Below are positions 1 to 64,000 of a stretch of DNA of 64,000 nt, piece after piece. Position numbers and translations under genes: made by a program. Source of the stretch: an uncultured Enterobacteriaceae bacterium (GTDB lineage Bacteria > Pseudomonadota > Gammaproteobacteria > Burkholderiales > SG8-39); the NCBI GenBank assembly GCA_964393745.1, contig CAYMVA010000054.1:16406-80405 (forward strand), written 5' to 3'. Numbering within the stretch: the stretch's first letter is position 1; the number at the start of each line of letters is the position of its first letter. The notes under the pieces were generated by a model, which was given only the letters and a program-made list of their open reading frames with translations, was not told the origin of the DNA and did not search any database.

Positions 1-1
1 C

Positions 2-1369
2 CCGGCGGTGTTGCGGCAGGCGGAGTTCTATCTCGGCGAGCGCGTGTTCCAGAAAGCGGTGCGCGAATTCCTGCGCCAGCATGCCTACGGTGCGGCCGAC
101 TGGAAGGATCTGGTGCGCGCGTTCGAGCGCACCTCGGGCAAGCGCCTCGGGCGCTGGGCCGACGCCTGGGTGCAGCGGCGCGGCGCGCCATCGGTACGCG
201 CTCGCTGGGAGATCGATGCGCGCGGCCGGCTCGCGAATTTCCGCGTCGAGCAGCGCGATGGGCTCGCCGAGGGTGGCCTCTGGCCGATGCGCTTGCGCAT
301 CGCGGCGTTAGGCGCAGGCGGCGCTGCGCGCACCGCGGATGTGCAGCTCGATCGCGGCAGCGCGCCGGCGCCGAAGCTGCACGGTCTCGAGACGCCGGTG
401 CTCGTTTTTCCGAATGCCGGCGACTTTGGCTACGGCAGATTCTTTCTCGACCCGCAGAGTCTCGCTACCGCGCTCGATCCGGGGTTTCGCGCGCCCGATG
501 CGCTTCTCCAGGCGCAACTCGCCGAAGCGCTGTGGGAAACGGTGCGCGAGGCCGAGCTCGCGCCGCAGCGCTTCATCGAGTACGCGCTCCGTGAGCTGCC
601 GCGCACGCGCGACGACATCGCGCTCTCGGCGCTGCTTGCGCGCATCGAGGCCGCGTTTCGCAGGTATCTATCTGATTCGCAACGCGATACCGTCGCCGCG
701 GCGATCGAGCACGCGCTGCTTGCAGATGGCGCGCTCGCGGCGCCGACCCAGTCGAAACGCATTATTTTTCTGCGCGCCTTCGCCTCGATTGCGTGGTCGC
801 GCGAGGCGCTCGGCGATCTGAAGCGCCTGCTGGATGGCGCGCTCGAAGTGCCGGGCGTGCGGCTCGCCTCGCGCGACCGCTTCCGCATGGTGCAGCGCCT
901 GCTGGTGCGCGGCGATCCCGAGGTCGCTGCACGGCTTGCGGCGCAGGCTGCAGCGGATCGGAGCGACGACGGCAGGCGCTATGCCTACGGCGCCGGCGCG
1001 GCGGCGGCGGACGCCGAAGTGAAGCGCGCGCTGCTGCGCGCTTTCCGCGATGACGCGGCGCTGCCCGAGAGCTGGATCGAGGAAGCGCTCGCGCCGCTCA
1101 ACGCCCCCGAGCACGCCGCGCTCACGCGGCCGCTGCTCGGCGAGGCGCTCGATCTGCTGCCCGAGCTCAAGCGCAGCCGCAAGATCTTTTTCGTCAATAG
1201 TTGGCTCGCGGCGTTCGTAGGCGGGCAGACAAGCTCCGAGGCGCTTGCCACCATCGAGGCGCTGCTACGCAGCCAGCGGCTGGAGCCCGACCTGCGCCTG
1301 AAGCTGCTCGAGGCGGCGGATGGCCTGGAGCGCGCGGTGCGCATTCGCGCGCGCTTTAGCCGGGACTGA
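2..1369 (+). CDS. M1-family aminopeptidase (PepN-like), C-terminal part; 5' end outside window
   Basis: Frame is open from the window edge (PAVLRQAEFYLG...FLRQHAYG..W.DL, typical of the M1 region after the catalytic motifs), followed by an ERAP1_C-like helical tail. The HEXXH motif is not in the window. Confidence 0.75.
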   Translation, partial: PAVLRQAEFYLGERVFQKAVREFLRQHAYGAADWKDLVRAFERTSGKRLGRWADAWVQRRGAPSVRARWEIDARGRLANFRVEQRDGLAEGGLWPMRLRIAALGAGGAARTADVQLDRGSAPAPKLHGLETPVLVFPNAGDFGYGRFFLDPQSLATALDPGFRAPDALLQAQLAEALWETVREAELAPQRFIEYALRELPRTRDDIALSALLARIEAAFRRYLSDSQRDTVAAAIEHALLADGALAAPTQSKRIIFLRAFASIAWSREALGDLKRLLDGALEVPGVRLASRDRFRMVQRLLVRGDPEVAARLAAQAAADRSDDGRRYAYGAGAAAADAEVKRALLRAFRDDAALPESWIEEALAPLNAPEHAALTRPLLGEALDLLPELKRSRKIFFVNSWLAAFVGGQTSSEALATIEALLRSQRLEPDLRLKLLEAADGLERAVRIRARFSRD

Positions 1370-2070
1370 TGGAAACGTTTCGCGCTTTCACCTGGCTGCA
1401 CGCCGCGGCGCTGACGGCGATCTTCGCGCTGACGGCAATCGCAGTCGCGATCGCGCGGCGCCGCCCGCCGCCGGCGTCGCCCACGGCCACGGAGCGCGCG
1501 ATCGGCTGGGCCTACATGGCGGCGTGGGTCACCACCTACACGTTCCTGCTTTTTCCGCCGCTGCACGACCCGGCCAAAACCTACCCGCTGCAGCTGTGCC
1601 ACCTGAACGCGCTCGCCGCGGCGCTGCTGCTCGCCACCGGATGGCGCTGGTTGCGGCCGCCGGTGTATTTCTGGGGCTTCGCGCTTTCCACGCAGGCGCT
1701 CGTCACGCCCGCGCTCAGGGAAGGCCCGGCGCTGTACCCATTCTGGTTCTTCTGGAGCACGCACGGGCTAATCGTAGGCGTCGCGCTCTACGACGTGCTC
1801 GCGCGCGGCTACCGCCCGACGCTGCGCGATTACGGCATCGCCTGCGCCGGTGCGGCGGCATACGTTGCCATTATCCTGCCGCTCGACCTCGCTTTCGGCT
1901 GGAACTACGGTTTCGTGGGACCGTCCAAGCCCGATTTCCCCACTATCGTCGATGCGCTCGGCCCCTGGCCCGAGCGCCTGATCCTGATCGTGCTGCTGGT
2001 CGCGGCGGCGATGGCGCTCGCGCTGCTGCCCTGGCGATTCATCCCCCGTCGCGAAACCGTCAAACATTGA
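1369..2070 (+). CDS. YwaF/TIGR02206-like integral membrane protein
   Basis: Multiple hydrophobic segments; motifs LPLQLC, FWxxH and NYGF..KP; TGATG coupling with the upstream gene. Confidence 0.7.
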   Translation: METFRAFTWLHAAALTAIFALTAIAVAIARRRPPPASPTATERAIGWAYMAAWVTTYTFLLFPPLHDPAKTYPLQLCHLNALAAALLLATGWRWLRPPVYFWGFALSTQALVTPALREGPALYPFWFFWSTHGLIVGVALYDVLARGYRPTLRDYGIACAGAAAYVAIILPLDLAFGWNYGFVGPSKPDFPTIVDALGPWPERLILIVLLVAAAMALALLPWRFIPRRETVKH

Positions 2071-2126
2071 CCGGCTGACCGACCAAATCACGAAAGGCTT
2101 TACTCGCGCGTAGCAGGACGGGCACA

Positions 2127-2657
2127 ATGGGTTCCGTCATGGGCCCCTCGGGCGCGAACGTCGTCATTCGCCTGGCCGAGCTGCGCGACGCGCAGGCGAT
2201 CGCCGTGATGTCGCGCGACCACATCGAAACCGGGCTGGACTGGAAGTACGACGCGGCGCGCGTCATGCGCGCCATCCGCCACCGCGACACCTCCGTCATC
2301 GTGGCCTGCGATGCGCGCACGCCGGTCGGGTTCGCGATCATGGAGTTCGGCGACGACCGCGCGCATCTTGTGCTGCTCGCGGTGCAGCCGCGGCACCGGC
2401 GCAACGGCATCGGCCGCCAGCTGGTGGAATGGCTGCTGGAATCCGCGTGCACCGCAGGCATCGAGAGCGTGCACCTCGAGCTGCGCGCCAACAATGAGGC
2501 GGCACGGCGCTTCTACCGTGCGCTCGCCTTTGCCGAGACCGTGCTGATGCCGCGCTACTATGGCGGCCGCGAGGCGGCGATGCGCATGATTCGAATCCTG
2601 CGCTCCCCCGGGCCGCTGCCTCTGGCTTGGCGCCCGCCCGCGCTCGGGCAAAAGTAG
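2127..2657 (+). CDS. GNAT N-acetyltransferase (RimI-like)
   Basis: LAVQPRHRRNGIGRQL acetyl-CoA motif A; N..ARRFY..L.F and 'PRYY' motifs. Confidence 0.8.
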   Translation: MGSVMGPSGANVVIRLAELRDAQAIAVMSRDHIETGLDWKYDAARVMRAIRHRDTSVIVACDARTPVGFAIMEFGDDRAHLVLLAVQPRHRRNGIGRQLVEWLLESACTAGIESVHLELRANNEAARRFYRALAFAETVLMPRYYGGREAAMRMIRILRSPGPLPLAWRPPALGQK

Positions 2658-2658
2658 T

Positions 2659-3411
2659 TTGGATCTCGCGATCGCAGGCCGGACCGGGCTGGTCACCGGC
2701 GCGAGCGCTGGCATCGGCCGCGCCATCGCGCGCGCGCTCGGCACCGAGGGAGTGCGGCTCGCGATCACCGCCCGCAGGCGCGAGCGGCTGGAAGAGCTCG
2801 CTGCCGAAATCGAGCGCGCCGGCGGCTCGCGCCCGGCGCTCATCGAGTACGATTTCATGCGCGAGGATGCGCCCGCGCGCATCGCTGATGGCGCGCTCGC
2901 CGCGCTCGGCTCGGTCGAGATCCTGGTGAATAACGCCGGCGGCTCGCGCTCCTTCAAGCTCGACGCCTCCGACGAGCAGTGGGACGAGGCGCTGACGCTC
3001 AACTTCACCCGCCAGCGCCAGCTCACCCACAAGCTGCTCGCGCAAATGATGGCACGCAAATGGGGCCGCATTGTCAGCATCACGGGCAAAAGCGAGCCCG
3101 AGGGCATCAACGGCGCCTTCGCAGCCAAGGCGGCGATGCATTCGTGGTCAAAAGGCCTGTCGCGTGAAGTCGGCAAGCACGGCATCACGGTCAACTGCAT
3201 CCCGCCGGGGCGCATCCTCTCGGAGCAGATCCTGCGCAACTACACTCCCGAGTATCGCGCCTGGCAGTCCGAGCACGAGATCCCGGTGGGCGAGTACGGC
3301 CAGCCCGAGGACATCGCGAACCTGGTGTGCTTCCTCGCCTCGCCGCTGGCGCGCTACATCACTGGGGCGGTGATTCCGGTGGATGGCGGGCTGCGCAAAT
3401 ACCAGTTCTGA
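2659..3411 (+). CDS. SDR-family oxidoreductase
   Basis: TGASAGIG, NNAGG and GITVNCIPPG motifs; TTG start; the canonical YxxxK Tyr is absent. Confidence 0.8.
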   Translation: MDLAIAGRTGLVTGASAGIGRAIARALGTEGVRLAITARRRERLEELAAEIERAGGSRPALIEYDFMREDAPARIADGALAALGSVEILVNNAGGSRSFKLDASDEQWDEALTLNFTRQRQLTHKLLAQMMARKWGRIVSITGKSEPEGINGAFAAKAAMHSWSKGLSREVGKHGITVNCIPPGRILSEQILRNYTPEYRAWQSEHEIPVGEYGQPEDIANLVCFLASPLARYITGAVIPVDGGLRKYQF

Positions 3412-3413
3412 CC

Positions 3414-4187
3414 GTGAGCGCGTTTCCGGTGCTGTTCCTATCCCATGGCTCGCCGATGCATGCGCTCGAGCCGGGCGCGGCGGGCGACGCGTGGCGCGAG
3501 CTGGCGCGCAAGCTGCCGCGGCCCAAAGCGATCGTCATGGCCTCGGCTCATTGGGAAACGGAGGTGCCGATGCTCACCGGCGCCGCGCAGCCGGAAACGA
3601 TCCACGATTTCTACGGCTTCCCGCGCCCGCTTTACCAGATCGAGTATCCAGCGCCGGGCGCGCCGGCGCTCGCCGAGAGAGCGCGTGCGCTGCTGGGTGA
3701 AGCCGGGTTCGATGCGCGGATCGACAGCGAGCGCGGACTCGACCATGGCGCCTGGTCGCCGCTGCTGCATATGTACCCGCAAGCCGACATCTCGGTAGTG
3801 CAGGTTTCGCTCCAGACCGAGCTCGGGCCGCGCCACCACTACGAAGTCGGGCGCGCGCTCGCGCCGCTCGCCGGCGAGGGCATCCTGATCTTCGGCTCGG
3901 GCCACATGACCCACAACTTGCGCGACCGCGTGCGCCCCGACGACAACGCCTACGCGCTCGAATTCCAGGCCTGGACTGATGCGCGCATTCGCGAGCGCGA
4001 CCACGAGGCGCTGATTGAATACCGCACGCGCGCGCCGCACGCCGTGCGCGCGCACCCGAGCGATGAACATTTCCTGCCGCTGTTCGTGGCGCTCGGCGCC
4101 GCGGGCCGGGACGCCCGCGCCGAGCGCGTGCACGACGGCATCGAGGGCGTGCTGGCGATGGACGCGTACCGCTTCGACGCCGCCTGA
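3414..4187 (+). CDS. Class III extradiol ring-cleavage dioxygenase (DODA/YgiD-like)
   Basis: FLSHGSPM, SAHW, HDFYGFP, GLDHGAW, GSGHMTHN and HPSDEHFLPL motifs; GTG start inferred. Confidence 0.88.
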   Translation: MSAFPVLFLSHGSPMHALEPGAAGDAWRELARKLPRPKAIVMASAHWETEVPMLTGAAQPETIHDFYGFPRPLYQIEYPAPGAPALAERARALLGEAGFDARIDSERGLDHGAWSPLLHMYPQADISVVQVSLQTELGPRHHYEVGRALAPLAGEGILIFGSGHMTHNLRDRVRPDDNAYALEFQAWTDARIRERDHEALIEYRTRAPHAVRAHPSDEHFLPLFVALGAAGRDARAERVHDGIEGVLAMDAYRFDAA

Positions 4188-4194
4188 GCGCTCG

Positions 4195-4217
4195 AGTGTA
4201 AAGTGTGACTTTACACT
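4195..4217. repeat. Palindromic repeat family A (AGTGTAAAGT-GTG-ACTTTACACT)
   Basis: Perfect 10-bp arms with a 3-nt loop; related copies at 24739, 48319, 54565 and 58310. Confidence 0.9.
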
Positions 4218-4353
4218 TGAGCCGATCTGCGCCCGGTGGCATGAAAGGACGAGCGCAAATCGACGCCTGTCGAACCGCCCGGATCCCTTGTCCTTGCAAT
4301 CCCAGCCCCGCGGAGTAGAGTCCTCGCCACGCGCACTTTTGAGGATGTACGCG

Positions 4354-5382
4354 ATGGGCAAGGAAGCGGGCAGCACGGCGATTTCGGGTCGCCGGAATTT
4401 CTTGAAAACCCTGACCGGCGTGGGCGCGGCGGGCGCGCTCGGATTCGGGCGGGAGCTGATGGCCGCAGAGCCGCCGCCGGAGACGAACCGGATTCGTATC
4501 CCCAAGATCCCGAACAACTGCTTTGCGCCGCAGTACATGGCCGAGGACCTGCTGCGCGGCGAGGGATTTTCGAGTCTTGAGTACGTTCCAGTAGCCGGGT
4601 CGCAGGCGACCTATACCGCGATTGCAAAGGGTGACGTTGACCTGACCATGTCGTTCAGTTCGGGGTTCGTGTTGCAGGCCGACGCGGGCGCGCCGATCAC
4701 GATGCTCGCCGGGATCCACCCTGGCTGCCTGGAGCTCATCGCGTCCCGCGAAATTCGCTCGATTCGCGACCTCAAGGGCAGATCGGTCGCGGTGCCCGCC
4801 CTGAATTCCGCAAACCACGGGTTTCTCGCCAGCATCGTAGGCCATGTCGGCCTGGACCCGCGCCGCGACATCAATTGGGTCGTGATCGAGCAGCAGGCGG
4901 AATTGATACGCCAGTTCGCCGAGGGCAAGGTGGATGCGACCATCGTCAATCCACCCGTTAGCTATGAGTTGCGGCCGAAGAAAATCGGGCACGTCCTCGT
5001 CAACATGACCACCGACCGGCCGTGGTCGCAGTACTTCTGTTGCGTGCTCGCCGGGAACCGCGAATTCATCCGCAAGAACCCGGTCGCGACGAAGCGCGCC
5101 ATGCGGGCGATCCTCAAGGGCGCGGACATGTGCAGCAACCCCGAGTCGACCGCCAAGCACCTGGTGAGCCGTGGCTTCTACAAGGATCCCGGCATCACGC
5201 TGCAGATGCTGCGCGACCTTCCCTACGCCCGCTGGCGCGACTTCGACACCGAGGACACGGTGCGCTACTACGCGCTGCGCCTGCACGAGGCCGGGATGAT
5301 CAAGTCCAGCCCCAAGAAGATCCTCACTGAAATGACCGATTTCCGGATCCTGAACCAGCTGAAGAAGGAGCTGAAGACATGA
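4354..5382 (+). CDS. NitT/TauT (SsuA/THI5-like) substrate-binding protein with Tat-like signal
   Basis: SGRRNFLK twin-arginine-like leader; AAEPPPET, AGIHPGC and DRPWSQYFCC motifs; start chosen from GAGGA RBS spacing. Confidence 0.8.
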   Translation: MGKEAGSTAISGRRNFLKTLTGVGAAGALGFGRELMAAEPPPETNRIRIPKIPNNCFAPQYMAEDLLRGEGFSSLEYVPVAGSQATYTAIAKGDVDLTMSFSSGFVLQADAGAPITMLAGIHPGCLELIASREIRSIRDLKGRSVAVPALNSANHGFLASIVGHVGLDPRRDINWVVIEQQAELIRQFAEGKVDATIVNPPVSYELRPKKIGHVLVNMTTDRPWSQYFCCVLAGNREFIRKNPVATKRAMRAILKGADMCSNPESTAKHLVSRGFYKDPGITLQMLRDLPYARWRDFDTEDTVRYYALRLHEAGMIKSSPKKILTEMTDFRILNQLKKELKT

Positions 5383-6380
5383 TCAGCCGCCGCGAATTCG
5401 TGAAGGACCTGGCGCTCGCCGGCGCCGCGGGCGCGCTAGGCTTCGGGCGCGAACTCATGGCCGCCGAGCCGCCGCCGGAGACCAAGCGCATACGGCTGTT
5501 ACACGCTGGGGGGGTCTGTGTGGCGCCGCAATACGTCGCCGAGGAGATCCTTCCGGGAGAGGGATTCACCGAAGTCCAGTACCTAAAAGTGCCGGGGCCC
5601 GGGCATATCTATCCCAAGCTTGCGTCAGGGGAGGTGGACATCTCGATGGCGTTCATCGCACCTTTCATTGTCCAGGTGGAAGCGGGTGCCCCAATCGTCA
5701 TGCTGGCCGGGATTCACCCGGGGTGCTATGAGGTCTTCGCCACCAACGGCATCCGCGCAGTCAAGGAGCTCAAGGGGAAAACGGTATCGATTCCGGAGTT
5801 GAATGGCGCGCACCACTCCTTCTTCTCCATCGTCGCCTCGCACGTGGGCGTGGATCCGAAACGGGATATCAACTGGGTGGTGCAGCCGCCGGCGGAATCC
5901 ATCCGCCAACTGGCCGAAGGCAAGATCGACGCGCTGATCGGCTTCGCGCCGGTGCCGCAGGAGCTGCGCGCGAAGAAGATCGGCCAGGTGATCTTCAACA
6001 GCCTGCTCGACCGCCCCTGGTCGAATTACTTCTGTTGTGTTGTCGCCGGCAACAGCGAGTTCGTGAAGAAGCACCCGGTTGCCACCAAGCGGGCGATCCG
6101 CGCGCTGCTCAAGGGAAGCGATGTCTGCGCCACGAAGCCGGAGGAGACGGCGCGCTTTCTGGTCAAGCGCGGCTTCACCGAAAACTACGACTACGCGCTG
6201 CAGGCAATTAAGGAGCTGCCCTATTCGCGCTGGCGCGATTACAGCTCCGAGGACTCGGTGCGCTTCGTCGCCCTGCGCCTGCAGGAAGCCGGATTGATCA
6301 AGTCGAGCCCGAAAAAAATCATCGCCCAGGGCACCGACTGGCGGTTCCTCAACGAGCTGAAAAAGGAGCTGAAGGCTTGA
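5379..6380 (+). CDS. NitT/TauT substrate-binding protein, tandem paralog
   Basis: SRREFVK leader and the same motifs as the upstream gene; ATGA overlap. Confidence 0.82.
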   Translation: MISRREFVKDLALAGAAGALGFGRELMAAEPPPETKRIRLLHAGGVCVAPQYVAEEILPGEGFTEVQYLKVPGPGHIYPKLASGEVDISMAFIAPFIVQVEAGAPIVMLAGIHPGCYEVFATNGIRAVKELKGKTVSIPELNGAHHSFFSIVASHVGVDPKRDINWVVQPPAESIRQLAEGKIDALIGFAPVPQELRAKKIGQVIFNSLLDRPWSNYFCCVVAGNSEFVKKHPVATKRAIRALLKGSDVCATKPEETARFLVKRGFTENYDYALQAIKELPYSRWRDYSSEDSVRFVALRLQEAGLIKSSPKKIIAQGTDWRFLNELKKELKA

Positions 6381-6970
6381 TGCTGCCGGCATATTGCATG
6401 CGGACCGTCCTGCTCGCGTTGCTCGCCGCGTGCGCCCTGAACGCCTGGGGCCACGGCTCTGCGGCAAAGGGGCGCCTCCCCACCGTGGGCGCCGCGCCCG
6501 ACTTTACGCTCACCAGTCAGAGCGGCGATCGGGTCGCGCTCACCGACCTGCGCGGCAAGGTGCTCGCGGTCACCTTCATCTACGCCACCTGCAAGGACAC
6601 CTGCCCGATCCTGACGGCGAAAATGGCCGTCATCCAGCGCAAGCTCGGCACCGATTTCGGGCAGCGGGTGCACTTCGCCTCGATCACCGTGGAGCCCGAA
6701 ATCGATACGCCCGCGGTGCTCAAGGCCTACGCAGTGGCTCACAGCGCCGACGTCGCGGGCTGGAGCTTCCTCACCGGGCCGAGCGCCGAGATCCAGGACA
6801 CGGTCAAGCGCTACGGCGCCTTCGCCAAGCGCGTCAAGCCCGGCGACGTGGACCACCTGTTCCTCACCTCGCTCATCGACCGCAAGGGGATGATGCGCGT
6901 GCAGTACCTCGGCTACCGCTTCGACCCGGACGAAATGCTCAGGGACCTGCGCGCCCTGCTGCGCGAGTGA
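6377..6970 (+). CDS. SCO1/SenC-family copper-binding protein
   Basis: Signal/anchor peptide; FIYATCKDTCP (CxxxC), ITVEPEIDT and conserved His (VDH); TTGA overlap. Confidence 0.88.
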   Translation: MMLPAYCMRTVLLALLAACALNAWGHGSAAKGRLPTVGAAPDFTLTSQSGDRVALTDLRGKVLAVTFIYATCKDTCPILTAKMAVIQRKLGTDFGQRVHFASITVEPEIDTPAVLKAYAVAHSADVAGWSFLTGPSAEIQDTVKRYGAFAKRVKPGDVDHLFLTSLIDRKGMMRVQYLGYRFDPDEMLRDLRALLRE

Positions 6971-8487
6971 TCAGGCGGCTGCTGCGCTGGCCGCCCGACG
7001 CGATCGCGCGGGCACCGCTTTCCATCTACGCCAAGCTGCTGGCCGCGTTCCTCGTGATCGCGGGGCTGCTGGTCATCATCGGCGCGGTGGGGATTGCCGA
7101 GCTCGACGCGGTGAACCGCCGCGCCGAGGACCTGGTGAAGATCCAGCGCAAGATCGCCGCCTACCGCCAGCTGCAGCACGGCACCACCGCACAGCTCTAC
7201 AGCGTCGCCTCCGCGCTGGTGGTCGCCGATGCGCGCGCGCTCGATGCGACGCTGCGCCAGCTAAACCAGTTCGGCTACGACCTCGACCGGCTGCAGTTCG
7301 TGGCGCAGGACGAGGTCGAGATCATGGCGCGCGTGCGCAAGGACTACGAGTCCTTCATCGCCGTCGTGACCGAAGTGGTCGAGCTGATCCGCGCCGGCAA
7401 GGTGGCCGAGGGGCGCGAGGCGCAGATCGGGCGCGCCGGGCCGCTCGCCGATCGCCTGGAGCGCCTCACCAACGAGCTGGTCAACAAGGCCGAGGCCGAC
7501 ATGCTGGCGCGCATCGACGACAGCCAGGACGATTACCTGCGGTCGCGGCGCGTCGTGATCGGCTTCGTCATCGGCGGCTTGCTGCTCGCGCTCGGCCTGG
7601 GCTATGCGATTTCCCTGTCGCTGATCGACCCGGTGAAGAAAATGGCCTTGCGCTTCGACGAGATCGGCGCCGGCAACTTTTCGCGGCGGGTGGAGGTTGC
7701 CAACCGCGACGAGCTGGGTGCGCTGGCGGCGAACCTCAACCGCATGAGCGACGAGCTGGGGCGCCTGTACCGGCAACTGGAGACCGCCAACCGGCACAAG
7801 TCCGAATTCCTCGCCAACATGTCGCACGAGCTGAGGACACCGCTTAACGCCGTGATCGGTTTTTCCGAGGTGCTGCACGAGCGCATGTTCGGCGAGCTGA
7901 ACGCGAAGCAGGCCGAGTACGTCGGCGACATCCACTCTTCCGGCAAGCACCTGCTCTCGCTCATCAACGACATCCTCGACCTCTCCAAGATCGAGGCCGG
8001 GCGGATGGAACTGGAGTTGTCGGAGTTCCGCCTGCAGGATGTGCTCGAGACCGCGATCACGCTGGTGCGCGAGCGCGCCACGCGCCACGGCATCGCGCTC
8101 AGCCTCGAGGTGGCGCCGGATGTCGGCACCCTCCGCGCCGACGAGCGCAAGCTGAAGCAGGTGATGCTGAACCTGCTTTCCAACGCGGTGAAGTTCACGC
8201 CCGAAGGGGGCAGCGTGCGGGTAGCCGCGAGATTGAGCGGCCAGGCGGCCGAAGTGTCGGTGACGGACACCGGGGTGGGCATCGCGCCGCAGGACCAGGC
8301 GCTCGTGTTCGAGGAGTTCCGGCAGGTCGGCAGCGACAGCGCGCGCAAGGCCGAGGGCACGGGCCTCGGTCTCGCGCTGACCAAGAAATTCGTCGAGCTG
8401 CACGGCGGCTCGATGCGCCTCGAGAGCACCCTCGGGCGCGGCTCGACCTTCACCTTCTCCGTGCCGCTCGTGGGGTCAGGTCTTTAG
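6967..8487 (+). CDS. Membrane sensor histidine kinase (periplasmic helical domain, HAMP, HisKA, HATPase)
   Basis: Two TM segments; HAMP (NRDELGAL); H-box FLANMSHELRTPLN; N-box NLLSNAVKFT; G-boxes DTGVGI and GTGLGL; GTGA overlap with the SCO gene. Confidence 0.9.
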   Translation: MIRRLLRWPPDAIARAPLSIYAKLLAAFLVIAGLLVIIGAVGIAELDAVNRRAEDLVKIQRKIAAYRQLQHGTTAQLYSVASALVVADARALDATLRQLNQFGYDLDRLQFVAQDEVEIMARVRKDYESFIAVVTEVVELIRAGKVAEGREAQIGRAGPLADRLERLTNELVNKAEADMLARIDDSQDDYLRSRRVVIGFVIGGLLLALGLGYAISLSLIDPVKKMALRFDEIGAGNFSRRVEVANRDELGALAANLNRMSDELGRLYRQLETANRHKSEFLANMSHELRTPLNAVIGFSEVLHERMFGELNAKQAEYVGDIHSSGKHLLSLINDILDLSKIEAGRMELELSEFRLQDVLETAITLVRERATRHGIALSLEVAPDVGTLRADERKLKQVMLNLLSNAVKFTPEGGSVRVAARLSGQAAEVSVTDTGVGIAPQDQALVFEEFRQVGSDSARKAEGTGLGLALTKKFVELHGGSMRLESTLGRGSTFTFSVPLVGSGL

Positions 8488-8524
8488 TTTGCAGGCATTG
8501 CCTGCAAACTAAAGACCTGACCCC
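8472..8524. repeat. 53-bp perfect palindrome, GGGGTCAG/CTGACCCC family (family B variant); probable bidirectional terminator
   Basis: 26-bp arms GGGGTCAGGTCTTTAGTTTGCAGGCA / TGCCTGCAAACTAAAGACCTGACCCC around a single T; lies between convergent genes and contains the kinase stop codon. Confidence 0.9.
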
Positions 8525-8532
8525 CATGCTTT

Positions 8533-9504
8533 TCAGTCGATCTTCGCCCCGGACACCCGCACCACCTCGGCCCAGCGCGCGTAGTCGTCCTCGAACAGCT
8601 TGCGGTAGTCGGCCGCCGAGCCGCCCATGGGCGCAGCGCCGAGCGTCTGCACGCGGTTCCTGAATTCCGGGTCGGCGAGCAGCTTGTTGGTCTCGGCATT
8701 GATGCGCTCGGCGATCGCCGCCGGAAATCCGTTCGGCGCCACCACCGCGAACCAGACCGAGGATTTGAGGTTCGCTATGCCCTGCTCCCCCGTGGTCGGC
8801 ACCTCGGGCAGCCCCGGCCAGCGCTGCTCCGCCAGCACCGCGATGGCGCGCACCCGCCCCGCCTTCACCTGTGCCTGGATGCCGGTCATCAACTGGAACA
8901 TGAGCTGGGTGCGGCCCGAGATCAGGTCCTTGGTGGCGTCCGCCGGTACGCTGTAGGGGATGTGCGTCATTTTGGTCGCGGTGAGCGTCTTGTAGAGCTC
9001 GCCCGCGAGGTGCATCGAGCTGCCATTCCCCGTGGAGCCGAAATTGAGCTTGTCGGGATTCGCCTTCACGTAGTCGGTGAATTCCGCCAGCGTCTTCACC
9101 GGCACATCGGGATGCACCACCAGGATGTTGGGCACGTCGCCCACCAGCACGATTCCCGTGAGCTCCTTCTTCGGGTCGTAGGGCATCGCCTTGTACACGT
9201 GCGGGTTGATCGCGATCATGCTCGAGGCGGCCATGCCGATGGTGTAGCCGTCGGGGTCGGCCTTGGCGATCGCCGCGAGGCCGGTGTTGCCCTGCGCGCC
9301 GGGGCGGTTCTCGACGATGAAGTTCTGGCCGAGCACCTTGCCGTAGGTGTCGGCAAGAAAGCGCGTCAGCGGATCGATGGTGCCTCCGGGGCCCGCCGGA
9401 ATCACGAAGCGGACCGGCTTCGCGGGCCAGGTCTGCGCCTGCGCGGCAACGGGTAGAACTGCGGCGGCGAGCGCGATGAGCAGCGATGCGAGTAAGCGTT
9501 TCAT
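8533..9504 (-). CDS. TctC/Bug tripartite tricarboxylate transporter substrate-binding protein
   Basis: Signal peptide; WPAKPVRFVIP, VENRPGAQGNTG, PDGYT and GSTGNGSSMHL motifs. Confidence 0.9.
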   Translation of the reverse strand: MKRLLASLLIALAAAVLPVAAQAQTWPAKPVRFVIPAGPGGTIDPLTRFLADTYGKVLGQNFIVENRPGAQGNTGLAAIAKADPDGYTIGMAASSMIAINPHVYKAMPYDPKKELTGIVLVGDVPNILVVHPDVPVKTLAEFTDYVKANPDKLNFGSTGNGSSMHLAGELYKTLTATKMTHIPYSVPADATKDLISGRTQLMFQLMTGIQAQVKAGRVRAIAVLAEQRWPGLPEVPTTGEQGIANLKSSVWFAVVAPNGFPAAIAERINAETNKLLADPEFRNRVQTLGAAPMGGSAADYRKLFEDDYARWAEVVRVSGAKID

Positions 9505-10502
9505 GAGGGTCTCCTTGCTTCTTCGATGACTGCGCGAATGTTATCGGACGGCGCGGCGATGGCGGCTACGCAGCCCGGCCCCACGATCAGGCGCCGGCCG
9601 CCGGTCTGCGCGATGGCGTCGCGCACCTGCGCGCGGATCGCTTCGCGCGGCCCGGAAACGAGCAGCGAGCGCTCCTCGACGCCGCCTACCAGCGCGCCGC
9701 GGAACTTGCCCGCGCCGGCCGCCAGCGCCGGCGGCGTCAGGCGGTCGTGCCAGTTGAGCATCTCGACCGGGTAAGCGGCCAGCCGCTCGAACATCACGTT
9801 CTCGCCGTGCAGGTGCAGCAGGTTGAAGCTCGTCCTGCCCTTTAACGCAGCGAACACTTCGAGGTCGTAGCGGGCGCCGAACTTTTCGTACTCCGCGGCG
9901 CTCAAGGCGTCGGTGGTGGCGAGCTGGGTGGCGAAGAAAAAACCGTGCGCGCCGGCCGCCACCGCAGCAAGCGCGAAATCCATGGTGGTATCGGTGATGG
10001 TGCGCAGGCCGGCCTCGAGCTCGCCGGGATGATCGCGCAGCTGGTCGAAGAAGTCGCCGCCCGCGAGCTTGCGCGCGGTGGTGAGCGGACTGAACACCGT
10101 CTGCAGGATCGGCACCTTGCCGCGCAGCTTCTTCGCCACGCGCGCGAGCGCCTCGTTCTGCGCCCCGAGCACGCCCTTGCGCACGTCGAGCCGCGGCAGC
10201 CGCGCCCAGTCGGCGGCGCGCTTCACGCCCGGATCGGTCACCACGCGGGCGCCGTTCGGCGCGCCCTCGTAGGCGGTTTTCGCGCCCCAGTCCTCGACGC
10301 CGTAGGTGCCAGAGGGCATGAACTTCACCAGGTCGAAATCCCAAGTGCGCTGCCACTCCAGGGTGCGGGCCGCGAGCTTGCCCGCATCCTGGTCGTCTCC
10401 AGGAAAATGCTTCCACAGCGCAACCGGCACGCGATCCGGTGCCGCGCCCGAAATAGCAGCCCCGATGCGCCCCCAATGGTCCATCGCACGAACGCGCTTC
10501 AT
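9501..10502 (-). CDS. Uroporphyrinogen decarboxylase-like (URO-D superfamily) protein
   Basis: DRVPVALWKHF, QTVFSPLT, LHLHG and LIVGPGC motifs; alternative start at 10484. Confidence 0.75.
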   Translation of the reverse strand: MKRVRAMDHWGRIGAAISGAAPDRVPVALWKHFPGDDQDAGKLAARTLEWQRTWDFDLVKFMPSGTYGVEDWGAKTAYEGAPNGARVVTDPGVKRAADWARLPRLDVRKGVLGAQNEALARVAKKLRGKVPILQTVFSPLTTARKLAGGDFFDQLRDHPGELEAGLRTITDTTMDFALAAVAAGAHGFFFATQLATTDALSAAEYEKFGARYDLEVFAALKGRTSFNLLHLHGENVMFERLAAYPVEMLNWHDRLTPPALAAGAGKFRGALVGGVEERSLLVSGPREAIRAQVRDAIAQTGGRRLIVGPGCVAAIAAPSDNIRAVIEEARRPS

Positions 10503-10543
10503 CAGGTGATTCTAGCGGCCGCGCGCTACACTGCCGGAAAATA

Positions 10544-11224
10544 ATGCGAAACCGCCGCGCCACCCGCGAGATGCTGGGCCTCACCAAGGCGGAGTTCGCC
10601 GTCCTCAGGCGCCTCGACACACCCGAGAGAATCCAGGCGTTCCTGCTCAAGCTGCGGCAGAACTTCGAGCCCGACGGCGACAGCTGCCATTCGGTGCGCG
10701 TGGTGCTGCGCTCGCGGCGCGCGCACTGCATCGAGGGCGCGATGCTCGCCGCCTGCGCGCTCTGGATCCACGGCGAGCCGCCGCTGCTGCTGGACATGCA
10801 GGCGGTGAAAGACTACGACCACGTGGTGGCCCTATTCCGCCGGGGCGGCTGCTGGGGCGCGATCTCCAAGACCAACGGCATCGGCCTCAGGTGGCGCGAC
10901 CCGATCTACCGCTCCGTGCGCGAGCTCGCGATGTCGTACTTCCACGAGTACTACAACCGCTGGGACCGCAAGACGCTGCGCACCTACTCGCGGCCCTTCG
11001 ACCTGCGGCGCATGAAGACCGAAAAATGGGTCACGCCCGAGGAAAGCGCCTGGGACATGATCGACACGCTGGAGGCGCTGCGCCACTACAAGCTGCTCGG
11101 CCGCGGGGCGGAGCGGCACTTGACGCGCCGCGACCCGTTCGAGCGCGTGGTGGGCAACCTGCTGCAGTACCGCCGCCCGCGTAAGGCTGGCGCGCGCGCC
11201 AAGGCTGCGCGCCGCAAAAAGTAG
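10544..11224 (+). CDS. Conserved hypothetical protein, transglutaminase/papain-like fold suspected
   Basis: AHCIEGA and DHVVALF motifs suggest Cys-His catalytic residues; good codon usage. Confidence 0.6.
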   Translation: MRNRRATREMLGLTKAEFAVLRRLDTPERIQAFLLKLRQNFEPDGDSCHSVRVVLRSRRAHCIEGAMLAACALWIHGEPPLLLDMQAVKDYDHVVALFRRGGCWGAISKTNGIGLRWRDPIYRSVRELAMSYFHEYYNRWDRKTLRTYSRPFDLRRMKTEKWVTPEESAWDMIDTLEALRHYKLLGRGAERHLTRRDPFERVVGNLLQYRRPRKAGARAKAARRKK

Positions 11225-11227
11225 CGG

Positions 11228-12202
11228 CTACTTTTTGTCGTCGACCCGGCCGATCTTTTCCACCGCGATCTTCAAGCGCGCGGCGTCCTTGGCGAGGAAC
11301 TCGCGGAACTGGGGCGCATCGAGGTAGCTGATCGGCGTCGCCACCTTGTCCATCGCGCCCTTGAACTGCGGATCTGCGACCGCGGCGCGCACCGCTTCGC
11401 GCAGCCGCGCGAGCACCGGCGCTGGGGTCGCCGCCGGCGCGAACACGCCCGACCAGATGTAGAACTCGACCTCCGGGTAGCCCAGCTCCTTGAAGGTCGG
11501 CAGCTCGGGCATCAGTGCGAGGCGCTTGTCGCCCCAGCCGGCAAGCGCGCGCATCTTGCCCCCCTTGATCTGCCCCACCGCGGCCGCGGGGCCCGAGGCG
11601 AGCGCGTGCACCTGGCCGCCGAGCAGCGCGGTGACCGCCGGCCCGCCGCCCTGGTAGGGAACATGAAACAGCTTGATGCCGGCGGCGTTGGCGAACATCT
11701 CCATCGCCACGTGCAGCGTGCCGTACACCCCCGACGAGGAGTAGTTCATCTGGTTAGGGTAGGCCTTGGCCGAAGCGATGAAATCCTGGATCGTCTTGTA
11801 CGGGCCGTCGGCCGCGACCACCAGCACCGTGGGATCGGCCGTGACCAGCGCGATCGGCGCGAAATCGGCGAGTTGGTAGGGCGCGGGCTTGCCGTTGAGC
11901 GGATCGGACACCGGGAAGATCGAGATCGAGGACAGCGCCATCAGGATGGTGTAGCCGTCAGGCGCCGCTTTCGCCACCGCCGTCATGCCGACCGCGCCGC
12001 CGGCGCCGGTGCGGTTCACCACGATCACCGGATGCTTGAGGGTTTTCTCCATGGACGCGGCAAGCGGGCGCCCCACGATGTCGGCGACGCCGCCCGGCGG
12101 GAACGGCGCGATCAGGGTGACCGGCTTGGTGGGATACGCCTCCTGCGCCTGCGCCAGCGGCGCCAGCGCAAGCAACAGCACGACCGCGAGCGTTCGTCTC
12201 AT
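11228..12202 (-). CDS. TctC/Bug substrate-binding protein
   Basis: YPTKPVTLIAPFPPGG and NRTGAGGAVG motifs; AAGGAG RBS before ATG 12202. Confidence 0.9.
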   Translation of the reverse strand: MRRTLAVVLLLALAPLAQAQEAYPTKPVTLIAPFPPGGVADIVGRPLAASMEKTLKHPVIVVNRTGAGGAVGMTAVAKAAPDGYTILMALSSISIFPVSDPLNGKPAPYQLADFAPIALVTADPTVLVVAADGPYKTIQDFIASAKAYPNQMNYSSSGVYGTLHVAMEMFANAAGIKLFHVPYQGGGPAVTALLGGQVHALASGPAAAVGQIKGGKMRALAGWGDKRLALMPELPTFKELGYPEVEFYIWSGVFAPAATPAPVLARLREAVRAAVADPQFKGAMDKVATPISYLDAPQFREFLAKDAARLKIAVEKIGRVDDKK

Positions 12203-12233
12203 GGGAATCTCCTTGGCAAGCGCGAATGATACC

Positions 12234-12300
12234 GGGGACAGACCCCGATTTTCGAGCATATCCCTCAGTAACTTAAGCAGAAAAATCGGGGTCTGTCCCC
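12234..12300. repeat. Inverted REP-like doublet GGGGACAGACCCC...GGGGTCTGTCCCC (family B), 67 bp
   Basis: Same ends and same 67-bp span as 28524..28590; AT-rich spacer. Confidence 0.88.
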
Positions 12301-12404
12301 GATTTTCCGGTTACATGCGGTTACAGACGTTGCATTTGCTACATCACACGGCGGGCCCGCTCGTGCGTCAATGTTCACGGGCACTCACAAGAAAGGAGCC
12401 TGCC

Positions 12405-12722
12405 ATGTTGTGGAAGAAAATTGCAGTTACCGCCGCCGCCGGCGCGGCGCTTGCAGCCGCGCTCCCCGCCTATGCCGATTCGCCACACTGGGGGCCGTCG
12501 CACGGTTACCGCGCCGGACACTGGGACAATCGCCATCATCGCGGCCATTATCACCCGCAGCGCCACCAGGTGATCGTGGTGCAACCGCGGCCGTATATCT
12601 ACCTGCCGCCCAGGGTTGTGGTTCTGTATCCGGGTCCGGTGTACGCGCCCTACCCGCAGCCGATACCATCCCATCCGGGCTGGGACGTCAACGTCGGCTT
12701 CCGATTCGGCGGAATGTTCTAG
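12405..12722 (+). CDS. Small secreted His/Pro/Tyr-rich protein (105 aa)
   Basis: AAAGGAG RBS; signal peptide ending AYA-D; low-complexity H/R then P/V/Y segments. Confidence 0.7.
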   Translation: MLWKKIAVTAAAGAALAAALPAYADSPHWGPSHGYRAGHWDNRHHRGHYHPQRHQVIVVQPRPYIYLPPRVVVLYPGPVYAPYPQPIPSHPGWDVNVGFRFGGMF

Positions 12723-14179
12723 GCGTTGAACTCGGCCTTGAATCCGGGCGGCGGCGAGTAGGCGAAGCTGCCGCGCCGGATCACGGCCTCCCGGCCGCCG
12801 TTCGCGGCCACCAGCTCGGCCTGGCGTCGCTTCGCGCGCCGGTCCACCTCTTCCGGGTCGAGCAGCGCGCGCAGCTTCTGTTCGCACTCCTTGCGCACCG
12901 CGGCGTGCGCCGGGTCGGTGCCCAGGTCGCGCAGCTCCTCGGGGTCCGCTTCGAGATCGAAAAGCTGCGGCTGTTTCGGGTAGTGAACGAAGTACACGTA
13001 CTTCCACTTGCCGTACCGCACCATGTACTCGCCCGCTCGCGACGAGGATGCGTGGTATTCGGAAAGCACCGTGCGCTCCGGGTTCTCGCCCGCCGCGAGG
13101 CGCAGCAGCGACACGCCCCGTTGCCCGTCGTACATCTCGGGCGCATCCGACCCCACGCACTGCATCACCGTGGGGTACACGTCCACGTGGCTGACCGGCA
13201 TTTTTTGGACCGCGCCGGCGGGCACACCGGGACCAGCGAGGATCATCGGCACCTTCGCCGCCTCCTCGTAGAGCACCTGCTTGCCCCACAGGCCGCGCGC
13301 GCCGAGGTTGTCGCCGTGGTCCGAGGTGTAGAGCACGCGCGTCGAATCGGCGAGGCCGCAATCTTCGAGCGCGTCGAGCACATTGCCGATGTTCTCGTCG
13401 AGTGAAGACACCAGGCCGAAATAGCCCGCACGTGCGCGCCGCACCGTGGCTTCGTCATTGAAGTGCAGGTCGTAACCGGTGTTTTCCGCCTGGTCGCGCA
13501 CCACCGGGTGCGCCGGGCGCTCGTGCTTCGCATAGAGCTTGGGCATCGGCGCGTGGGCGTAGTACTTGTAGTACCAGTGCGGCGGCGCGGTGAGCGGGAA
13601 GTGCGGCGCCACCAGCGACACGAACAGCACCCACGGCCGCTCGCGGTACTTGGGCGCCTCCTCGCGCAGCCAGATCTGCGCGCGCGAGGCGATCTCGCGG
13701 TCATACCAGGTGTATTCGGATTCGCCCGGGCCGGCGAGCCCGGCGAGCTTCTTGCCGTCCTGGCGCGGCGGCATGTCGTCGCCGCGCAGCAGCCCGTAGA
13801 GGTCGCCCTTCTCCTCGTACACGTTCATCGGAATGATCTCTTCCGAGAAGCCGTTGTCGTCGCGCGTCGAGCGGAAATGCAGCTTGCCGACCGACACCAC
13901 GCGATGGCCCCTGCCGCGCAGCCGGTGGTGCCAGCTCGGAATCGAGCCCTCGTAGGGATCGGCGTTGTCCCAGAAGCCGATCTGGTGAATGTACTTGCCC
14001 ACGGCGAACGCAGCGCGCGCCGGCACGCAGATCGGGCACGTGGTGTAGGCATCGGTGAAGCGCGTGCCGCGCGCCGCCAGCCGGTCGAGGTTCGGGGTCT
14101 GCACGAAACTGCCTGCGCAGCTCAGCCAGCGCGGGTCGTGCTCGTCGGACATGATGATCAGCAGGTTGGCGGGTTTCAA
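12719..14179 (-). CDS. Cys-type sulfatase (choline-sulfatase-like), cytoplasmic
   Basis: NLLIIMSDEH, CPICVPAR (CxPxR), GKLH and SDHGDNLG motifs; TTG start. Confidence 0.88.
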   Translation of the reverse strand: MKPANLLIIMSDEHDPRWLSCAGSFVQTPNLDRLAARGTRFTDAYTTCPICVPARAAFAVGKYIHQIGFWDNADPYEGSIPSWHHRLRGRGHRVVSVGKLHFRSTRDDNGFSEEIIPMNVYEEKGDLYGLLRGDDMPPRQDGKKLAGLAGPGESEYTWYDREIASRAQIWLREEAPKYRERPWVLFVSLVAPHFPLTAPPHWYYKYYAHAPMPKLYAKHERPAHPVVRDQAENTGYDLHFNDEATVRRARAGYFGLVSSLDENIGNVLDALEDCGLADSTRVLYTSDHGDNLGARGLWGKQVLYEEAAKVPMILAGPGVPAGAVQKMPVSHVDVYPTVMQCVGSDAPEMYDGQRGVSLLRLAAGENPERTVLSEYHASSSRAGEYMVRYGKWKYVYFVHYPKQPQLFDLEADPEELRDLGTDPAHAAVRKECEQKLRALLDPEEVDRRAKRRQAELVAANGGREAVIRRGSFAYSPPPGFKAEFNA

Positions 14180-14188
14180 TGCGTCTTC

Positions 14189-15340
14189 CTAGGCAGCGTA
14201 TTTCTTCAGCACTTCGCGCGACACCTCGATGCCGAGGCCGGGCCGCTGCGGCACCTCGACCCAGCCGTCCTTGTGCCTGAGCGGCGTGTCGGTCAGGTGC
14301 TCGCGGAACGGGTGCGACGAGGTGTCGAATTCAAGCAGCGGCTGCTGCGCGTAGAGCGAATGGTGCGCAACCGGTAGCGCGGCGATCAGTTGCAGCGACG
14401 CCGCCTGCCCGACCGCCGAGCCCCAGACGTGGGGATTCAACTGCACGCCGTGCGCGTGGGCGAGCACCGCGATGTGGCGGCAGCCGGTGAAGCCGCCCGC
14501 GGCGCAGATGTCGGGCTGCGCGATGTCTACGGCGCGGCGCGCGAAGAGTTCCCTAAAGCCGAATAGCGTGAATTCGTTCTCGCCGCCGGCGATCGGCGTC
14601 GCGAGCGCGCGCCGCACCTCGCCGTAGCCGTCGAGGTCTTCCTGCGTCACCGGCTCCTCGTACCAGCGCAGCTTCCAGCCCATGTCCTCGATGCCGCGCC
14701 CGAGGCGCACCGCTTCTGCGACGCCGTAGGCGTGGTTGGTGTCGATCATGGCCTCGTACGCGAGCTCGCGCGTCCCCTCGCGCACCGCGCGCATCACCGC
14801 GAGATCGTCCTCGACGCCGAAGCCGAGCTTCACCTTCATGGCTCGAAAGCCGTTGGCATAGTGCGCCGCGGCCTCTTTCGCCAGCCGCGCCGCTTCGCCC
14901 TGGCCCTTGATTCGATAAAAGCCCGTGGCATAGGCCTGCACGCGCTGGCGGAACATGCCGCCGAGCAGCGTCGCCACCGGTGCGCCGCGCACCTTGCCGC
15001 AAATGTCCCAAAGTGCGATGTCTACGCCGCTGATGGCGCCGATGAGCGCGCCTTTCAGGCCGTAGTCGCGCGTCTGGTGATACATCCGGTGCCACAGCAC
15101 CTCCGGCTGCAGCGGATCGGTGCCCAACGCGAGCGGCTTGAGCGCGGAGAGCACCGCGGCGGCCGCTATTTCGGGCGGCTGCAAGCCCTGGCACAGCGCC
15201 TCGCCCCAACCGGTCACGCCCTCGTCGGTGCTGACCTCCACCAGCGTCGCGCCGCGGCTTGCGACCCAGCCCTGAGAGAAAGCGAACGGCTGCGCCAGCG
15301 GCGAGCGCAGCACGTGCGCGCGGATATCGGTGATCTTCAA
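14189..15340 (-). CDS. Mandelate racemase/muconate-lactonizing enzyme family (enolase superfamily)
   Basis: KxK (MKVKLG), D-x-N (IDTNH), WYEEP, GGENE, QPD and PHVW motifs; TTGA overlap. Confidence 0.88.
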   Translation of the reverse strand: MKITDIRAHVLRSPLAQPFAFSQGWVASRGATLVEVSTDEGVTGWGEALCQGLQPPEIAAAAVLSALKPLALGTDPLQPEVLWHRMYHQTRDYGLKGALIGAISGVDIALWDICGKVRGAPVATLLGGMFRQRVQAYATGFYRIKGQGEAARLAKEAAAHYANGFRAMKVKLGFGVEDDLAVMRAVREGTRELAYEAMIDTNHAYGVAEAVRLGRGIEDMGWKLRWYEEPVTQEDLDGYGEVRRALATPIAGGENEFTLFGFRELFARRAVDIAQPDICAAGGFTGCRHIAVLAHAHGVQLNPHVWGSAVGQAASLQLIAALPVAHHSLYAQQPLLEFDTSSHPFREHLTDTPLRHKDGWVEVPQRPGLGIEVSREVLKKYAA

Positions 15341-16860
15341 GCCATGCCCACCTGCGGCAGCCGCGGCACGATGTCCTCGGGCCGGCTGCGGATCATGTCC
15401 TCGAGCTCCTTGCGCACCTTGGCGCAACCCGGATCGTCGAAGCGGTTGTCCATCTCGTGCGGATCGCCGGCGAGGTCGTAGAGCTCGCCCGCGCCCGAGC
15501 GCAAATCCTTGGTGAGCTTGTGCGTGCGCGTGCGCACCGTGCGCAGATCGAGATCCACGCCCGAGCGCGAGGCGCGCAGGTCCCACTCGCTGTAAGCGAA
15601 ATCGCGGCTCGCGCCGTCCGTTTCGATCAGTTTCCTCAGGCTGCGGCTGTGTTTCGCCTGCGGCAGCGGCACGCCGGCGTAATCGGCAAAGGTCGCCGCC
15701 AGGTCGATCGTCGATACAGGATCGACGACCACCTTGCCCTGCGGCACGCCGGGGCCGCGAAACAGAAGTCCCACGCGCAGTAGCCCCTCGTAGGCCATCG
15801 GCCCCTTGAGGATCAGGCCGTGATCGCCCAGCCAGTCGCCGTGATCGGTGGAAAAAACCACCAGCGTGTCCCGCTCCAGCCCGAGCGCCTCGAGGTGCAG
15901 CAGAATGCGGCCGACGTTGTGGTCGATGAGCGAAATCATGCCGTAGTAGTTCGCGATCAGCTCGCGCAACTGCTGGTCGCTCTGCACCGGGATGCGCGAG
16001 TATTGCTCGCGGATCTTGCGCAGCTTTTCTTCGATCTGCGGCTTGCCGGTGAGGCTCTGCTTATGCCACCACGGCCGGCGCTCCAGGTCGAGAGTGCGGT
16101 GCGGCGGCAGGTCCACCTCGTCCGGGTGGTGCATGCGGCTCCACGGATCGGGCGCGTCGAACGGATGGTGCGGGTCGGGAAACGACGCCCAGACGCAGAA
16201 CTGCTCGCCGCGGTAGGTGCTCAGGTACTCGATGGTGCGGTCGCCGATCCAGGTGGAGTTGTGGAACGCAGGCGGCAGCGCAGAATGAAAAGTCTGCATC
16301 GCCGTGCTCAGCGGCGGCAGTTGCGTCTCGTACAGGCGCTGCAGCGCCTCGCCGCGGCCGTTCTGGTGGAACCAGCGCTCGTAGTGCTGGCCGCGCGGCG
16401 GCTTCATCGGCGGCCAATGGTTGTGCCCCTCGACCATCAGCTCGACGTGCTCGAAGCCCATGTAGGGGCCGTTCCAGTCCTGCGGCTGATCGCTGTTGCG
16501 GCACTCGGGCGTGCCGGTGGGCTTGAAGGTGTGCGAAGTGGCGAAATGCGCCTTGCCGAAGTAACCGGTGCGATAGCCCGCCCTGGCGAACGCGCCCGCG
16601 TAGCCCGCCTCGCCCACCTTGGGATCGAGATCTATGCCGTTGTCGGAGACGCCGTGCGTGTACGGCAGCAGCCCAGTGAGAATCGAGGCGCGCGAGGGCT
16701 GGCAGACGAGGTTCGGCGTGATGCACGCGGAAAATCGCGTGCCTTCGCGCGCCATGCGATCGAGGTGCGGCGTCCTGACCCTGCGCCCTTCGAAACCGTA
16801 GCAGTCGCCGCGCTGCTGGTCGGAGGTGATGAAAAGAATGTTCGGCTTGCGCTGGCTCAA
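15337..16860 (-). CDS. Cys-type sulfatase, second copy
   Basis: KPNILFITSDQQR, CQPSRASILTG, GKAHF and TDHGDWLG motifs; TTGA overlap with the upstream tctC-like gene. Confidence 0.88.
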   Translation of the reverse strand: MSQRKPNILFITSDQQRGDCYGFEGRRVRTPHLDRMAREGTRFSACITPNLVCQPSRASILTGLLPYTHGVSDNGIDLDPKVGEAGYAGAFARAGYRTGYFGKAHFATSHTFKPTGTPECRNSDQPQDWNGPYMGFEHVELMVEGHNHWPPMKPPRGQHYERWFHQNGRGEALQRLYETQLPPLSTAMQTFHSALPPAFHNSTWIGDRTIEYLSTYRGEQFCVWASFPDPHHPFDAPDPWSRMHHPDEVDLPPHRTLDLERRPWWHKQSLTGKPQIEEKLRKIREQYSRIPVQSDQQLRELIANYYGMISLIDHNVGRILLHLEALGLERDTLVVFSTDHGDWLGDHGLILKGPMAYEGLLRVGLLFRGPGVPQGKVVVDPVSTIDLAATFADYAGVPLPQAKHSRSLRKLIETDGASRDFAYSEWDLRASRSGVDLDLRTVRTRTHKLTKDLRSGAGELYDLAGDPHEMDNRFDDPGCAKVRKELEDMIRSRPEDIVPRLPQVGMA

Positions 16861-17837
16861 CTGTCCACCCTGGCTCCGGATTTCTTCACGATCGGCGCCC
16901 AGCGCTCGATCTCCTGCTTGATGAACGCGCTGAACGCATCCGGCGAGGCGCTGGGCGTGACTTCCAGCCCCGCCGCGTTGAAGCGCTCGACGAGCGCCGC
17001 ATTGCGCAGCGCCTTGACGAATTCGTCGTACAGACGTTTCACCACCGGCGCAGGCGTGCCGGCCGGAACCGCAGGTCCCCACCATTGCACGGTCTCGAAA
17101 CCCGGAATGCCTGCTTCCTGATAGGTAGGCGTGTCGGGCAGCAGGCGTTGGCGCGCCTTGCTGGTTACGGCGAAAGCCCTGAGCTTCCCCGCCTTGATGT
17201 GCTGCACCGTCGGCGGCAGACCCAGGGAAGCAAGCGGGATCTGGCCGCCGACGACATCGCCGATCGCCTGGCCGCCGCCCTTGTAGGGCACGTGCGTGAT
17301 GTCGAGGTTGCCGGCGAGCGTCTTGAAAAGCTCCGCCGCGAGGTGCTGCGGCGTGCCGTTGCCGGGCGAGCCGTAGGCAAGCTTGCCCGGGTTCTTCTTC
17401 GCGTAGTCGATCAGCTCGGCCAGGTTCGCGGCCGGCACCGACGGGTGCCCGACCAGGATGTGCGCGCCGCTGATCATCTGCGTGATCGGGATGAAATCGT
17501 TCACCGGATCGAAGGGCAGCTTGGCGAACAGCGACGGCGCGATGGTGTAGGCGTCGGCATAGAACAGCACCGTGTAGCCGTCGGGCGCGGATTTCGCGAC
17601 CGCCTCGGCGCCGATGTTGCCGGCGCCGCCGGTGCGGTTCTCCACGATCACCGGCTGGCCCATGGACTCCTGCAGCAGCGGTGCGATGACGCGTCCGCTC
17701 ATGTCCATGGCGCCGCCGGCCGCGTAGGCGAGCACCAGCCGGATCGGCTTATTCGGATAGGTTTGCGCGAGCGCGGAACACGCGGTCAACGCGGCCAGCG
17801 CGGCCAGCGCGGCCGCAATGGCAACGATCAGTCTCAT
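16857..17837 (-). CDS. TctC/Bug substrate-binding protein heading the sulfatase operon
   Basis: [12 protein letters not shown] and [11 protein letters not shown] motifs; AGGAGAGG RBS. Confidence 0.9.
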
Positions 17838-17880
17838 GATTTGCCTCTCCTCTTTTTGGGCGGACCTGCAACCCCCAATC

Positions 17881-18090
17881 CTACCCGCGTCGACGATAGA
17901 GCCTCGCGGTGCCGGTCTTGATCTTGGCGAGGTCGGCGTAGTCCGCGCCGAGCGCCAGCAGGTCCGCCTGGAACCCCAGCGGCATTCCATGGTCTACGAT
18001 CATGGTCAGGCCGGCGCGGCGCGGCTTGGACTTGCTGCGCTCGGCGGGCAGCGGCACCATGGCGAAAGGTCGCTTCGGCATGCGGTTCAT
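17881..18090 (-). pseudogene. comA: Truncated phosphosulfolactate synthase (ComA-like) N-terminal fragment
   Basis: KPRRAGLTMIVDHG...DLLALGADYADLAKIKTGTARLY matches the ComA N-terminus; it stops after 69 aa, far short of a full TIM barrel. Confidence 0.7.
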
Positions 18091-18101
18091 TGTATTGTCG
18101 G

Positions 18102-18204
18102 GAAATCGAGGTCAGAGTTCGATTTCGACGAAACAAGGTCGATTTTCGGAAACCGGGGACAGACCCCGAAAATCGAGAACCAAGAAGAACCGGGGTCTGT
18201 CCCC
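18102..18204. repeat. Family B REP-like cluster: GAAATCGAGGTCAGAGTTCGATTTC hairpin plus GGGGACAGACCCC/GGGGTCTGTCCCC doublet
   Basis: Hairpin at 18102..18126; doublet arms at 18155..18167 and 18192..18204. Confidence 0.85.
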
Positions 18205-18223
18205 ATAGCGAAAGGAGGAAAGG

Positions 18224-18784
18224 ATGGAGCGGCGCACCCTGTTGAAAGCCCTGTCGGCACTGCCCTTCGCGGCGCTGGCGAGGCAGGCGCTCGCCGCCCC
18301 GCCCAAGACGATGAAGGACGTGGAGGAGTTGCAAAAGAACTGGAAGACCCTGCTCGCCGCCGGTGCCCAGGCGCCGAGCGCGACCGAAAAGGTCAACCTC
18401 CCTGCGGCGGATTGGCGCAAGCGCCTGTCGCCCGCCGCGTTCAACGTGCTGCGCGAGGAAGGCACCGAGCGCGCCGGCTCGAGCCCGCTCGACCGCGAGA
18501 AGCGCGAGGGCGTGTTCGCCTGCGCCGGCTGCGACCTGCCGGTGTTCACCTCGGCGATGAAGTTCGACAGCGGCACCGGCTGGCCGTCGTTTTTCACCAC
18601 CATTCCCGACGCATTCGTGACCAAGACGGACTACAAGATCATCTTCCCGCGCACCGAGTACCACTGCGCGCGCTGCGGCGGCCACCACGGCCACGTGTTC
18701 GACGACGGCCCGCCGCCGACCAAGCTGCGCTACTGCAACAACGGCGCGGCGCTGAAGTTCATCCCGAAGGCGGCAAAGACTTAA
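18224..18784 (+). CDS. msrB: Peptide-methionine (R)-S-oxide reductase with Tat-like signal
   Basis: MERRTLLK leader; GTERAG, CAGC, KFDSGTGWPSF, CARC..HHGHVFDDGP and RYCNNG motifs. Confidence 0.93.
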   Translation: MERRTLLKALSALPFAALARQALAAPPKTMKDVEELQKNWKTLLAAGAQAPSATEKVNLPAADWRKRLSPAAFNVLREEGTERAGSSPLDREKREGVFACAGCDLPVFTSAMKFDSGTGWPSFFTTIPDAFVTKTDYKIIFPRTEYHCARCGGHHGHVFDDGPPPTKLRYCNNGAALKFIPKAAKT

Positions 18785-19583
18785 GCCGGAGTTCCTCGGC
18801 GATCGGCTGGCCCGGGAAATGGAAGCGCACCGGGCCGTCGGGCAGCGCGTTGAGGAACTGCTTCAGGAACGGGTTCTCGGCAGCGAGCAGCTCGTGCGGC
18901 GTGCCCTCGCCCATGAGCACGCCGTCGGCGATGACGTAGATGTAGTCCACCAGCTTGAGCGACTCGGAAACGTCGTAAGTGACGATCACCGAAGTGAGCC
19001 CGAGGGCATCGTTCAGCCGCCGGATCAGGCCGGCAATGACGTTGAGCGAAATCGGATCCAGGCCGGCGAACGGCTCGTCGTACATCACCAGCATCGGGTC
19101 GGTGGCGATGGCGCGCGCCAGCGCCACGCGCCGCGTCATGCCGCCGGAAAGGTCCGCTGGCATCATGTCGGCCGCGCCGCGCAGGCCCACCGCGTGCAGC
19201 TTCATCAGCACCAGCGGCCGGATCAGCTCCTCGGGCAGCGCGTAGTGCTCACGCAGCGCAAACGCGAGGTTCTCGTACACCGACAGGTCGGTGAACAGCC
19301 CGCTCGACTGGAACATCATGCCCATCTTGCGCCTGAGCGCGTACAGGTCGTCGGTGGTGAGCTTGTGCACCACCTGGCCGTCGACGCGGATCCAGCCGCG
19401 CGCCGGCGCCAGCTGGCCGCCGATCAGCCTGAGCAGCGTGGTCTTGCCGCTGCCCGAGCCGCCGAGGATCGCCACCACCTTGCCGCGCGGGATCCTGAGC
19501 GACAGGCCGCGCAGGATCTGCAGCTCGCCGTAGGCGAAGTGCAGCTCGGAGATTTCGATCAGGTCGCCGGCGCTTGCGCTCAT
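18759..19583 (-). CDS. mlaF: MlaF/Ttg2A-like ABC ATPase
   Basis: Walker A GGSGSGKT; LSGGMTRRVALARAI; YDEPFAGLDPIS; FLNALPDGPV.FH tail. No mlaE/mlaD adjacent. Confidence 0.78.
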   Translation of the reverse strand: MSASAGDLIEISELHFAYGELQILRGLSLRIPRGKVVAILGGSGSGKTTLLRLIGGQLAPARGWIRVDGQVVHKLTTDDLYALRRKMGMMFQSSGLFTDLSVYENLAFALREHYALPEELIRPLVLMKLHAVGLRGAADMMPADLSGGMTRRVALARAIATDPMLVMYDEPFAGLDPISLNVIAGLIRRLNDALGLTSVIVTYDVSESLKLVDYIYVIADGVLMGEGTPHELLAAENPFLKQFLNALPDGPVRFHFPGQPIAEELRLKSLPPSG

Positions 19584-19641
19584 GTGGGCGCGCAGTTTAA
19601 CCCAGCCGCGTGCACGCAACTGCCTGCAATAGAATGCCGCC

Positions 19642-20676
19642 GTGGCCAGCGATCGCTCCAGGCCGTACGACGGTCTGACGCCCGACGCGGTGCTGGATGC
19701 GCTGCAGAGCGCCGGCTGGCGCGGCGACGGCCGGCTGCTCGCATTGAACAGCTACGAGAACCGCGTCTATCAGGTGACCCTGGAGGACGACTCGTACGTG
19801 GTGGCGAAGTTCTACCGCCCGGAACGCTGGTCGGACGATCAGATCCTCGAAGAGCACGCCTTTGCTATCGAGCTGGCAGAGCTGGAAATCCCGGTGGTGG
19901 CGCCTTATTCCCGATCGGGAATAACGCTGCACCGCCACGCCGGCTCTCGCTTCGCCGTGTTCCCGCGCCGCGGCGGCCGGCCGCCCGAGCTCGAGGACGA
20001 CAAGGTGCTGGAGTGGATCGGGCGCTTCCTCGGCCGCATCCACGCGGTGGGCGCGGCGCGGCCGTTCGCGCACCGGCCTGCGCTCGGCATCGAAACCTTC
20101 GGCACCGAGCCGCGCGACTGGCTCGTGGCTTCGGGCCTCATCCCGGCGGATCTGCTGGAGGCGTGGCGCAGCACCGCCGACCAGGCGCTGGAAGGCGTGG
20201 CGCGCTGCTACCAGCGCGCCGGCATGGGTGACGAACGCGCCAGCGCGTTGCGTTCGATCCGCCTGCATGGCGACTGCCACGCCGGCAACATCCTCTGGAC
20301 CGAGGAAGGCAATCGTTCGGGCGTATCCGGCGGGCCGCACTTCGTCGACCTGGACGACGCGCGCATGGGGCCGGCGGCGCAGGACCTGTGGATGCTGCTC
20401 GGCGGCGATCGCGAGTCCGCCGAAAAAGGCCTCGCCGCGCTGCTGCGCGGTTACCGCCAGTTTCGCGAGTTCGACCTGCGCGAGCTGCTGCTCATCGAGG
20501 CCCTGAGAACCCTGCGCCTGCTGCACTACTCGGCGTGGCTGGCGCGGCGCTGGGACGACCCCGCATTTCCCGCCGCCTTCCCCTGGTTCGGCACCCAGCG
20601 CTACTGGCAGGACCGGATCCTCGAGCTGCGCGAGCAGATCGCGATCATGGATGAACCATCGCTGGCGGCGGAATGA
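19642..20676 (+). CDS. srkA: Stress-response serine/threonine kinase SrkA/RdoA (YihE)
   Basis: LNSYENRVY, KFYRPERW, LHGDCHAGNILW, DLDD and FPWF motifs. Confidence 0.9.
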   Translation: MASDRSRPYDGLTPDAVLDALQSAGWRGDGRLLALNSYENRVYQVTLEDDSYVVAKFYRPERWSDDQILEEHAFAIELAELEIPVVAPYSRSGITLHRHAGSRFAVFPRRGGRPPELEDDKVLEWIGRFLGRIHAVGAARPFAHRPALGIETFGTEPRDWLVASGLIPADLLEAWRSTADQALEGVARCYQRAGMGDERASALRSIRLHGDCHAGNILWTEEGNRSGVSGGPHFVDLDDARMGPAAQDLWMLLGGDRESAEKGLAALLRGYRQFREFDLRELLLIEALRTLRLLHYSAWLARRWDDPAFPAAFPWFGTQRYWQDRILELREQIAIMDEPSLAAE

Positions 20677-22862
20677 AATCCTCGCGCATAATTGCGCCTT
20701 TTCGTGCCGTTGCACCTTTCCACTCCTCGCCGATGCTCCTTTTCGCCGCCACCGTCTTCACCAGCGCGTTCCTGCTGTTCCTGGTACAGCCCATCATCGC
20801 CAAGCAGATCCTGCCCTGGTTCGGCGGCACCGCCGCGGTGTGGACCACCTGCATGGTGTTCTTCCAGCTGGTGCTGCTCGCAGGCTACGCGTACTCGGAC
20901 TTCATCAGCCGCAGGCTCGGGCAGCGTGCGCAGGCGGCGCTGCACACGGCGCTCCTCTTGGCGAGCCTCGCTTTCCTGCCGATCGTCGCCGGCGAAGCGT
21001 GGAAGCCGGCACCCGACACCGAGCCCGGTCCGCGCATCCTGCTGCTGCTCGCGGCGACCATCGGGCTGCCCTACTTCCTGCTCTCGACCACCGGGCCGCT
21101 GGTGCAGGCGTGGTTCGCGCGCAGCTTTCCGAGCGGCACCGTGTACCGGCTGTTCGCGCTCTCCAACCTCGCCTCGCTCATCGCGCTGATCGCTTATCCG
21201 CCGCTGCTCGAGCCCGCGGTGACGCTGCATGGCCAGGCGCTCGCCTGGAGCGCGCTCTACGCGCTGTTCGCCGCACTGTGCATCGGCTCGGCGTGGACCG
21301 CGCTGCGGCACAACGCCACGCTCGCGCCCACTGCGAGCCGCTCCGCCCCCGCACAGGCGGGGGGCGTCTCCCTCGCGGAAGGGGCGCCGACCAAACCTAG
21401 CGTCTCCCCCGCGGAAGCGGGGGTCCACGCTGCCGCCCCTCGCAGGTCCGATTACGCGCTTTGGCTTGCGCTGTCGGGGCTAGGCTCGCTGCTGCTGCTC
21501 GCGGTCACCAACCACGTGACGCAGAACGTCGCCTCGGTGCCGTTCCTGTGGATCCTGCCGCTGGTGCTGTACCTGCTGTCGTTCATCCTGGTGTTCGATG
21601 TCGGCGCCGGTCGCGGCCGCAGCGGCTGGTATGCGCGCATCTGGTGCCTGCCGCTTTTGTTCGTGCTGCTGGTCGGCATGGGCTACGCGCTGTACGAAAA
21701 CCTCGGCGTCATGAACATCAAGGGCGCGATCGCGCTTTACTGCGCCGGCCTGTTCGCGGCCTGCATGTTCTGCCACGGCGAGCTCGCGGCGATGCGCCCG
21801 GCGCCGAAGTACCTGACGCGCTTCTATCTCATGGTGTCGCTCGGTGGCGCCGCAGGCGGCTTGTTTGTGGGCTTGATCGCGCCACGCATTTTCAACACCT
21901 TCCTCGAGCTGCCGCTCGCTCTGGTGCTGTGCGGCGCGCTCGCGGTGCTGCTCACCGCGCGCTCGCTGCCTTCGGGCCCGACGCGAAAGAGAGCACTCGC
22001 GGTCCCGGTGGTGGCGCTTGCGGTCACCGCCAGCGTGCTGTGGCTCTCGGCGGAATACCTGCGCACGCTGCACGACAACGCGCTGCTGCTGACGCGCAAT
22101 TTCTACGGCACGCTGCGCGTCAAGCAGATCGACCGTGGCGACGACCAGAACGCCACCCGCAGCCTGGTGCATGGCGTCATCAACCACGGCTGGCAGTACG
22201 TGGACCCGGAGCTGCGCCGGGAGCCGATCAGCTACTTCGGCCCGAGTTCCGGCATCGCGCGCGCGCTCGACTTCTACTCGGGCAAGCCGCGGCGCGTGGG
22301 GATCGTAGGGCTGGGCGTGGGCGTGTTCGTCGCCTGGGGCAAGCCCGAGGACTATTTCCGTATCTACGAGCTCGACCCGGACGTGGTGAAAATTGCGCGC
22401 GAGCAGTTCTGGTACCTGGCCGATGCGCGCGCAAAAATCGACATCGTCACCGGCGACGGGCGCCTGAACCTCGAGCGCGACCCGCCGCAGCGCTTCGACC
22501 TGCTGTCGGTGGACGCCTTCTCCAGCGGCTCGATCCCGATGCACCTGATGACGCGCGAGGCGCTGCAGGTGTACCGCAGGCACCTGGCGCCCGGCGGCGT
22601 CATCGTCTACAACGTCACCAACCGCTTCGTGAAGCTGGCGCCGGTGCTGAAGATGGTGGCCGAGGCCGAGGGCATGCAGGCACTGCTGATCAGCGACGAC
22701 CCGAGCGAGGACAAGTACTCCGGCACCGACTATGTGCTGGTGACCGAGAACCCGATCCTCGCCGCCGACAAGCGCTTCGCCGACGCCGAGCCGATCGAGC
22801 CGATCCCGGGCCTCGCGCCCTGGACCGATAGTTTCAACAACCTGTTCAAGGTGGTGAAGTAG
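20673..22862 (+). CDS. Fused multi-TM membrane protein / spermidine-synthase-like SAM-dependent domain
   Basis: About 12 TM segments, then GLGVG, YELDPDVV, GDGR, DAFSSGSIP.HL.TRE motifs. Confidence 0.85.
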   Translation: MKSSRIIAPFRAVAPFHSSPMLLFAATVFTSAFLLFLVQPIIAKQILPWFGGTAAVWTTCMVFFQLVLLAGYAYSDFISRRLGQRAQAALHTALLLASLAFLPIVAGEAWKPAPDTEPGPRILLLLAATIGLPYFLLSTTGPLVQAWFARSFPSGTVYRLFALSNLASLIALIAYPPLLEPAVTLHGQALAWSALYALFAALCIGSAWTALRHNATLAPTASRSAPAQAGGVSLAEGAPTKPSVSPAEAGVHAAAPRRSDYALWLALSGLGSLLLLAVTNHVTQNVASVPFLWILPLVLYLLSFILVFDVGAGRGRSGWYARIWCLPLLFVLLVGMGYALYENLGVMNIKGAIALYCAGLFAACMFCHGELAAMRPAPKYLTRFYLMVSLGGAAGGLFVGLIAPRIFNTFLELPLALVLCGALAVLLTARSLPSGPTRKRALAVPVVALAVTASVLWLSAEYLRTLHDNALLLTRNFYGTLRVKQIDRGDDQNATRSLVHGVINHGWQYVDPELRREPISYFGPSSGIARALDFYSGKPRRVGIVGLGVGVFVAWGKPEDYFRIYELDPDVVKIAREQFWYLADARAKIDIVTGDGRLNLERDPPQRFDLLSVDAFSSGSIPMHLMTREALQVYRRHLAPGGVIVYNVTNRFVKLAPVLKMVAEAEGMQALLISDDPSEDKYSGTDYVLVTENPILAADKRFADAEPIEPIPGLAPWTDSFNNLFKVVK
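21346..21427. repeat. Three in-frame CCCCCGC-N4-GCGGGGG hairpin units (family C) inside the membrane/spermidine-synthase-like gene
   Basis: Units at 21346..21363, 21366..21384 (degenerate) and 21402..21427; they encode APAQAGGVSLAEGAPTKPSVSPAEAGVH. Confidence 0.8.
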
Positions 22863-22894
22863 CGGCCGATGCAGCGGGCCAATGAGATGATCAA

Positions 22895-23875
22895 GTGATC
22901 CTGCGCCGCACGTTCCTCGCGGGCCTTGCTGTGCTCGCCGCTCCGCTCGCCGCGAAGGCGCAGCGCCAGCCGGCGAAGATCGCTCGCATCGGGTTCCTGG
23001 GCCTCAGTTCCGCTTCCGCTACCGCGAGCCGCGTGGAGGCGATGCGCACGGGCCTGCGGGACCTCGGCTACGTAGATGGCAAGAACATCGTCATCGAGTA
23101 CCGCTGGGCCGAGAATAAATATGATCGGCTCCCCGAACTTGCGGCCGAGCTGGTTCGTAGCAAGGTTGACGTCCTCGTGACCTACGGGGCACCCGGAACC
23201 CGCGCTGCCAAAGGAGCCACCACGACGATTCCGATCGTCAGTGCGGCGACCGGAGATGCCGTTGCCATGGGCCTGGTAGCGAGCCTCGCGCGGCCCGGCG
23301 GGAACGTCACCGGATCGACCTACTTCATCCAGGACCTCTTCGCAAAGCGACTCGAGCTGCTCAAGCAGGCCCTGCCGCGCGTCAACCAGGTCGCTATCCT
23401 CCTGAATCCGAGCAACCCCGCAAACTTGACGAACATCAAGACGATGGAGATTGCGGCCAAGTCAATGAAAGTGGATTTGCACCGATTCGAGGCGCGCGGA
23501 CCCGACGAGTTCGAGAGCGCGTTTGCGGCAATGGCGCAAGAAGGCGTTGACGCGGTCCAAGTGATCGAGGACGCCATGCTCAACGCGAACGTGAAAGGGA
23601 CCGCGGAACTTGCCGCCAGGCATCGACTCCCCTCGGTCGGGTTCGCGGATTTCGCCAGGGCAGGAGGCCTGCTCGGCTACGGGGTGAACATTCTCGAGCT
23701 GTTCCGGCGCGTGGCCTACTTTGTAGACAGGATCCTCAAGGGAACCAAGCCTGCTGATCTGCCAGTAGAGCAGCCAACCAGGTTCGAGCTGGTGGTCAAT
23801 ATGAAATGCGCCAGGGCGCTCGGCGTCAGGATGCCGCAAGAACTGTTGCTGCGGGCCGACGAGGTGATCGAGTAA
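22895..23875 (+). CDS. Orphan ABC substrate-binding protein (Trp/Tyr-binding-like family ending LLRADEVIE)
   Basis: RRTFL leader; GLRDLGYVDGKNIVIEYRWAE, SLARPGGNVTG and PADLPVEQPTRFELVVN motifs. Confidence 0.85.
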   Translation: MILRRTFLAGLAVLAAPLAAKAQRQPAKIARIGFLGLSSASATASRVEAMRTGLRDLGYVDGKNIVIEYRWAENKYDRLPELAAELVRSKVDVLVTYGAPGTRAAKGATTTIPIVSAATGDAVAMGLVASLARPGGNVTGSTYFIQDLFAKRLELLKQALPRVNQVAILLNPSNPANLTNIKTMEIAAKSMKVDLHRFEARGPDEFESAFAAMAQEGVDAVQVIEDAMLNANVKGTAELAARHRLPSVGFADFARAGGLLGYGVNILELFRRVAYFVDRILKGTKPADLPVEQPTRFELVVNMKCARALGVRMPQELLLRADEVIE

Positions 23876-23983
23876 GCGGCTGCGCATCGCGCGGTCGCCC
23901 CAGCCGAAGCGGGCGCCGGGATTGCATGCGCTCCTATGGCATAATGGGCGCATAGGTGTCTATGTGTCTGTAAGGAGCCTGCC

Positions 23984-24283
23984 ATGGAGAACCCGGTCCG
24001 CTGGTCGCTGAAGGTGTCGAAGGAAACCGACGAAGCGCTGCGCGCCCACCTCGGCCAGGCGGGCGGGCGCAAAGGCGACCTTTCGAGATTCGTCCAGGAA
24101 GCGGTCCAGGCTCGGCTCAGGGCGGAGATGCGCGCGGCCGCAAAACCGGGGCGGCAGAGCCGCACCCGGGAAGGGCTGGCCGAGGCGCTGCAGGAGATCC
24201 GCGCGCGCACGCGGACACTGTCGAAGTCCCGCTTCGAGAAACTGGTGACGGAGGCCGTGGCCTACGCGCGCAAGCGACGCTGA
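23984..24283 (+). CDS. Putative ribbon-helix-helix antitoxin
   Basis: N-terminal RWSLKVS.ETD..LR..L strand-helix pattern; directly upstream of a PIN gene; AAGGAG RBS. Confidence 0.7.
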   Translation: MENPVRWSLKVSKETDEALRAHLGQAGGRKGDLSRFVQEAVQARLRAEMRAAAKPGRQSRTREGLAEALQEIRARTRTLSKSRFEKLVTEAVAYARKRR

Positions 24284-24286
24284 GGC

Positions 24287-24697
24287 GTGCTGGTCGTCCT
24301 CGACAGCAACGTTCTGCTGAGCGCGCTGCACTCGGGGCTCAGCCCTCCGGCGCAGATCGTGGAGGCATGGCGCAAGGGCCGCTTCCGGCTGGTGACGAGT
24401 CTCGATCAGATCGCGGAGTTCAAGCGGGCGGCGCGCTATCCGAAGCTGCGCCCATTTCTGCCGCGCGGCGCCATCGGCCGCGTGGTCAACGAGTTGCGTT
24501 CGGCGGAGGTACTGCTCGAGCGTTTGCGGCGCGCAGGCGAGTCGCCGGATCCGGGCGACGACTACCTGCTGGCGATGGCGATCGCGGCGGGCGCCGATTT
24601 CCTCGTCACCGGCGACAAGCTTCTGCTTGCCGTGAAGCGGGCCGGGCACGCACGGATCGTCGCGCCGCGCAGCTTCGCTGCCATGCTCGCCCGTTGA
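24287..24697 (+). CDS. PIN-domain putative toxin
   Basis: VVLDSNVLLSA, DPGDDYLL and LVTGDK motifs. Confidence 0.85.
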   Translation: MLVVLDSNVLLSALHSGLSPPAQIVEAWRKGRFRLVTSLDQIAEFKRAARYPKLRPFLPRGAIGRVVNELRSAEVLLERLRRAGESPDPGDDYLLAMAIAAGADFLVTGDKLLLAVKRAGHARIVAPRSFAAMLAR

Positions 24698-24738
24698 GAC
24701 CGCCGCCGGCGGTGGGCGCCGGGGCCGCAGCGCCGCCG

Positions 24739-24761
24739 ACTGTAAAGTCACGCTTTACACT
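24739..24761. repeat. Family A palindrome (ACTGTAAAGT-CAC-GCTTTACACT)
   Basis: Near-perfect copy of the 4195 element in reverse orientation; intergenic. Confidence 0.88.
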
Positions 24762-24825
24762 TCGGCCGCTCGCGGCCGGGTACGGTCATTTGATTGTTCC
24801 CGAAACGCCGGCCAATCCCGGCGCA

Positions 24826-24853
24826 TCACTCGATTACCGCGTCCGCCCGATAC
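24826..24853 (-). other. 28-bp remnant of a paralogous substrate-binding-protein 3' end (reads Y-R-A-D-A-V-I-E-stop)
   Basis: Imperfect tandem duplicate of the final codons of the adjacent gene (R-A-D-R-V-I-E-stop), at a 28-bp offset. Confidence 0.7.
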
Positions 24854-25843
24854 TCATTCGATTACCCGGTCAGCTCGCAGCAGCAGCGACTGCGGGATGG
24901 TGATGCCGAGCGCTCTGGCAGTCTTCAGGTTGACGGCCAGCTCGAAACGCGTAGGCCGCTCGATAGGGACCTCGCCCGGCCGCGCACCTTGCAGAACTTT
25001 CCCCATGATGCCCCCTGCCTGCCGGAACATGCTCGAGAGGTGCGGCCCGTATGCCATCAACCCTCCGGCGTCGGCAAAATCGGGAAACGGCATCATGGCC
25101 GGCATTCTGTGCTTTAGCGCAAGCTCCGCGATTTCCTTCCGGGCCGAGTTGAACACGGGCGAGGACAGCGCCAGCAGCGCCTCCGCTTTTTGCGCTGCCG
25201 CCGATTCAAAAGCGCGCGCGAAATCCGCGGGACTGCGCGCCTCCAGTCGGAGCAGTTGCACCCGCATCGACGAACCCGCTGCCTCGGCTCCCTTCAAGAG
25301 GTTGGGTCCTGTGGCCGGGTCCCATAGCACGCCGATGCGGTTCAGTTTCGGCGCAGCTTCCTTCAGCAACTGGATCCACTTGCCGCCCAGCTCGGGAAAA
25401 TCGAGAAACAGCCCGGTGATGTTTCTCCCGGGGCGAGCCAGGGCTACGGCGAACCCATCCCCAATTGGATCCGATTCCAGATCTACCGCTACGATGGGTA
25501 TGACAGTGGTCGCATTCGCGGCCGCCCTCACTCCCGCTGGAGCCATGGCAAAAATCGCGTCCACCTTGGCGCGCACCAAATCGTTCGCCAGGGCAAGTAT
25601 TTCCTCCGTCTTCCCGGCTCGCACCCGATATTCGAACGTCAGGTTTGTCCCCTCCGTGAATCGGAGCTCGCGCAGCGCCTGCCGGAACGGATCAAAGTTC
25701 TGCCGGAACACCGCATCGTCCGGTGCGGGCCGGAGTACCCCAACGCGCCACACCTTCCCCGCCTGCTGCGCCTCGGCGGCGAACGGTGCGGCCAGAAGAG
25801 CGCCTGCAGAGAGCAGAAAACAACGGCGTTCGAGTTGCCCCAT
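24854..25843 (-). CDS. Orphan ABC substrate-binding protein (same family as 22895), convergent
   Basis: ERRCFLL leader; LARPGRNITG, AGGLMAYGP and PIERPTRFELAVN motifs; ends LLRADRVIE; GGAGGAG RBS. Confidence 0.85.
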   Translation of the reverse strand: MGQLERRCFLLSAGALLAAPFAAEAQQAGKVWRVGVLRPAPDDAVFRQNFDPFRQALRELRFTEGTNLTFEYRVRAGKTEEILALANDLVRAKVDAIFAMAPAGVRAAANATTVIPIVAVDLESDPIGDGFAVALARPGRNITGLFLDFPELGGKWIQLLKEAAPKLNRIGVLWDPATGPNLLKGAEAAGSSMRVQLLRLEARSPADFARAFESAAAQKAEALLALSSPVFNSARKEIAELALKHRMPAMMPFPDFADAGGLMAYGPHLSSMFRQAGGIMGKVLQGARPGEVPIERPTRFELAVNLKTARALGITIPQSLLLRADRVIE

Positions 25844-25854
25844 GTCTCCTCCCG

Positions 25855-25932
25855 CTAGCGGCCGGTTCGCACGAACTCCAGCAGTTCCTTGCCGAACAGG
25901 TCGTCATCCGAACCCAGAAGCAACCGTCTCAT
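25855..25932 (-). CDS. Possible 25-aa small ORF (MRRLLLGSDDDLFGKELLEFVRTGR)
   Basis: GGAGG RBS before ATG 25932; stop 11 nt before the next gene. Could be a gene remnant. Confidence 0.3.
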   Translation of the reverse strand: MRRLLLGSDDDLFGKELLEFVRTGR

Positions 25933-26091
25933 CGCACCCTCCATTCGCTACTGCACAGCCCGTTCGGTGAGCCGCGGGCGCGACGATTGTAACGGGGCGC
26001 GCTCGGGCCGGTGCCGGGATTTTCGGAGAACCTCCCTATTGACGGCGCGTAGACGGGGCGATAGCTTGGCCCTCCCACAAAGGAGGAACGC

Positions 26092-26592
26092 ATGAACGCG
26101 ACCCTGATGCGCAGACTATTGCTCGGTGCAGCCATCGGCCTGGCGGCGGCATTGCCTGCGATCGCCGCGGAATCGGCGGCGGTGCCGCTCGCCGGCATGA
26201 AGGAGATGAAGATCGCCTTCGACATCACCGATGCCAACCCCAAGGTGCTGCTCAACAAGCTCGAGGTGATCGACGAGACGCGCCAATCGCTGCTCAAGCA
26301 GGGCGTGACGCCCAAGTTCGTGCTCGCGTTCCGCGGCGAGGCCTCGCGCTTCGTGCAGACCGACATCGACAAGATCAAGCCCGAGGATCGCGAGCTCGCC
26401 GCCAAGGTACTCGCCAAGGTGAAGGCGCTCAAGCAGGCGCCGGGCGTGGAATCGCTCGAGCAGTGCTCGATTCCCCTGCGCCAGCGCGAGATCGCCGAAT
26501 CGAAGGTCGCCCCGGAGATCAAGGTGGTGGAAAACGGCTGGATCGCGCTGGTGTCCTACCAGACGCGGGGCTACGCCTACATCGCCCCCTGA
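26092..26592 (+). CDS. Secreted DsrE-family protein
   Basis: AAGGAGG RBS; signal peptide; KIAFDI, LAFRG, EQC and V.NGWIAL..YQ..GYAYI motifs. Confidence 0.72.
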   Translation: MNATLMRRLLLGAAIGLAAALPAIAAESAAVPLAGMKEMKIAFDITDANPKVLLNKLEVIDETRQSLLKQGVTPKFVLAFRGEASRFVQTDIDKIKPEDRELAAKVLAKVKALKQAPGVESLEQCSIPLRQREIAESKVAPEIKVVENGWIALVSYQTRGYAYIAP

Positions 26593-26612
26593 GGCCAGTT
26601 CTCCGGGTAAAC

Positions 26613-27599
26613 ATGAAACGCCGCCGGGTCCTGAAGCTCGCCGCGGCGCTGCCGCTCTGGCTTGCCGCCGGGCCGGGGCTGCGGGCGCAGGACGCGGCGG
26701 CGAACTGGCCCAGGCGGCCGGTGCGGCTGATCATCCCGTTCACGCCCGGCGGCAGCACCGATTTCCAAGGCCGGCTGCTGTGCGAGTGGCTGAGCCGCGC
26801 GCTCGGCCAGCAGTTCGTCATCGACCACAAGCCCGGCGCCGGCAGCAACATCGGCGTCGCCGAGTTGGCGCGCAGCGCGCCAGACGGCTACACCCTGGGC
26901 TGGATCACCGTCGCCTCGCACGCGATCAACCCGACGCTCTACGCCAAGCTGCCCTTCGACCACATGCGGGATTTTTCCCCGGTATCGATGGTCGGCACTT
27001 TCCCCAACCTGCTGGTGGTCACCAACAGCCTGCCGGTGCGCACGGTGCCGGAGCTGATCGCATTGTTGAAGAACGAACCCGGCAAGTACGCCTTCGCCTC
27101 CTCGGGACAGGGCACTTCGCTGCACCTTTCCGGCGAGATGTTCAAGGTGATGACGGGGACCGACATGCTGCACGTGCCCTACAAGGGCGGCGGCCCCTCG
27201 ATCCAGGACGTGATCTCGGGCCACGTGCACATGACTTTCGGCAACATGCCCACGGTCATGCCGCACGCGAAAGCGGGGCGGGTGCGCGCCGTCGCCGTGA
27301 CTTCGGCGGAGCGCTGGTTTCTCGCGCCCGAGATCCCGGCGATCGCGGAAACGGTGCCGGGATTTCTCGCCATGTCCTGGCACGGCGTAGCGTTTCCAGC
27401 CGGCACGCCGGGCGCAATCGTGGACAAGCTCGCGACCGCGATCCAGCGCGCCCTGGCGAGCACCGAATTGCAGGAGCGCTTCGCCACCGGCGGTTCCAAG
27501 GCGACCTCGATGTCGCCGCAGCAGTTCGCCGCCTTCATCCGCGAAGACACCGAGCGCTGGGCGCCGGTAATCCGCGCGGCCGGCGCGCGTGTCGACTAG
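26613..27599 (+). CDS. TctC/Bug substrate-binding protein with Tat-like leader
   Basis: MKRRRVLK leader; WPRRPVRLIIPFTPGGSTD and HKPGAGSNIG motifs. Confidence 0.9.
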   Translation: MKRRRVLKLAAALPLWLAAGPGLRAQDAAANWPRRPVRLIIPFTPGGSTDFQGRLLCEWLSRALGQQFVIDHKPGAGSNIGVAELARSAPDGYTLGWITVASHAINPTLYAKLPFDHMRDFSPVSMVGTFPNLLVVTNSLPVRTVPELIALLKNEPGKYAFASSGQGTSLHLSGEMFKVMTGTDMLHVPYKGGGPSIQDVISGHVHMTFGNMPTVMPHAKAGRVRAVAVTSAERWFLAPEIPAIAETVPGFLAMSWHGVAFPAGTPGAIVDKLATAIQRALASTELQERFATGGSKATSMSPQQFAAFIREDTERWAPVIRAAGARVD

Positions 27600-27626
27600 A
27601 CAACTTCACAGGGAGAATTCCCAGCC

Positions 27627-28520
27627 ATGAATGACCCCATGACCCAGACGAAGATAGACCAGCGCGTGCTCGACCTGTACGACGAGTATTGCCACGGCCG
27701 CATCGACCGGCGCAAGTTCCTGGGCCGCGCCGCCGCGCTCACCATCGGCGGCGTGTCGGCGCTCGCCATGGCGCAGGCGTTGCTGCCGCGTTACGCCCAG
27801 GCGCAGACGATTTCCTTCACCGACCAGCGGATCAAGGCGCGCTACGTGAGCTATGCGTCGCCCGGCGGCAACTCGGGCAACATGCGCGGCTACCTGGTGC
27901 AGCCTTCGGGCCAGGGGCCGTTCCCGGCGGTGCTGGTGATCCATGAGAACCGCGGGCTCAATCCTTACATCGAGGACGTGGCGCGGCGCGCCGCCGTGGA
28001 TGGGTTCCTCGCCCTTGCGCCCGACGGCTTGTCGCCGGTCGGCGGCTACCCGGGCAACGACGACGACGGCCGCGCACTGCAGGCCGGCCTCGACCAGGGC
28101 AAGTTGCGCACCGACATGCTGAACAGCGCGCGCTTCCTCAAGTCGCACCCGATGTCGAGCGGCAAGCTCGGCGCGACCGGCTTCTGCTCGGGCGGCGGCA
28201 CGACCAATTATTTGGCGGTTGCGCTGGGCGCCGACATGCAGGCGGGCGTGCCGTTCTACGGCCCGGCCGCCGGGACCGACGGCGTGCCGAAAATCAAGGC
28301 GGCGCTGCTCATCCAATATGCCGAGAACGACGAGCGCATCAACTCGATGTGGCCGGCGTTCGAGGCGGCATTGAAAGCGAACGGCGTCCCGCACCAGATG
28401 CACATGTACCCCGGCACCCAGCACGGCTTCCACAACAACTCCACACCGCGCTACAACGAGGCGGCGGCCAAGCTCTCGTGGGAGCGCAGCATCGCGTTCT
28501 TCAAACAGCACCTCGCCTAA
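27627..28520 (+). CDS. Dienelactone hydrolase family protein (YghX-like)
   Basis: DLYDEYCHGRIDRRKFL, IHENRGLNP, GFC-S-GG nucleophile elbow and HGFHNNSTPRY motifs. Confidence 0.88.
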   Translation: MNDPMTQTKIDQRVLDLYDEYCHGRIDRRKFLGRAAALTIGGVSALAMAQALLPRYAQAQTISFTDQRIKARYVSYASPGGNSGNMRGYLVQPSGQGPFPAVLVIHENRGLNPYIEDVARRAAVDGFLALAPDGLSPVGGYPGNDDDGRALQAGLDQGKLRTDMLNSARFLKSHPMSSGKLGATGFCSGGGTTNYLAVALGADMQAGVPFYGPAAGTDGVPKIKAALLIQYAENDERINSMWPAFEAALKANGVPHQMHMYPGTQHGFHNNSTPRYNEAAAKLSWERSIAFFKQHLA

Positions 28521-28523
28521 ATC

Positions 28524-28590
28524 GGGGACAGACCCCGATTATTCTGCCTAAGTAACAGATAGTTAAGCGAGAAAATCGGGGTCTGTCCCC
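28524..28590. repeat. Family B inverted doublet, 67 bp, filling the gap between convergent genes
   Basis: GGGGACAGACCCC at 28524..28536 and GGGGTCTGTCCCC at 28578..28590; abuts both stop codons. Confidence 0.88.
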
Positions 28591-28593
28591 GGT

Positions 28594-29229
28594 TTACTCC
28601 AGCAGGTCGTCGAGCGCGCCCTTGAGGTGCGCGCAGTCGGCCCACGCCAGCACGCGCCACTCGCCGCCCTCGATCACGATGCGATTAATGCCCGCGTTGG
28701 GAATGCGGAAGTCGCGCTGCGAGCCGAGCAGCCGGCCGGTGGCGCGGCGGAACAGCTTGTCGAGCACGCCGCCATGGGTGAAAACAAGAACGTTCTCTCC
28801 CGCATGACGCTCGGCAAGCTCCGCGATGCAGTGCAGCGAACGCTCGGCGAAGGCGCGCAGGCTCTCGCCGGTGCGAAAGTCGAACTCCGGCTCGCGCGCG
28901 AGGAACCTGGCGAATTCCTCCGGGTAGCGCGTCTCGCACTCGGCGTAGGTCAGCGTCTCGAAGACGCCGTAATGACGCTCCCGCAAGCGCTCGTCCAGCG
29001 CCACCTCGAGCCGCAGCGCCTGCGCCGCGGGTGCCGCGGTCCGATGAGCGCGTGACAAGTCGCTCGAATAGATGGCGCTGAAACGTTCGCTTGCGAGCGC
29101 CGCGCCGACCGCCTGCGCCTGGGCAAGGCCGATCAGGTTCAACGGGATGTCGAGCTGGCCCTGCACGCGCCGTTCGGCGTTCCAGGCGGTCTCGCCATGC
29201 CGCACGATGCACAGATTGGTCGCAACCAT
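28594..29229 (-). CDS. Histidine phosphatase (phosphoglycerate mutase-like)
   Basis: RHGETAWN, SSDLSRA, LRERHYG and THGG motifs. Confidence 0.88.
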   Translation of the reverse strand: MVATNLCIVRHGETAWNAERRVQGQLDIPLNLIGLAQAQAVGAALASERFSAIYSSDLSRAHRTAAPAAQALRLEVALDERLRERHYGVFETLTYAECETRYPEEFARFLAREPEFDFRTGESLRAFAERSLHCIAELAERHAGENVLVFTHGGVLDKLFRRATGRLLGSQRDFRIPNAGINRIVIEGGEWRVLAWADCAHLKGALDDLLE

Positions 29230-30125
29230 CAGCGCTTCCCGGCGCCGAGCGCCATGATGGCGCCGACCACGACGAAGGCGCCGAGGATCTGCAGCGGCGC
29301 GACACTCTGGCCCAGCACCACCCAAGCGAGCGCGAGCACCGCAATCGGCTCGAAGTTAAGCACCATGGCGTTGTTCACCGCGCCCAGCCGCGGCAGCAGC
29401 ACGAACAGCGACGTGATCGCGGCACCGTAGAACACGGTGAGCAGCGCGAGCGCCGCCCAACCGGTGCCAGAGGCGGGCAGCACAAAGTCGCGCGCCAGGC
29501 CGCCGAGCGCGAGGGTCACCACCGCGGTGACGCTCAGGGTCCAGAAGGTGCGCAAGCGCCCGTCCATGTTCTTCATCCAATGGCCAATGTAAAACAGCGA
29601 CGCGGCAAACGACACCGCGGCGCCGGTCGCCCAGCCGACGCCGGCGCCGATCTCCGCCCAGCGGCCCGCGATGTCGCCGCCCTTTCCCCACACATCGAGC
29701 GCGAGCGACAGGCCGACGAGCGCAACCGGCATCGCCACGATGGCGCGCGGCGCCGGACGCTCGCCGCCCGCGGCCCACGACATGAGCGCGAGCAGCATCG
29801 GGAAGGTGTTGAAGGCGAGCAGCGCGAGCGCCACCGGAATCAGTGCCACCGCGGAGTAGATGCAATAGCTCTGCACCGCAAGCAGCACCCCGATCACCAC
29901 CGCGCGGCCGCGCGTGGCGCGCTCCAGGCGCAGCGGCACCCGCGCGGCGAGCAGCAGCACCAGCACGAACAGCGCCGTCCCGGCCGAACGCATCGCCACC
30001 GCGGTGGTGACGTTGGCGCCGTGCTCGAAGGCGACGCGCGCGGCGATGTGGTTGGAGCCGAAGGTGGTCGCGATGACGAGCAGCAGGGCGATCCCGACCC
30101 AGCGGGGAATGCGCTTCTCGGGCAT
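29229..30125 (-). CDS. EamA/DMT-family transporter
   Basis: About 10 TM segments in two repeats; LNFEPI motif. Confidence 0.85.
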   Translation of the reverse strand: MPEKRIPRWVGIALLLVIATTFGSNHIAARVAFEHGANVTTAVAMRSAGTALFVLVLLLAARVPLRLERATRGRAVVIGVLLAVQSYCIYSAVALIPVALALLAFNTFPMLLALMSWAAGGERPAPRAIVAMPVALVGLSLALDVWGKGGDIAGRWAEIGAGVGWATGAAVSFAASLFYIGHWMKNMDGRLRTFWTLSVTAVVTLALGGLARDFVLPASGTGWAALALLTVFYGAAITSLFVLLPRLGAVNNAMVLNFEPIAVLALAWVVLGQSVAPLQILGAFVVVGAIMALGAGKR

Positions 30126-30127
30126 CG

Positions 30128-31105
30128 CTATTGGAGCGCTTCCGAATTGAGCACGCGGATCGGCTTGCCGTCCAGCCAGGCCTCTACGTTCTCGAGCGCG
30201 TCGCCCCAGAACACCCGGTAGACGTCCTCGCTCACGTAGCCGAGGTGCGGCGACAGCGTCACATTGTCCATCGAACGCAGCGGGTGGTCGGCGGGCAGCG
30301 GCTCGCGCTCGTAGACATCGAGCGCTGCGTGCGCCAGGCGCCCGCTCTTCAGCGCAGCGATGAGCGCTGCCTCGTCCACGATCGGGCCGCGCGAAGTGTT
30401 GACGAGCACCGCGCCGGGCTTCATGCGCGCGAGCTCCGCCGCGCCGACCAGGCCCTTGGTACGCTCCGAGAGCACCAGGTGAATGGAGACGAAATCTGAG
30501 CTTGCGAGGAGCTCGTCCTTGCTCAGGTACTTCGCGCCCGCCTCGGCGGCGCGCTCAGGTGTCAGGTTCTGGCTCCACGCGACGACCTCCATGCCGAACG
30601 CCTTGGCATAGCCCGCGACCCGCGCGCCGAGCTTGCCCAGGCCGAGCACGCCCAAGCGCTTGCCTTCGAGCACCGTGCCGCCGCGCAGCCCCTCGTGCCA
30701 GCGCCCGGAGCGCATGTTGCGCTCCGCCTTGGCGAAATCGCGCGCCGCGGCGAGCATCATCAGGAAACAGAACTCGGCAGTGACCGCGCTGGTCGAGCCG
30801 CCGCGCGTGTTGCACACTGGGATGCGCCGTTCGCTGCAGGCGCGATGGTCAAGGCTGCCGGCGCGCAGGCCGGTGAGCGCCATCAGCTTCAGCTTCGGCA
30901 GCCGCTCGATGAGCGCGCGCGGGAAAGCCGTGCGCTCGCGCATCAGCACCAGGATCTCGAACGCCGAGAGCTTGGCCGCGGCGTCCTCCACCGAGGCGAA
31001 CGCTTCGTGAAACACGGTCACCTCGACACCGCGCCGCCGCAGCCGCTCCCAGTCGGCCGAAGCGAGCGCGAGACGCTGGTAATCGTCGAGGATCGCCAGC
31101 TTCAA
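30128..31105 (-). CDS. D-2-hydroxyacid dehydrogenase family
   Basis: MRERT, GVLGLGKLG, VNTSRG, DVYEREP and PHLGY motifs. Confidence 0.9.
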   Translation of the reverse strand: MKLAILDDYQRLALASADWERLRRRGVEVTVFHEAFASVEDAAAKLSAFEILVLMRERTAFPRALIERLPKLKLMALTGLRAGSLDHRACSERRIPVCNTRGGSTSAVTAEFCFLMMLAAARDFAKAERNMRSGRWHEGLRGGTVLEGKRLGVLGLGKLGARVAGYAKAFGMEVVAWSQNLTPERAAEAGAKYLSKDELLASSDFVSIHLVLSERTKGLVGAAELARMKPGAVLVNTSRGPIVDEAALIAALKSGRLAHAALDVYEREPLPADHPLRSMDNVTLSPHLGYVSEDVYRVFWGDALENVEAWLDGKPIRVLNSEALQ

Positions 31106-31106
31106 T

Positions 31107-32093
31107 TCAGTCCACTTTGACGTTGTTGTCCCTGACCACCTTGCCCCAGCGCTCCATCTCCGTCAGCAGCCATTTCTGCAGCCCATCGGGGGAGCTGACG
31201 ACGAGATCCATGCCGAGCGTATCGCCGAGCGTTTTCCTGACGTCGGGCAGGCTGAAAACTTTCACCAGCTCGGCGTGGAACCTGTCGAGGATCGGCTTGG
31301 GCGTGCCGGCGGGAGCGAAAATGCCCCACCAGGCGTACGCGGTCAGGCCCGGGAATCCCTGCTCGATGAGCGTCGGCACGTCGGGTAGCTGGGGCGTGCG
31401 CTGCTCGCCAGCCACGGCCACGGCGCGCATCTTGCCGCCGCGGACCTGCGGCGCGAGCAGCGCCGCCGACCCGATGCCCAGCTCAATCTGGCCGCCGAGG
31501 ATGTCCGTCGACATCGGCCCGCCGCCCTTGTAGGGCACGTGCGTCACCTGGAAGCCGCCGCTCTGCTGCGCCAGCACCAGCACCAGGTGGCCGAGCGTGC
31601 CGTTGCCGATCGAGCCGATGCTCACCGAGTTCGGCTTGGCTTTCGAAGCGCTCACCACTTCGGCGAAGCTCTTCCACGGCTTGCCCGCCTGCGTCGCGAT
31701 CGCATAGGGCGCGGTGCCGACCAGCCTGACTGGCGCAAAGTCGCGCACGGTGTCGAACGGCAAGTTCGCGACCAGCGCCGGATTGATCGCGTGCGAATCG
31801 AACACGAACACGAAGGTGTAGCCGTCGGCAGGCGATTTCGCCGCCGCAGCCGTGCCGATCGTGCCGCCGGCGCCGGCCCTGTTCTCGACGATGAACTGCT
31901 GCTTGAGCGCGTCGCCGAGCTTGGCGCCGGCCAGGCGCGCGAGCGGATCCACGGTGCCGCCGGGCGGGAACGGCACGATGAACTTGACCGGCTTCGAGGG
32001 CCAGTCCTGCGCCGCCGCGGGGAACGCGGCGAGCGCACAGAGCAGCGCGAGCGCTACGCTGGCATGCGTGCGCAATGCATTGGAAAAACGCAT
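31107..32093 (-). CDS. TctC/Bug substrate-binding protein
   Basis: WPSKPVKFIVPFPPGG and ENRAGAGGTIG motifs; GGAGG RBS. Confidence 0.9.
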   Translation of the reverse strand: MRFSNALRTHASVALALLCALAAFPAAAQDWPSKPVKFIVPFPPGGTVDPLARLAGAKLGDALKQQFIVENRAGAGGTIGTAAAAKSPADGYTFVFVFDSHAINPALVANLPFDTVRDFAPVRLVGTAPYAIATQAGKPWKSFAEVVSASKAKPNSVSIGSIGNGTLGHLVLVLAQQSGGFQVTHVPYKGGGPMSTDILGGQIELGIGSAALLAPQVRGGKMRAVAVAGEQRTPQLPDVPTLIEQGFPGLTAYAWWGIFAPAGTPKPILDRFHAELVKVFSLPDVRKTLGDTLGMDLVVSSPDGLQKWLLTEMERWGKVVRDNNVKVD

Positions 32094-32142
32094 GATTTCC
32101 CTCCTCCGTAAAGCTAAAAAAAACCTGCCGAAGGTTACCATC

Positions 32143-34200
32143 TCACTTCGGCGAGCGCCGCGCCCGCGCCGCAGCCGGCGACTCGGGCTTCACCGCCAGC
32201 GCCGCCTTGCGATCGACCGGAAACGGATCTTTCGCATCGGGCGGCGGCATCACCGCCGCCGGGTAGTACGCGATCGTGTGCTCGGCCGGCGGCTTCGCTG
32301 CCTTGTCCAGCGAAAGGCCGCGGCGGTTGGTGCCGCGCGGCGGCACGATTTTTCCGTCCACGATCTCCAGATCGGTCCACCAGGTTTTCGCCTGGTTGAT
32401 CGAGCCGTTTCCAATGGCGTCGTCCAGCCGCACGATCCAGCGGCGCGCGAACGGCAAGTGGATCGCCGCCCACAGGAACGCGCGGTGCGCGAGCAGCCCC
32501 TCGTGGTTGTACGGGCAGGTCTTCATGCAGCGCCCGCAGGCCGAGCCATGCGGATTGGTGACGCGGTAGCGCGTGCAGCGCTCGACGTCGGGCTTCCACA
32601 TCTCGTAGCCGTTGAACATCACCTTGGCGCCGAAGCTGATCGCGCTGCACGGGCACTCGCGCGCGCATTTCATGCACTTCGAGCACGTGTCCTGCAAACC
32701 GAAGTCGATCGGCTGGTCCCAGGCGAGCGGCAGGTCGGTGGTGATCACCGCGCTCTTGAAGCGCGGCCCTACGAACGGGTTCAGCACCAGCTCGCCGATG
32801 CGCGAGAGTTCCCCGAGCCCCGCGAGCAGCACCAGCGGCAGTTGCAGCACGTCGGAGTCGGCGTTGGTCTGCGAGCGCGCGCCCCAGCCGAGGCTGCGGA
32901 TGAACGCCGCCACCACGCCGCAGATTTCGCCGCCGCGCATGTAGGCGCGCATCGATTGCGCACCCGAGATCCAGTCGTCCCCGGAGGCACCCTCCATGGT
33001 CTCGAAGCCCTGGTCCACCAGCATCACCACGGCGCTCTTGTGATACGGATCGATCGGACGGCCGTCGTCGTGGTGCGAGTACCAGACGTAGCGCTTGGCT
33101 TCGCAGGCGCCGGTCATGTCGGTGCCGAGGTAGTACATGAGCGATTTGATGGCGCGCGCGTTGGCCACCGGATCGCCGGTGCGCGCATCGCGCTCGGCGG
33201 CGGGCTCGCCACCCTGCTTCGGCACCATGGCGCGGATCAGCTTCACGTAGGCATCCGCGATCGGCGTCTTGTAGGCAAACCTCCAGCGCTCGCGCTGCGC
33301 CTTCTCGCCCAGGTCGCCGTTCAGCGCGCGGGTGAAGAAATTCGCGCGCTTGGGCACGCGCGGCACCTCGTCCTCCAGGATCAGCGTGGTGGTTTCCGCG
33401 ACGCGGCGGATTTTCTCCATCGGGAAGCGACTGCCGTCCGAGGGACGCCTCGATGCCAGCCAGCGCTCCCACCAGGTGTCGGTGCCGCCCGCCCCGAGCC
33501 ACCATCCGAGCCCGCCATCGAACGCGCCGCCCGATGCGAGCGGCGCATCCGCCGCCAGCGGCGCGGAGGTGGTGACGATGCACGAGGCGAAGCGCCTGCC
33601 GATGAACGGCGCCACCGCGGCGCCGTCCTGCCAGCGCGCCAGCCCTGCGGCAAGCAGGATTTTCGCGTGCGAGACATCGGTGCAATCGCGCGTGTGCGCG
33701 GTGGCGCCAAACCCGAGCCGGCGCAGGAACGAAGCCGAGATCATCGCGATCTCCGCGGCGCGCAGCAGCGCGCAGTCGTACTCGCTGCCGCGCACCCACT
33801 CGGCGGCGAGATTGCCGGGTTCCGGGTCGCGCCCGAACTCGACCAATATTGCGAGCGCGTAGCGCTCGCCCTCGAGCGGCGCGCCAAGCCACGCTTGCGA
33901 CGGCACCTCACAGCAGGCGGCGAGCGTCGCATTGAGGAAATAGCAATTTGCCTTCAATTCATTTGCCAGGCGCTGCGGGTCCGAGGGGTACGGCGCGCGC
34001 TCCGGCGCTGGCGGCTCGAAGCGGAACTGCTCGAATATCCCGACATATTCGTTGACGATGCGGCCAAGGCCAGTATCGCTTCTGCCAGGAAATGCATCAT
34101 GCACGGCAGCGAGATCGGGCAACGCGGTCGCGCGCGCCACGCGCTCAAGCGGCAGCGGCCCGAGATGCACCGGGCGATTTCGATTAGAGAGGATTCGCAT
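32143..34200 (-). CDS. rdhA: Catabolic-type cobalamin/2x[4Fe-4S] reductive dehalogenase (NpRdhA/BhbA-like)
   Basis: N-terminus RNRPVHLGPLPLE; AGLGELSRIG..LNPFVGPRFKS; CSKCMKCARECP; CTRYR...CGRCMKTCP; 685 aa; no Tat signal and no rdhB. Confidence 0.82.
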   Translation of the reverse strand: MRILSNRNRPVHLGPLPLERVARATALPDLAAVHDAFPGRSDTGLGRIVNEYVGIFEQFRFEPPAPERAPYPSDPQRLANELKANCYFLNATLAACCEVPSQAWLGAPLEGERYALAILVEFGRDPEPGNLAAEWVRGSEYDCALLRAAEIAMISASFLRRLGFGATAHTRDCTDVSHAKILLAAGLARWQDGAAVAPFIGRRFASCIVTTSAPLAADAPLASGGAFDGGLGWWLGAGGTDTWWERWLASRRPSDGSRFPMEKIRRVAETTTLILEDEVPRVPKRANFFTRALNGDLGEKAQRERWRFAYKTPIADAYVKLIRAMVPKQGGEPAAERDARTGDPVANARAIKSLMYYLGTDMTGACEAKRYVWYSHHDDGRPIDPYHKSAVVMLVDQGFETMEGASGDDWISGAQSMRAYMRGGEICGVVAAFIRSLGWGARSQTNADSDVLQLPLVLLAGLGELSRIGELVLNPFVGPRFKSAVITTDLPLAWDQPIDFGLQDTCSKCMKCARECPCSAISFGAKVMFNGYEMWKPDVERCTRYRVTNPHGSACGRCMKTCPYNHEGLLAHRAFLWAAIHLPFARRWIVRLDDAIGNGSINQAKTWWTDLEIVDGKIVPPRGTNRRGLSLDKAAKPPAEHTIAYYPAAVMPPPDAKDPFPVDRKAALAVKPESPAAARARRSPK

Positions 34201-34251
34201 CGACGTTTCGCCGCTATCATACCGACCGGCCTGAATACGAGGGAGCAAGCG

Positions 34252-35016
34252 ATGAAGCCATTCGATCTGAGCGGAAAAGTGGCAGTGGTCACCGGCGGCA
34301 ACGGCGGCATCGGCCTGGGCATGGCGAGGGGTCTCGCGCGCGCCGGCGCGAGCGTGGTCATCGCCGGCCGGCAGGAGGCGAAGAACGAGGCCGCGGTGAA
34401 GGAGCTCACGGCGCTGGGCGCGAAAACGGTCGCCATCCGCACCGACGTGCGCAGCGACACCTCGTGCCGCTCGCTGATGCGCGATGCGGTGGACCGCTAC
34501 GGGCGGCTCGACATCCTGGTGAACAACGCCGGCACCAACATCCGCAAGCAGCCGCAGGACTACACCATGGACGAATGGCAGCTGGTGATCGAGACCAACC
34601 TGACCAGCGCTTTCGTCTGCTCGCAGGCCGCCTACCCGCACATGGTGCGAGCCGGCGGCGGCAAGATCATCAACATCGGCTCCATGATGTCGATCTTCGG
34701 CGCTTCCTTCACCGCGCCCTACGCCGCCTCCAAGGGCGGCATCGTGCAGATGGCACGCGCCATGGCCTGCGCCTGGGCGAAGGACAACATCCAGGTGAAC
34801 TCGGTGCTGCCGGGCTGGATCGACACCGACCTGACCAAGCGCGCACGCCAGGACGTGGCCGGCTTGCACGAGCGCGTGCTCACGCGCACGCCCGCCGGGC
34901 GCTGGGGCGTGCCGGACGACTTCGGCGGCATCGCGGTATTCCTCGCCAGCGCCGCCTCCGACTTCCTCACCGGCACCGCGATTCCCGTGGACGGCGGCTA
35001 CTCAGTCCAGGGCTAG
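34252..35016 (+). CDS. SDR oxidoreductase (KduD/gluconate-5-dehydrogenase-like)
   Basis: TGGNGGIG, NNAG and YAASK motifs; start 34252 (the long upstream ORF extension is shadow). Confidence 0.88.
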   Translation: MKPFDLSGKVAVVTGGNGGIGLGMARGLARAGASVVIAGRQEAKNEAAVKELTALGAKTVAIRTDVRSDTSCRSLMRDAVDRYGRLDILVNNAGTNIRKQPQDYTMDEWQLVIETNLTSAFVCSQAAYPHMVRAGGGKIINIGSMMSIFGASFTAPYAASKGGIVQMARAMACAWAKDNIQVNSVLPGWIDTDLTKRARQDVAGLHERVLTRTPAGRWGVPDDFGGIAVFLASAASDFLTGTAIPVDGGYSVQG

Positions 35017-35493
35017 CTCCCAGTACTCGCCCACGAGCGGCTTGCCGAAACTCGCGTGCCGCGACATGCGCACGCGACGAAAACCGACGCGCTGGTAGAT
35101 GCGGCGCGCGGCATCCAGCTCGCTCTGCGTCCATAGCACCACCTTGCGGTAGCCCTTGGCGCGCGCAAAGCGCAGGCAGGCATTGACCAGCCGCCTGCCT
35201 AGGCCCAGCCCGCGCACATCGGGCGTGACCAGGAGCAGGCGCAACTTGGCGACGCTGCGCGACTGGCGCACCAGGAACACCGAGCCGACGTTCCGCGTGC
35301 CTCGCCGCGCGATCCAGCAGCGCTCGAACCGGGGGTCGAACCCGCGCATGAATTTCGCGATGATCCCGGCGACCAGCGCCTCGAAGCGCGCGTCGTAGCC
35401 GAATTCGGCGCCGTAGAGCGCGCCGTGGCTTTGCACCACCCAGCCCATGTCGCCGGGCCGGGGCGCCCGCAACCGGATGCGCGTCCGCTTCAT
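35002..35493 (-). CDS. GNAT N-acetyltransferase
   Basis: GDMGWVVQSHG, AKLRLLLV.P..RGLGLG and AARRIY motifs. Confidence 0.82.
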   Translation of the reverse strand: MKRTRIRLRAPRPGDMGWVVQSHGALYGAEFGYDARFEALVAGIIAKFMRGFDPRFERCWIARRGTRNVGSVFLVRQSRSVAKLRLLLVTPDVRGLGLGRRLVNACLRFARAKGYRKVVLWTQSELDAARRIYQRVGFRRVRMSRHASFGKPLVGEYWELALD

Positions 35494-35576
35494 GCATGCG
35501 ATCTTACCGGCCAAATTCGCCGAAGGGTGCCGTAGAATTCCCCGCGCGCAAAGCGCATCGACCTGGAGCCCAAATC

Positions 35577-36371
35577 ATGAGCGACGTCCTCATCGAACGC
35601 GCCGACGGCATCGTCACCGCGACCCTCAACCGCCCGCAGGCGCGCAACGCGCTCTCCGACGAGATGGTCCGCACCCTCGACGAGGCGTTCACCGCGGGCG
35701 AGCGCGATCCAGCGGTGCGCGCCTACGTGATCCGGGGCGCGGGCGATCATTTCATGGCGGGCGGCGACGTGAAGAAGTTCTACGCCAACCGCTCCAAGCC
35801 GCCCGAGCAGCGCCGCGCCGAGATCGAGCGCGGCGTGCACCAGCTGCACTTGCTGGTTTACAAGATGCGGCGCGCGCCGCAGCCGGTCGTGGCGTCGATC
35901 CGCGGCGGCGTCGCCGGCTTCGGCATGAGCCTGATGATGGCCTGCGATCTCGCGATCGCCGCCGAGGACGCGTTCTTCACCCTCGCCTATTGCCACATCG
36001 GGCTCTCGCCCGACGGCTCATCGACCTGGTCGCTGCCGCGCATCGTCGGCACACGCAAGGCCATGGAGCTGGCGCTGCTCGGCGAACGCTTCCCGGCTGC
36101 GGAGGCGCTGCGCCTGGGACTGATCAACAAGGTGGTCTCGGTCGCCGCACTGGGCGAAGAGACGGCGAAACTCGCCAAGCGCCTCGCTTCGGGCCCGGGC
36201 CGCGCCTACGCGCACACCAAGCGGCTGCTCAATGCGTCGATCGGCAACACGCTCGAGTCGCAGCTGCAGATGGAAGGCGTCGCGGTCGCCGACTGCATGA
36301 CCTCGGAAGACCTGAACGAAGGCGTCACCGCGTTCGTGGAAAAACGATCGCCGCGCTTTACCGGCCGCTAG
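35577..36371 (+). CDS. Enoyl-CoA hydratase/isomerase
   Basis: LNRPQARNAL, FMAGGD, GGVAGFG, GLSPDG and EGVTAFVEKR motifs. Confidence 0.9.
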   Translation: MSDVLIERADGIVTATLNRPQARNALSDEMVRTLDEAFTAGERDPAVRAYVIRGAGDHFMAGGDVKKFYANRSKPPEQRRAEIERGVHQLHLLVYKMRRAPQPVVASIRGGVAGFGMSLMMACDLAIAAEDAFFTLAYCHIGLSPDGSSTWSLPRIVGTRKAMELALLGERFPAAEALRLGLINKVVSVAALGEETAKLAKRLASGPGRAYAHTKRLLNASIGNTLESQLQMEGVAVADCMTSEDLNEGVTAFVEKRSPRFTGR

Positions 36372-36399
36372 AACCTGCTCGATGACGAAAGGAGGCGCC

Positions 36400-37497
36400 A
36401 TGAACCGCACTTTCCGCTTCACCCCGTTCACCCTCGCAATCGCTGCCTGCTTCACTGCAATGACGTCGCAGGCGCACGAACCCGGAAGAATCCTTGGGCA
36501 ATCGCAGAAGCACACCCCGGCGCCGCCGTGGGCGGCCGGCGATGAGCGCGGCATGGCGAATGCGCTCGGCCACGGCACCTGGATGCGCTGCGCCTGGCAC
36601 CTGTCGCAGACCAAGGCCAGGGCCTACGAGGTGTCGCACCCGCGCTCGAACAGCATGCCGCTGTCGCCCTTCACCGGGCCATACGTGGTGAAACCGAAAC
36701 CCATTTCGGGCATTCCGGGCACCGCGCATGGCTTCAACAGCGAGACGCTCAACGAAGGCGCCGAACCCGGCCAGCAGGGCACGCAGATGGACGCGATCGG
36801 CCACTTCGCGTACTTCAAGCAACCCTGGGATGGCAAGCCGCCATTTCCTGCCGAAAACGCGCTCTATTACGGCGGCTTCACGCAGAAGGAAGTGAAGCCC
36901 ACGCCCGAGTCGCCGCTCTTGAAGCTCGGCATGGAGAAGATCCCGCCGATCGTCACCAGCGCGGTGCTGCTCGATGCCAAGGCGCTGGTCGGCGGCGGCA
37001 AGGCGATGAACGCGGGCGAGCTGGTGACGGCGAAACATCTCCAGGCGATGCTCGATGCGCAGGGCATCGCCAAGCGCGGCATCCTGCCGGGCGACGTGGT
37101 GTTCGTGCACACCGGCTGGGGCGAGCGCTGGAAGGATCCCGACACCGACAAGGTCTACTACTCGATGGCGCCGGGGCTTTCGTACGACGCGGCGCAATAT
37201 CTGGCGCAGAAGCGCATCGTCGCGATCGGGCTCGACACGCCGTTCATCGATCCGGCGGCCGAAGGCGCGCTCGCCGGCAAAGCGGGCCCCGCGCCCGGAA
37301 CGCCGCCCGGGCTGCCGTTCGCGGTGCACCACCACATGCTCACGCAAGCCGGCATCCACCACATCGAGAACGCCAAGCTCGACGAAATGGCGCGCGACAA
37401 GGTCTGGACCTCGTGCGCCATGATCCTGCCGCTGCTGGAGAAAGGCGCCGCTGGCTCGGCGGTGCGCCCCGTGGCGATCGGCGTGCCGGGAAGATGA
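36400..37497 (+). CDS. Secreted cyclase/kynurenine-formamidase-like metal hydrolase
   Basis: GGAGG RBS; signal peptide; QGTQMDAIGH, GDVVFVHTGW, IGLDT and H..ENA motifs. Confidence 0.78.
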   Translation: MNRTFRFTPFTLAIAACFTAMTSQAHEPGRILGQSQKHTPAPPWAAGDERGMANALGHGTWMRCAWHLSQTKARAYEVSHPRSNSMPLSPFTGPYVVKPKPISGIPGTAHGFNSETLNEGAEPGQQGTQMDAIGHFAYFKQPWDGKPPFPAENALYYGGFTQKEVKPTPESPLLKLGMEKIPPIVTSAVLLDAKALVGGGKAMNAGELVTAKHLQAMLDAQGIAKRGILPGDVVFVHTGWGERWKDPDTDKVYYSMAPGLSYDAAQYLAQKRIVAIGLDTPFIDPAAEGALAGKAGPAPGTPPGLPFAVHHHMLTQAGIHHIENAKLDEMARDKVWTSCAMILPLLEKGAAGSAVRPVAIGVPGR

Positions 37498-37507
37498 GCG
37501 GCCGAAC

Positions 37508-38467
37508 TTAGTCGGCGACGATCCCGGCGCGCTTCACCACCGGGCCCCACTTGTCGCTTTCCGCCTTCACGAAGGCGAGGAATTGCTCGGGCGTGCCCTG
37601 GATGACGTTGGCGCCGCGCGATGTCAGGTTGTCGCGCACCTGCGGGTCCTGAGTGGCGCGGTTGAGGGCGGCGTTGATCTTCATCACCGTGTCGCGCGGC
37701 GTGGCGGCGGGCGCGACGATGCCGAACCACGCCGTCACCTCGTAGCCCTTAAGGCCCACTTCATCGAGCGTCGGCAGATCGGGCATGACGTGCGAGCGCT
37801 TGAGGCTGGTGACGGCCAGCGCGCGCATCTTGCCTGACTTGATGTGCCCCACCACCGGCGGCAGGTTGTCGAACATGAGTTGCGTCTCGCCCGACAGCAG
37901 CGAGGCGACCGCCGGCCCCGAGCCGCGGAACGGGATGTGCACGATGAAGGTGTTGGTCATGCCCTTGAGCAGCTCCATCGACATCTGCGGCGAGGTGCCG
38001 TAGCCGTTGGAGGCATAGTTGAGCCTGCCGGGGTTTTTCCTCAGGTAGTCGATCAGCTCGGGAACGGTTTTCACCGGCAGCGAGGGATTCACCAGCAGCA
38101 CGTTCGGCACCGTGCCGTACTGCCCCACGTAGGCGAAATCCTGCAGCGGCCGGTAATTGAGCTTGGGATAGATGTGCTGCGACAGCGCGAGCGACGGGTT
38201 GCCCATCAGCAGCATGTGGCCGTCGGGCGTGGCGCGCGCCACCGATTCGGCGCCGACGTTACCGCCCGCGCCGGAGCGGTTCTCGACCAGGATCGTGCCG
38301 CCAAGCTCGGCCTGCAGCTTCGGTTGCACGATGCGCGCAACCAGATCGATCAGCCCGCCCGGCGGGTATGGCACCACCAGAGTGATCGGGCGCGCCGGAT
38401 AGGTTTGGGCAAGCGCCGCCTGCGCGAACAGCGCCGCGGCGGCAATCAGGATGGCTCGCAATATCAC
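37508..38467 (-). CDS. TctC/Bug substrate-binding protein
   Basis: YPARPITLVVPYPPGG and ENRSGAGGNVG motifs. Confidence 0.9.
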   Translation of the reverse strand: MILRAILIAAAALFAQAALAQTYPARPITLVVPYPPGGLIDLVARIVQPKLQAELGGTILVENRSGAGGNVGAESVARATPDGHMLLMGNPSLALSQHIYPKLNYRPLQDFAYVGQYGTVPNVLLVNPSLPVKTVPELIDYLRKNPGRLNYASNGYGTSPQMSMELLKGMTNTFIVHIPFRGSGPAVASLLSGETQLMFDNLPPVVGHIKSGKMRALAVTSLKRSHVMPDLPTLDEVGLKGYEVTAWFGIVAPAATPRDTVMKINAALNRATQDPQVRDNLTSRGANVIQGTPEQFLAFVKAESDKWGPVVKRAGIVAD

Positions 38468-38478
38468 GTTGTGGTCTC

Positions 38479-39216
38479 CTATTTGCTGCCCTTCCAGGGC
38501 CAGGGCGGCTTATAGCCTTCGGACACGGTGCCCGGGCACGCCGGCGGGCAGGGATCGATGCCGACTGCGCCGAGCGCCGGCTGGCCAAAGCCTTCGCGCG
38601 CACGCCAGCCTGGGTACTTGAACACGATATTGTTGACGAAGCCGCCCGGGTTGTAAGTCATCGGCTTGTCCGGATGCTTCGCGTTCCACTCCTCGCTCAG
38701 GCTCTTGCTGGTGCGATACCAGGGAACCCGGTTCGCCCAGTAGTACAGCGTGGCGCTGCGCCAGCCCATGTCGCGCACCTCGGGCCACATCTGGTCGGCG
38801 TGCTTGATGTTGAACGGCGGATCGAGGCTCCACTTGGAATGGCCGACGATGTCGCCGAAGATGAACAGGCGCCCGCCCACGATTTCCCACTCGGTCGGGT
38901 CGCTGCCCATCTTGATGCCGAAGGGCGAGCCGTTGGAGCAGAAGCCGCCGTATTGCGGCTCGTACTTCGCCGGGTTGGCCTCGAACAGCTTTTTGTTTTC
39001 CGCGCTCACGAAGTAGTAGGTGCGCTCGGGCAGCGTCACCTTGTGCTTCGGGTCGCCGCGCACCGGCTTGCCCTGCGTGAAGTAGGCCACCGGGTCGTGC
39101 CCGAGCAGCATCAACTCCTCGCCATCGGGCGTGCGCATCGTCGCGTAGGGCGTGCCGCAGCCGCTGAGGCCCGCCACCGCCGCCAAAAGCACTGCCGTCA
39201 AGAGCGCGCGTCGCAT
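38479..39216 (-). CDS. YHS-domain lipoprotein
   Basis: Lipobox LSGC; GHDPVAYF and F..NPAKYEPQYGGFC motifs; GGAGG RBS. Confidence 0.8.
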   Translation of the reverse strand: MRRALLTAVLLAAVAGLSGCGTPYATMRTPDGEELMLLGHDPVAYFTQGKPVRGDPKHKVTLPERTYYFVSAENKKLFEANPAKYEPQYGGFCSNGSPFGIKMGSDPTEWEIVGGRLFIFGDIVGHSKWSLDPPFNIKHADQMWPEVRDMGWRSATLYYWANRVPWYRTSKSLSEEWNAKHPDKPMTYNPGGFVNNIVFKYPGWRAREGFGQPALGAVGIDPCPPACPGTVSEGYKPPWPWKGSK

Positions 39217-39229
39217 CGTTTCCTCCGCC

Positions 39230-39274
39230 TTATTTCCGGTCGGGTCACTTCCGATCGGGTCATTTCCGGTCAGG
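39230..39274 (-). repeat. Three 15-bp tandem units each reading (P)DRK-stop
   Basis: Minus strand reads GACCGGAAATGA-CCC-GATCGGAAGTGA-CCC-GACCGGAAATAA. Confidence 0.85.
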
Positions 39275-40024
39275 ATAGCTTACCGCCATCCCGGCGCGCA
39301 CGTCCTGCTGGATGCCGTACTGCGCGAAGGGATAGCGAAAGCCGTTCTTCGCCAGCGCCTCCATCCCCGCGACCGCCTTGGGCAGTTCCTCGGGCGGCAG
39401 CGCCATCAGCATTTCATCATCGAGCACGCCGCCGTAGCGCCGCTCGGCGAAGCACGGAATCGACAGGCTCGGCTGGCGCGTTTTCAGCGCTCGGCCCCAG
39501 GAATCGGCGCACGCCGATTCGCCCACCACGCTCCAGTCGAAGCGCTTGTAGCCCGACCACTGCAAGCCGTTGATGAAGTACATCATCGCTCCGGGCGTGG
39601 CGTAAAAGAGCGCGATGTCGGGCGGATCGAGCCTGCCCGAGGCGAGCGGCGCCACCGCCAGCGCGCGGTATTTCCCGACCGGCACCACGTTCATCGCGCG
39701 CTGGTGCGCCGACGCATCCACCTGCGTCGCGTACCACACGCCCACCATGTGCTGGCCTGAGTACCACTTTTCGTCCTGCGCGCCGAGGCCGACCACCGCG
39801 CGGCACTGGTCGCCCACCAGGTCCTCGGTGGTGATGCCGACCGTCCATCCCAGGCGCGCCGCCTGCGCCACCACCTGGTCGAGCGTGTGCACGCTGCCCT
39901 TGGGGCGCCGGATCTTGGGCACCGCTTCCATGTCCTCGCGGCGCTCGTAGAGCTTGATGCCGAACGGGATCGCGCGCAGCCTGAGCAGCCGCTCCAGGTC
40001 GACCACCAGTTTCTGCCAATCCAT
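39260..40024 (-). CDS. DUF169-family protein
   Basis: Q..AQAAR.GWT, PPDIALFYATP, GESACAD and SIPC.AERRYG motifs. Confidence 0.7.
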   Translation of the reverse strand: MDWQKLVVDLERLLRLRAIPFGIKLYERREDMEAVPKIRRPKGSVHTLDQVVAQAARLGWTVGITTEDLVGDQCRAVVGLGAQDEKWYSGQHMVGVWYATQVDASAHQRAMNVVPVGKYRALAVAPLASGRLDPPDIALFYATPGAMMYFINGLQWSGYKRFDWSVVGESACADSWGRALKTRQPSLSIPCFAERRYGGVLDDEMLMALPPEELPKAVAGMEALAKNGFRYPFAQYGIQQDVRAGMAVSYPDRK

Positions 40025-40036
40025 TAGCGCCTCCTT

Positions 40037-40813
40037 CTAGAAGAGCGAGTAGCCGCCGTCGATGAGGAACGTGTCGCCGGTGTGGTAGCCGCTGGCGTCG
40101 CTCGCGAGGTACACCGCGATGGCGCCGAAGTCCCCGGGCACGCCCCAGCGCCGCAGCGGCACACGCGGCAGCACTTTCTCAACGAACTTGTCCCAGTGCA
40201 GCGCTTTTTCGGTCATCGCGGTCTCGATCCAGCCCGGCAGGATGGCGTTGGCGCGGATGCGGTGGCGCCCGAATTCCACCGCGAGCCCGCGCATCATCGA
40301 GATGACGCCGCCCTTGGTGGCGGCGTAGTGCTCGCCGCGCGGCTGGCCGGAGATCGCGGCCAGGCTCGCAGTCACCGCGAGCGAGCCGCCCTGCCCGGCC
40401 TCGACCATGTGGCGCGCGGCGGCGCGCAGGGTAAAGAACGCGCCGTCGAGGTTGACGCGCGTGACGCGCTTCCATTCCTCGGTGCTCAGGGTGGTGAACG
40501 ATTTCACCTCGGCGCGGCCGCTCACACCCGCGTTGGCGAAGCACGCGTCCACCCGGCCGAAATGCGCCACCGTGCTGGCGAAGCACTTTTCCACCTGCGC
40601 TTCGTCGCCGACGTCGCAGCGTAGCGCGAGCGCTTTGGCGCCGTGCGATTTCAATTTGCCTAGAGCGGCAGCGTTCTTTTCCTCGTTGGTGCCCCAGATG
40701 CAGACCGCCGCGCCCGCCTGCGCCAGCGCCTCGGCCATGCCCAGGCCGATGCCGCTGTTGCCGCCGGTGATGAGCGCCGTCTTGCCCGTCAGATCGAACG
40801 CCTTGTACGCCAT
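40037..40813 (-). CDS. SDR oxidoreductase
   Basis: TGGNSGIG, ANAG and YAATK motifs. Confidence 0.88.
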   Translation of the reverse strand: MAYKAFDLTGKTALITGGNSGIGLGMAEALAQAGAAVCIWGTNEEKNAAALGKLKSHGAKALALRCDVGDEAQVEKCFASTVAHFGRVDACFANAGVSGRAEVKSFTTLSTEEWKRVTRVNLDGAFFTLRAAARHMVEAGQGGSLAVTASLAAISGQPRGEHYAATKGGVISMMRGLAVEFGRHRIRANAILPGWIETAMTEKALHWDKFVEKVLPRVPLRRWGVPGDFGAIAVYLASDASGYHTGDTFLIDGGYSLF

Positions 40814-40816
40814 GCG

Positions 40817-41680
40817 CTACGCCGCCTCGCGATCCTCGGTGGTGGTGCGGCGCAGCTCGCGCCGCTGCGACAGGTCGAAGCGCCGCCCGCGGTGCAGCAC
40901 GCAGCGATTGTCCCAGATGACCAAATCACCCGGACGCCACAAGTGGCGGTAAACGAACTCGCGCTGCGTGGCGTGCTCGAGCAGGTCGGCGAGGAGCATC
41001 TTCCCCTCGGCGAGCGACATACCCTTGATATGCGTGGCGTGGATCCCGACCCAGAGCACTTTCCTGCCGGAGCCCGGGTGCACGCGCACCAGCGGCCACT
41101 CCACCGGCGGCAACGCGTTCTTCTCCGCCTCGGAGTAATTCTCGCCCAGCCAGAGGCGCGAATGCAGCGCATAGTGCTCGCTCGTCAGGTCGGCGATTTC
41201 CGTTTTGAGATCCGCGGGTAGCTTGTCGTAGGAGGCCCGCAGGTCGGCGTACTCGGTCTCGCCGCCTTTTTCCGGGCAGACCACGGCGTGCAGCATCGAA
41301 TAGCGCGCCGCCGGCTGCTGGAACGAGCTGTCCGAGTGCCAGAGCTGGTTAGCAATGGTGGAGACGATCTTACGGTGCTCGCGCCCGTAGATCGCGCCTT
41401 CGGCGTCCACGTTCGAGATGTCGATGGTCTCGGCGTGCTTGTAGCGCTGCGGCGCGGAGCGCGTCGCCTTGTTGAGGCCGATGTCGAGCTTGCCGAAGGA
41501 GCCGGCGAAAGCGATCTGCTCGTCTTCGGTCAACGGCTGGCCGCGAAACACGAGCACAGCGTACCGGTCCATCGCCGCCTCGACCGCTCGCACCGTGGCG
41601 GCGTCGGGCGCGCGCCGCAGGTCGATGCCGCTCGCTTCCGCCGCGAACAGCAGGTGCAAAGGTTTCGTCGCCAGCGCCAT
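40817..41680 (-). CDS. tfdA: TfdA-like Fe(II)/alpha-ketoglutarate dioxygenase (TauD/TfdA family)
   Basis: ANQLWHSDSSFQQPAARYSML and LLEHATQREFVYRH..WDNRCVLHRGR match segments of 2,4-D dioxygenase TfdA as I recall them. Confidence 0.72.
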   Translation of the reverse strand: MALATKPLHLLFAAEASGIDLRRAPDAATVRAVEAAMDRYAVLVFRGQPLTEDEQIAFAGSFGKLDIGLNKATRSAPQRYKHAETIDISNVDAEGAIYGREHRKIVSTIANQLWHSDSSFQQPAARYSMLHAVVCPEKGGETEYADLRASYDKLPADLKTEIADLTSEHYALHSRLWLGENYSEAEKNALPPVEWPLVRVHPGSGRKVLWVGIHATHIKGMSLAEGKMLLADLLEHATQREFVYRHLWRPGDLVIWDNRCVLHRGRRFDLSQRRELRRTTTEDREAA

Positions 41681-41704
41681 GCCGGCATATTAAACTCCGG
41701 CGCC

Positions 41705-42679
41705 ATGCGTTCCTACTGGATCCAGCAGTCGGGCAGCGAAACGAAGCTCGAATTGCGCGAGGTAGCGGTGCCGGAGCCCGGCGCGGGACAGGTCTTGGTG
41801 CGCCTGCGCGCCGCCGGCCTGAACCGCGGCGAATTCATCGCCGGCCACGGGCTGCACAAGCCGGGCGCCGCCAAAGCCGCCGGCACCGAGGGGGCGGGCG
41901 AGGTGGCGAAGCTCGGCGCCGGCGTCACCGGCCTGGCGGCGGGCGAGCGCATCATGGGCCGCTGCCCTGGCGCCTTTGCGGAATACGCGCTCATGGATGC
42001 GCGCGAGGCGATCCCGATCCCGGCGCGCCTGTCGTGGCAGGAAGCCGCCGCCGTGCCGCTCGTATTCATGGTGGTGCACGACATGCTGATCGGCCAGGGG
42101 CGGCTGCAAGCGGGCGAATGGCTGCTGGTGACCGGGGTTTCTTCGGGCGTCGGCGTGGGCGCGCTGCAGGCCGCCAAGGCGCTTGGCGCCAAGGTGATCG
42201 GGACCTCCGGTTCGGCGGAAAAACTCGCGCGCCTTGCGCCGCTCGGGCTCGATGTCGCGATCCGCACGCGGGCGCCGGATTTCTGCGCCGCCGTAATGCA
42301 GGCGACCGGCGGCCGCGGCGCCGATCTCGCCGTCAACACGGTGGGCGGCTCGGTGTTCGCCGAGTGCGTGCGCGCCCTCGCCTTCGAGGGGCGGCTCGCG
42401 ATCGTCGGCTACGTGGATGGCCAGCTCAAGGCGGAGATGGACATCGAGGCGCTGCACGCCAAGCGCCTGCGGCTGTTCGGGGTCTCCAACAAGCTGCGCA
42501 ACGCCGAGCAGCGTGCCTCCACGGTGCGCGGTTTTGTCGCCGATTTGCTGCCGGCGATCGCCGACGGCCGCATCAAGCCGCTGCTGGACCGCGTGTTCCC
42601 GTTCGCCGAGCTGCCGCAGGCGAAGGCGCTCATGGAATCGAACGCCCACACCGGCAAGATCGTCGTCAGTTTGCCGTGA
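41705..42679 (+). CDS. NADPH:quinone oxidoreductase-like MDR-family protein
   Basis: AAGLNRGE, GTEGAGEV, GVSSGVG and HTGKIV motifs; no catalytic Zn cysteines seen. Confidence 0.82.
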   Translation: MRSYWIQQSGSETKLELREVAVPEPGAGQVLVRLRAAGLNRGEFIAGHGLHKPGAAKAAGTEGAGEVAKLGAGVTGLAAGERIMGRCPGAFAEYALMDAREAIPIPARLSWQEAAAVPLVFMVVHDMLIGQGRLQAGEWLLVTGVSSGVGVGALQAAKALGAKVIGTSGSAEKLARLAPLGLDVAIRTRAPDFCAAVMQATGGRGADLAVNTVGGSVFAECVRALAFEGRLAIVGYVDGQLKAEMDIEALHAKRLRLFGVSNKLRNAEQRASTVRGFVADLLPAIADGRIKPLLDRVFPFAELPQAKALMESNAHTGKIVVSLP

Positions 42680-43652
42680 TCTTCGCTTCCTTCACCACGC
42701 GACCCCAGATCGCGTACTCGCGCTCGATGTAGCGCCCGAAGACCTCGCCCGTGCTCGGCGCCGGCTCCATGCCGTGCGACATGAGCTGCTCGCGGATCTC
42801 GGGGATGGCGAGCGCGGCCAGCAGTTCGCGCTGCCAGCGCTCCACGATCTCGCGCGGCGTTTTCGCCGGCGCGATCAGTCCGTACCAATTGATCGCCTCG
42901 TAGCCCGGATAGCCCGATTCCGCCACCGTCGGCACTTCCGGCATCGCGGGCGAGCGCACGGTGCCGGTCACCGCAAGGGCGCGGATCTTGCCCGCCTTGA
43001 TGTGCGGGCCCGCGGTCACTGGCGTGGCGAAGATGGCGGCGATCTGGCCGCCGAGCAGGTCGGTCATCGCCGGCGCGCCGCCCTTGTAGGGCACGTGCAC
43101 GATGTCCACCTTGGCCATCATGCGCAGCAGCTCGCCCGAGAGATGGCCGATGTTGCCGATGCCGGAAGAACCGTAATTGACGCTGCCGGGCTTGGCGTTC
43201 GCCAGGCGGATGAAATCGGCGAGCGAGTTCGCCGGCACCGAGGCGTGCACCACCAGCACGTTGGGAAACGCCACCGCCATGCCAATGGGCACGAAATCGC
43301 GCAGCGGATCGTAGGGCAGCTTGGCGATCATGTGCGGCGCCACCACCATCGGGCCGGGGGAGACCAGCAGCACGGTATGGCCGTCGGGCGCCGCCCTGGA
43401 GAGAATCTCGTTGGCGATGTTGCCGCCGGCGCCGACGCGGTTTTCCACCACCACCGGCTGGCCCATGGTCTCGGAAAACCTTTTTGCGAGGATGCGTGCC
43501 GCAGTGTCGGTGCCGCCGCCGGGCGCGAAGCCGACCATTAGCGTGATCGTCCGGCTGGGAAAGGTGCCCTGCGCCAGCGCGCCGCCAGCGAGAAAAGCGG
43601 CCAACGACGCGGTAAGCAATGCGGCGAGCGCGATGCGAAGAGCGCGCATCAT
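42666..43652 (-). CDS. TctC/Bug substrate-binding protein
   Basis: FPSRTITLMVGFAPGGGTD and ENRVGAGGNIA motifs; ATGA coupling to the kinase gene. Confidence 0.9.
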   Translation of the reverse strand: MMRALRIALAALLTASLAAFLAGGALAQGTFPSRTITLMVGFAPGGGTDTAARILAKRFSETMGQPVVVENRVGAGGNIANEILSRAAPDGHTVLLVSPGPMVVAPHMIAKLPYDPLRDFVPIGMAVAFPNVLVVHASVPANSLADFIRLANAKPGSVNYGSSGIGNIGHLSGELLRMMAKVDIVHVPYKGGAPAMTDLLGGQIAAIFATPVTAGPHIKAGKIRALAVTGTVRSPAMPEVPTVAESGYPGYEAINWYGLIAPAKTPREIVERWQRELLAALAIPEIREQLMSHGMEPAPSTGEVFGRYIEREYAIWGRVVKEAKITAN

Positions 43653-44974
43653 GCAGTTCCACCATCCTTGACTGCGGCTTGCGGCGCGGCGCGCGCATTG
43701 GAGAACGCGAGCCGGTCGCCCAGGTTGCGGACCAGCGCGCGCATCAGGTGCAGCTGCGCGCCGACGCTCATTTTCTCCAGCGCCTCCTGCTCGAATTCGG
43801 CCAGCACCAGCTCGGTCATGGACTCGATGGTCGCATGCCGCGGCACCTCGCCGCCACGGATGTAGGACATCTCGCCCACGAACTCGCCTTCCTTGATCAG
43901 GTTGAGCAGGCGCCCGCCGCGGATCACCTTGGCCTCGCCCTTGGCGATGAAGATAATGGTCGCGCCCGGCTCGTTCTCCTTGATGATCGCGCGCTTCGGC
44001 GTGGCGCGCGACCAGCGCCCCGCATTGACCAGCTCCCAGATCTCGGCCTCGGAAAGCGCCGCCAGCATCGGCACCTGCTTGAGCGAGACGAACTTCTCGC
44101 TGTCGGGGATCTCCACCGCCGAGAGCATCAGCTGCCCGGCACCGGACAGTTCCTCGGCGAACGCGCCCCAGCTCGGATAGCGCTCGGCGGGCGATTTCCT
44201 CAGCGCGCGCAGCACCACCGCGTCCACCGCGGGCGGGATGCCCTGGCGCAGGGCCGAAGGCGGCGCCGGCTCCTCGGCGATGATCTTCTGGATCAGCGCC
44301 TCGAGGCTGTCGGCGTGAACCGGGCGCGCGCCGGTGAGCAGCTCGTAGATCACCACGCCGAGCGCGTACATGTCGCTGTGGAAGGTGACCGGCTCGCCGG
44401 TGAGCTGCTCGGGCGCCATGTAGAAGGGCGAGCCCATTGCCGCGGTCTGCACCGTCTGCGTCGTTCGCAGGTAGGCGGCGCCGAAGTCGGAGATCTTCAC
44501 GTCGGTGCCCTTCACCACCATGATGTTCGCCGGCTTGATGTCGCGGTGGACGATCCCTTCCTTGAACGCGTACTCGAGCGCGCCGCAGCACTTGAAGCCG
44601 ATCTGCAGCACGTCGGCGACCGGCAGCAGCTTGTCCGGCGCGGCGAACTGCGTGAGCTCCCCTCCCGTCACCAGCTCCATCGCGATGTAGCCGGAATTCT
44701 TCTCCACCACCGCGTCCAGGATGGCGGCGATGTGCGGGTGGCGCAGCTTCCCCGCGAGCGAGGCTTCGTTCAGGAACTGCGCCCGGTGCACCTTGCCGAA
44801 CTCCGGGTCGCGGAACACCTCGGGCTCGATCGTCTTCAGCGCGACGAGGTTGCCCGAGAAGGTGTCCTTCGCGAGATAAACCGTGCCGGTGGCGCCCTTG
44901 CCAAGGAGCTGCTGGATCTCGTACTTGCCGACCTGCAAGTCGAGACTGAGGGTGAAGCCGGGCGACGCGCTCAC
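43649..44974 (-). CDS. Hanks-type Ser/Thr kinase with C-terminal cyclic-nucleotide-binding-like domain
   Basis: GKGATG, VALK, HRDIKPAN, SDFG, GSPFYMAPE and SDMYALG motifs; C-terminal GEFVGEMSY....RHAT. Confidence 0.88.
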   Translation of the reverse strand: MSASPGFTLSLDLQVGKYEIQQLLGKGATGTVYLAKDTFSGNLVALKTIEPEVFRDPEFGKVHRAQFLNEASLAGKLRHPHIAAILDAVVEKNSGYIAMELVTGGELTQFAAPDKLLPVADVLQIGFKCCGALEYAFKEGIVHRDIKPANIMVVKGTDVKISDFGAAYLRTTQTVQTAAMGSPFYMAPEQLTGEPVTFHSDMYALGVVIYELLTGARPVHADSLEALIQKIIAEEPAPPSALRQGIPPAVDAVVLRALRKSPAERYPSWGAFAEELSGAGQLMLSAVEIPDSEKFVSLKQVPMLAALSEAEIWELVNAGRWSRATPKRAIIKENEPGATIIFIAKGEAKVIRGGRLLNLIKEGEFVGEMSYIRGGEVPRHATIESMTELVLAEFEQEALEKMSVGAQLHLMRALVRNLGDRLAFSNARAAPQAAVKDGGTA

Positions 44975-44978
44975 GGTC

Positions 44979-45485
44979 CTAGGGCGTGCCGATGAAATCG
45001 CCCTTGCCGAGTTCCACGCCGCTGTGGCGCAGGATGCCGTAGGCGGTGGCGGCGTGGAAATAGAAATTGGGCAGCGCGAAGCCGAGCAGGTACTGAAGCC
45101 CGAGCCACTTCACCTCGCGCTTGCCGAGCTTGATCTCGATCGCCTTGTCCTCGGTGCCGTCGAGCTGCGCCGGCTTGAACGATTCCACCAATTGCAGCGT
45201 CTTGGCGATGCGCGCCTTGAGCTCGGCGAAGGTCTGCTCGGTGTCCTCGTGCTTGGGGACCTCTGCGCCGACCAGCCGCGCCACCGCGCCCTTGGCGGTG
45301 TCGCACGCGATCTGCACCTGGCGCGAAAGCGGGAACATATCGGGGTAGAGGCGGGCTGCGAGCAACACGGCAGGGTCGATCTTCTTGGCCTCGCAGTGCG
45401 CCTGCGCCTTGTCGAGCATCGCGGCGAGGTTGCGCAGCGTGTTGGCGAAGCGCGGCACGCTCGCCTGATACATGGAAATATTCAT
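44979..45485 (-). CDS. DUF1993-family protein
   Basis: LYPDMFPL.RQVQIACD, LPNFYFH..TAY.ILRH.GVELGK.DF motifs. Confidence 0.85.
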   Translation of the reverse strand: MNISMYQASVPRFANTLRNLAAMLDKAQAHCEAKKIDPAVLLAARLYPDMFPLSRQVQIACDTAKGAVARLVGAEVPKHEDTEQTFAELKARIAKTLQLVESFKPAQLDGTEDKAIEIKLGKREVKWLGLQYLLGFALPNFYFHAATAYGILRHSGVELGKGDFIGTP

Positions 45486-45535
45486 CCGGGCTTCCGTAGA
45501 ATGGACGCAAAGATAATTGTCGCACGCGCCCGAAA

Positions 45536-46618
45536 GTGCTGCCCGACGCCCCACGCCGCATCATCCACCTCGACATGGACGCGTTTTACGCTTCGGTCGA
45601 GCAGCGCGACGACCCGGCGCTGCGCGGCAAGCCGCTCGCGGTCGGCGGCTCGCCGCAGTCGCGCGGCGTGGTGGCGGCGGCGAGCTACGAAGCGCGCGCC
45701 TTCGGCGTGCGTTCGGCGATGCCGATGTCGCGTGCCCTCCGCCAGTGCCCCGAGCTGCTGATCGTGCGGCCCGATTTCGCGCGCTACCGCGCGGTGTCGC
45801 AGCAGGTGATGGAGATCCTGCGCTCGGCGACGCCGCTGGTGGAGCCGTTATCGCTCGACGAAGCCTACCTCGACGTTACGGAAAACCTGTGGGGCGAGCC
45901 GCTCGCGGTCAACGTGGCGAAGCGCCTCAAGCAGCGCATTCGCGACGAGCTCTCCCTGACCGCGTCGGCCGGCGTAGCGCCGAACAAGTTCCTCGCCAAG
46001 ATCGCTTCGGGCTGGCAGAAGCCCGACGGCCTGACGGTGATCGCGCCCGAGCGCGTCGAGCGCTTTCTGCAAAAACTGCCGGTCGAGGCGCTCTGGGGCG
46101 TAGGGCCGGTGACCGCAAAGAAGCTGCACGCGATCGGCATCGAGCGCCTGGTGCAGGTGCGCGACGCCGACCCGGTGCTGCTGCAGCGCACCGTGGGCAG
46201 CCTCGCCGACTGGCTCGCGCGCCTGGCGCAAGGCGACGATCCGCGCCCGGTGCGCCCCGACCGGCCGTGGAAATCGCGCTCGGCGGAAACCACCTATGCC
46301 GAGGACCTCGAAGAGCTGCGCGAGATGCGCGCCGAGATCGAGCGACTGGCGCGCCGCGTCGCGGAGATGCTGGAGAAAAAAAGCCTGTGCGCGCGCACCG
46401 TGACGATCAAGGTTCGCTATCCGGATTTCACCACCGTGACGCGCAGCCACACCGCCGATGCGCCGACGCGCGACGGCAGCGAAATCGCCTCGCGCGCGCT
46501 GGCGCTGCTCGAGCGCACCGACGCCGGCCGCAGGCCGGTGCGGCTGCTCGGCGTCGGCGCACACGAGCTTGCGGGCGACGGCGACTATCCGCCCGCTCCA
46601 GGCGTGCTGCCGTTCTGA
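45536..46618 (+). CDS. dinB: DNA polymerase IV
   Basis: IHLDMDAFYASVEQ, ASYEAR.FGV, SLDEAYLD, NKFLAK and WGVG motifs. Confidence 0.93.
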   Translation: MLPDAPRRIIHLDMDAFYASVEQRDDPALRGKPLAVGGSPQSRGVVAAASYEARAFGVRSAMPMSRALRQCPELLIVRPDFARYRAVSQQVMEILRSATPLVEPLSLDEAYLDVTENLWGEPLAVNVAKRLKQRIRDELSLTASAGVAPNKFLAKIASGWQKPDGLTVIAPERVERFLQKLPVEALWGVGPVTAKKLHAIGIERLVQVRDADPVLLQRTVGSLADWLARLAQGDDPRPVRPDRPWKSRSAETTYAEDLEELREMRAEIERLARRVAEMLEKKSLCARTVTIKVRYPDFTTVTRSHTADAPTRDGSEIASRALALLERTDAGRRPVRLLGVGAHELAGDGDYPPAPGVLPF

Positions 46619-46627
46619 GGGTGTCGC

Positions 46628-46875
46628 GACGCGCCGCCCGGTGCCGCCGCCTTCCCCAGTGCCGCGAAGAAAATCGGGGACAGACCTGAATTCTGGGTCT
46701 GTCCCCGATTTTCTTTACCCTCGCCTCATTGCCGCGGTCGTCGGCCGTCTGCGGAACTCGCCCCTCGCTGAAGCGGCTCGGGCTCGGACAATCCTCGCCG
46801 GATCTCCTTCGCCCGCGGCCCAGCTCCGCGCGGCACGATGGGGACCCCTTGCGGCGGCGCCGGGCGGCGCTCGTC
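46628..46875 (+). mobile_element. MITE-like element, left copy, with ~20-bp terminal inverted repeats and an internal family B palindrome
   Basis: Ends GACGCGCCGCCCGGTGCCGCCGC / GCGGCGGCGCCGGGCGGCGC(T)CGTC; internal palindrome at 46667..46715; no ORF of known function. Confidence 0.7.
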
Positions 46876-47055
46876 AGGGCGATTGCTCGCGCGTTGCGGA
46901 GAAAACCGTTTGCGCGCGATGTCCCTTTGCGGCCAAGGAAGGTCATTGGGAGCGAGACATTGTCAAGGGCAATTCAATTGGCCTTGCGTTCAAATGCGCC
47001 CGCTACCAACGTGCGACTCCAGCGAGTAATTTTGGTACCGGTAGAGAGATTGCTT

Positions 47056-47859
47056 TCATCGAAAAGCTGGCACTTGGCTATTCCCGCTGGCAAATACCGC
47101 ACTGCTTTGGCTGGGCTGTGAGATTGGAATTCGCGGCTTATACGCTTCAGCCCAAGCAATAAATTCCTTTACGTAACGCTCTCTCGCCTCGTCCTTGGAA
47201 ATTCGGTCACGGTGAAATGGGTTAGATACCCAAACTGTTTCGGCTGAGTCCAAATCACGCATTGCAGGATTGGCGGTTATGGTGACGGTCAGAAATCGGC
47301 GGGTAAGACTCTGCGCAAACGTTGCCGCTAGTACTGTTGTGGGAATATCGATATCTTCCTTCGTCATCCAACTACGAAGATCCGGGAAAAGACCAGTTCC
47401 CGGCGCGCGCAAGTAACCTACAAGGTGGTTTACCAACAGACAGTTAACCACGACGCCACCGGAATCGTAGGGATTCCTGTAAAGCGTGTCTGTACGCTTG
47501 CATGGATCATCGACGCTCAAAGATCCGACTCTCGCTGGAAGTGTGTCTTTTGAGGCCTCGATACGTATTGTCATTGCAATCCGAGAACCGACACGTTGGA
47601 CAAGGAAAATATCAAGCCTGATTGGTGCCATGTGCTGATCGCCGGGACTGAGCATTCGCATTTCTTGTTCCACGGCGCGAAATACCTGCCACTCGCCGCT
47701 AGGTAGTGGGATTTTCATACGTGCCTGCCCTTGACCCACGAACAGTTCATCTTTAATCACAGTCCCAGGTCGAAGCCCTATGTCGTCCGCGAGTGCCTGC
47801 GAACATATTGCTGCCGCACAAGCGAACGCCACGATCTTTGAAGTTGTTCGAATCGACAT
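47056..47859 (-). CDS. Low-GC orphan secreted hypothetical protein
   Basis: Long open frame in a visibly AT-richer segment; AAGGGGG RBS; signal peptide ending QALA-D; no recognisable family. Confidence 0.7.
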   Translation of the reverse strand: MSIRTTSKIVAFACAAAICSQALADDIGLRPGTVIKDELFVGQGQARMKIPLPSGEWQVFRAVEQEMRMLSPGDQHMAPIRLDIFLVQRVGSRIAMTIRIEASKDTLPARVGSLSVDDPCKRTDTLYRNPYDSGGVVVNCLLVNHLVGYLRAPGTGLFPDLRSWMTKEDIDIPTTVLAATFAQSLTRRFLTVTITANPAMRDLDSAETVWVSNPFHRDRISKDEARERYVKEFIAWAEAYKPRIPISQPSQSSAVFASGNSQVPAFR

Positions 47860-48040
47860 ACACGCATCCCCCTTTGTGACCATTGATTCGGCTAATTGCA
47901 AATCGGCGCGGCCGACGATGAATCTACGAAGCAGCAGCGAGCGTCGGAATCAGCGAGCGCAGAGCCGAGTTAACTCCGGTCGGCACTTAGGCTACACCCG
48001 GAATCGCCGCTATGGGTCGAAAGCGGCCGCCACTGTATCC

Positions 48041-48312
48041 GACGCGCCGCCCGGTGCCGCCGCACGGGGCCCCCATCGTGTCGCGCGGAGCCGAGCCGCG
48101 GGCGGAGGAAACCCGGCGAGGATTGCTCGAGCCCGAGCTGCTTCAGCGAGTGGCGAGTTCCGCAGACGGCCGACGCACGCGGCAATGAGGCGAGGGGAAA
48201 GAAAATCGGGGACAGAGCCCGATTTCGCTTCTGCAAATCGCTGTGGCCGAAATCGGGCTCTGTCCCCGATTTTCTTCGCGGCACTGGGGAAGGCGGCGGC
48301 ACCGGGCGGCGC
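48041..48312 (-). mobile_element. MITE-like element, right copy, inverted relative to the left copy
   Basis: Reverse complement aligns with 46628..46875 at about 90% by hand over the non-loop part; same terminal repeats; internal palindrome at 48199..48276 has a different spacer. Confidence 0.72.
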
Positions 48313-48318
48313 CACACG

Positions 48319-48350
48319 GCAAAAGTGTAAAGCGTGACTTTACACTTTGC
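48319..48350. repeat. Family A palindrome (AAAGTGTAAAGC-GTG-ACTTTACACTTT)
   Basis: Lies 6 bp outside the right MITE-like copy. Confidence 0.88.
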
Positions 48351-48364
48351 CTCGCTGCGCCCCG

Positions 48365-49843
48365 CTAGCCGGCGGCGGGATCGAGCGGGAAGATCGGCCG
48401 CCGCACGCGGCTGAACTTGAGCTGCGAGTAGTCCGAGGTGCACACGCCGGTGCCGGCGCACTCGACCACCGCCTTGGCGAGCGGCCCGAGGCCCGCGCGC
48501 CAGTGCACGCGGCTTTTGAGCATCAGGTAGCGCTTTTTTGCCGGCTCGAGGCCGAGGACGCGGAACGGGGCCATGTCGTAAGGCTCGGTGTGGCGCGAGA
48601 TCACTGCGATCTCGATTTTTCCGGTGTCGAGCACCGCCGAGGGGCCGAGATCACCTTCGGCCCCCTTCGCCATCGGCCCCTCATTGCGATATTTGCCCTC
48701 GACCAGGCGCTTCACCTTGCCGCTCACCGTGCGCGGCTTGCCCTTCAGCCCGAGCGAGGGCATGTCGAGCTTGCCGCCGAGCTCGAGCGTCACGTTGGCC
48801 CCCGCGCCTGCGGCCTGCATCTGCGCCACCGCCTTGGGATCGAAAACCGCGAACGCCGCCGCATCTTCGAGCCCGGCATCGAGCATCGCGCCGAGCACCG
48901 TCATCGTGTCCATGGTGCCGCCCGAGGCGCAGTTGTCGTAATGGTCGAGCAGCACCACCGGCCGCGCCTTGATTCCAGCGGCGCGGGCGAGCGATTTTTC
49001 CAGCAACTCGACCTCGTACACGAACCTGGCGCGATCGCGCCACGCCATGTCGAGCAGCTCGTCGCACTCGCGCCGCGCGCGCGCCGCATCGCCTTCGGTC
49101 ACCACCACGGCTGAAGAGCCCGCATAGGGGATGTCGGCGTGCGGGAAGCCCACGAAGAACGTCGCCGCGAGCGTTCCGGCTTTCTCCATGTCCTTGGCGC
49201 GCTGCTGGATTTCCTTGTTGGGCGAATCCAGGCTCGCCTGGCGCATCACGTGCGGCAGCATCGGGCGGTGGCCGAAAGCCATCGCAGGCTTCGATTTACC
49301 ATCCAGCATCGCGAGCACCGGCCGCCCAGCGCGCAGACCCGTGTCGTACATGTCCACGTGCGGATAGGTCTGGTAGCCCGCGAGCACGGTAGCGTGCTCC
49401 GCCATCGCGGGAAACAGATTGGTGTGCATGTCGAGCGCGACGCCGATCGGCACCTTCGGCGCCACTTTCCGGATGCGGCGCAGGAGTTCCCCCTCGCCGT
49501 CATCGAACCCCTCGGGCACCATCGCGCCGTGCAGGTCGAGCAGGACCGCATCGCAGCCCTTGGCCACGGCCTCCACGATCCGCCCCGCCATCCATTCGTA
49601 AGCGGCGCTCTCTACGCGGCCGCTCGGTGCCGCGTCGCCTGCCACCGGGAACACCGCGCTCGCGCCCGCTTTCTCCGCGAGATCGATGAACGCGCCGATT
49701 GCCGTGCCCGTGCCCTTGAATGCGGCGCGCACCGCCTCGCCTTGGTGTGGCTTCGGCCCGCCGTGCGCAAACCGTACCAGCGGCGTCGGCACCGGCGAGA
49801 AGGTGTTGGTTTCGTGCTTCATCTGCGCGATGACGAGGCGCAT
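48365..49843 (-). CDS. M81 (MlrC-like) metallopeptidase
   Basis: HETNTF, LDLHGAM, DMHTN, TYPHVD and LKSRVHWRA motifs. Confidence 0.88.
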   Translation of the reverse strand: MRLVIAQMKHETNTFSPVPTPLVRFAHGGPKPHQGEAVRAAFKGTGTAIGAFIDLAEKAGASAVFPVAGDAAPSGRVESAAYEWMAGRIVEAVAKGCDAVLLDLHGAMVPEGFDDGEGELLRRIRKVAPKVPIGVALDMHTNLFPAMAEHATVLAGYQTYPHVDMYDTGLRAGRPVLAMLDGKSKPAMAFGHRPMLPHVMRQASLDSPNKEIQQRAKDMEKAGTLAATFFVGFPHADIPYAGSSAVVVTEGDAARARRECDELLDMAWRDRARFVYEVELLEKSLARAAGIKARPVVLLDHYDNCASGGTMDTMTVLGAMLDAGLEDAAAFAVFDPKAVAQMQAAGAGANVTLELGGKLDMPSLGLKGKPRTVSGKVKRLVEGKYRNEGPMAKGAEGDLGPSAVLDTGKIEIAVISRHTEPYDMAPFRVLGLEPAKKRYLMLKSRVHWRAGLGPLAKAVVECAGTGVCTSDYSQLKFSRVRRPIFPLDPAAG

Positions 49844-49856
49844 GGCCGGATCGATT

Positions 49857-50951
49857 CTACTTTCTCGGCTGCGATCCGAGCGCGGCCGTCGCGCGGCGCA
49901 TGACCTGGCGCGCCCGCAGGAACACCATTTCCTTCCAGTCGCTTTCGTCCGGGTAGAAGGCGCGCCGGATCGCCGCCTTCGCGGCGCGGCCCCGGTCGGA
50001 GTCGAGCCGGCCCCTGAGGTGCAGCCAGTTGTCGGCGATGAGCGCAGCCAGCACCTCAGGCACCGGATAGGTGCCGTACTCGATCGTGACCGGGCGCACC
50101 TTGGCGCGCGGCAACGCCCCCACCACGGCGTTGCGGATAAAGCCGGTGAGCGGCGCCGAGCGCGAGGTGCCGGATTCTGGCGAAGTGAGCCCCTCGCCGT
50201 ACCACGCGTTCAGCTCCGACCACTCGGCGGTGCCGGGGCGCGCGTTGCAGATCAGCTCGCCGTAGCCGTAGGGGCCGAGCCCGGTATGCAGGTCTATGAA
50301 AGCGACGTGGCGCGCGCGCTTGAGGAATTTGGCGACGATGGCGTAGAAGGTGCGGTTCGACCACGTCGGCCGCTCGCCGCCGTAGAAAACGCCGTCGGCG
50401 TGGCGGTACTGCCCGCCGCTCACCGCGCCCTGCAGTGCCATCGCGCCGCGGCGCGCGGTGTATTCGGTAAAAACCCAATCGCGCGCGGCGATCGAGGCCT
50501 CGTCCCAGCGCTGCGGCACGATCGCCGCGTGCAGCTCTTCGTAGGCCGCGTTGACGGGCAGCGGCTTCGAGAAATCCTGGAAATTGCGATTCAGGTCGAC
50601 ATTGTCCTCGGTGACGCGCCGCAGCCAGGCGAAGCCATGCGGATTGATGGCGTGCACCAGCACCGCCGCAACGCCGCGCGGCAGCCGCCGCCACTCGCCC
50701 GAGCGCAGCCACCCTACGAGGATGCCCGAGCCGCAGAACCCCTCCACGCCGTGCGTCGCCGAGTTGGCGAGCAGCAGGCATTGCGCACGCGGCGCCCCCA
50801 CGCGCACGACGTCGGTGAAAAGCGCCTCTCCCGCAGGTCCGCGCGCAGGGTGGCGATAGCTCGTGACCTTCAGCCGCGCTGCGGCGGCGGCCGCCAGAAA
50901 CTTGTCGCGCGCCTGCACGTAATCGCGCGCGAAGTAGCTCGCTGCACTCAT
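49857..50951 (-). CDS. M14-like metallopeptidase (DUF2817)
   Basis: SATHGVEG, NPHGF...RRVTEDNVDLNRNF, DLHTGLG and IEYGT motifs. Confidence 0.85.
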   Translation of the reverse strand: MSAASYFARDYVQARDKFLAAAAAARLKVTSYRHPARGPAGEALFTDVVRVGAPRAQCLLLANSATHGVEGFCGSGILVGWLRSGEWRRLPRGVAAVLVHAINPHGFAWLRRVTEDNVDLNRNFQDFSKPLPVNAAYEELHAAIVPQRWDEASIAARDWVFTEYTARRGAMALQGAVSGGQYRHADGVFYGGERPTWSNRTFYAIVAKFLKRARHVAFIDLHTGLGPYGYGELICNARPGTAEWSELNAWYGEGLTSPESGTSRSAPLTGFIRNAVVGALPRAKVRPVTIEYGTYPVPEVLAALIADNWLHLRGRLDSDRGRAAKAAIRRAFYPDESDWKEMVFLRARQVMRRATAALGSQPRK

Positions 50952-50980
50952 GCTGCTAGTCCTCCTCCCGAAGCGGCGCG

Positions 50981-51871
50981 CTACGCCGGCGCCGCAACCT
51001 TGATGCGTTTGACCTGTTCCTTCGACAGCGCGCCCGATTGGTAATCGGCGATCGCCTGCTCGATCTCCTCGCGCGTATTCATGACGAACGGGCCGTACTG
51101 CACCACCGGTTCGCGAATGGGCTTGCCCGCGAGCAGCAGCACGCGCGCGCCGGCCTCGCGCGCCTCGATGCGCACCGTGTCGCCATCCGAAAGCAGCCCC
51201 GCCGCGCGATGCGGCAGCAGCTTGCGCTCTTCACCCACCACCGCTTCGCCCTCGTAGGCGTAGAGAAACGCGTTGTGCCCTGCGGGCACGGTGGTTTCGA
51301 ACGCGGCGCGCGGCGCAAGGTGCACATCGAAGTAGCGCGGATCGGTCGAAAGGCCGTGCATCGGGCCGGTCGTCGTCCGCCCGCCGTGCGCGAGCGTTCC
51401 CGCGATCACCTTCACCGTGACGCCCAGCCCCGCCTCGACCACCGGAATCTGCGCCGCAGGAATGTCGGCGTAGGCCGCGGGCTTCATCTTTTCCTTCGCC
51501 GGCAGGTTGAGCCAGAGCTGGAAGCCGCGCATGCGGCCCTCGGCCTGCTGCGGCATCTCAGAGTGCACGATGCCGCGCGCCGCAGTCATCCACTGCACGT
51601 CGCCCGGACCGAGGTCGCCGGTGTTGCCGCCGCTGTCCTGGTGCCGCATATGGCCATCGAGCATGTAGGTCACGGTCTCGAAGCCGCGGTGCGGGTGCGC
51701 CGGAAACCCAGCGAGATAGTCGTTCGGATCGTCGGAGTAGAACTCGTCCAGCATCAGGAACGGGTCGTGGCGCAGCATCGGACTCGCACCCACGCTGCGG
51801 CGCAGCTTGACGCCCGCGCCATCGGAAGTCGCCACAGAAGGGATCACTCGCTGCAGGGTTCGAATTGTCAT
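50981..51871 (-). CDS. Pirin-family protein
   Basis: DPFLMLDEF, HPHRGFETVTY, HSEMP and YGPFVMNT motifs. Confidence 0.9.
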   Translation of the reverse strand: MTIRTLQRVIPSVATSDGAGVKLRRSVGASPMLRHDPFLMLDEFYSDDPNDYLAGFPAHPHRGFETVTYMLDGHMRHQDSGGNTGDLGPGDVQWMTAARGIVHSEMPQQAEGRMRGFQLWLNLPAKEKMKPAAYADIPAAQIPVVEAGLGVTVKVIAGTLAHGGRTTTGPMHGLSTDPRYFDVHLAPRAAFETTVPAGHNAFLYAYEGEAVVGEERKLLPHRAAGLLSDGDTVRIEAREAGARVLLLAGKPIREPVVQYGPFVMNTREEIEQAIADYQSGALSKEQVKRIKVAAPA

Positions 51872-52023
51872 AGGTGTGATTTCCATTCTAGCCGTCATTG
51901 CCCGCGAACCAATTTTGACAGAGCGCGGCATGCCTTGCCCCGAGTTTGCCATTGCGCTGCCTGCGCCGCTCCCGGTTTGCCGCTTACGCTTTCTCGCCCT
52001 ATGACCGAATGAAGGGAAAGCCG

Positions 52024-53376
52024 ATGGACCGCACCGTTGCCATCAAGACCGCGCTCGTCGCCGCGCTCGCGTTCGTGCTGCTGGTCCCGGTGGCGATGAT
52101 CCGCGACCTGATCGCCGAGCGCCAGGCGCGCCGCAACGAGGCCGTCGCCGGCATCGCGCTCGGCTGGGGCCAGCGCCAGGCGCTCGCCGGCCCGTTCCTA
52201 GCCGTGCCCTACGAGCGCACCTGGACCGTGGTGACGCGCGAAGTCGTGGACGGCAGCGCGCGCGAGCGGCGCACGGAACGCACCGAGGCGCGCGTGGCGC
52301 GCATCGCGGCCGAGCGCGTCGAATGGACAATTGAGGCCGCGACGAGCGAGAAGGTGCGCGGCATCTACAAGGCGCGGCTCTACGCCAGCCGCATCCGGGT
52401 GCGCGGGCAGCTCGCACTCCCGGAGCGCTTCGGGCTCGCGGGCGACACGGCGCAAATCACCTGGGGCACGCCGCGGCTCGTCCTCGGCGTCTCCGACCCG
52501 CGCGGCATCCGCAGCGTGAACGCGCTCTCGCTGGGAGAAACGAAAGCGGAATTCCTTCCCGGCGCGGGCGACGCGACGCTTGCTGCCGGCATCCACGCGC
52601 CCCTCGAATCCTTGCGCCCGGGCGCGGCGCACAAGCTCGACTTCGAATTCACGCTCGAGCTCGCCGGATCCGAAGCGCTCGCCATCGCGCCGCTTGCGCG
52701 CGACACTGCCGTAAGCCTGCGCTCGGACTGGCCGCATCCTTCTTTCCAGGGCGTGTTCCTGCCCGCGCGCCATGAGCTGGGGCCGGACGGCTTCAGCGCC
52801 CACTGGCAAATCTCGCGCCACGCTGCGCAAGGAGCGGAGCGCCTCGCCGCCTGCGAGGGCGCGAAACTGTGCCCGCAGCTCATGGCGCAGGCGCTCGAGG
52901 TGTCGTTCATCGAGCCTGCCGGCCTCTACCAGCGACTCGAGCGCGCCTCCAAGTACGGGTTCCTTTTCATCGGCCTCACCTTCGCCGCGTTCTTCCTCGT
53001 GGAGCTCTTGCGGCGGCTGCCGATCCATCCCATCCAGTACGCGCTGGTCGGGCTCGCGCTGGCGATGTTCTTCCTGCTGCTCACCGCGCTATCCGAGCAC
53101 CTCGCGTTCGCACTTGCCTACGCGGCTGCGACGCTTGCCTGCACCGGGTTGGTCGCCGCGTACGTCGCGCACGTGCTAAAAAGCGCACCCGCGGGCCTTG
53201 CCTTCGGCGGCGCGCTGGGCGCGCTCTACGGCGTCCTGTACATGCTCCTCAGCGCCGAGGACTACTCGCTGCTTGCGGGATCGGTGCTGCTGTTCGCGCT
53301 GCTCGCCGCGGTGATGGTCGCGACAAGGCGCGTGGATTGGTACCAGCTTGCCCAACCATCATTGCTCGACAAATGA
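52024..53376 (+). CDS. creD: Inner-membrane protein CreD
   Basis: LIAERQARR, WPHPSF, KYGFLFI, PIHPIQY.LVGLAL..F.LLL.ALSEH and TRRVDWY motifs. Confidence 0.9.
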   Translation: MDRTVAIKTALVAALAFVLLVPVAMIRDLIAERQARRNEAVAGIALGWGQRQALAGPFLAVPYERTWTVVTREVVDGSARERRTERTEARVARIAAERVEWTIEAATSEKVRGIYKARLYASRIRVRGQLALPERFGLAGDTAQITWGTPRLVLGVSDPRGIRSVNALSLGETKAEFLPGAGDATLAAGIHAPLESLRPGAAHKLDFEFTLELAGSEALAIAPLARDTAVSLRSDWPHPSFQGVFLPARHELGPDGFSAHWQISRHAAQGAERLAACEGAKLCPQLMAQALEVSFIEPAGLYQRLERASKYGFLFIGLTFAAFFLVELLRRLPIHPIQYALVGLALAMFFLLLTALSEHLAFALAYAAATLACTGLVAAYVAHVLKSAPAGLAFGGALGALYGVLYMLLSAEDYSLLAGSVLLFALLAAVMVATRRVDWYQLAQPSLLDK

Positions 53377-53763
53377 TTCCATCGTGCACGCACGTTCCGG
53401 AAACGCCTTGAGCACGGCTTTGTCCGCAGTCACCAGCGGCACGGCCAGCCCCTTCGCCAGAGCAACGAACTCCGCGTCATACGCAGAAAGGTCTGTATCG
53501 GCGACAATCTCGAACACCATTTCGCTCGCCACGAGGTGTTCGCGCCCGGCGAACGCGGCTTCGGCGGCGGCCATGACTTGCACGGTTTGCGCGGCACTGA
53601 GCGTGCCGTCACGCAGGTAGCCGGTGAGGATGCTGCGCATCTCGGAGCGCCAAAGCACCGGCACGTGCCAGTCTGAGTCTTTCTCGCGTACGCGCTGCGC
53701 GCTTTCGGTGAGCGGTCCGTTTACCCAGTAATAGGCGACCACGTTGCTGTCGACGACGATCAC
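53359..53763 (-). CDS. vapC: PIN-domain VapC/FitB-like toxin
   Basis: IVVDSNV, SEMRS and SAYDAEFVALA...LVTAD motifs; GTGA coupling with the antitoxin. Confidence 0.85.
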   Translation of the reverse strand: MIVVDSNVVAYYWVNGPLTESAQRVREKDSDWHVPVLWRSEMRSILTGYLRDGTLSAAQTVQVMAAAEAAFAGREHLVASEMVFEIVADTDLSAYDAEFVALAKGLAVPLVTADKAVLKAFPERACTMESFVEQ

Positions 53764-53996
53764 GCCCGCCCCTGCCGCTTGTAGCGGCCTACCCTGGAGT
53801 GATCCACCCGCGGCAGCCTGGCGACGAATTGCCGCAGCGCACGCTCATGCGCCGCGACATCGACCACCGGCGCGCTGAATTCGCTCTCCAGCCTGGCGAG
53901 AATTTCGCTGTTGAGGCTGCGGCGGTTTTTCTCGGCGCTTTGCTTGAGCCGGCTATGCAGCTGCTTCGGGATGTTCTTGAGGGTCAGATTGAGCAT
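53760..53996 (-). CDS. Arc/FitA-like ribbon-helix-helix antitoxin
   Basis: LTLKNIP..LH.RLK..A..NRRSLNSEI motif. Confidence 0.85.
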   Translation of the reverse strand: MLNLTLKNIPKQLHSRLKQSAEKNRRSLNSEILARLESEFSAPVVDVAAHERALRQFVARLPRVDHSRVGRYKRQGRA

Positions 53997-54033
53997 CCAA
54001 ATCTCCGTGGAACCATAACGGAACCATTATAGC

Positions 54034-57000
54034 TCAGGGCGGCCACGTGCGCCAGCCCTTGAGCAGCGGGAAATACAGTGCCGGGCGCGCGCCGCCGAGC
54101 GCCGCCGCGTAGCGCTCCAGTTGCGCGCGGTAGCGCTCGTGCTCCTGGTCGAGAAAGCTCTCGACGTCTCCGCCCTTGTGAGCGCCGGTCTTGAAATCTA
54201 CTACCCAGCGCGCGCCGCTTTCGTCGGTCAGCACGCGATCGATGATCTGGCGCCCGGCTGCGGTGCGGATGCGGTATTCGCTCCGCGCCTCGGGATGCTG
54301 GCCGAGGAGCCAGCGGCCGCGCTCGTCGCTGATCGAGTTCTTGAGGGCGTTCGTGACGAGCTCGGCGGCGCGCTCGAGTTCACCTGCCGGGACGCCTCGC
54401 TGGCCCAGCTCGGCGCGGAACCGGGCCCGCAGCCGCTCGACGCGCTCCGCGTTCCAGCCGTCGAGAGCGTCCTCGGCGATCCGCTGCAGCCAGCGGTGTA
54501 CGACAGTACCGGCGTGCCGCGCAGTTTCGCCAGCCCAGGAGAACTCGATCGGGGCTGCAGCGGCCAAAGTGTAAAGTGGGACTTTACACTTTGCCGCCTC
54601 GGGGGCGGTTGGGAGCGTCCATGCGGCCGGGATGCGGTGGAGAACATCGCTTTCACCCCCCACCCTCACCCCTGGCCCCTCTCCCGCAGAGCGGGAGAGG
54701 CGAACCACAGCAGCAAACTGCCAGACCTTGGCGAGCAGCGAGCGCTTGCCGGGGGGCCTCGGTGAGCCGTCGTCGTCGAGCTTCACACAGCCTAGCAGGT
54801 GGATGCGCTGCTTGGCGCGCGTCGAGGCAACGTAGAGCAGACGCCCGGCTTCGGTGTCCTCGGCCTCGCGCTCGAGCGCTTTCAGGTAGTCGTAGGCGCG
54901 ATTCTCCTCGGCGCCGGTCTCGTGGATCGGCGCGAGCAGCAGCTGCCCATCCGCGCGCGCTTTCCACAGGAAGAGCGGCGGCTCGCCGTGCGCCGGCGTG
55001 CGGTCGAGCCCCGGGATGATGACGCTGTCGAACTCGAGCCCCTTCGCCTTGTGGATGGTCATGATTTGCAGGCGCTCGCCGGCCTCGAGATCGGGGAGTG
55101 CATAGAGCTGCTCGAGCGCTTCGGCGAGCACTTCGGGGTCCTCGATGTCGCCCGCTTCCTCGAGACGCTCGAGCTCGTCGAGGTAGATCTCGACATCCTC
55201 GAGTTCGGTGCGGTCGTCCACGCAGGCCGGGCCGCCGAGCGCGAGCCAGCAGCCCTCTACGCGGTCGCGCAGCGTGCCGCGCAGGCGGTGAATCATCGCC
55301 TGGCCGAGCGGCTGCCAAACGCGCATGAGGCGCTTGCGTCCGTCTTCGGATAGCGCGCACACGACGCGGTCGTCGTTCATAAGCTCCCAGATGGCGCGGG
55401 CCCCCGCCTGCGCGGGGGTGACGGATGGGGTCGCAGGGGTGACGAGTGCATGCAGGTCCGCGAGGGTCAGCCCGCACCACGGCGCGCGCAGGATCGCGAG
55501 CCAGGCGATGCGGTCGGCGGGGTGCATGAGCGCGCGCGTAAGCGCGTAGAGGTCCTGCACCGCCTGCTTCTCGCCGAGCCGCTCGATCTCGATGGCGCGG
55601 AAACGCAGGCCCGCCCCCTTGAGGGCCGGCACGATCTCGTCCAAGTGCCTGCGGTTGCGCACCAGGATGGCGCAGGTTCCTTCCGCCTTTGCCGCGAGCG
55701 CCGCAACCTGAGCGGCTTCCGACTCGCGCTCTTCAAACAGATGCCACTCGCACGCCTCGCCTTCGAGCGGCGCATGGTGCGGCGTCGAGCGCGCATACGG
55801 CACCGCGCCCGCGCTTTCGTCCTCCGCTTGCGGGAGCACGCTCGGGAAGGTCGCGTTCACCCACTCGACCACGCGCGCCTGCGAGCGGAAGTTGGTGGAG
55901 AGCGTGAGCGGCTCGAGCGTGACGGAACCCAGCCCTGCGCGCCGCGCGTGCAGGAACAGCGCCACCTCGGCCTCACGGAAGCGGTAGATGGACTGCATCG
56001 GGTCGCCCACCAGGAACAGCGTGCGATCGGAGCCCCGCTTTTCGTCGCCTCGTTCCCAGCCCGCGGTCAGGCGCTCGAGCAACTCCCACTGGCTGATCGA
56101 GGTGTCCTGGAACTCGTCCACCAGGATGTGGTGGATGCGGTGGTCGAGCGCGAGCAGCAGGTCGGTCGGCGAGTCGGGGGAGCCGAGCGCGCGCAGGGCA
56201 CCCTGCGCGATTTCCGTGAAGTCACACTTTGCCCTTTCGGCGAATACCACCTTGAGCTGCGCCGCGGCGAGCGGCAGCAGCGCGATGATCGCCTCCAACG
56301 CCTCCCATTGCGCCGCGCTGTAGCTGGCGGGCGGCATGGCGGGGAGCGCCGCGAGCGCGGCGCGCAGCGGCTCGTTGCCGGCGAGCGCCTGCGCCTGCTT
56401 GTTCTTCTTGCGCCACTCGCCCTTCTTGGTGAGAAGCTCCTGCGCGAGCGCTTCGCTTGCTTCCGGCAGCATTGTGCGCGCGCTGTCCAGCAGCCGCTGC
56501 CGCTCGCGCGCGAGGCCCTGCTCAATCTCGGCGCGCGAAGGCGGGTTGCCGGTCTTGCGCAGCCACTGGTCGCGCCGCGCGAGCATCGCGGCGAGAAGCT
56601 GCGTCGCCAGCGCAGCATTGTTGTCCAGGTGCGCGAGGAAGCGCTCAACCGGCGCGCCCAGGCCGGCGACGGTGCGTGCGGCAGCTTCGCGGTACATCTC
56701 GCCCGCGTCCTCCACAGTCTCGGGCTGGGCGCCGAACTTGGCGAGCACCGGCATCTGGCGCGTGAGCGAAGCGCAGAAAGCGTCGATCGTCATGATGCGC
56801 AGGCGGTGCGCGATGTCGCCAGCGTTGGGCAGCGCCTTGAGCACGCGCGCGCGCATCTCCGCGGCGGCTTTGCGCGTGAAGGTGATGGCGAGCACTTCCT
56901 CGGGCTTCGCGGCGCGCTCGAGCAGCGCGAGGTAGCGCTTGACCAGCAGGTCGGTCTTGCCCGAGCCCGCGGGCGCCTGCACGATGAACGAGCGCGCCGG

Positions 57001-57045
57001 GTCGAGGGCGCGCTCGCGCACCGCCTGGTCGGCTATCATGTCCAT
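54034..57045 (-). CDS. addA: AddA-like UvrD helicase with C-terminal PD-(D/E)XK nuclease
   Basis: QAPAGSGKT, ITFTRKAA.EM, LVDEFQDTS, VGDPMQSIYRFR, IMTIHKAKGLEFD, LYVASTRA and IDRV...VDFKT motifs. Confidence 0.85.
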   Translation of the reverse strand: MDMIADQAVRERALDPARSFIVQAPAGSGKTDLLVKRYLALLERAAKPEEVLAITFTRKAAAEMRARVLKALPNAGDIAHRLRIMTIDAFCASLTRQMPVLAKFGAQPETVEDAGEMYREAAARTVAGLGAPVERFLAHLDNNAALATQLLAAMLARRDQWLRKTGNPPSRAEIEQGLARERQRLLDSARTMLPEASEALAQELLTKKGEWRKKNKQAQALAGNEPLRAALAALPAMPPASYSAAQWEALEAIIALLPLAAAQLKVVFAERAKCDFTEIAQGALRALGSPDSPTDLLLALDHRIHHILVDEFQDTSISQWELLERLTAGWERGDEKRGSDRTLFLVGDPMQSIYRFREAEVALFLHARRAGLGSVTLEPLTLSTNFRSQARVVEWVNATFPSVLPQAEDESAGAVPYARSTPHHAPLEGEACEWHLFEERESEAAQVAALAAKAEGTCAILVRNRRHLDEIVPALKGAGLRFRAIEIERLGEKQAVQDLYALTRALMHPADRIAWLAILRAPWCGLTLADLHALVTPATPSVTPAQAGARAIWELMNDDRVVCALSEDGRKRLMRVWQPLGQAMIHRLRGTLRDRVEGCWLALGGPACVDDRTELEDVEIYLDELERLEEAGDIEDPEVLAEALEQLYALPDLEAGERLQIMTIHKAKGLEFDSVIIPGLDRTPAHGEPPLFLWKARADGQLLLAPIHETGAEENRAYDYLKALEREAEDTEAGRLLYVASTRAKQRIHLLGCVKLDDDGSPRPPGKRSLLAKVWQFAAVVRLSRSAGEGPGVRVGGESDVLHRIPAAWTLPTAPEAAKCKVPLYTLAAAAPIEFSWAGETARHAGTVVHRWLQRIAEDALDGWNAERVERLRARFRAELGQRGVPAGELERAAELVTNALKNSISDERGRWLLGQHPEARSEYRIRTAAGRQIIDRVLTDESGARWVVDFKTGAHKGGDVESFLDQEHERYRAQLERYAAALGGARPALYFPLLKGWRTWPP
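54565..54593. repeat. Family A palindrome in frame within addA (encodes KCKVPLYTL)
   Basis: CAAAGTGTAAAGT-GGG-ACTTTACACTTTG; perfect 13-bp arms; AT-rich island in a GC-rich CDS. Confidence 0.9.
54663..54700. repeat. Family D element (CCCTCACCCC...CCTCTCCCGC-AGA-GCGGGAGAGG) in frame within addA
   Basis: Perfect 10-bp stem at 54678..54700 preceded by a C-rich tract; encodes RLSRSAGEGPGVR(V). Confidence 0.8.
55398..55443. repeat. Family C element (GTCACCCCCGCGCAGGCGGGGGCCC on minus strand) plus a partial copy, in frame within addA
   Basis: Encodes VTPATPSVTPAQAG; same hairpin as 21402..21427. Confidence 0.8.
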
Positions 57046-57059
57046 CGAGGCACACCCCG

Positions 57060-57593
57060 ATGAGAGTCATTCCCAGCGACACCATGCCGGCAATCGACGC
57101 GCGGCTCGCAGGCGGCGGCCGCTGGGCGCTCGCCTCCGAAAAAGCCGAGAAGCTCGCGCTGCTCGCCTTCTACCGCGGAATTTTCTGCCCCATATGCCGC
57201 GGCTGGGTGAGCGAGCTCGACCGCATGGTGCCGGAGTTCGAGCAGCGCGGCGTGTCGGTGATCGCCCTTTCCTGCGACCGCAAGGAATCGGCCGAAAAAG
57301 CAGTCAAGGAATGGGGCCTCGCCAACCTGCGCGTCGGCTATCGGCTCGACCCCGAGGACGCGAGGAAAGCGGGCCTGTACATCTCCGAAGGCCGCGGCGT
57401 GAATCCGTCGAGCAACGAAAAAGAGCCGATGCTGTTCACCGAGCCGGCGGTGCTCGCGGTGCTGCCCGAAGGCGAGTTGTACGCGGGGTGGATCCAGTCG
57501 ACGCCCTATGCGCGCCCGCGCCTCGCCGACATTCTCGCCGCAGTGGACAGTTTCGTGTCGAAGGATTTGCCGGCGCCGCGCGGCTCGGCGTAG
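57060..57593 (+). CDS. AhpC/TSA-like redoxin (CxxC) inserted antisense between addB and addA
   Basis: FYRG.FCPICR, ALSCD, GLYIS.G and F.EPA motifs. Confidence 0.8.
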   Translation: MRVIPSDTMPAIDARLAGGGRWALASEKAEKLALLAFYRGIFCPICRGWVSELDRMVPEFEQRGVSVIALSCDRKESAEKAVKEWGLANLRVGYRLDPEDARKAGLYISEGRGVNPSSNEKEPMLFTEPAVLAVLPEGELYAGWIQSTPYARPRLADILAAVDSFVSKDLPAPRGSA

Positions 57594-57622
57594 GCATTGA
57601 GCGATCGCGACGAGCCCGCTCC

Positions 57623-60316
57623 TCATGGCTGGTCCTCGGTCTCGGCGTCCGTCTGCAGCGCGCCGATGCGCTCGTGCACCCGGCACAGCGGCTGCAGGTC
57701 GCACTGGCGGCAAGTCTTCAGGCCCTCCTTCGGGTCCACCTGCGCCGCGCCCGAGGCAAAACCTTGCGCGAGCGTATCGAGCTCTTTCTTCCAGCCGGCG
57801 ATCAAGTCGCCCCAGTTGTCGTAGCGCGTGAGCCCCGGCACTGCATCCGGCTCGCGCGAGTAGCCCATGAAGCGCATCTCGCCGCGCCGCACCTTGGCGT
57901 AGGCAACCGCCGCGACTTCCTCGGGCGCGTTCACCGCGTAGAGCGGCAGTTGCGGCTCCGTGGGCCGCTCGCCCATCCAGGCTCGCGGCGAGAGCTGCCT
58001 GCCGGTCTTGTAGTCGATGAGCAGGTGCGCAGCCGCATCCTTGCCATCGGAGAGGCGGTCCATGCGATCGATGCGGCCCGAGAACTCGAGCCCGCCGGCA
58101 GTGAGCGTGCGCTTGTCCTCGCGCGCCACCACTTCGAAGTCTTCGCGTCCCTTCTCCAACTCGAGCCAGTCGCGCGCCAAGTGCTCCAGTCGCGCGCGTT
58201 CCAGCTCGGCAAAGCGCCCTTCGAGCACGCCCGGCCGCCGCTCGCGCAGGCGCGCCACGGCAGCGGCGGCCGCGCGGCCTATCGCTGCCGCCAAGTCCGC
58301 AGGGGTCAGACTGTAAAGCGTCGCTTTACACTTGAGCTCGCCCCACACGCCTGCCATCAGGGCATGCAGCAGCGTGCCGCGCTCGAGGTCGTCGAGCCCC
58401 GCAGCGGGCGCCCCAAGCGCTTCCGCCCCGAGGCGGTGGCGCGCGAACGCCCGAAACGGGCACGCGGACTGGTCGGCGAGTACGCGCGTGCCGCCGCGCA
58501 CGCGCTTGTCGGCGAAGCGCGGCGCAATCCCATCGGCGGCCGATTCGAGGCACCGCGCTGCGAACAGCGCATCGCGGTAGCGCGCAAATTGCGGCAGCTC
58601 GGGCTTGCGCTCCGCAATTGTGGCGATGAGCGGGCTGGGCAGCAGGTTGCGGTCCTCCTCGCGCAGCGCATGCGACACGATCACCTCGTCGGCCGCGGCC
58701 AGCCAGCCCTCGGTGATTCGCCGGTCGAGCGCGATCGAGCCCTCGGCCGAGGCCTGCGGGATGTCCGCCTTCTTTTGCAGCGCCACGGCGATGAATGGAT
58801 TGGGCCGCGCGTGCAGCGGCCAGGCTTCGTCGGTCAATCCGCTCACCCACAGGCCGTCAAACTCCAAACCCGCGGATTCGAGGATACCGAGCACCTGCAC
58901 CGGCGCTTCCGGCGACTCGGGTTGGAACAGCATCTCCGCGCACAGGCGCTCGAGATGCGCGAGCGCATCGGCACGGTCCATCGCCGGCACGACGCGCTCG
59001 AGCTTCGCCAGCTCGCCCAGCATTTCATGGAGCTTGGCGCGCGCCTGGTACTCGTCCGAATCGAGTGCGCGCTCGCCAGGAAAGCCCGCCGCCTCGAGCA
59101 GCGCCGTAAAATGCGCCGCGCACTGGTGCGGCGAGCGCACGCGCGCGCGGTTGGCCTCGGCGCAGTTGTAAAGCGCCTCCAGCCTTTCGCGCAACAGCGC
59201 GCAAGGCTCGGCCGCAGCGACCAGCCTCGCAAGCGTCACACGCGCGGGCAGCGTCCTGCGCAGCTCCGCATCCAGGCGCGCGCGCGGCGCGAGCTCGCTC
59301 TCGGCGCCGCCGAGGAAGGGCGAGCGCAGCACCCGGCTGGCGAGCGCGAACTCGACCTCGCCCGCAGCGAGTTCCAGGATCGCGAGCGCCGCGTGCACGA
59401 CAGGCGCGTCCGAGAGCGGCGCGCCAAGCGAAACGTTGAAGGGCATCGGCTCCCTGCTCGCGCCGGGCAGGTTGCAGCCGGGCTGCATGAAGCGCGAGAA
59501 CACGCGCACCACTTCCCGGCGGCGCTTCGCCAGATCGGGAATGACGACTCCAAAGCGGAGGTCTGAACTCCCAACCTTACCCTGCTCGAGTCGCGCGCGC
59601 GCCCACGTTGCCGCTGCCTCCAATTCCTCGCGCGCTGAGGCGAACGCGGCGCGCATCGGGATCGCATTACGCTTGCGTGGACCGCACTCGCGCAGCTCGA
59701 TTCCCTGCGCGGCGCAGGCCTGCAGGAAGTCGCTCGCCTGCGGCGGCAGGATGTCGAAGCCGTAGGCGACGAGCAGCTGCGGCTTGCGCAGCGCGCGCTC
59801 GGGGAGCAGGCCCGCCACCACATCGGGCAGGCGCGCGCTATCGGTGTCAGCGCCGCAGCGCGCAGCGTAATCCTTTGCCCACGCGGCGAACGCGGCGCTG
59901 TCTTCGCTGCCCGGGAATTTCTCCAGCGCTCCGTCGATTCTCCAGGCGTGCGCGAGGCGCCATGCGTCCATCGCCTGCGCTGCGGCCTGCGCCGGAGAAA
60001 GCAGCGCGTCGCTCCACGCGCTCGCCGCGATCGCCGCCTCCCATAACTGCCGCTCCTGTACCGGCGTGAGGAGATGCGGCGCGGGTGTAGTCTCCGAGAA
60101 CAGCGCGTCTTCCCACAGGCGCTCCACGAATGCGGCGAGGGGCAGGATGTCGGCGTCCTCCCAGACCGCGAGGCCTCTTCCGATCTGGCTGGCATAGAAC
60201 TCGCGTCCCAGCTCCTGCGCCAGGCGCTGGTTGGGCGTGACCACGGTGGCGCGCGCGGCGTGCCCTCCGGCGAGCCGCGCGAAAAGTTCCTGCTTGGTGA
60301 GCGCAGCGGCCTGCAT
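57623..60316 (-). CDS. addB: AddB-like PD-(D/E)XK nuclease subunit with Fe-S staple cysteines
   Basis: VVTPNQRLA, QSACPFRAFA, GRIDRMD, IDYKTG, PQLPLYA and CRQCDLQPLCR motifs. Confidence 0.82.
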   Translation of the reverse strand: MQAAALTKQELFARLAGGHAARATVVTPNQRLAQELGREFYASQIGRGLAVWEDADILPLAAFVERLWEDALFSETTPAPHLLTPVQERQLWEAAIAASAWSDALLSPAQAAAQAMDAWRLAHAWRIDGALEKFPGSEDSAAFAAWAKDYAARCGADTDSARLPDVVAGLLPERALRKPQLLVAYGFDILPPQASDFLQACAAQGIELRECGPRKRNAIPMRAAFASAREELEAAATWARARLEQGKVGSSDLRFGVVIPDLAKRRREVVRVFSRFMQPGCNLPGASREPMPFNVSLGAPLSDAPVVHAALAILELAAGEVEFALASRVLRSPFLGGAESELAPRARLDAELRRTLPARVTLARLVAAAEPCALLRERLEALYNCAEANRARVRSPHQCAAHFTALLEAAGFPGERALDSDEYQARAKLHEMLGELAKLERVVPAMDRADALAHLERLCAEMLFQPESPEAPVQVLGILESAGLEFDGLWVSGLTDEAWPLHARPNPFIAVALQKKADIPQASAEGSIALDRRITEGWLAAADEVIVSHALREEDRNLLPSPLIATIAERKPELPQFARYRDALFAARCLESAADGIAPRFADKRVRGGTRVLADQSACPFRAFARHRLGAEALGAPAAGLDDLERGTLLHALMAGVWGELKCKATLYSLTPADLAAAIGRAAAAAVARLRERRPGVLEGRFAELERARLEHLARDWLELEKGREDFEVVAREDKRTLTAGGLEFSGRIDRMDRLSDGKDAAAHLLIDYKTGRQLSPRAWMGERPTEPQLPLYAVNAPEEVAAVAYAKVRRGEMRFMGYSREPDAVPGLTRYDNWGDLIAGWKKELDTLAQGFASGAAQVDPKEGLKTCRQCDLQPLCRVHERIGALQTDAETEDQP
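58302..58333. repeat. Family B half-site (GGGGTCAGAC) fused to a family A palindrome, in frame within addB (encodes KCKATLYSLTP)
   Basis: GGGGTCAG-ACTGTAAAGC-GTC-GCTTTACACTT. Confidence 0.85.
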
Positions 60317-60412
60317 GCGGCCGCAGTGTAGATGAGGGCAGGCTCAGCGCACGAGCCCGCGGACTCGCAGCACCCTTCCTCGCGGGCTCTTCAACGCCCT
60401 GCCTGCCGCCGA

Positions 60413-61603
60413 TCAGCGCCCGAATATGCCGCGCAACAGTTCGACGCCCTCTTTCACCCCTGGGGCCGCGGCCGGCTTGGACTGCTGTTGCTGCGGTGAT
60501 TGAGGCTCGGACTGGGGCTGCGCGCGCTGCTCGCGCTCGCCGCCGCCTTCGCCGAGCAGCAGCGAGGCGGTCGACTTGAAGCGCACCTTCACCGTCCACT
60601 GCGGCTCCCAGGCGACCTTCGGGTCCTGCGGCCGCGGCGGCTGCGCGAAGTTGGCCTCCTCGCCGTAGGCGATGAAATTGAGGAATGGCGTGCCGGTCTT
60701 CTTCACTACCTCGCCCGGCACCACGCATTCGGTGGTCGCGGGCGCGAGCACCACGCGTTCGCGCACCAGCCGCGCCACTTCCGCCGGCGGCACGTAGTCC
60801 ATCAGCGCGCCGCCCATTTCCTGCGCTTCGCTCGAGGACCAGAACACCACGTCGCTGCCCTCGGCGCCAAAGAGCGTGGCGAAATAGCCGGTCGCGGTCG
60901 GCAGCGCCTTCCAGCGCAGCGTGTTGCCGGAGGCCGCCAACTCGACGCGCTCCATGAAATCCTGACGCTCGCCAAGCGCGAAGCGGATCTCGGGCGAGTA
61001 GTTGCCGCGGATCGCATGGTCGCCGCGCAGCGACGAGTTCGCCGGCACGGTTTTCGCATCCTCGGGGTTCGGCCAATCGCCGTAGCTGCGGTTGCGGCCG
61101 AATGCCGGGCCAGCCTGCCCGGCGATGCGCCGCGACGTCATTCCGGCCGGCGCCTGCCCTTCGGCGAGGCGCGCAAAATCGATCACCACTGGCTGCCCGG
61201 GGCGCACGCTCTCGCCGCATCCCCAGTAGAGCAGCATGCGACCTTTCGGTTTTTCCACGCCCTCGGGCAGGTCGCGCTCCGGGCGCCCGGCAGGCTCGCG
61301 CCGCGGCGTGCGCAGCGGCAGCTGCGGGCCCATGTTCATCACGGTCGGAATGTCGTGCGCGGCGCGCGGCTCGCCGCTCGCGGCCTGCTGCGAGCCGAGC
61401 TGCAGCACGATGCGCCGGCCGCTCTGCGCCTGGGCGCCCATCGCGCCGCCCATCATCGAGCCCATGGCGCCCATCCCGGGCATGCTCATGCCGGCCGCGG
61501 TCTCCACGCTCATCCAGTACTGCGCTATCGGCGCCTTCACTACCTGCTGCTGCGCCAGCGCCAACGCCGGCGCCGCTGCCACGATGAATGCAATTCTGCG
61601 CAT
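60413..61603 (-). CDS. Secreted hypothetical protein (Met/Gly-rich N-terminus, Gln/Pro-rich C-terminus)
   Basis: Signal peptide ending ALA-Q; strong GC3 codon bias; no family recognised. Confidence 0.7.
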   Translation of the reverse strand: MRRIAFIVAAAPALALAQQQVVKAPIAQYWMSVETAAGMSMPGMGAMGSMMGGAMGAQAQSGRRIVLQLGSQQAASGEPRAAHDIPTVMNMGPQLPLRTPRREPAGRPERDLPEGVEKPKGRMLLYWGCGESVRPGQPVVIDFARLAEGQAPAGMTSRRIAGQAGPAFGRNRSYGDWPNPEDAKTVPANSSLRGDHAIRGNYSPEIRFALGERQDFMERVELAASGNTLRWKALPTATGYFATLFGAEGSDVVFWSSSEAQEMGGALMDYVPPAEVARLVRERVVLAPATTECVVPGEVVKKTGTPFLNFIAYGEEANFAQPPRPQDPKVAWEPQWTVKVRFKSTASLLLGEGGGEREQRAQPQSEPQSPQQQQSKPAAAPGVKEGVELLRGIFGR

Positions 61604-61659
61604 CGCTTTGCCCTTCGAACTGGTCGGGGCGCGAAGTATACTCATCGCAGGAGGAACCC

Positions 61660-62604
61660 ATGCTCAAGACATTCGCCGCAATCATCGCGCTCGCGTTCTG
61701 CGCGTGCGCATCCGCCCAGGCGCCGATCAGGATGCTGGTGGGTTTCCCGCCCGGGGGCTCGGCCGACACCACTGCGCGCGCGCTCGCCGACAAGCTGAAG
61801 GACTCGCTCGGCGCGCCGGTGATCGTGGATAACCGCGCCGGCGCCGGCGGCCGCATCGCCGCCGAGGCATTGAAAACGAGCGCGCCCGACGGCAACACGC
61901 TGCTGCTGGCGCCGATCGGCACCACCATCATCCAGCCCGCGACGGTGCAGAAGCTGAGCTACGACCCGTGGAAGGATTTCGTGCACGTCTCGCAGGTGTG
62001 CACCTTCCGCTTCGCCTTCGCCGTCGGCCCGGGAACGCCCGCGAAATCCATGCCGGACTATCTCGCCTGGGTGAAAGCCAGCCCCAAGAACGCGATCTTC
62101 GGCTCCCCCGGCGCCGGCACCCTGCCGCATTTCTTCGGCCTCATGGTGGGCAAGGCTGCGGGCGTCGATCTGGTGCACGTCGCCTACAAGGGCGGCGCGC
62201 CGAAGGTGAACGACATGGTCGGCGGCCACATGCCCGCTGGCATGGACACGCCGCTCGAGTACGCCGAGCTGCACCGCTCCGGCAAGCTCAAGATCATCGC
62301 GATTTCCGGCAGCGGGCGCGCGGCCGCGTTCCCCGACGTGCCCAATTTCAAGGAGGTCGGGGTCGAGGTGGACGGCACCGGCTGGTTCGGCGTGCACGCG
62401 CCTGCCGGCACACCCAAGGCGACGGTGGACCGCTACGCGGCGGCGATCGCGCAGGCGATGCAGCTTCCCGACCTGAAGGAGCGGCTGTTCAAGCTCGGGC
62501 TGGATGCGACCGGCACCACGCCCGAGCAGTTCGTGCTCATCATGCAGGCCGACCAGGCGCGCTGGGAGCCGGTGATCAAGGCCTCAGGCTTTCGCATGGA
62601 CTGA
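61660..62604 (+). CDS. TctC/Bug substrate-binding protein
   Basis: GGAGG RBS; IRMLVGFPPGGSAD and DNRAGAGGRIA motifs. Confidence 0.9.
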   Translation: MLKTFAAIIALAFCACASAQAPIRMLVGFPPGGSADTTARALADKLKDSLGAPVIVDNRAGAGGRIAAEALKTSAPDGNTLLLAPIGTTIIQPATVQKLSYDPWKDFVHVSQVCTFRFAFAVGPGTPAKSMPDYLAWVKASPKNAIFGSPGAGTLPHFFGLMVGKAAGVDLVHVAYKGGAPKVNDMVGGHMPAGMDTPLEYAELHRSGKLKIIAISGSGRAAAFPDVPNFKEVGVEVDGTGWFGVHAPAGTPKATVDRYAAAIAQAMQLPDLKERLFKLGLDATGTTPEQFVLIMQADQARWEPVIKASGFRMD

Positions 62605-62618
62605 AAATCGGAGGGCTC

Positions 62619-62942
62619 TCAGCGCTCCAGGAGGTGTTTCTTTTCCTTCGACTTGGCCCACTCGTCGGCATCCGCCGGGGCGGGCTTGCGTTCGATGATC
62701 GGCTTCCAGCCCTTGGCGAGTTCCTTGTTGAGGGCGGTCCACTCGCGCTGGGCATCGGGCACATCGTCCTCAGCGAAGATCGCTTCCACCGGGCACTCGG
62801 GCACGCACAGGGTGCAGTCGATGCACTCGTCGGGGTCGATCACCAGCATGTTCGGCCCCTCGCGGAAACAATCCACCGGGCACACATCCACGCAATCGGT
62901 GTACTTGCACTTGATGCAGGTTTCGGTGACGACGTAGGTCAT
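62619..62942 (-). CDS. fdxA: 7Fe (Azotobacter-type) ferredoxin
   Basis: [26 protein letters not shown]...[12 protein letters not shown]. Confidence 0.93.
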
Positions 62943-63047
62943 TCGGGCGGCTGGCAGCGGGCTACAAGGGCATTCAGATCAACAGCTTAGCACGCTGGCA
63001 GCGGCAGCCCTCATAATAGCGGCTCCTGCAACACCCCCCGAGGAACC

Positions 63048-63377
63048 ATGAGCAGTCAGAGCATCCAGCACGTCACCGACGATACATTCGAGCCCGAAGT
63101 GCTCAAGTCCGATGTCCCCGTCCTGCTCGATTATTGGGCCGAGTGGTGCGGCCCCTGCAAGTCGATCGCCCCGATCCTGGAGGACGTGGCGAAGGAGTAC
63201 GGCGGGCGCCTCAAGGTGGCCAAGATCAACGTCGACGAGAACCAATCGGTGCCCGCCAAGTTCGGCGTCCGGGGCATCCCGACGTTGATGCTGTTCAAGA
63301 ACGGCAACGTCGAGGCCACGCGCGTCGGCGCGCTCACCAAATCCCAGCTCACCGCCTTTCTTGACAGCAATATCTAA
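63048..63377 (+). CDS. trxA: Thioredoxin
   Basis: WAEWCGPCK and GIPTL motifs; GAGGA RBS. Confidence 0.95.
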
Positions 63378-63534
63378 AAACACTAGTCTTTGAAGCACTT
63401 CCCCGCCGGACGGACGACCGGCGCGGTAAGCAACTCCCGGCGCCGGTCCCTGGCGCTTCCCCAGATCGCAGCAGCACCCGCGCCGGGTTCCGATCCGCAT
63501 AGGCATTTCTGGGTTCACCTGGTTTCACTGATCC

Positions 63535-64000
63535 ATGCAACTATCCGAGCTGAAAACCCTCCACGTTTCCGAGCTGCTCGACCAAGCCACCACCAACGGC
63601 GTCGACGGCGCTAACCGCATGCGCAAGCAGGACCTGATCTTCGCGCTGCTCAAGACCCAGGCGAAGAAAGGCGAGTCGATCTTCGGCGACGGCACCCTCG
63701 AAGTGCTGCCCGACGGCTTCGGCTTCCTGCGCTCGCCTGACACCAGCTACCTCGCGAGCACCGACGACATCTACGTCAGCCCGTCGCAGATCCGGCGCTT
63801 CAACCTGCACACCGGCGACACCATCGAGGGCGAGATCCGCACCCCCAAGGACGGCGAACGCTACTTCGCGCTGGTCAAGGTGGACAAGGTCAACGGCGAG
63901 GCGCCCGAGGCGGCCAAGCACAAGATCCTGTTCGAGAACCTCACCCCGCTGCATCCGGACAAGATGTTCAAGCTGGAGCGGGAGATCAAGGCCGAGGAGA
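63535..64000 (+). CDS. rho: Transcription termination factor Rho, 5' part (runs off window)
   Basis: MQLSELK...[32 protein letters not shown] and [18 protein letters not shown]; follows trxA. Confidence 0.95.

Follow-up and report, generated by a model that had tools for sequence, protein, structure and literature searches.

The addB palindrome and its family

The stretch of DNA analysed, a window of 64 kb, contains on its minus strand a gene (57623-60316) for an 897-residue AddB-like PD-(D/E)XK nuclease of the TIGR03623 type ('probable DNA repair protein'). The protein scored 874.5 bits against TIGR03623, for which the cut-off is 299.6, and 71.3 bits against the addB_alphas equivalog, for which it is 486.5. 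The gene is AddB-like, is paired with an AddA-like UvrD-helicase/nuclease gene (54034-57045, minus strand, 1003 residues) and is not a curated AddB equivalog; it is called addB here for brevity. Both genes carry an in-frame copy of a short palindrome, designated family A. The copy in the AddA-like gene, AAKCKVPLYTLAA (54570-54588), is element-like on both flanks.

In addB, positions 58312-58330 read TGTAAAGCGTCGCTTTACA on the plus strand (TGTAAAG-CGTCG-CTTTACA), with perfect 7-nt arms, matched at 14/14 positions, around a 5-nt loop (7+5+7). The original prediction of a family A palindrome inside this gene was borne out: the perfect 19-bp copy lies in frame on the minus strand within ORF 57623-60316, where its translation is ELKCKATLYSLTPADL, and the nine codons concerned (58307-58333, minus strand) are AAG TGT AAA GCG ACG CTT TAC AGT CTG, or KCKATLYSL. 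On one side the core is without its usual AG (gaCTGTAAAG, the intergenic consensus being aGGCGG...GGCC.AAG). An extra TGTAAAG at 59167 in the same gene belongs to the native codons GCG CTT TAC AAC and was set aside as a chance half-site.

The palindrome is common to five orthologous lineages, down to 74% identity, and its sole variation among them is one synonymous change in the loop. AT-ending codons were invariant in 4/4 cases inside the AddB motif and in 1/82 elsewhere in the gene (P = 2e-8), and the AddA copy gave a similar result, with 4/4 invariant in the motif and 3/83 outside it (P = 2e-6). Plain synonymous-codon invariance was merely marginal (P ~0.06), and it was the test limited to AT-ending codons that proved decisive. 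The addB copy of family A is old and, as the invariance of its AT-ending codons indicates, is maintained at the DNA level.

Five perfect copies of family A occur in the window, a density of ~1 per 13 kb, where shuffled sequences gave an expectation of 0.00-0.19. Intergenic copies lie at 4197-4215, 10 nt past the TGA stop of ORF 3327-4187 (plus strand), at 24741-24759, 44 nt past the stop of ORF 24287-24697 (plus strand), and at 48326-48344, in a hairpin (~48317-48366) that comes right after the stop codon of an MlrC-like gene. A near-copy with 2 mismatches at 47478, within a foreign ORF of low GC, is probably due to chance. A related MAG of 70% GC holds at least 60 further copies, and a Polyangia MAG carries the same core. 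The spacer was always 5 nt in all 70 copies examined, and 140/147 half-sites were part of palindromes. Perfect copies stood at 70 and those with 1-2 mismatches at 2, a ratio biased by the choice of most related loci for having a perfect copy, ~20 copies being free of this bias.

Full intergenic copies form hairpins of ~63 bp. Most begin at a gene's stop codon, and many fill the interval between the stops of two convergent genes. The tip, (A)AGTGTAAAG-N5-CTTTACACT(T), is invariant. By placement, with coding and non-coding copies assigned by a GC3 heuristic, 21 copies were convergent, 12 tandem, 4 divergent and 18 coding, and the typical distance to a stop was ~20 nt. About 30% of the copies are inside genes, in frame, AddA, AddB, PolA and HrpA being among the hosts. 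The coding copies use the two frames that avoid the TAA of TGTAAAG, giving CK..LY or VK..FT, and the third frame occurs only at extreme C-termini, where this TAA is the stop codon.

The presence of copies in AddA, AddB, PolA and HrpA recalls DNA uptake signals of the Neisseria DUS or Pasteurellaceae USS type, whose occurrence in coding regions was reportedly treated by Davidsen and colleagues in 2004 and by Findlay and Redfield in 2009. A motif driven by uptake would accumulate in tolerated coding positions and in inverted terminator pairs, with a preference for genome-maintenance genes, and family A copies do resemble DUS in arising in ORFs by same-length substitution without indels, in tolerated frames, with a bias to genome maintenance, and in forming inverted pairs at gene ends. 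However, the family A unit is obligately palindromic, with a spacer of fixed length, its density is ten-fold lower than the ~1 per kb of an uptake sequence, and its core is found both in the Polyangia MAG and, as described below, as the higBA promoter palindrome of several phyla. An uptake signal is very unlikely, and identity with DUS/USS was rejected on the ground that half-sites are almost never alone.

Published REPs (repetitive extragenic palindromes) are found chiefly in convergent or unidirectional spacers, ~20 nt from the 3' ends of ORFs, and may provide stop codons from their ends; a minority are inside ORFs, notably PolA, UvrD-like and RecBCD/AddAB-type genes (PMC3733652). Those within replication and repair genes were presented as insertions that add 20-30 residues (Di Nocera et al. 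2013, PMC3733652). Family A is likewise made up of high-copy short palindromes near the 3' ends of ORFs, with a minority in ORFs. It differs in that its conserved part is an AT-rich hairpin tip, whereas that of a REP is a tagged GC-rich stem, and in that its coding copies replace codons at unchanged length and its core coincides with a HigA-type operator. The GTAG/CGTC tag of REPs is missing: GTAG was not enriched (12/122 arms, or 9.8%, compared with 9.4% of background 45-mers), and CGTC had no positional peak in the family A arms. No transposase or RAYT was found among the genes adjoining multi-copy loci, which are ordinary metabolic genes, and the ORFs of the low-GC insert at 46.6-48.3 kb, together with those between the three copies of the Polyangia locus L040, encode ordinary enzymes or had no Pfam match. 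No Rfam family reached its gathering score in the window.

Family B and the sequence abutting the palindrome

Family B has arms of ~20 nt (CGGGGACAGACCCCGATTTTC), and an inverted partner is always present 10-47 nt away. Its elements were found at 12234-12300 (inverted arms GGGGACAGACCCCGATTTTC / GAAAATCGGGGTCTGTCCCC), 18155-18204, 28524-28590 and 46676-46706, the last with a short spacer and within the left arm of a long inverted repeat. A variant, GGGGACAGAGCCCG...CGGGCTCTGTCCCC, occupies 48202-48274, ~45 nt from the family A copy at 48326, and is conserved in the orthologous locus L008.

It had been proposed that at addB a family B half, GGGGTCAGAC (58302-58311, plus strand), is fused to the family A palindrome, and that a common mechanism moves or converts the two families jointly. 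GGGGTCAGAC does abut the palindrome and matches the 10-mer GGGGACAGAC at 9/10 positions, and A and B share some intergenic spacers (48.2-48.35 kb in the window, L033 and L046). However, the match does not extend past 10 nt, the next 10 bases of the 20-nt arm agreeing at 1/10 positions when read by eye, and the inverted partner GTCTG[AT]CCCC was not found near GGGGTCAGAC. Moreover, this site is inside an ORF, where an intergenic location would be expected of a family B element. With no more than one mismatch allowed, the 10-mer had 10 matches in the window, 8 of them in four true B pairs, and the 2 stray matches are at chance frequency (3.0 expected).

The orthologues retain the palindrome without GGGGTCAGAC, its position being taken by GGGGCCAGAC (L007, L008), GGAGGCAGAC (L003) or GCGGGCAGAC (L009). 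The sequence is specific to this lineage because of an Ala(GCC) to Thr(ACC) change beside native Ser-Leu codons, and the alleged half is a chance match within native Ser-Leu-Thr-Pro codons. Among 62 copies of A in 393 kb, a B-like 10-mer was present within -40 to +50 nt of A three times, once as a complete and separate B 45 nt away (L046), once as a G-rich run within the outer arm of an A copy (L057) and once at the addB site; at no other copy did a B half abut the A core. In the L008 spacer orthologous to 48.2-48.35 kb, B is kept and A is missing, which indicates that A and B are gained or lost independently. The occurrence of GGGGTCAGAC beside the addB palindrome is a coincidence; the proposed fusion was not supported, direct A/B junctions were absent from the other copies surveyed, and a common mechanism for the two families is extremely improbable.

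Same-length replacement in addB

The second part of the original prediction, that the element overwrote addB codons instead of adding to them, fared better. In 16 AddB orthologues of 58-65% identity, the columns of KCKATLYSL hold the segment RTKSRLDSL, so that the native segment, which had been expected to be of similar length, is of exactly the same length, and a codon-level alignment with the nearest palindrome-free orthologues had zero indels. Same-length replacement has thus taken place in addB. The copies in PolA, PGI and PxpC are also gapless at the core when aligned to solved homologues, and the AddA copy, in a variable linker, is within +-1 residue of the length in 24 outgroups. In the intergenic spacer at the 3' end of the MlrC-like gene, A covers 52 nt where L008, which lacks the copy at 48326-48344, has 54 unrelated nt (our own count).

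Rickettsia palindromic elements (RPEs), which Ogata and colleagues reportedly described in 2000 as in-frame selfish DNA in protein-coding genes and which are also cited in PMC3733652, add ~30-50 residues. The likeness to family A is that palindromic repeats are tolerated in frame at surface or variable segments of conserved proteins. The difference is that an RPE-type addition of residues was not seen at the core in AddB, PolA, PGI or PxpC, and amounted to at most one residue in AddA.

These alignments bear on insertion in the usual sense, in which a REP or MITE is moved in frame by a RAYT-type or other transposase and a compensating deletion or an alignment ambiguity conceals the added length. 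The copy number and placement of family A are REP-like, and intragenic REPs in repair genes have been described as insertions (PMC3733652). The segments are variable loops, and those holding the PurM and HrpA copies exceed their counterparts in distant homologues by 1-4 residues (HrpA +4, PurM +1-2). Yet the four gapless proteins and the one-residue limit in AddA do not agree with an insertion, no target duplications were noticed, and both the REP tag and a transposase next to the multi-copy loci are lacking, so that we consider insertion unlikely.

The element took the place of nine native addB codons in a variable segment, or possibly ~15 if one arm is counted, at a time before the five sampled lineages diverged. 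The upstream flank (58334-58357, minus strand, codons AGVWGELK) scored at the 98.8th percentile of the background on an arm matrix derived from intergenic copies, and the other flank at the 71st percentile, the matrix being weakly informative. The homologous outgroup flank does not score like a family A arm, and the replaced tract may include the 58334-58357 flank. On the same weakly informative matrix, 16/28 flanks of independent coding copies were above the 95th percentile and outgroup flanks were at background. The commonest loop of the family, CGTGA/TCACG, was present in 6/14 coding copies, when ~2/1024 would be expected for a given 5-mer or its reverse complement. A loop preference of this kind could reflect selection on a binding site and not copying.

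How such copies were written can be viewed in two ways. They may have originated in place by point substitutions, without a template, each change being favoured for HigA-like binding or for hairpin stability. The unchanged length and the maintenance of the motif at the DNA level are in accord with this origin, and at several sites the native peptides resemble the encoded ones, with V(K/R)xD(V/L)xL in PolA, K..L.SL in AddB and GAGCEARL against GAECKVTL in PxpC. However, ~10-16 substitutions within 27 nt would have been needed according to our own codon comparison, imperfect copies are nearly absent, and the flanks and loops of the coding copies follow the family consensus even though loops vary freely among copies. 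Selection for such sites in ~14 unrelated enzymes is also hard to picture. We regard an origin in place as rather doubtful and favour templated replacement over stepwise mutation as the probable writing mechanism.

If the addB copy was written from a template, this would have been a single event, either short-patch conversion or a template switch from another copy. Quasipalindrome or template-switch mutagenesis, said to have been described by Ripley in 1982 and by the Lovett laboratory, similarly introduces clustered substitutions in one event, keeps the length and perfects inverted repeats, and is a candidate for the writing step. Its template is the neighbouring arm, however, and by itself it leaves the family-wide consensus of arm, loop and flank unexplained. 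The earlier suggestion had been conversion guided by homology. Its replacement component stands, but in palindrome-free outgroups the corresponding sites bore no prior resemblance to the element arms, which speaks against strong homology of the flanks as the guide; conversion itself would be one way to account for the replacement.

The family A core at higA promoters

The invariant core of family A is identical to a palindrome that precedes higBA operons by 5-40 nt in Rheinheimera, Arsukibacterium, Chromatiaceae, Comamonadaceae and Bacteroidetes records (L019, L022, L034, L045, L048, L060, L065, L074 and L080). It also precedes an orphan higA of this clade by 8-9 nt in L020 and six further contigs (L085-L090), representing at least three distinct sequences, and there it overlaps a TTGCAA-17 nt-TACACT promoter, read by eye. 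The orphan HigA, a protein of 97 residues, scored 77 bits against TIGR02607 (cut-off 47.7). The core is linked to both higA and higBA promoters and, from this position, most likely serves as the site to which a HigA-family helix-turn-helix dimer binds.

The resemblance to a HigA operator is close, an identical 9+5+9 palindrome being present at higB-higA in five unrelated groups and at the orphan higA. A typical operator, however, occurs once per operon, whereas family A is dispersed, with ~5 copies per 64 kb both in ORFs and at the ends of genes. The addB copy of the core is not at a promoter. No higA is present in the 64-kb window; the orphan gene comes from a relative whose AddB is 74% identical, not from the genome analysed here, and a single-protein scan with HigA gave one relative.

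Other known operators were compared with the core. The characterised GraA operator, TAACGTTA (PMC6393540), is a different palindrome and was rejected as a match. A HigBA at 53% identity uses another palindrome, TGTAAC-N14-GTTACA. TyrR boxes are TGTAAA-N6-TTTACA, and this identity was dropped since the arms here are spaced by N7 and copies number in the hundreds.

The addB palindrome is probably an old copy of the dispersed, REP-like family A that was written at the same length and has a HigA-type operator as its tip. Such a copy would have been kept because an orphan HigA-like protein, the hairpin (as DNA or mRNA) or both act on the palindrome, with a roadblock, a terminator or a stabiliser as possible roles. 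A broader and more tentative proposal is that an orphan HigA-type repressor and its operator might have been co-opted as a genome-wide system of cis-elements, the REP-like hairpin spreading by templated, length-preserving replacement of ~25-60 bp, not by transposition, to the 3' ends of genes and in frame into ORFs, among them those of DNA repair, and being held invariant by the protein that reads it.

REP-type repeats inside replication and repair genes have been on record since 2013, have been treated as insertions and have remained unexplained (PMC3733652). Three features are new here, 1) at least five intragenic copies alter codons with the length constant or at most one residue different, 2) the copies have stayed perfect at AT-rich synonymous positions across deep divergence and 3) the conserved tip equals the palindrome of toxin-antitoxin promoters and would still autoregulate an orphan higA of the same clade. 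If the proposal is correct, it would amount to an undescribed 'writing' mode for bacterial repeats, and templated writing could explain the presence of REPs in repair genes. Two questions become directly testable, by what route short palindromic repeats arise and persist, and whether they have a dedicated reader protein, for which the orphan HigA is a candidate; before/after orthologue pairs are on hand. As regards annotation, segments of this kind should be taken neither for native protein sequence nor for a sign of insertion.

Matches to an 18-specified-base pattern in AT-rich genomes were mostly single and fit chance, and two such matches in Lentisphaerae coincide with a pilin-like GFTLIELL leader.

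The palindrome in the AddB-like gene and its supposed fusion to family B

The plus strand at 58302-58333 read caGGGGTCAGAC-TGTAAAGCGTCGCTTTACA-ctt and contained a family A palindrome (58312-58330) with two perfect 7-nt arms around a 5-nt loop. Translation of the minus-strand ORF across this site (57623-60316) gave ...WGELKCKATLYSLTPADL..., which confirmed the palindrome and its in-frame reading. The window had five perfect copies of TGTAAAG-N5-CTTTACA, starting at 4197, 24741, 48326, 54570 and 58312, versus 0.00-0.19 expected from shuffles, so this part of the original prediction is real and non-random.

The ORF scored 874.5 bits against TIGR03623, 'probable DNA repair protein' (cut-off 299.6), and precomputed annotations placed PF12705 (PD-(D/E)XK nuclease) within it. 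Since it scored only 71 bits against the alpha-proteobacterial AddB equivalog model, 'AddB-like' is the correct label. Downstream was an ORF for an AddA-like UvrD helicase/nuclease (54034-57045, minus strand), separated from the AddB-like gene by a gene of the AhpC/TSA family (peroxiredoxin-type) encoded on the other strand (57060-57593, plus). The latter also lay between the two repair genes in four other loci (L007, L008, L009 and L084), and in L011, which carries a palindrome-free AddB orthologue, the AddB-like and AddA-like genes overlapped directly.

The original prediction also held that half of a family B repeat was fused to the palindrome. The true family B unit has inverted ~20-nt arms, CGGGGACAGACCCCGATTTTC ... 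GAAAATCGGGGTCTGTCCCCG, 10-47 nt apart, as in the elements at 12234-12300, 18155-18204, 28524-28590 and 46676-46706 and a variant at ~48202-48274. At 58302 there was just GGGGTCAGAC, matching nine of the first ten bases of the B arm; the next ten bases were the A palindrome, not CCCGATTTTC, and the string had no inverted partner arm. Ten matches to the B 10-mer with up to one mismatch were found in the window, eight of which were the four true pairs, while the remaining two (19673 and 58302) were within the chance expectation of 3.0. Codon alignment of five orthologous addB genes showed that the palindrome was invariant while the adjoining bases varied (GGGGCCAGAC in L007 and L008, GGAGGCAGAC in L003, GCGGGCAGAC in L009), so the B-like string is no part of the conserved sequence. 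The window's string arises from a GCC (Ala) to ACC (Thr) change, and its AGAC is a Ser-Leu pair kept even by distant orthologues. Of the 62 A copies found in 393 kb, three had a B-like 10-mer between -40 and +50 nt: a complete, separate B element (L046), a G-rich string within the outer arm of an A element (L057) and the addB site, the one case in which the two abut. At 48.2-48.35 kb the window has A and B as neighbours; the orthologous spacer of L008 kept B and had no A. The fusion at addB is a coincidence, and families A and B behave independently.

Same-length replacement in coding copies

Of 30 aligned AddB orthologues, the five with the highest identity (74-100%) all had CKATLYSL, the next 16 (58-65% identity) had the identical residue count and read WGTLRTKSRLDSLPPDEL, and nine others had four residues fewer just downstream of the palindrome segment. 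The codons of the palindrome gene were AAG TGT AAA GCG ACG CTT TAC AGT CTG versus CGC ACG AAA TCG CGC CTC GAC GCG ATG in L011; the codon-level alignment of AddB showed no plain insertion, the result that the original prediction had named as speaking against replacement. The AddA copy AAKCKVPLYTLAAAAP, followed by an invariant IEFSW, was within ±1 residue of ..V(R/K)W(Q/D)APPEGRDxExx in 24 outgroups. In a related, repeat-rich MAG (GCA_964627075.1), the PolA copy LLTVKRDFTLAT aligned without gaps to LTDLIRDVPLPQ (DNA polymerase I chain 6vde) and to LAKVRTDLPLEV of Taq polymerase, as did the PGI copy to glucose-6-phosphate isomerase chain 2wu8 and GAECKVTLYT of PxpC to GAGCEARLDD of YbgK (5dud). 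The loops of the PurM and HrpA copies were longer than those of distant homologues by 1-2 and 4 residues, respectively, which is far below one element length. The proposal that the element overwrote codons instead of inserting thus holds for the addB site and at least four other coding copies. In an intergenic region, between a shared TAG stop and the shared GCGCCGCCCGG, the window had a 52-nt A hairpin versus 54 nt of unrelated small hairpins in L008 (manual count).

Stepwise mutation is disfavoured as the origin of the coding copies: imperfect copies are nearly absent, although ~10-16 substitutions (manual count) divide the palindrome from the native sequence. In a manual tally of 14 independent coding events, the 22-nt flanks scored like element arms, 16 of the 28 being above the background 95th percentile, whereas the homologous flanks in palindrome-free outgroups scored at background (1st-89th percentiles). 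Moreover, the commonest family loop, CGTGA/TCACG, was present in 6 of the 14 events, although loops vary freely among copies. From the scarcity of imperfect copies, the element-like flanks and the recurrent loop, we infer that a single templated event is favoured over stepwise mutation. The flanks also indicate that the replaced tract reaches past the core (~60 nt in AddA; the core and possibly one arm in AddB), and the background scores of the outgroups speak against a guiding role for strong flanking homology that was already present. A native peptide already near one of the two peptides that coding copies encode may predispose a site. Candidate mechanisms are short-patch ectopic conversion, replication template switching and ssDNA annealing; for addB, as for the family A copies in general, mechanism and function alike are what we infer.

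Dispersal and maintenance of family A and its proposed link to HigA

When species-representative genomes were scanned with AGTGTAAAG-N5-CTTTACACT, at least 69 loci matched, ~47 of those listed being from the 70%-GC MAG GCA_964627075.1, which also encodes an AddB orthologue at 74% identity. This MAG is titled 'uncultured Enterobacteriaceae bacterium' but has ~70% GC, and the title is apparently a mislabel; the homologues found for the window's repair genes are labelled Burkholderiales or Betaproteobacteria, and the MAG's versions of these genes are 74-77% identical to the window's.

In the window and relatives, 70 copies had perfect arms, ~50 of which had been selected for perfection, one had a single mismatch and one had two; the spacer was 5 nt without exception and 140 of 147 half-sites were in palindromes. 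Intergenic copies, with a ~63-nt consensus (aGGCGG-N~10-GGCC-rAAG-core-CTTyGGCC-N~10-CCGCCt), fold into long hairpins. With genes called on GC3, 21 copies were in convergent, 12 in tandem and 4 in divergent spacers, and 18 were within ORFs. Copies between tandem genes were mostly ~20 nt past a stop, and stop codons clustered at arm positions -25 to -22. Coding copies used two open frames only, CK[VA][TP]LY[TS] and [ST]VK[SR]xFTL. In the related MAG, at L020:2430, L025:4046, L039:6936, L052:3344 and L079:2618, the upstream ORF crossed the left arm and ended at the TAA of TGTAAAG, so the third frame is tolerated only at extreme C-termini, as a stop codon.

A Polyangia MAG (Myxococcota; JAXLYE010000006.1, L040) had three A-type palindromes within 8 kb (2404, 3549 and 5825), one preceding an oxidoreductase gene by 29 nt, one within the gene's 2Fe-2S domain (CGACKVKLYSG) and a third, with a single mismatch, at a convergent 3' end. 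The family A core is thus also a repeat outside the Burkholderiales-like clade. Two pattern matches in a Lentisphaerae MAG (L077:3769 and 4809) were rejected as chance overlaps of the frame-2 peptide with a common motif, the prepilin-type leader; they lay in a pair of paralogous pilin-like genes in which AGT GTA AAG ... GGC TTT ACA CTT encodes SVK..GFTLIELL.

Lineages with protein identities as low as 74% shared the addB copy, and for the addA copy the limit was 77%. At amino acid-invariant columns with an A- or T-ending codon in the window, the same codon was kept across five AddB lineages in 1 of 82 cases outside the motif versus 4 of 4 inside (P = 2e-8), and across three AddA lineages in 3 of 83 versus 4 of 4 (P = 2e-6). 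GC3 was 0.85-0.87 in the gene versus 2-3/7 in the motif. The invariant AT-ending codons and the low GC3 indicate that the motif is kept for its DNA or RNA sequence and not for the protein that it encodes. In the AddA orthologue P0134 (L083:1332-4325), from a lineage far from the palindrome clade in an NJ tree, ECKTSLYA at the same site was encoded by TGC AAG ACC TCG CTA TAC, a peptide signature without the DNA palindrome, which may be a decayed family A copy or an independent event at the same site.

In genomes of the scan outside the clade, namely five Rheinheimera records, Arsukibacterium and Chromatiaceae, Comamonadaceae and Bacteroidetes MAGs, the identical palindrome preceded a higB-higA operon by 5-40 nt (HigB, 53-59 bits against PF05015; HigA, 72-96 bits against TIGR02607). 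The repeat-rich MAG has a HigA-family gene without higB (L020:5075-5368, 97 aa; 77 bits, cut-off 47.7), and 9 nt separate its start from an upstream family A copy. Orthologues of this orphan higA (89-91% identity) were found on six further metagenome contigs with at least three distinct sequences, all with gagTTGCAAaCTGTAAAGcatgaCTTTACACTttgcccATG or a near variant at the gene. By manual reading, a plausible promoter of the form -35/17 nt/-10 overlaps the palindrome: at L020:5377, L085:2474, L086:3974 and L088:264 the palindrome provides a -10-like TACACT, 17 nt past TTGCAA, with the ATG 8-9 nt beyond, which suggests a leaderless, autorepressed transcript. TACACT/AGTGTA is present in every A copy and could serve as a -10 wherever a -35 exists. 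In a more distant HigBA, at 53% identity, the palindrome was a different one.

The palindrome's position at higBA and orphan higA promoters identifies the family A core, by comparative evidence, as a putative HigA-type operator. The obvious candidate for a protein that reads the dispersed copies is the orphan HigA, and possible effects there are a roadblock, termination or mRNA stabilisation; no higA gene was present in the 64-kb window. The addB copy is an ancient member, maintained at the DNA level, of a REP-like family with this predicted operator as its tip.

Comparison with REP elements and other features of the window

REP elements have the same placement, with intragenic copies in PolA, UvrD-like and RecBCD-type genes (PMC3733652). 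Family A resembles them in its gene-end placement and intragenic repair-gene copies, but lacks the GTAG/CGTC tags that define REP super-families. No transposase was found among the genes next to multi-copy loci. Family A is a variant of the REP/intragenic-REP phenomenon, the new elements being same-length replacement and the predicted antitoxin-operator core.

A ~1.7-kb low-GC segment (46620-48321; GC 0.61 versus 0.68) is bounded by ~250-nt inverted repeats (46622-46870 and 48044-48321, 88-94% complementary), each with a family B element inside. The 281-aa ORF in the segment (47056-47901, minus strand) had no Pfam match. In L003, a locus from a relative, the MlrC-like gene on one side directly overlaps the DinB-like gene on the other, so the segment appears to have arisen recently by insertion or inverted duplication.

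The direct-repeat families D1-D5 correspond to a set of five or six diverged paralogous genes, each ~330-360 codons long (~8.5-9.5, 11.2-12.3, 16.9-18.0, 31.1-32.2, 37.5-38.5 and ~43 kb). In the loci L001 and L003 the equivalent neighbour bears a PF03401 annotation (TctC/Bug-type periplasmic binding protein); such genes are typical of Burkholderiales.
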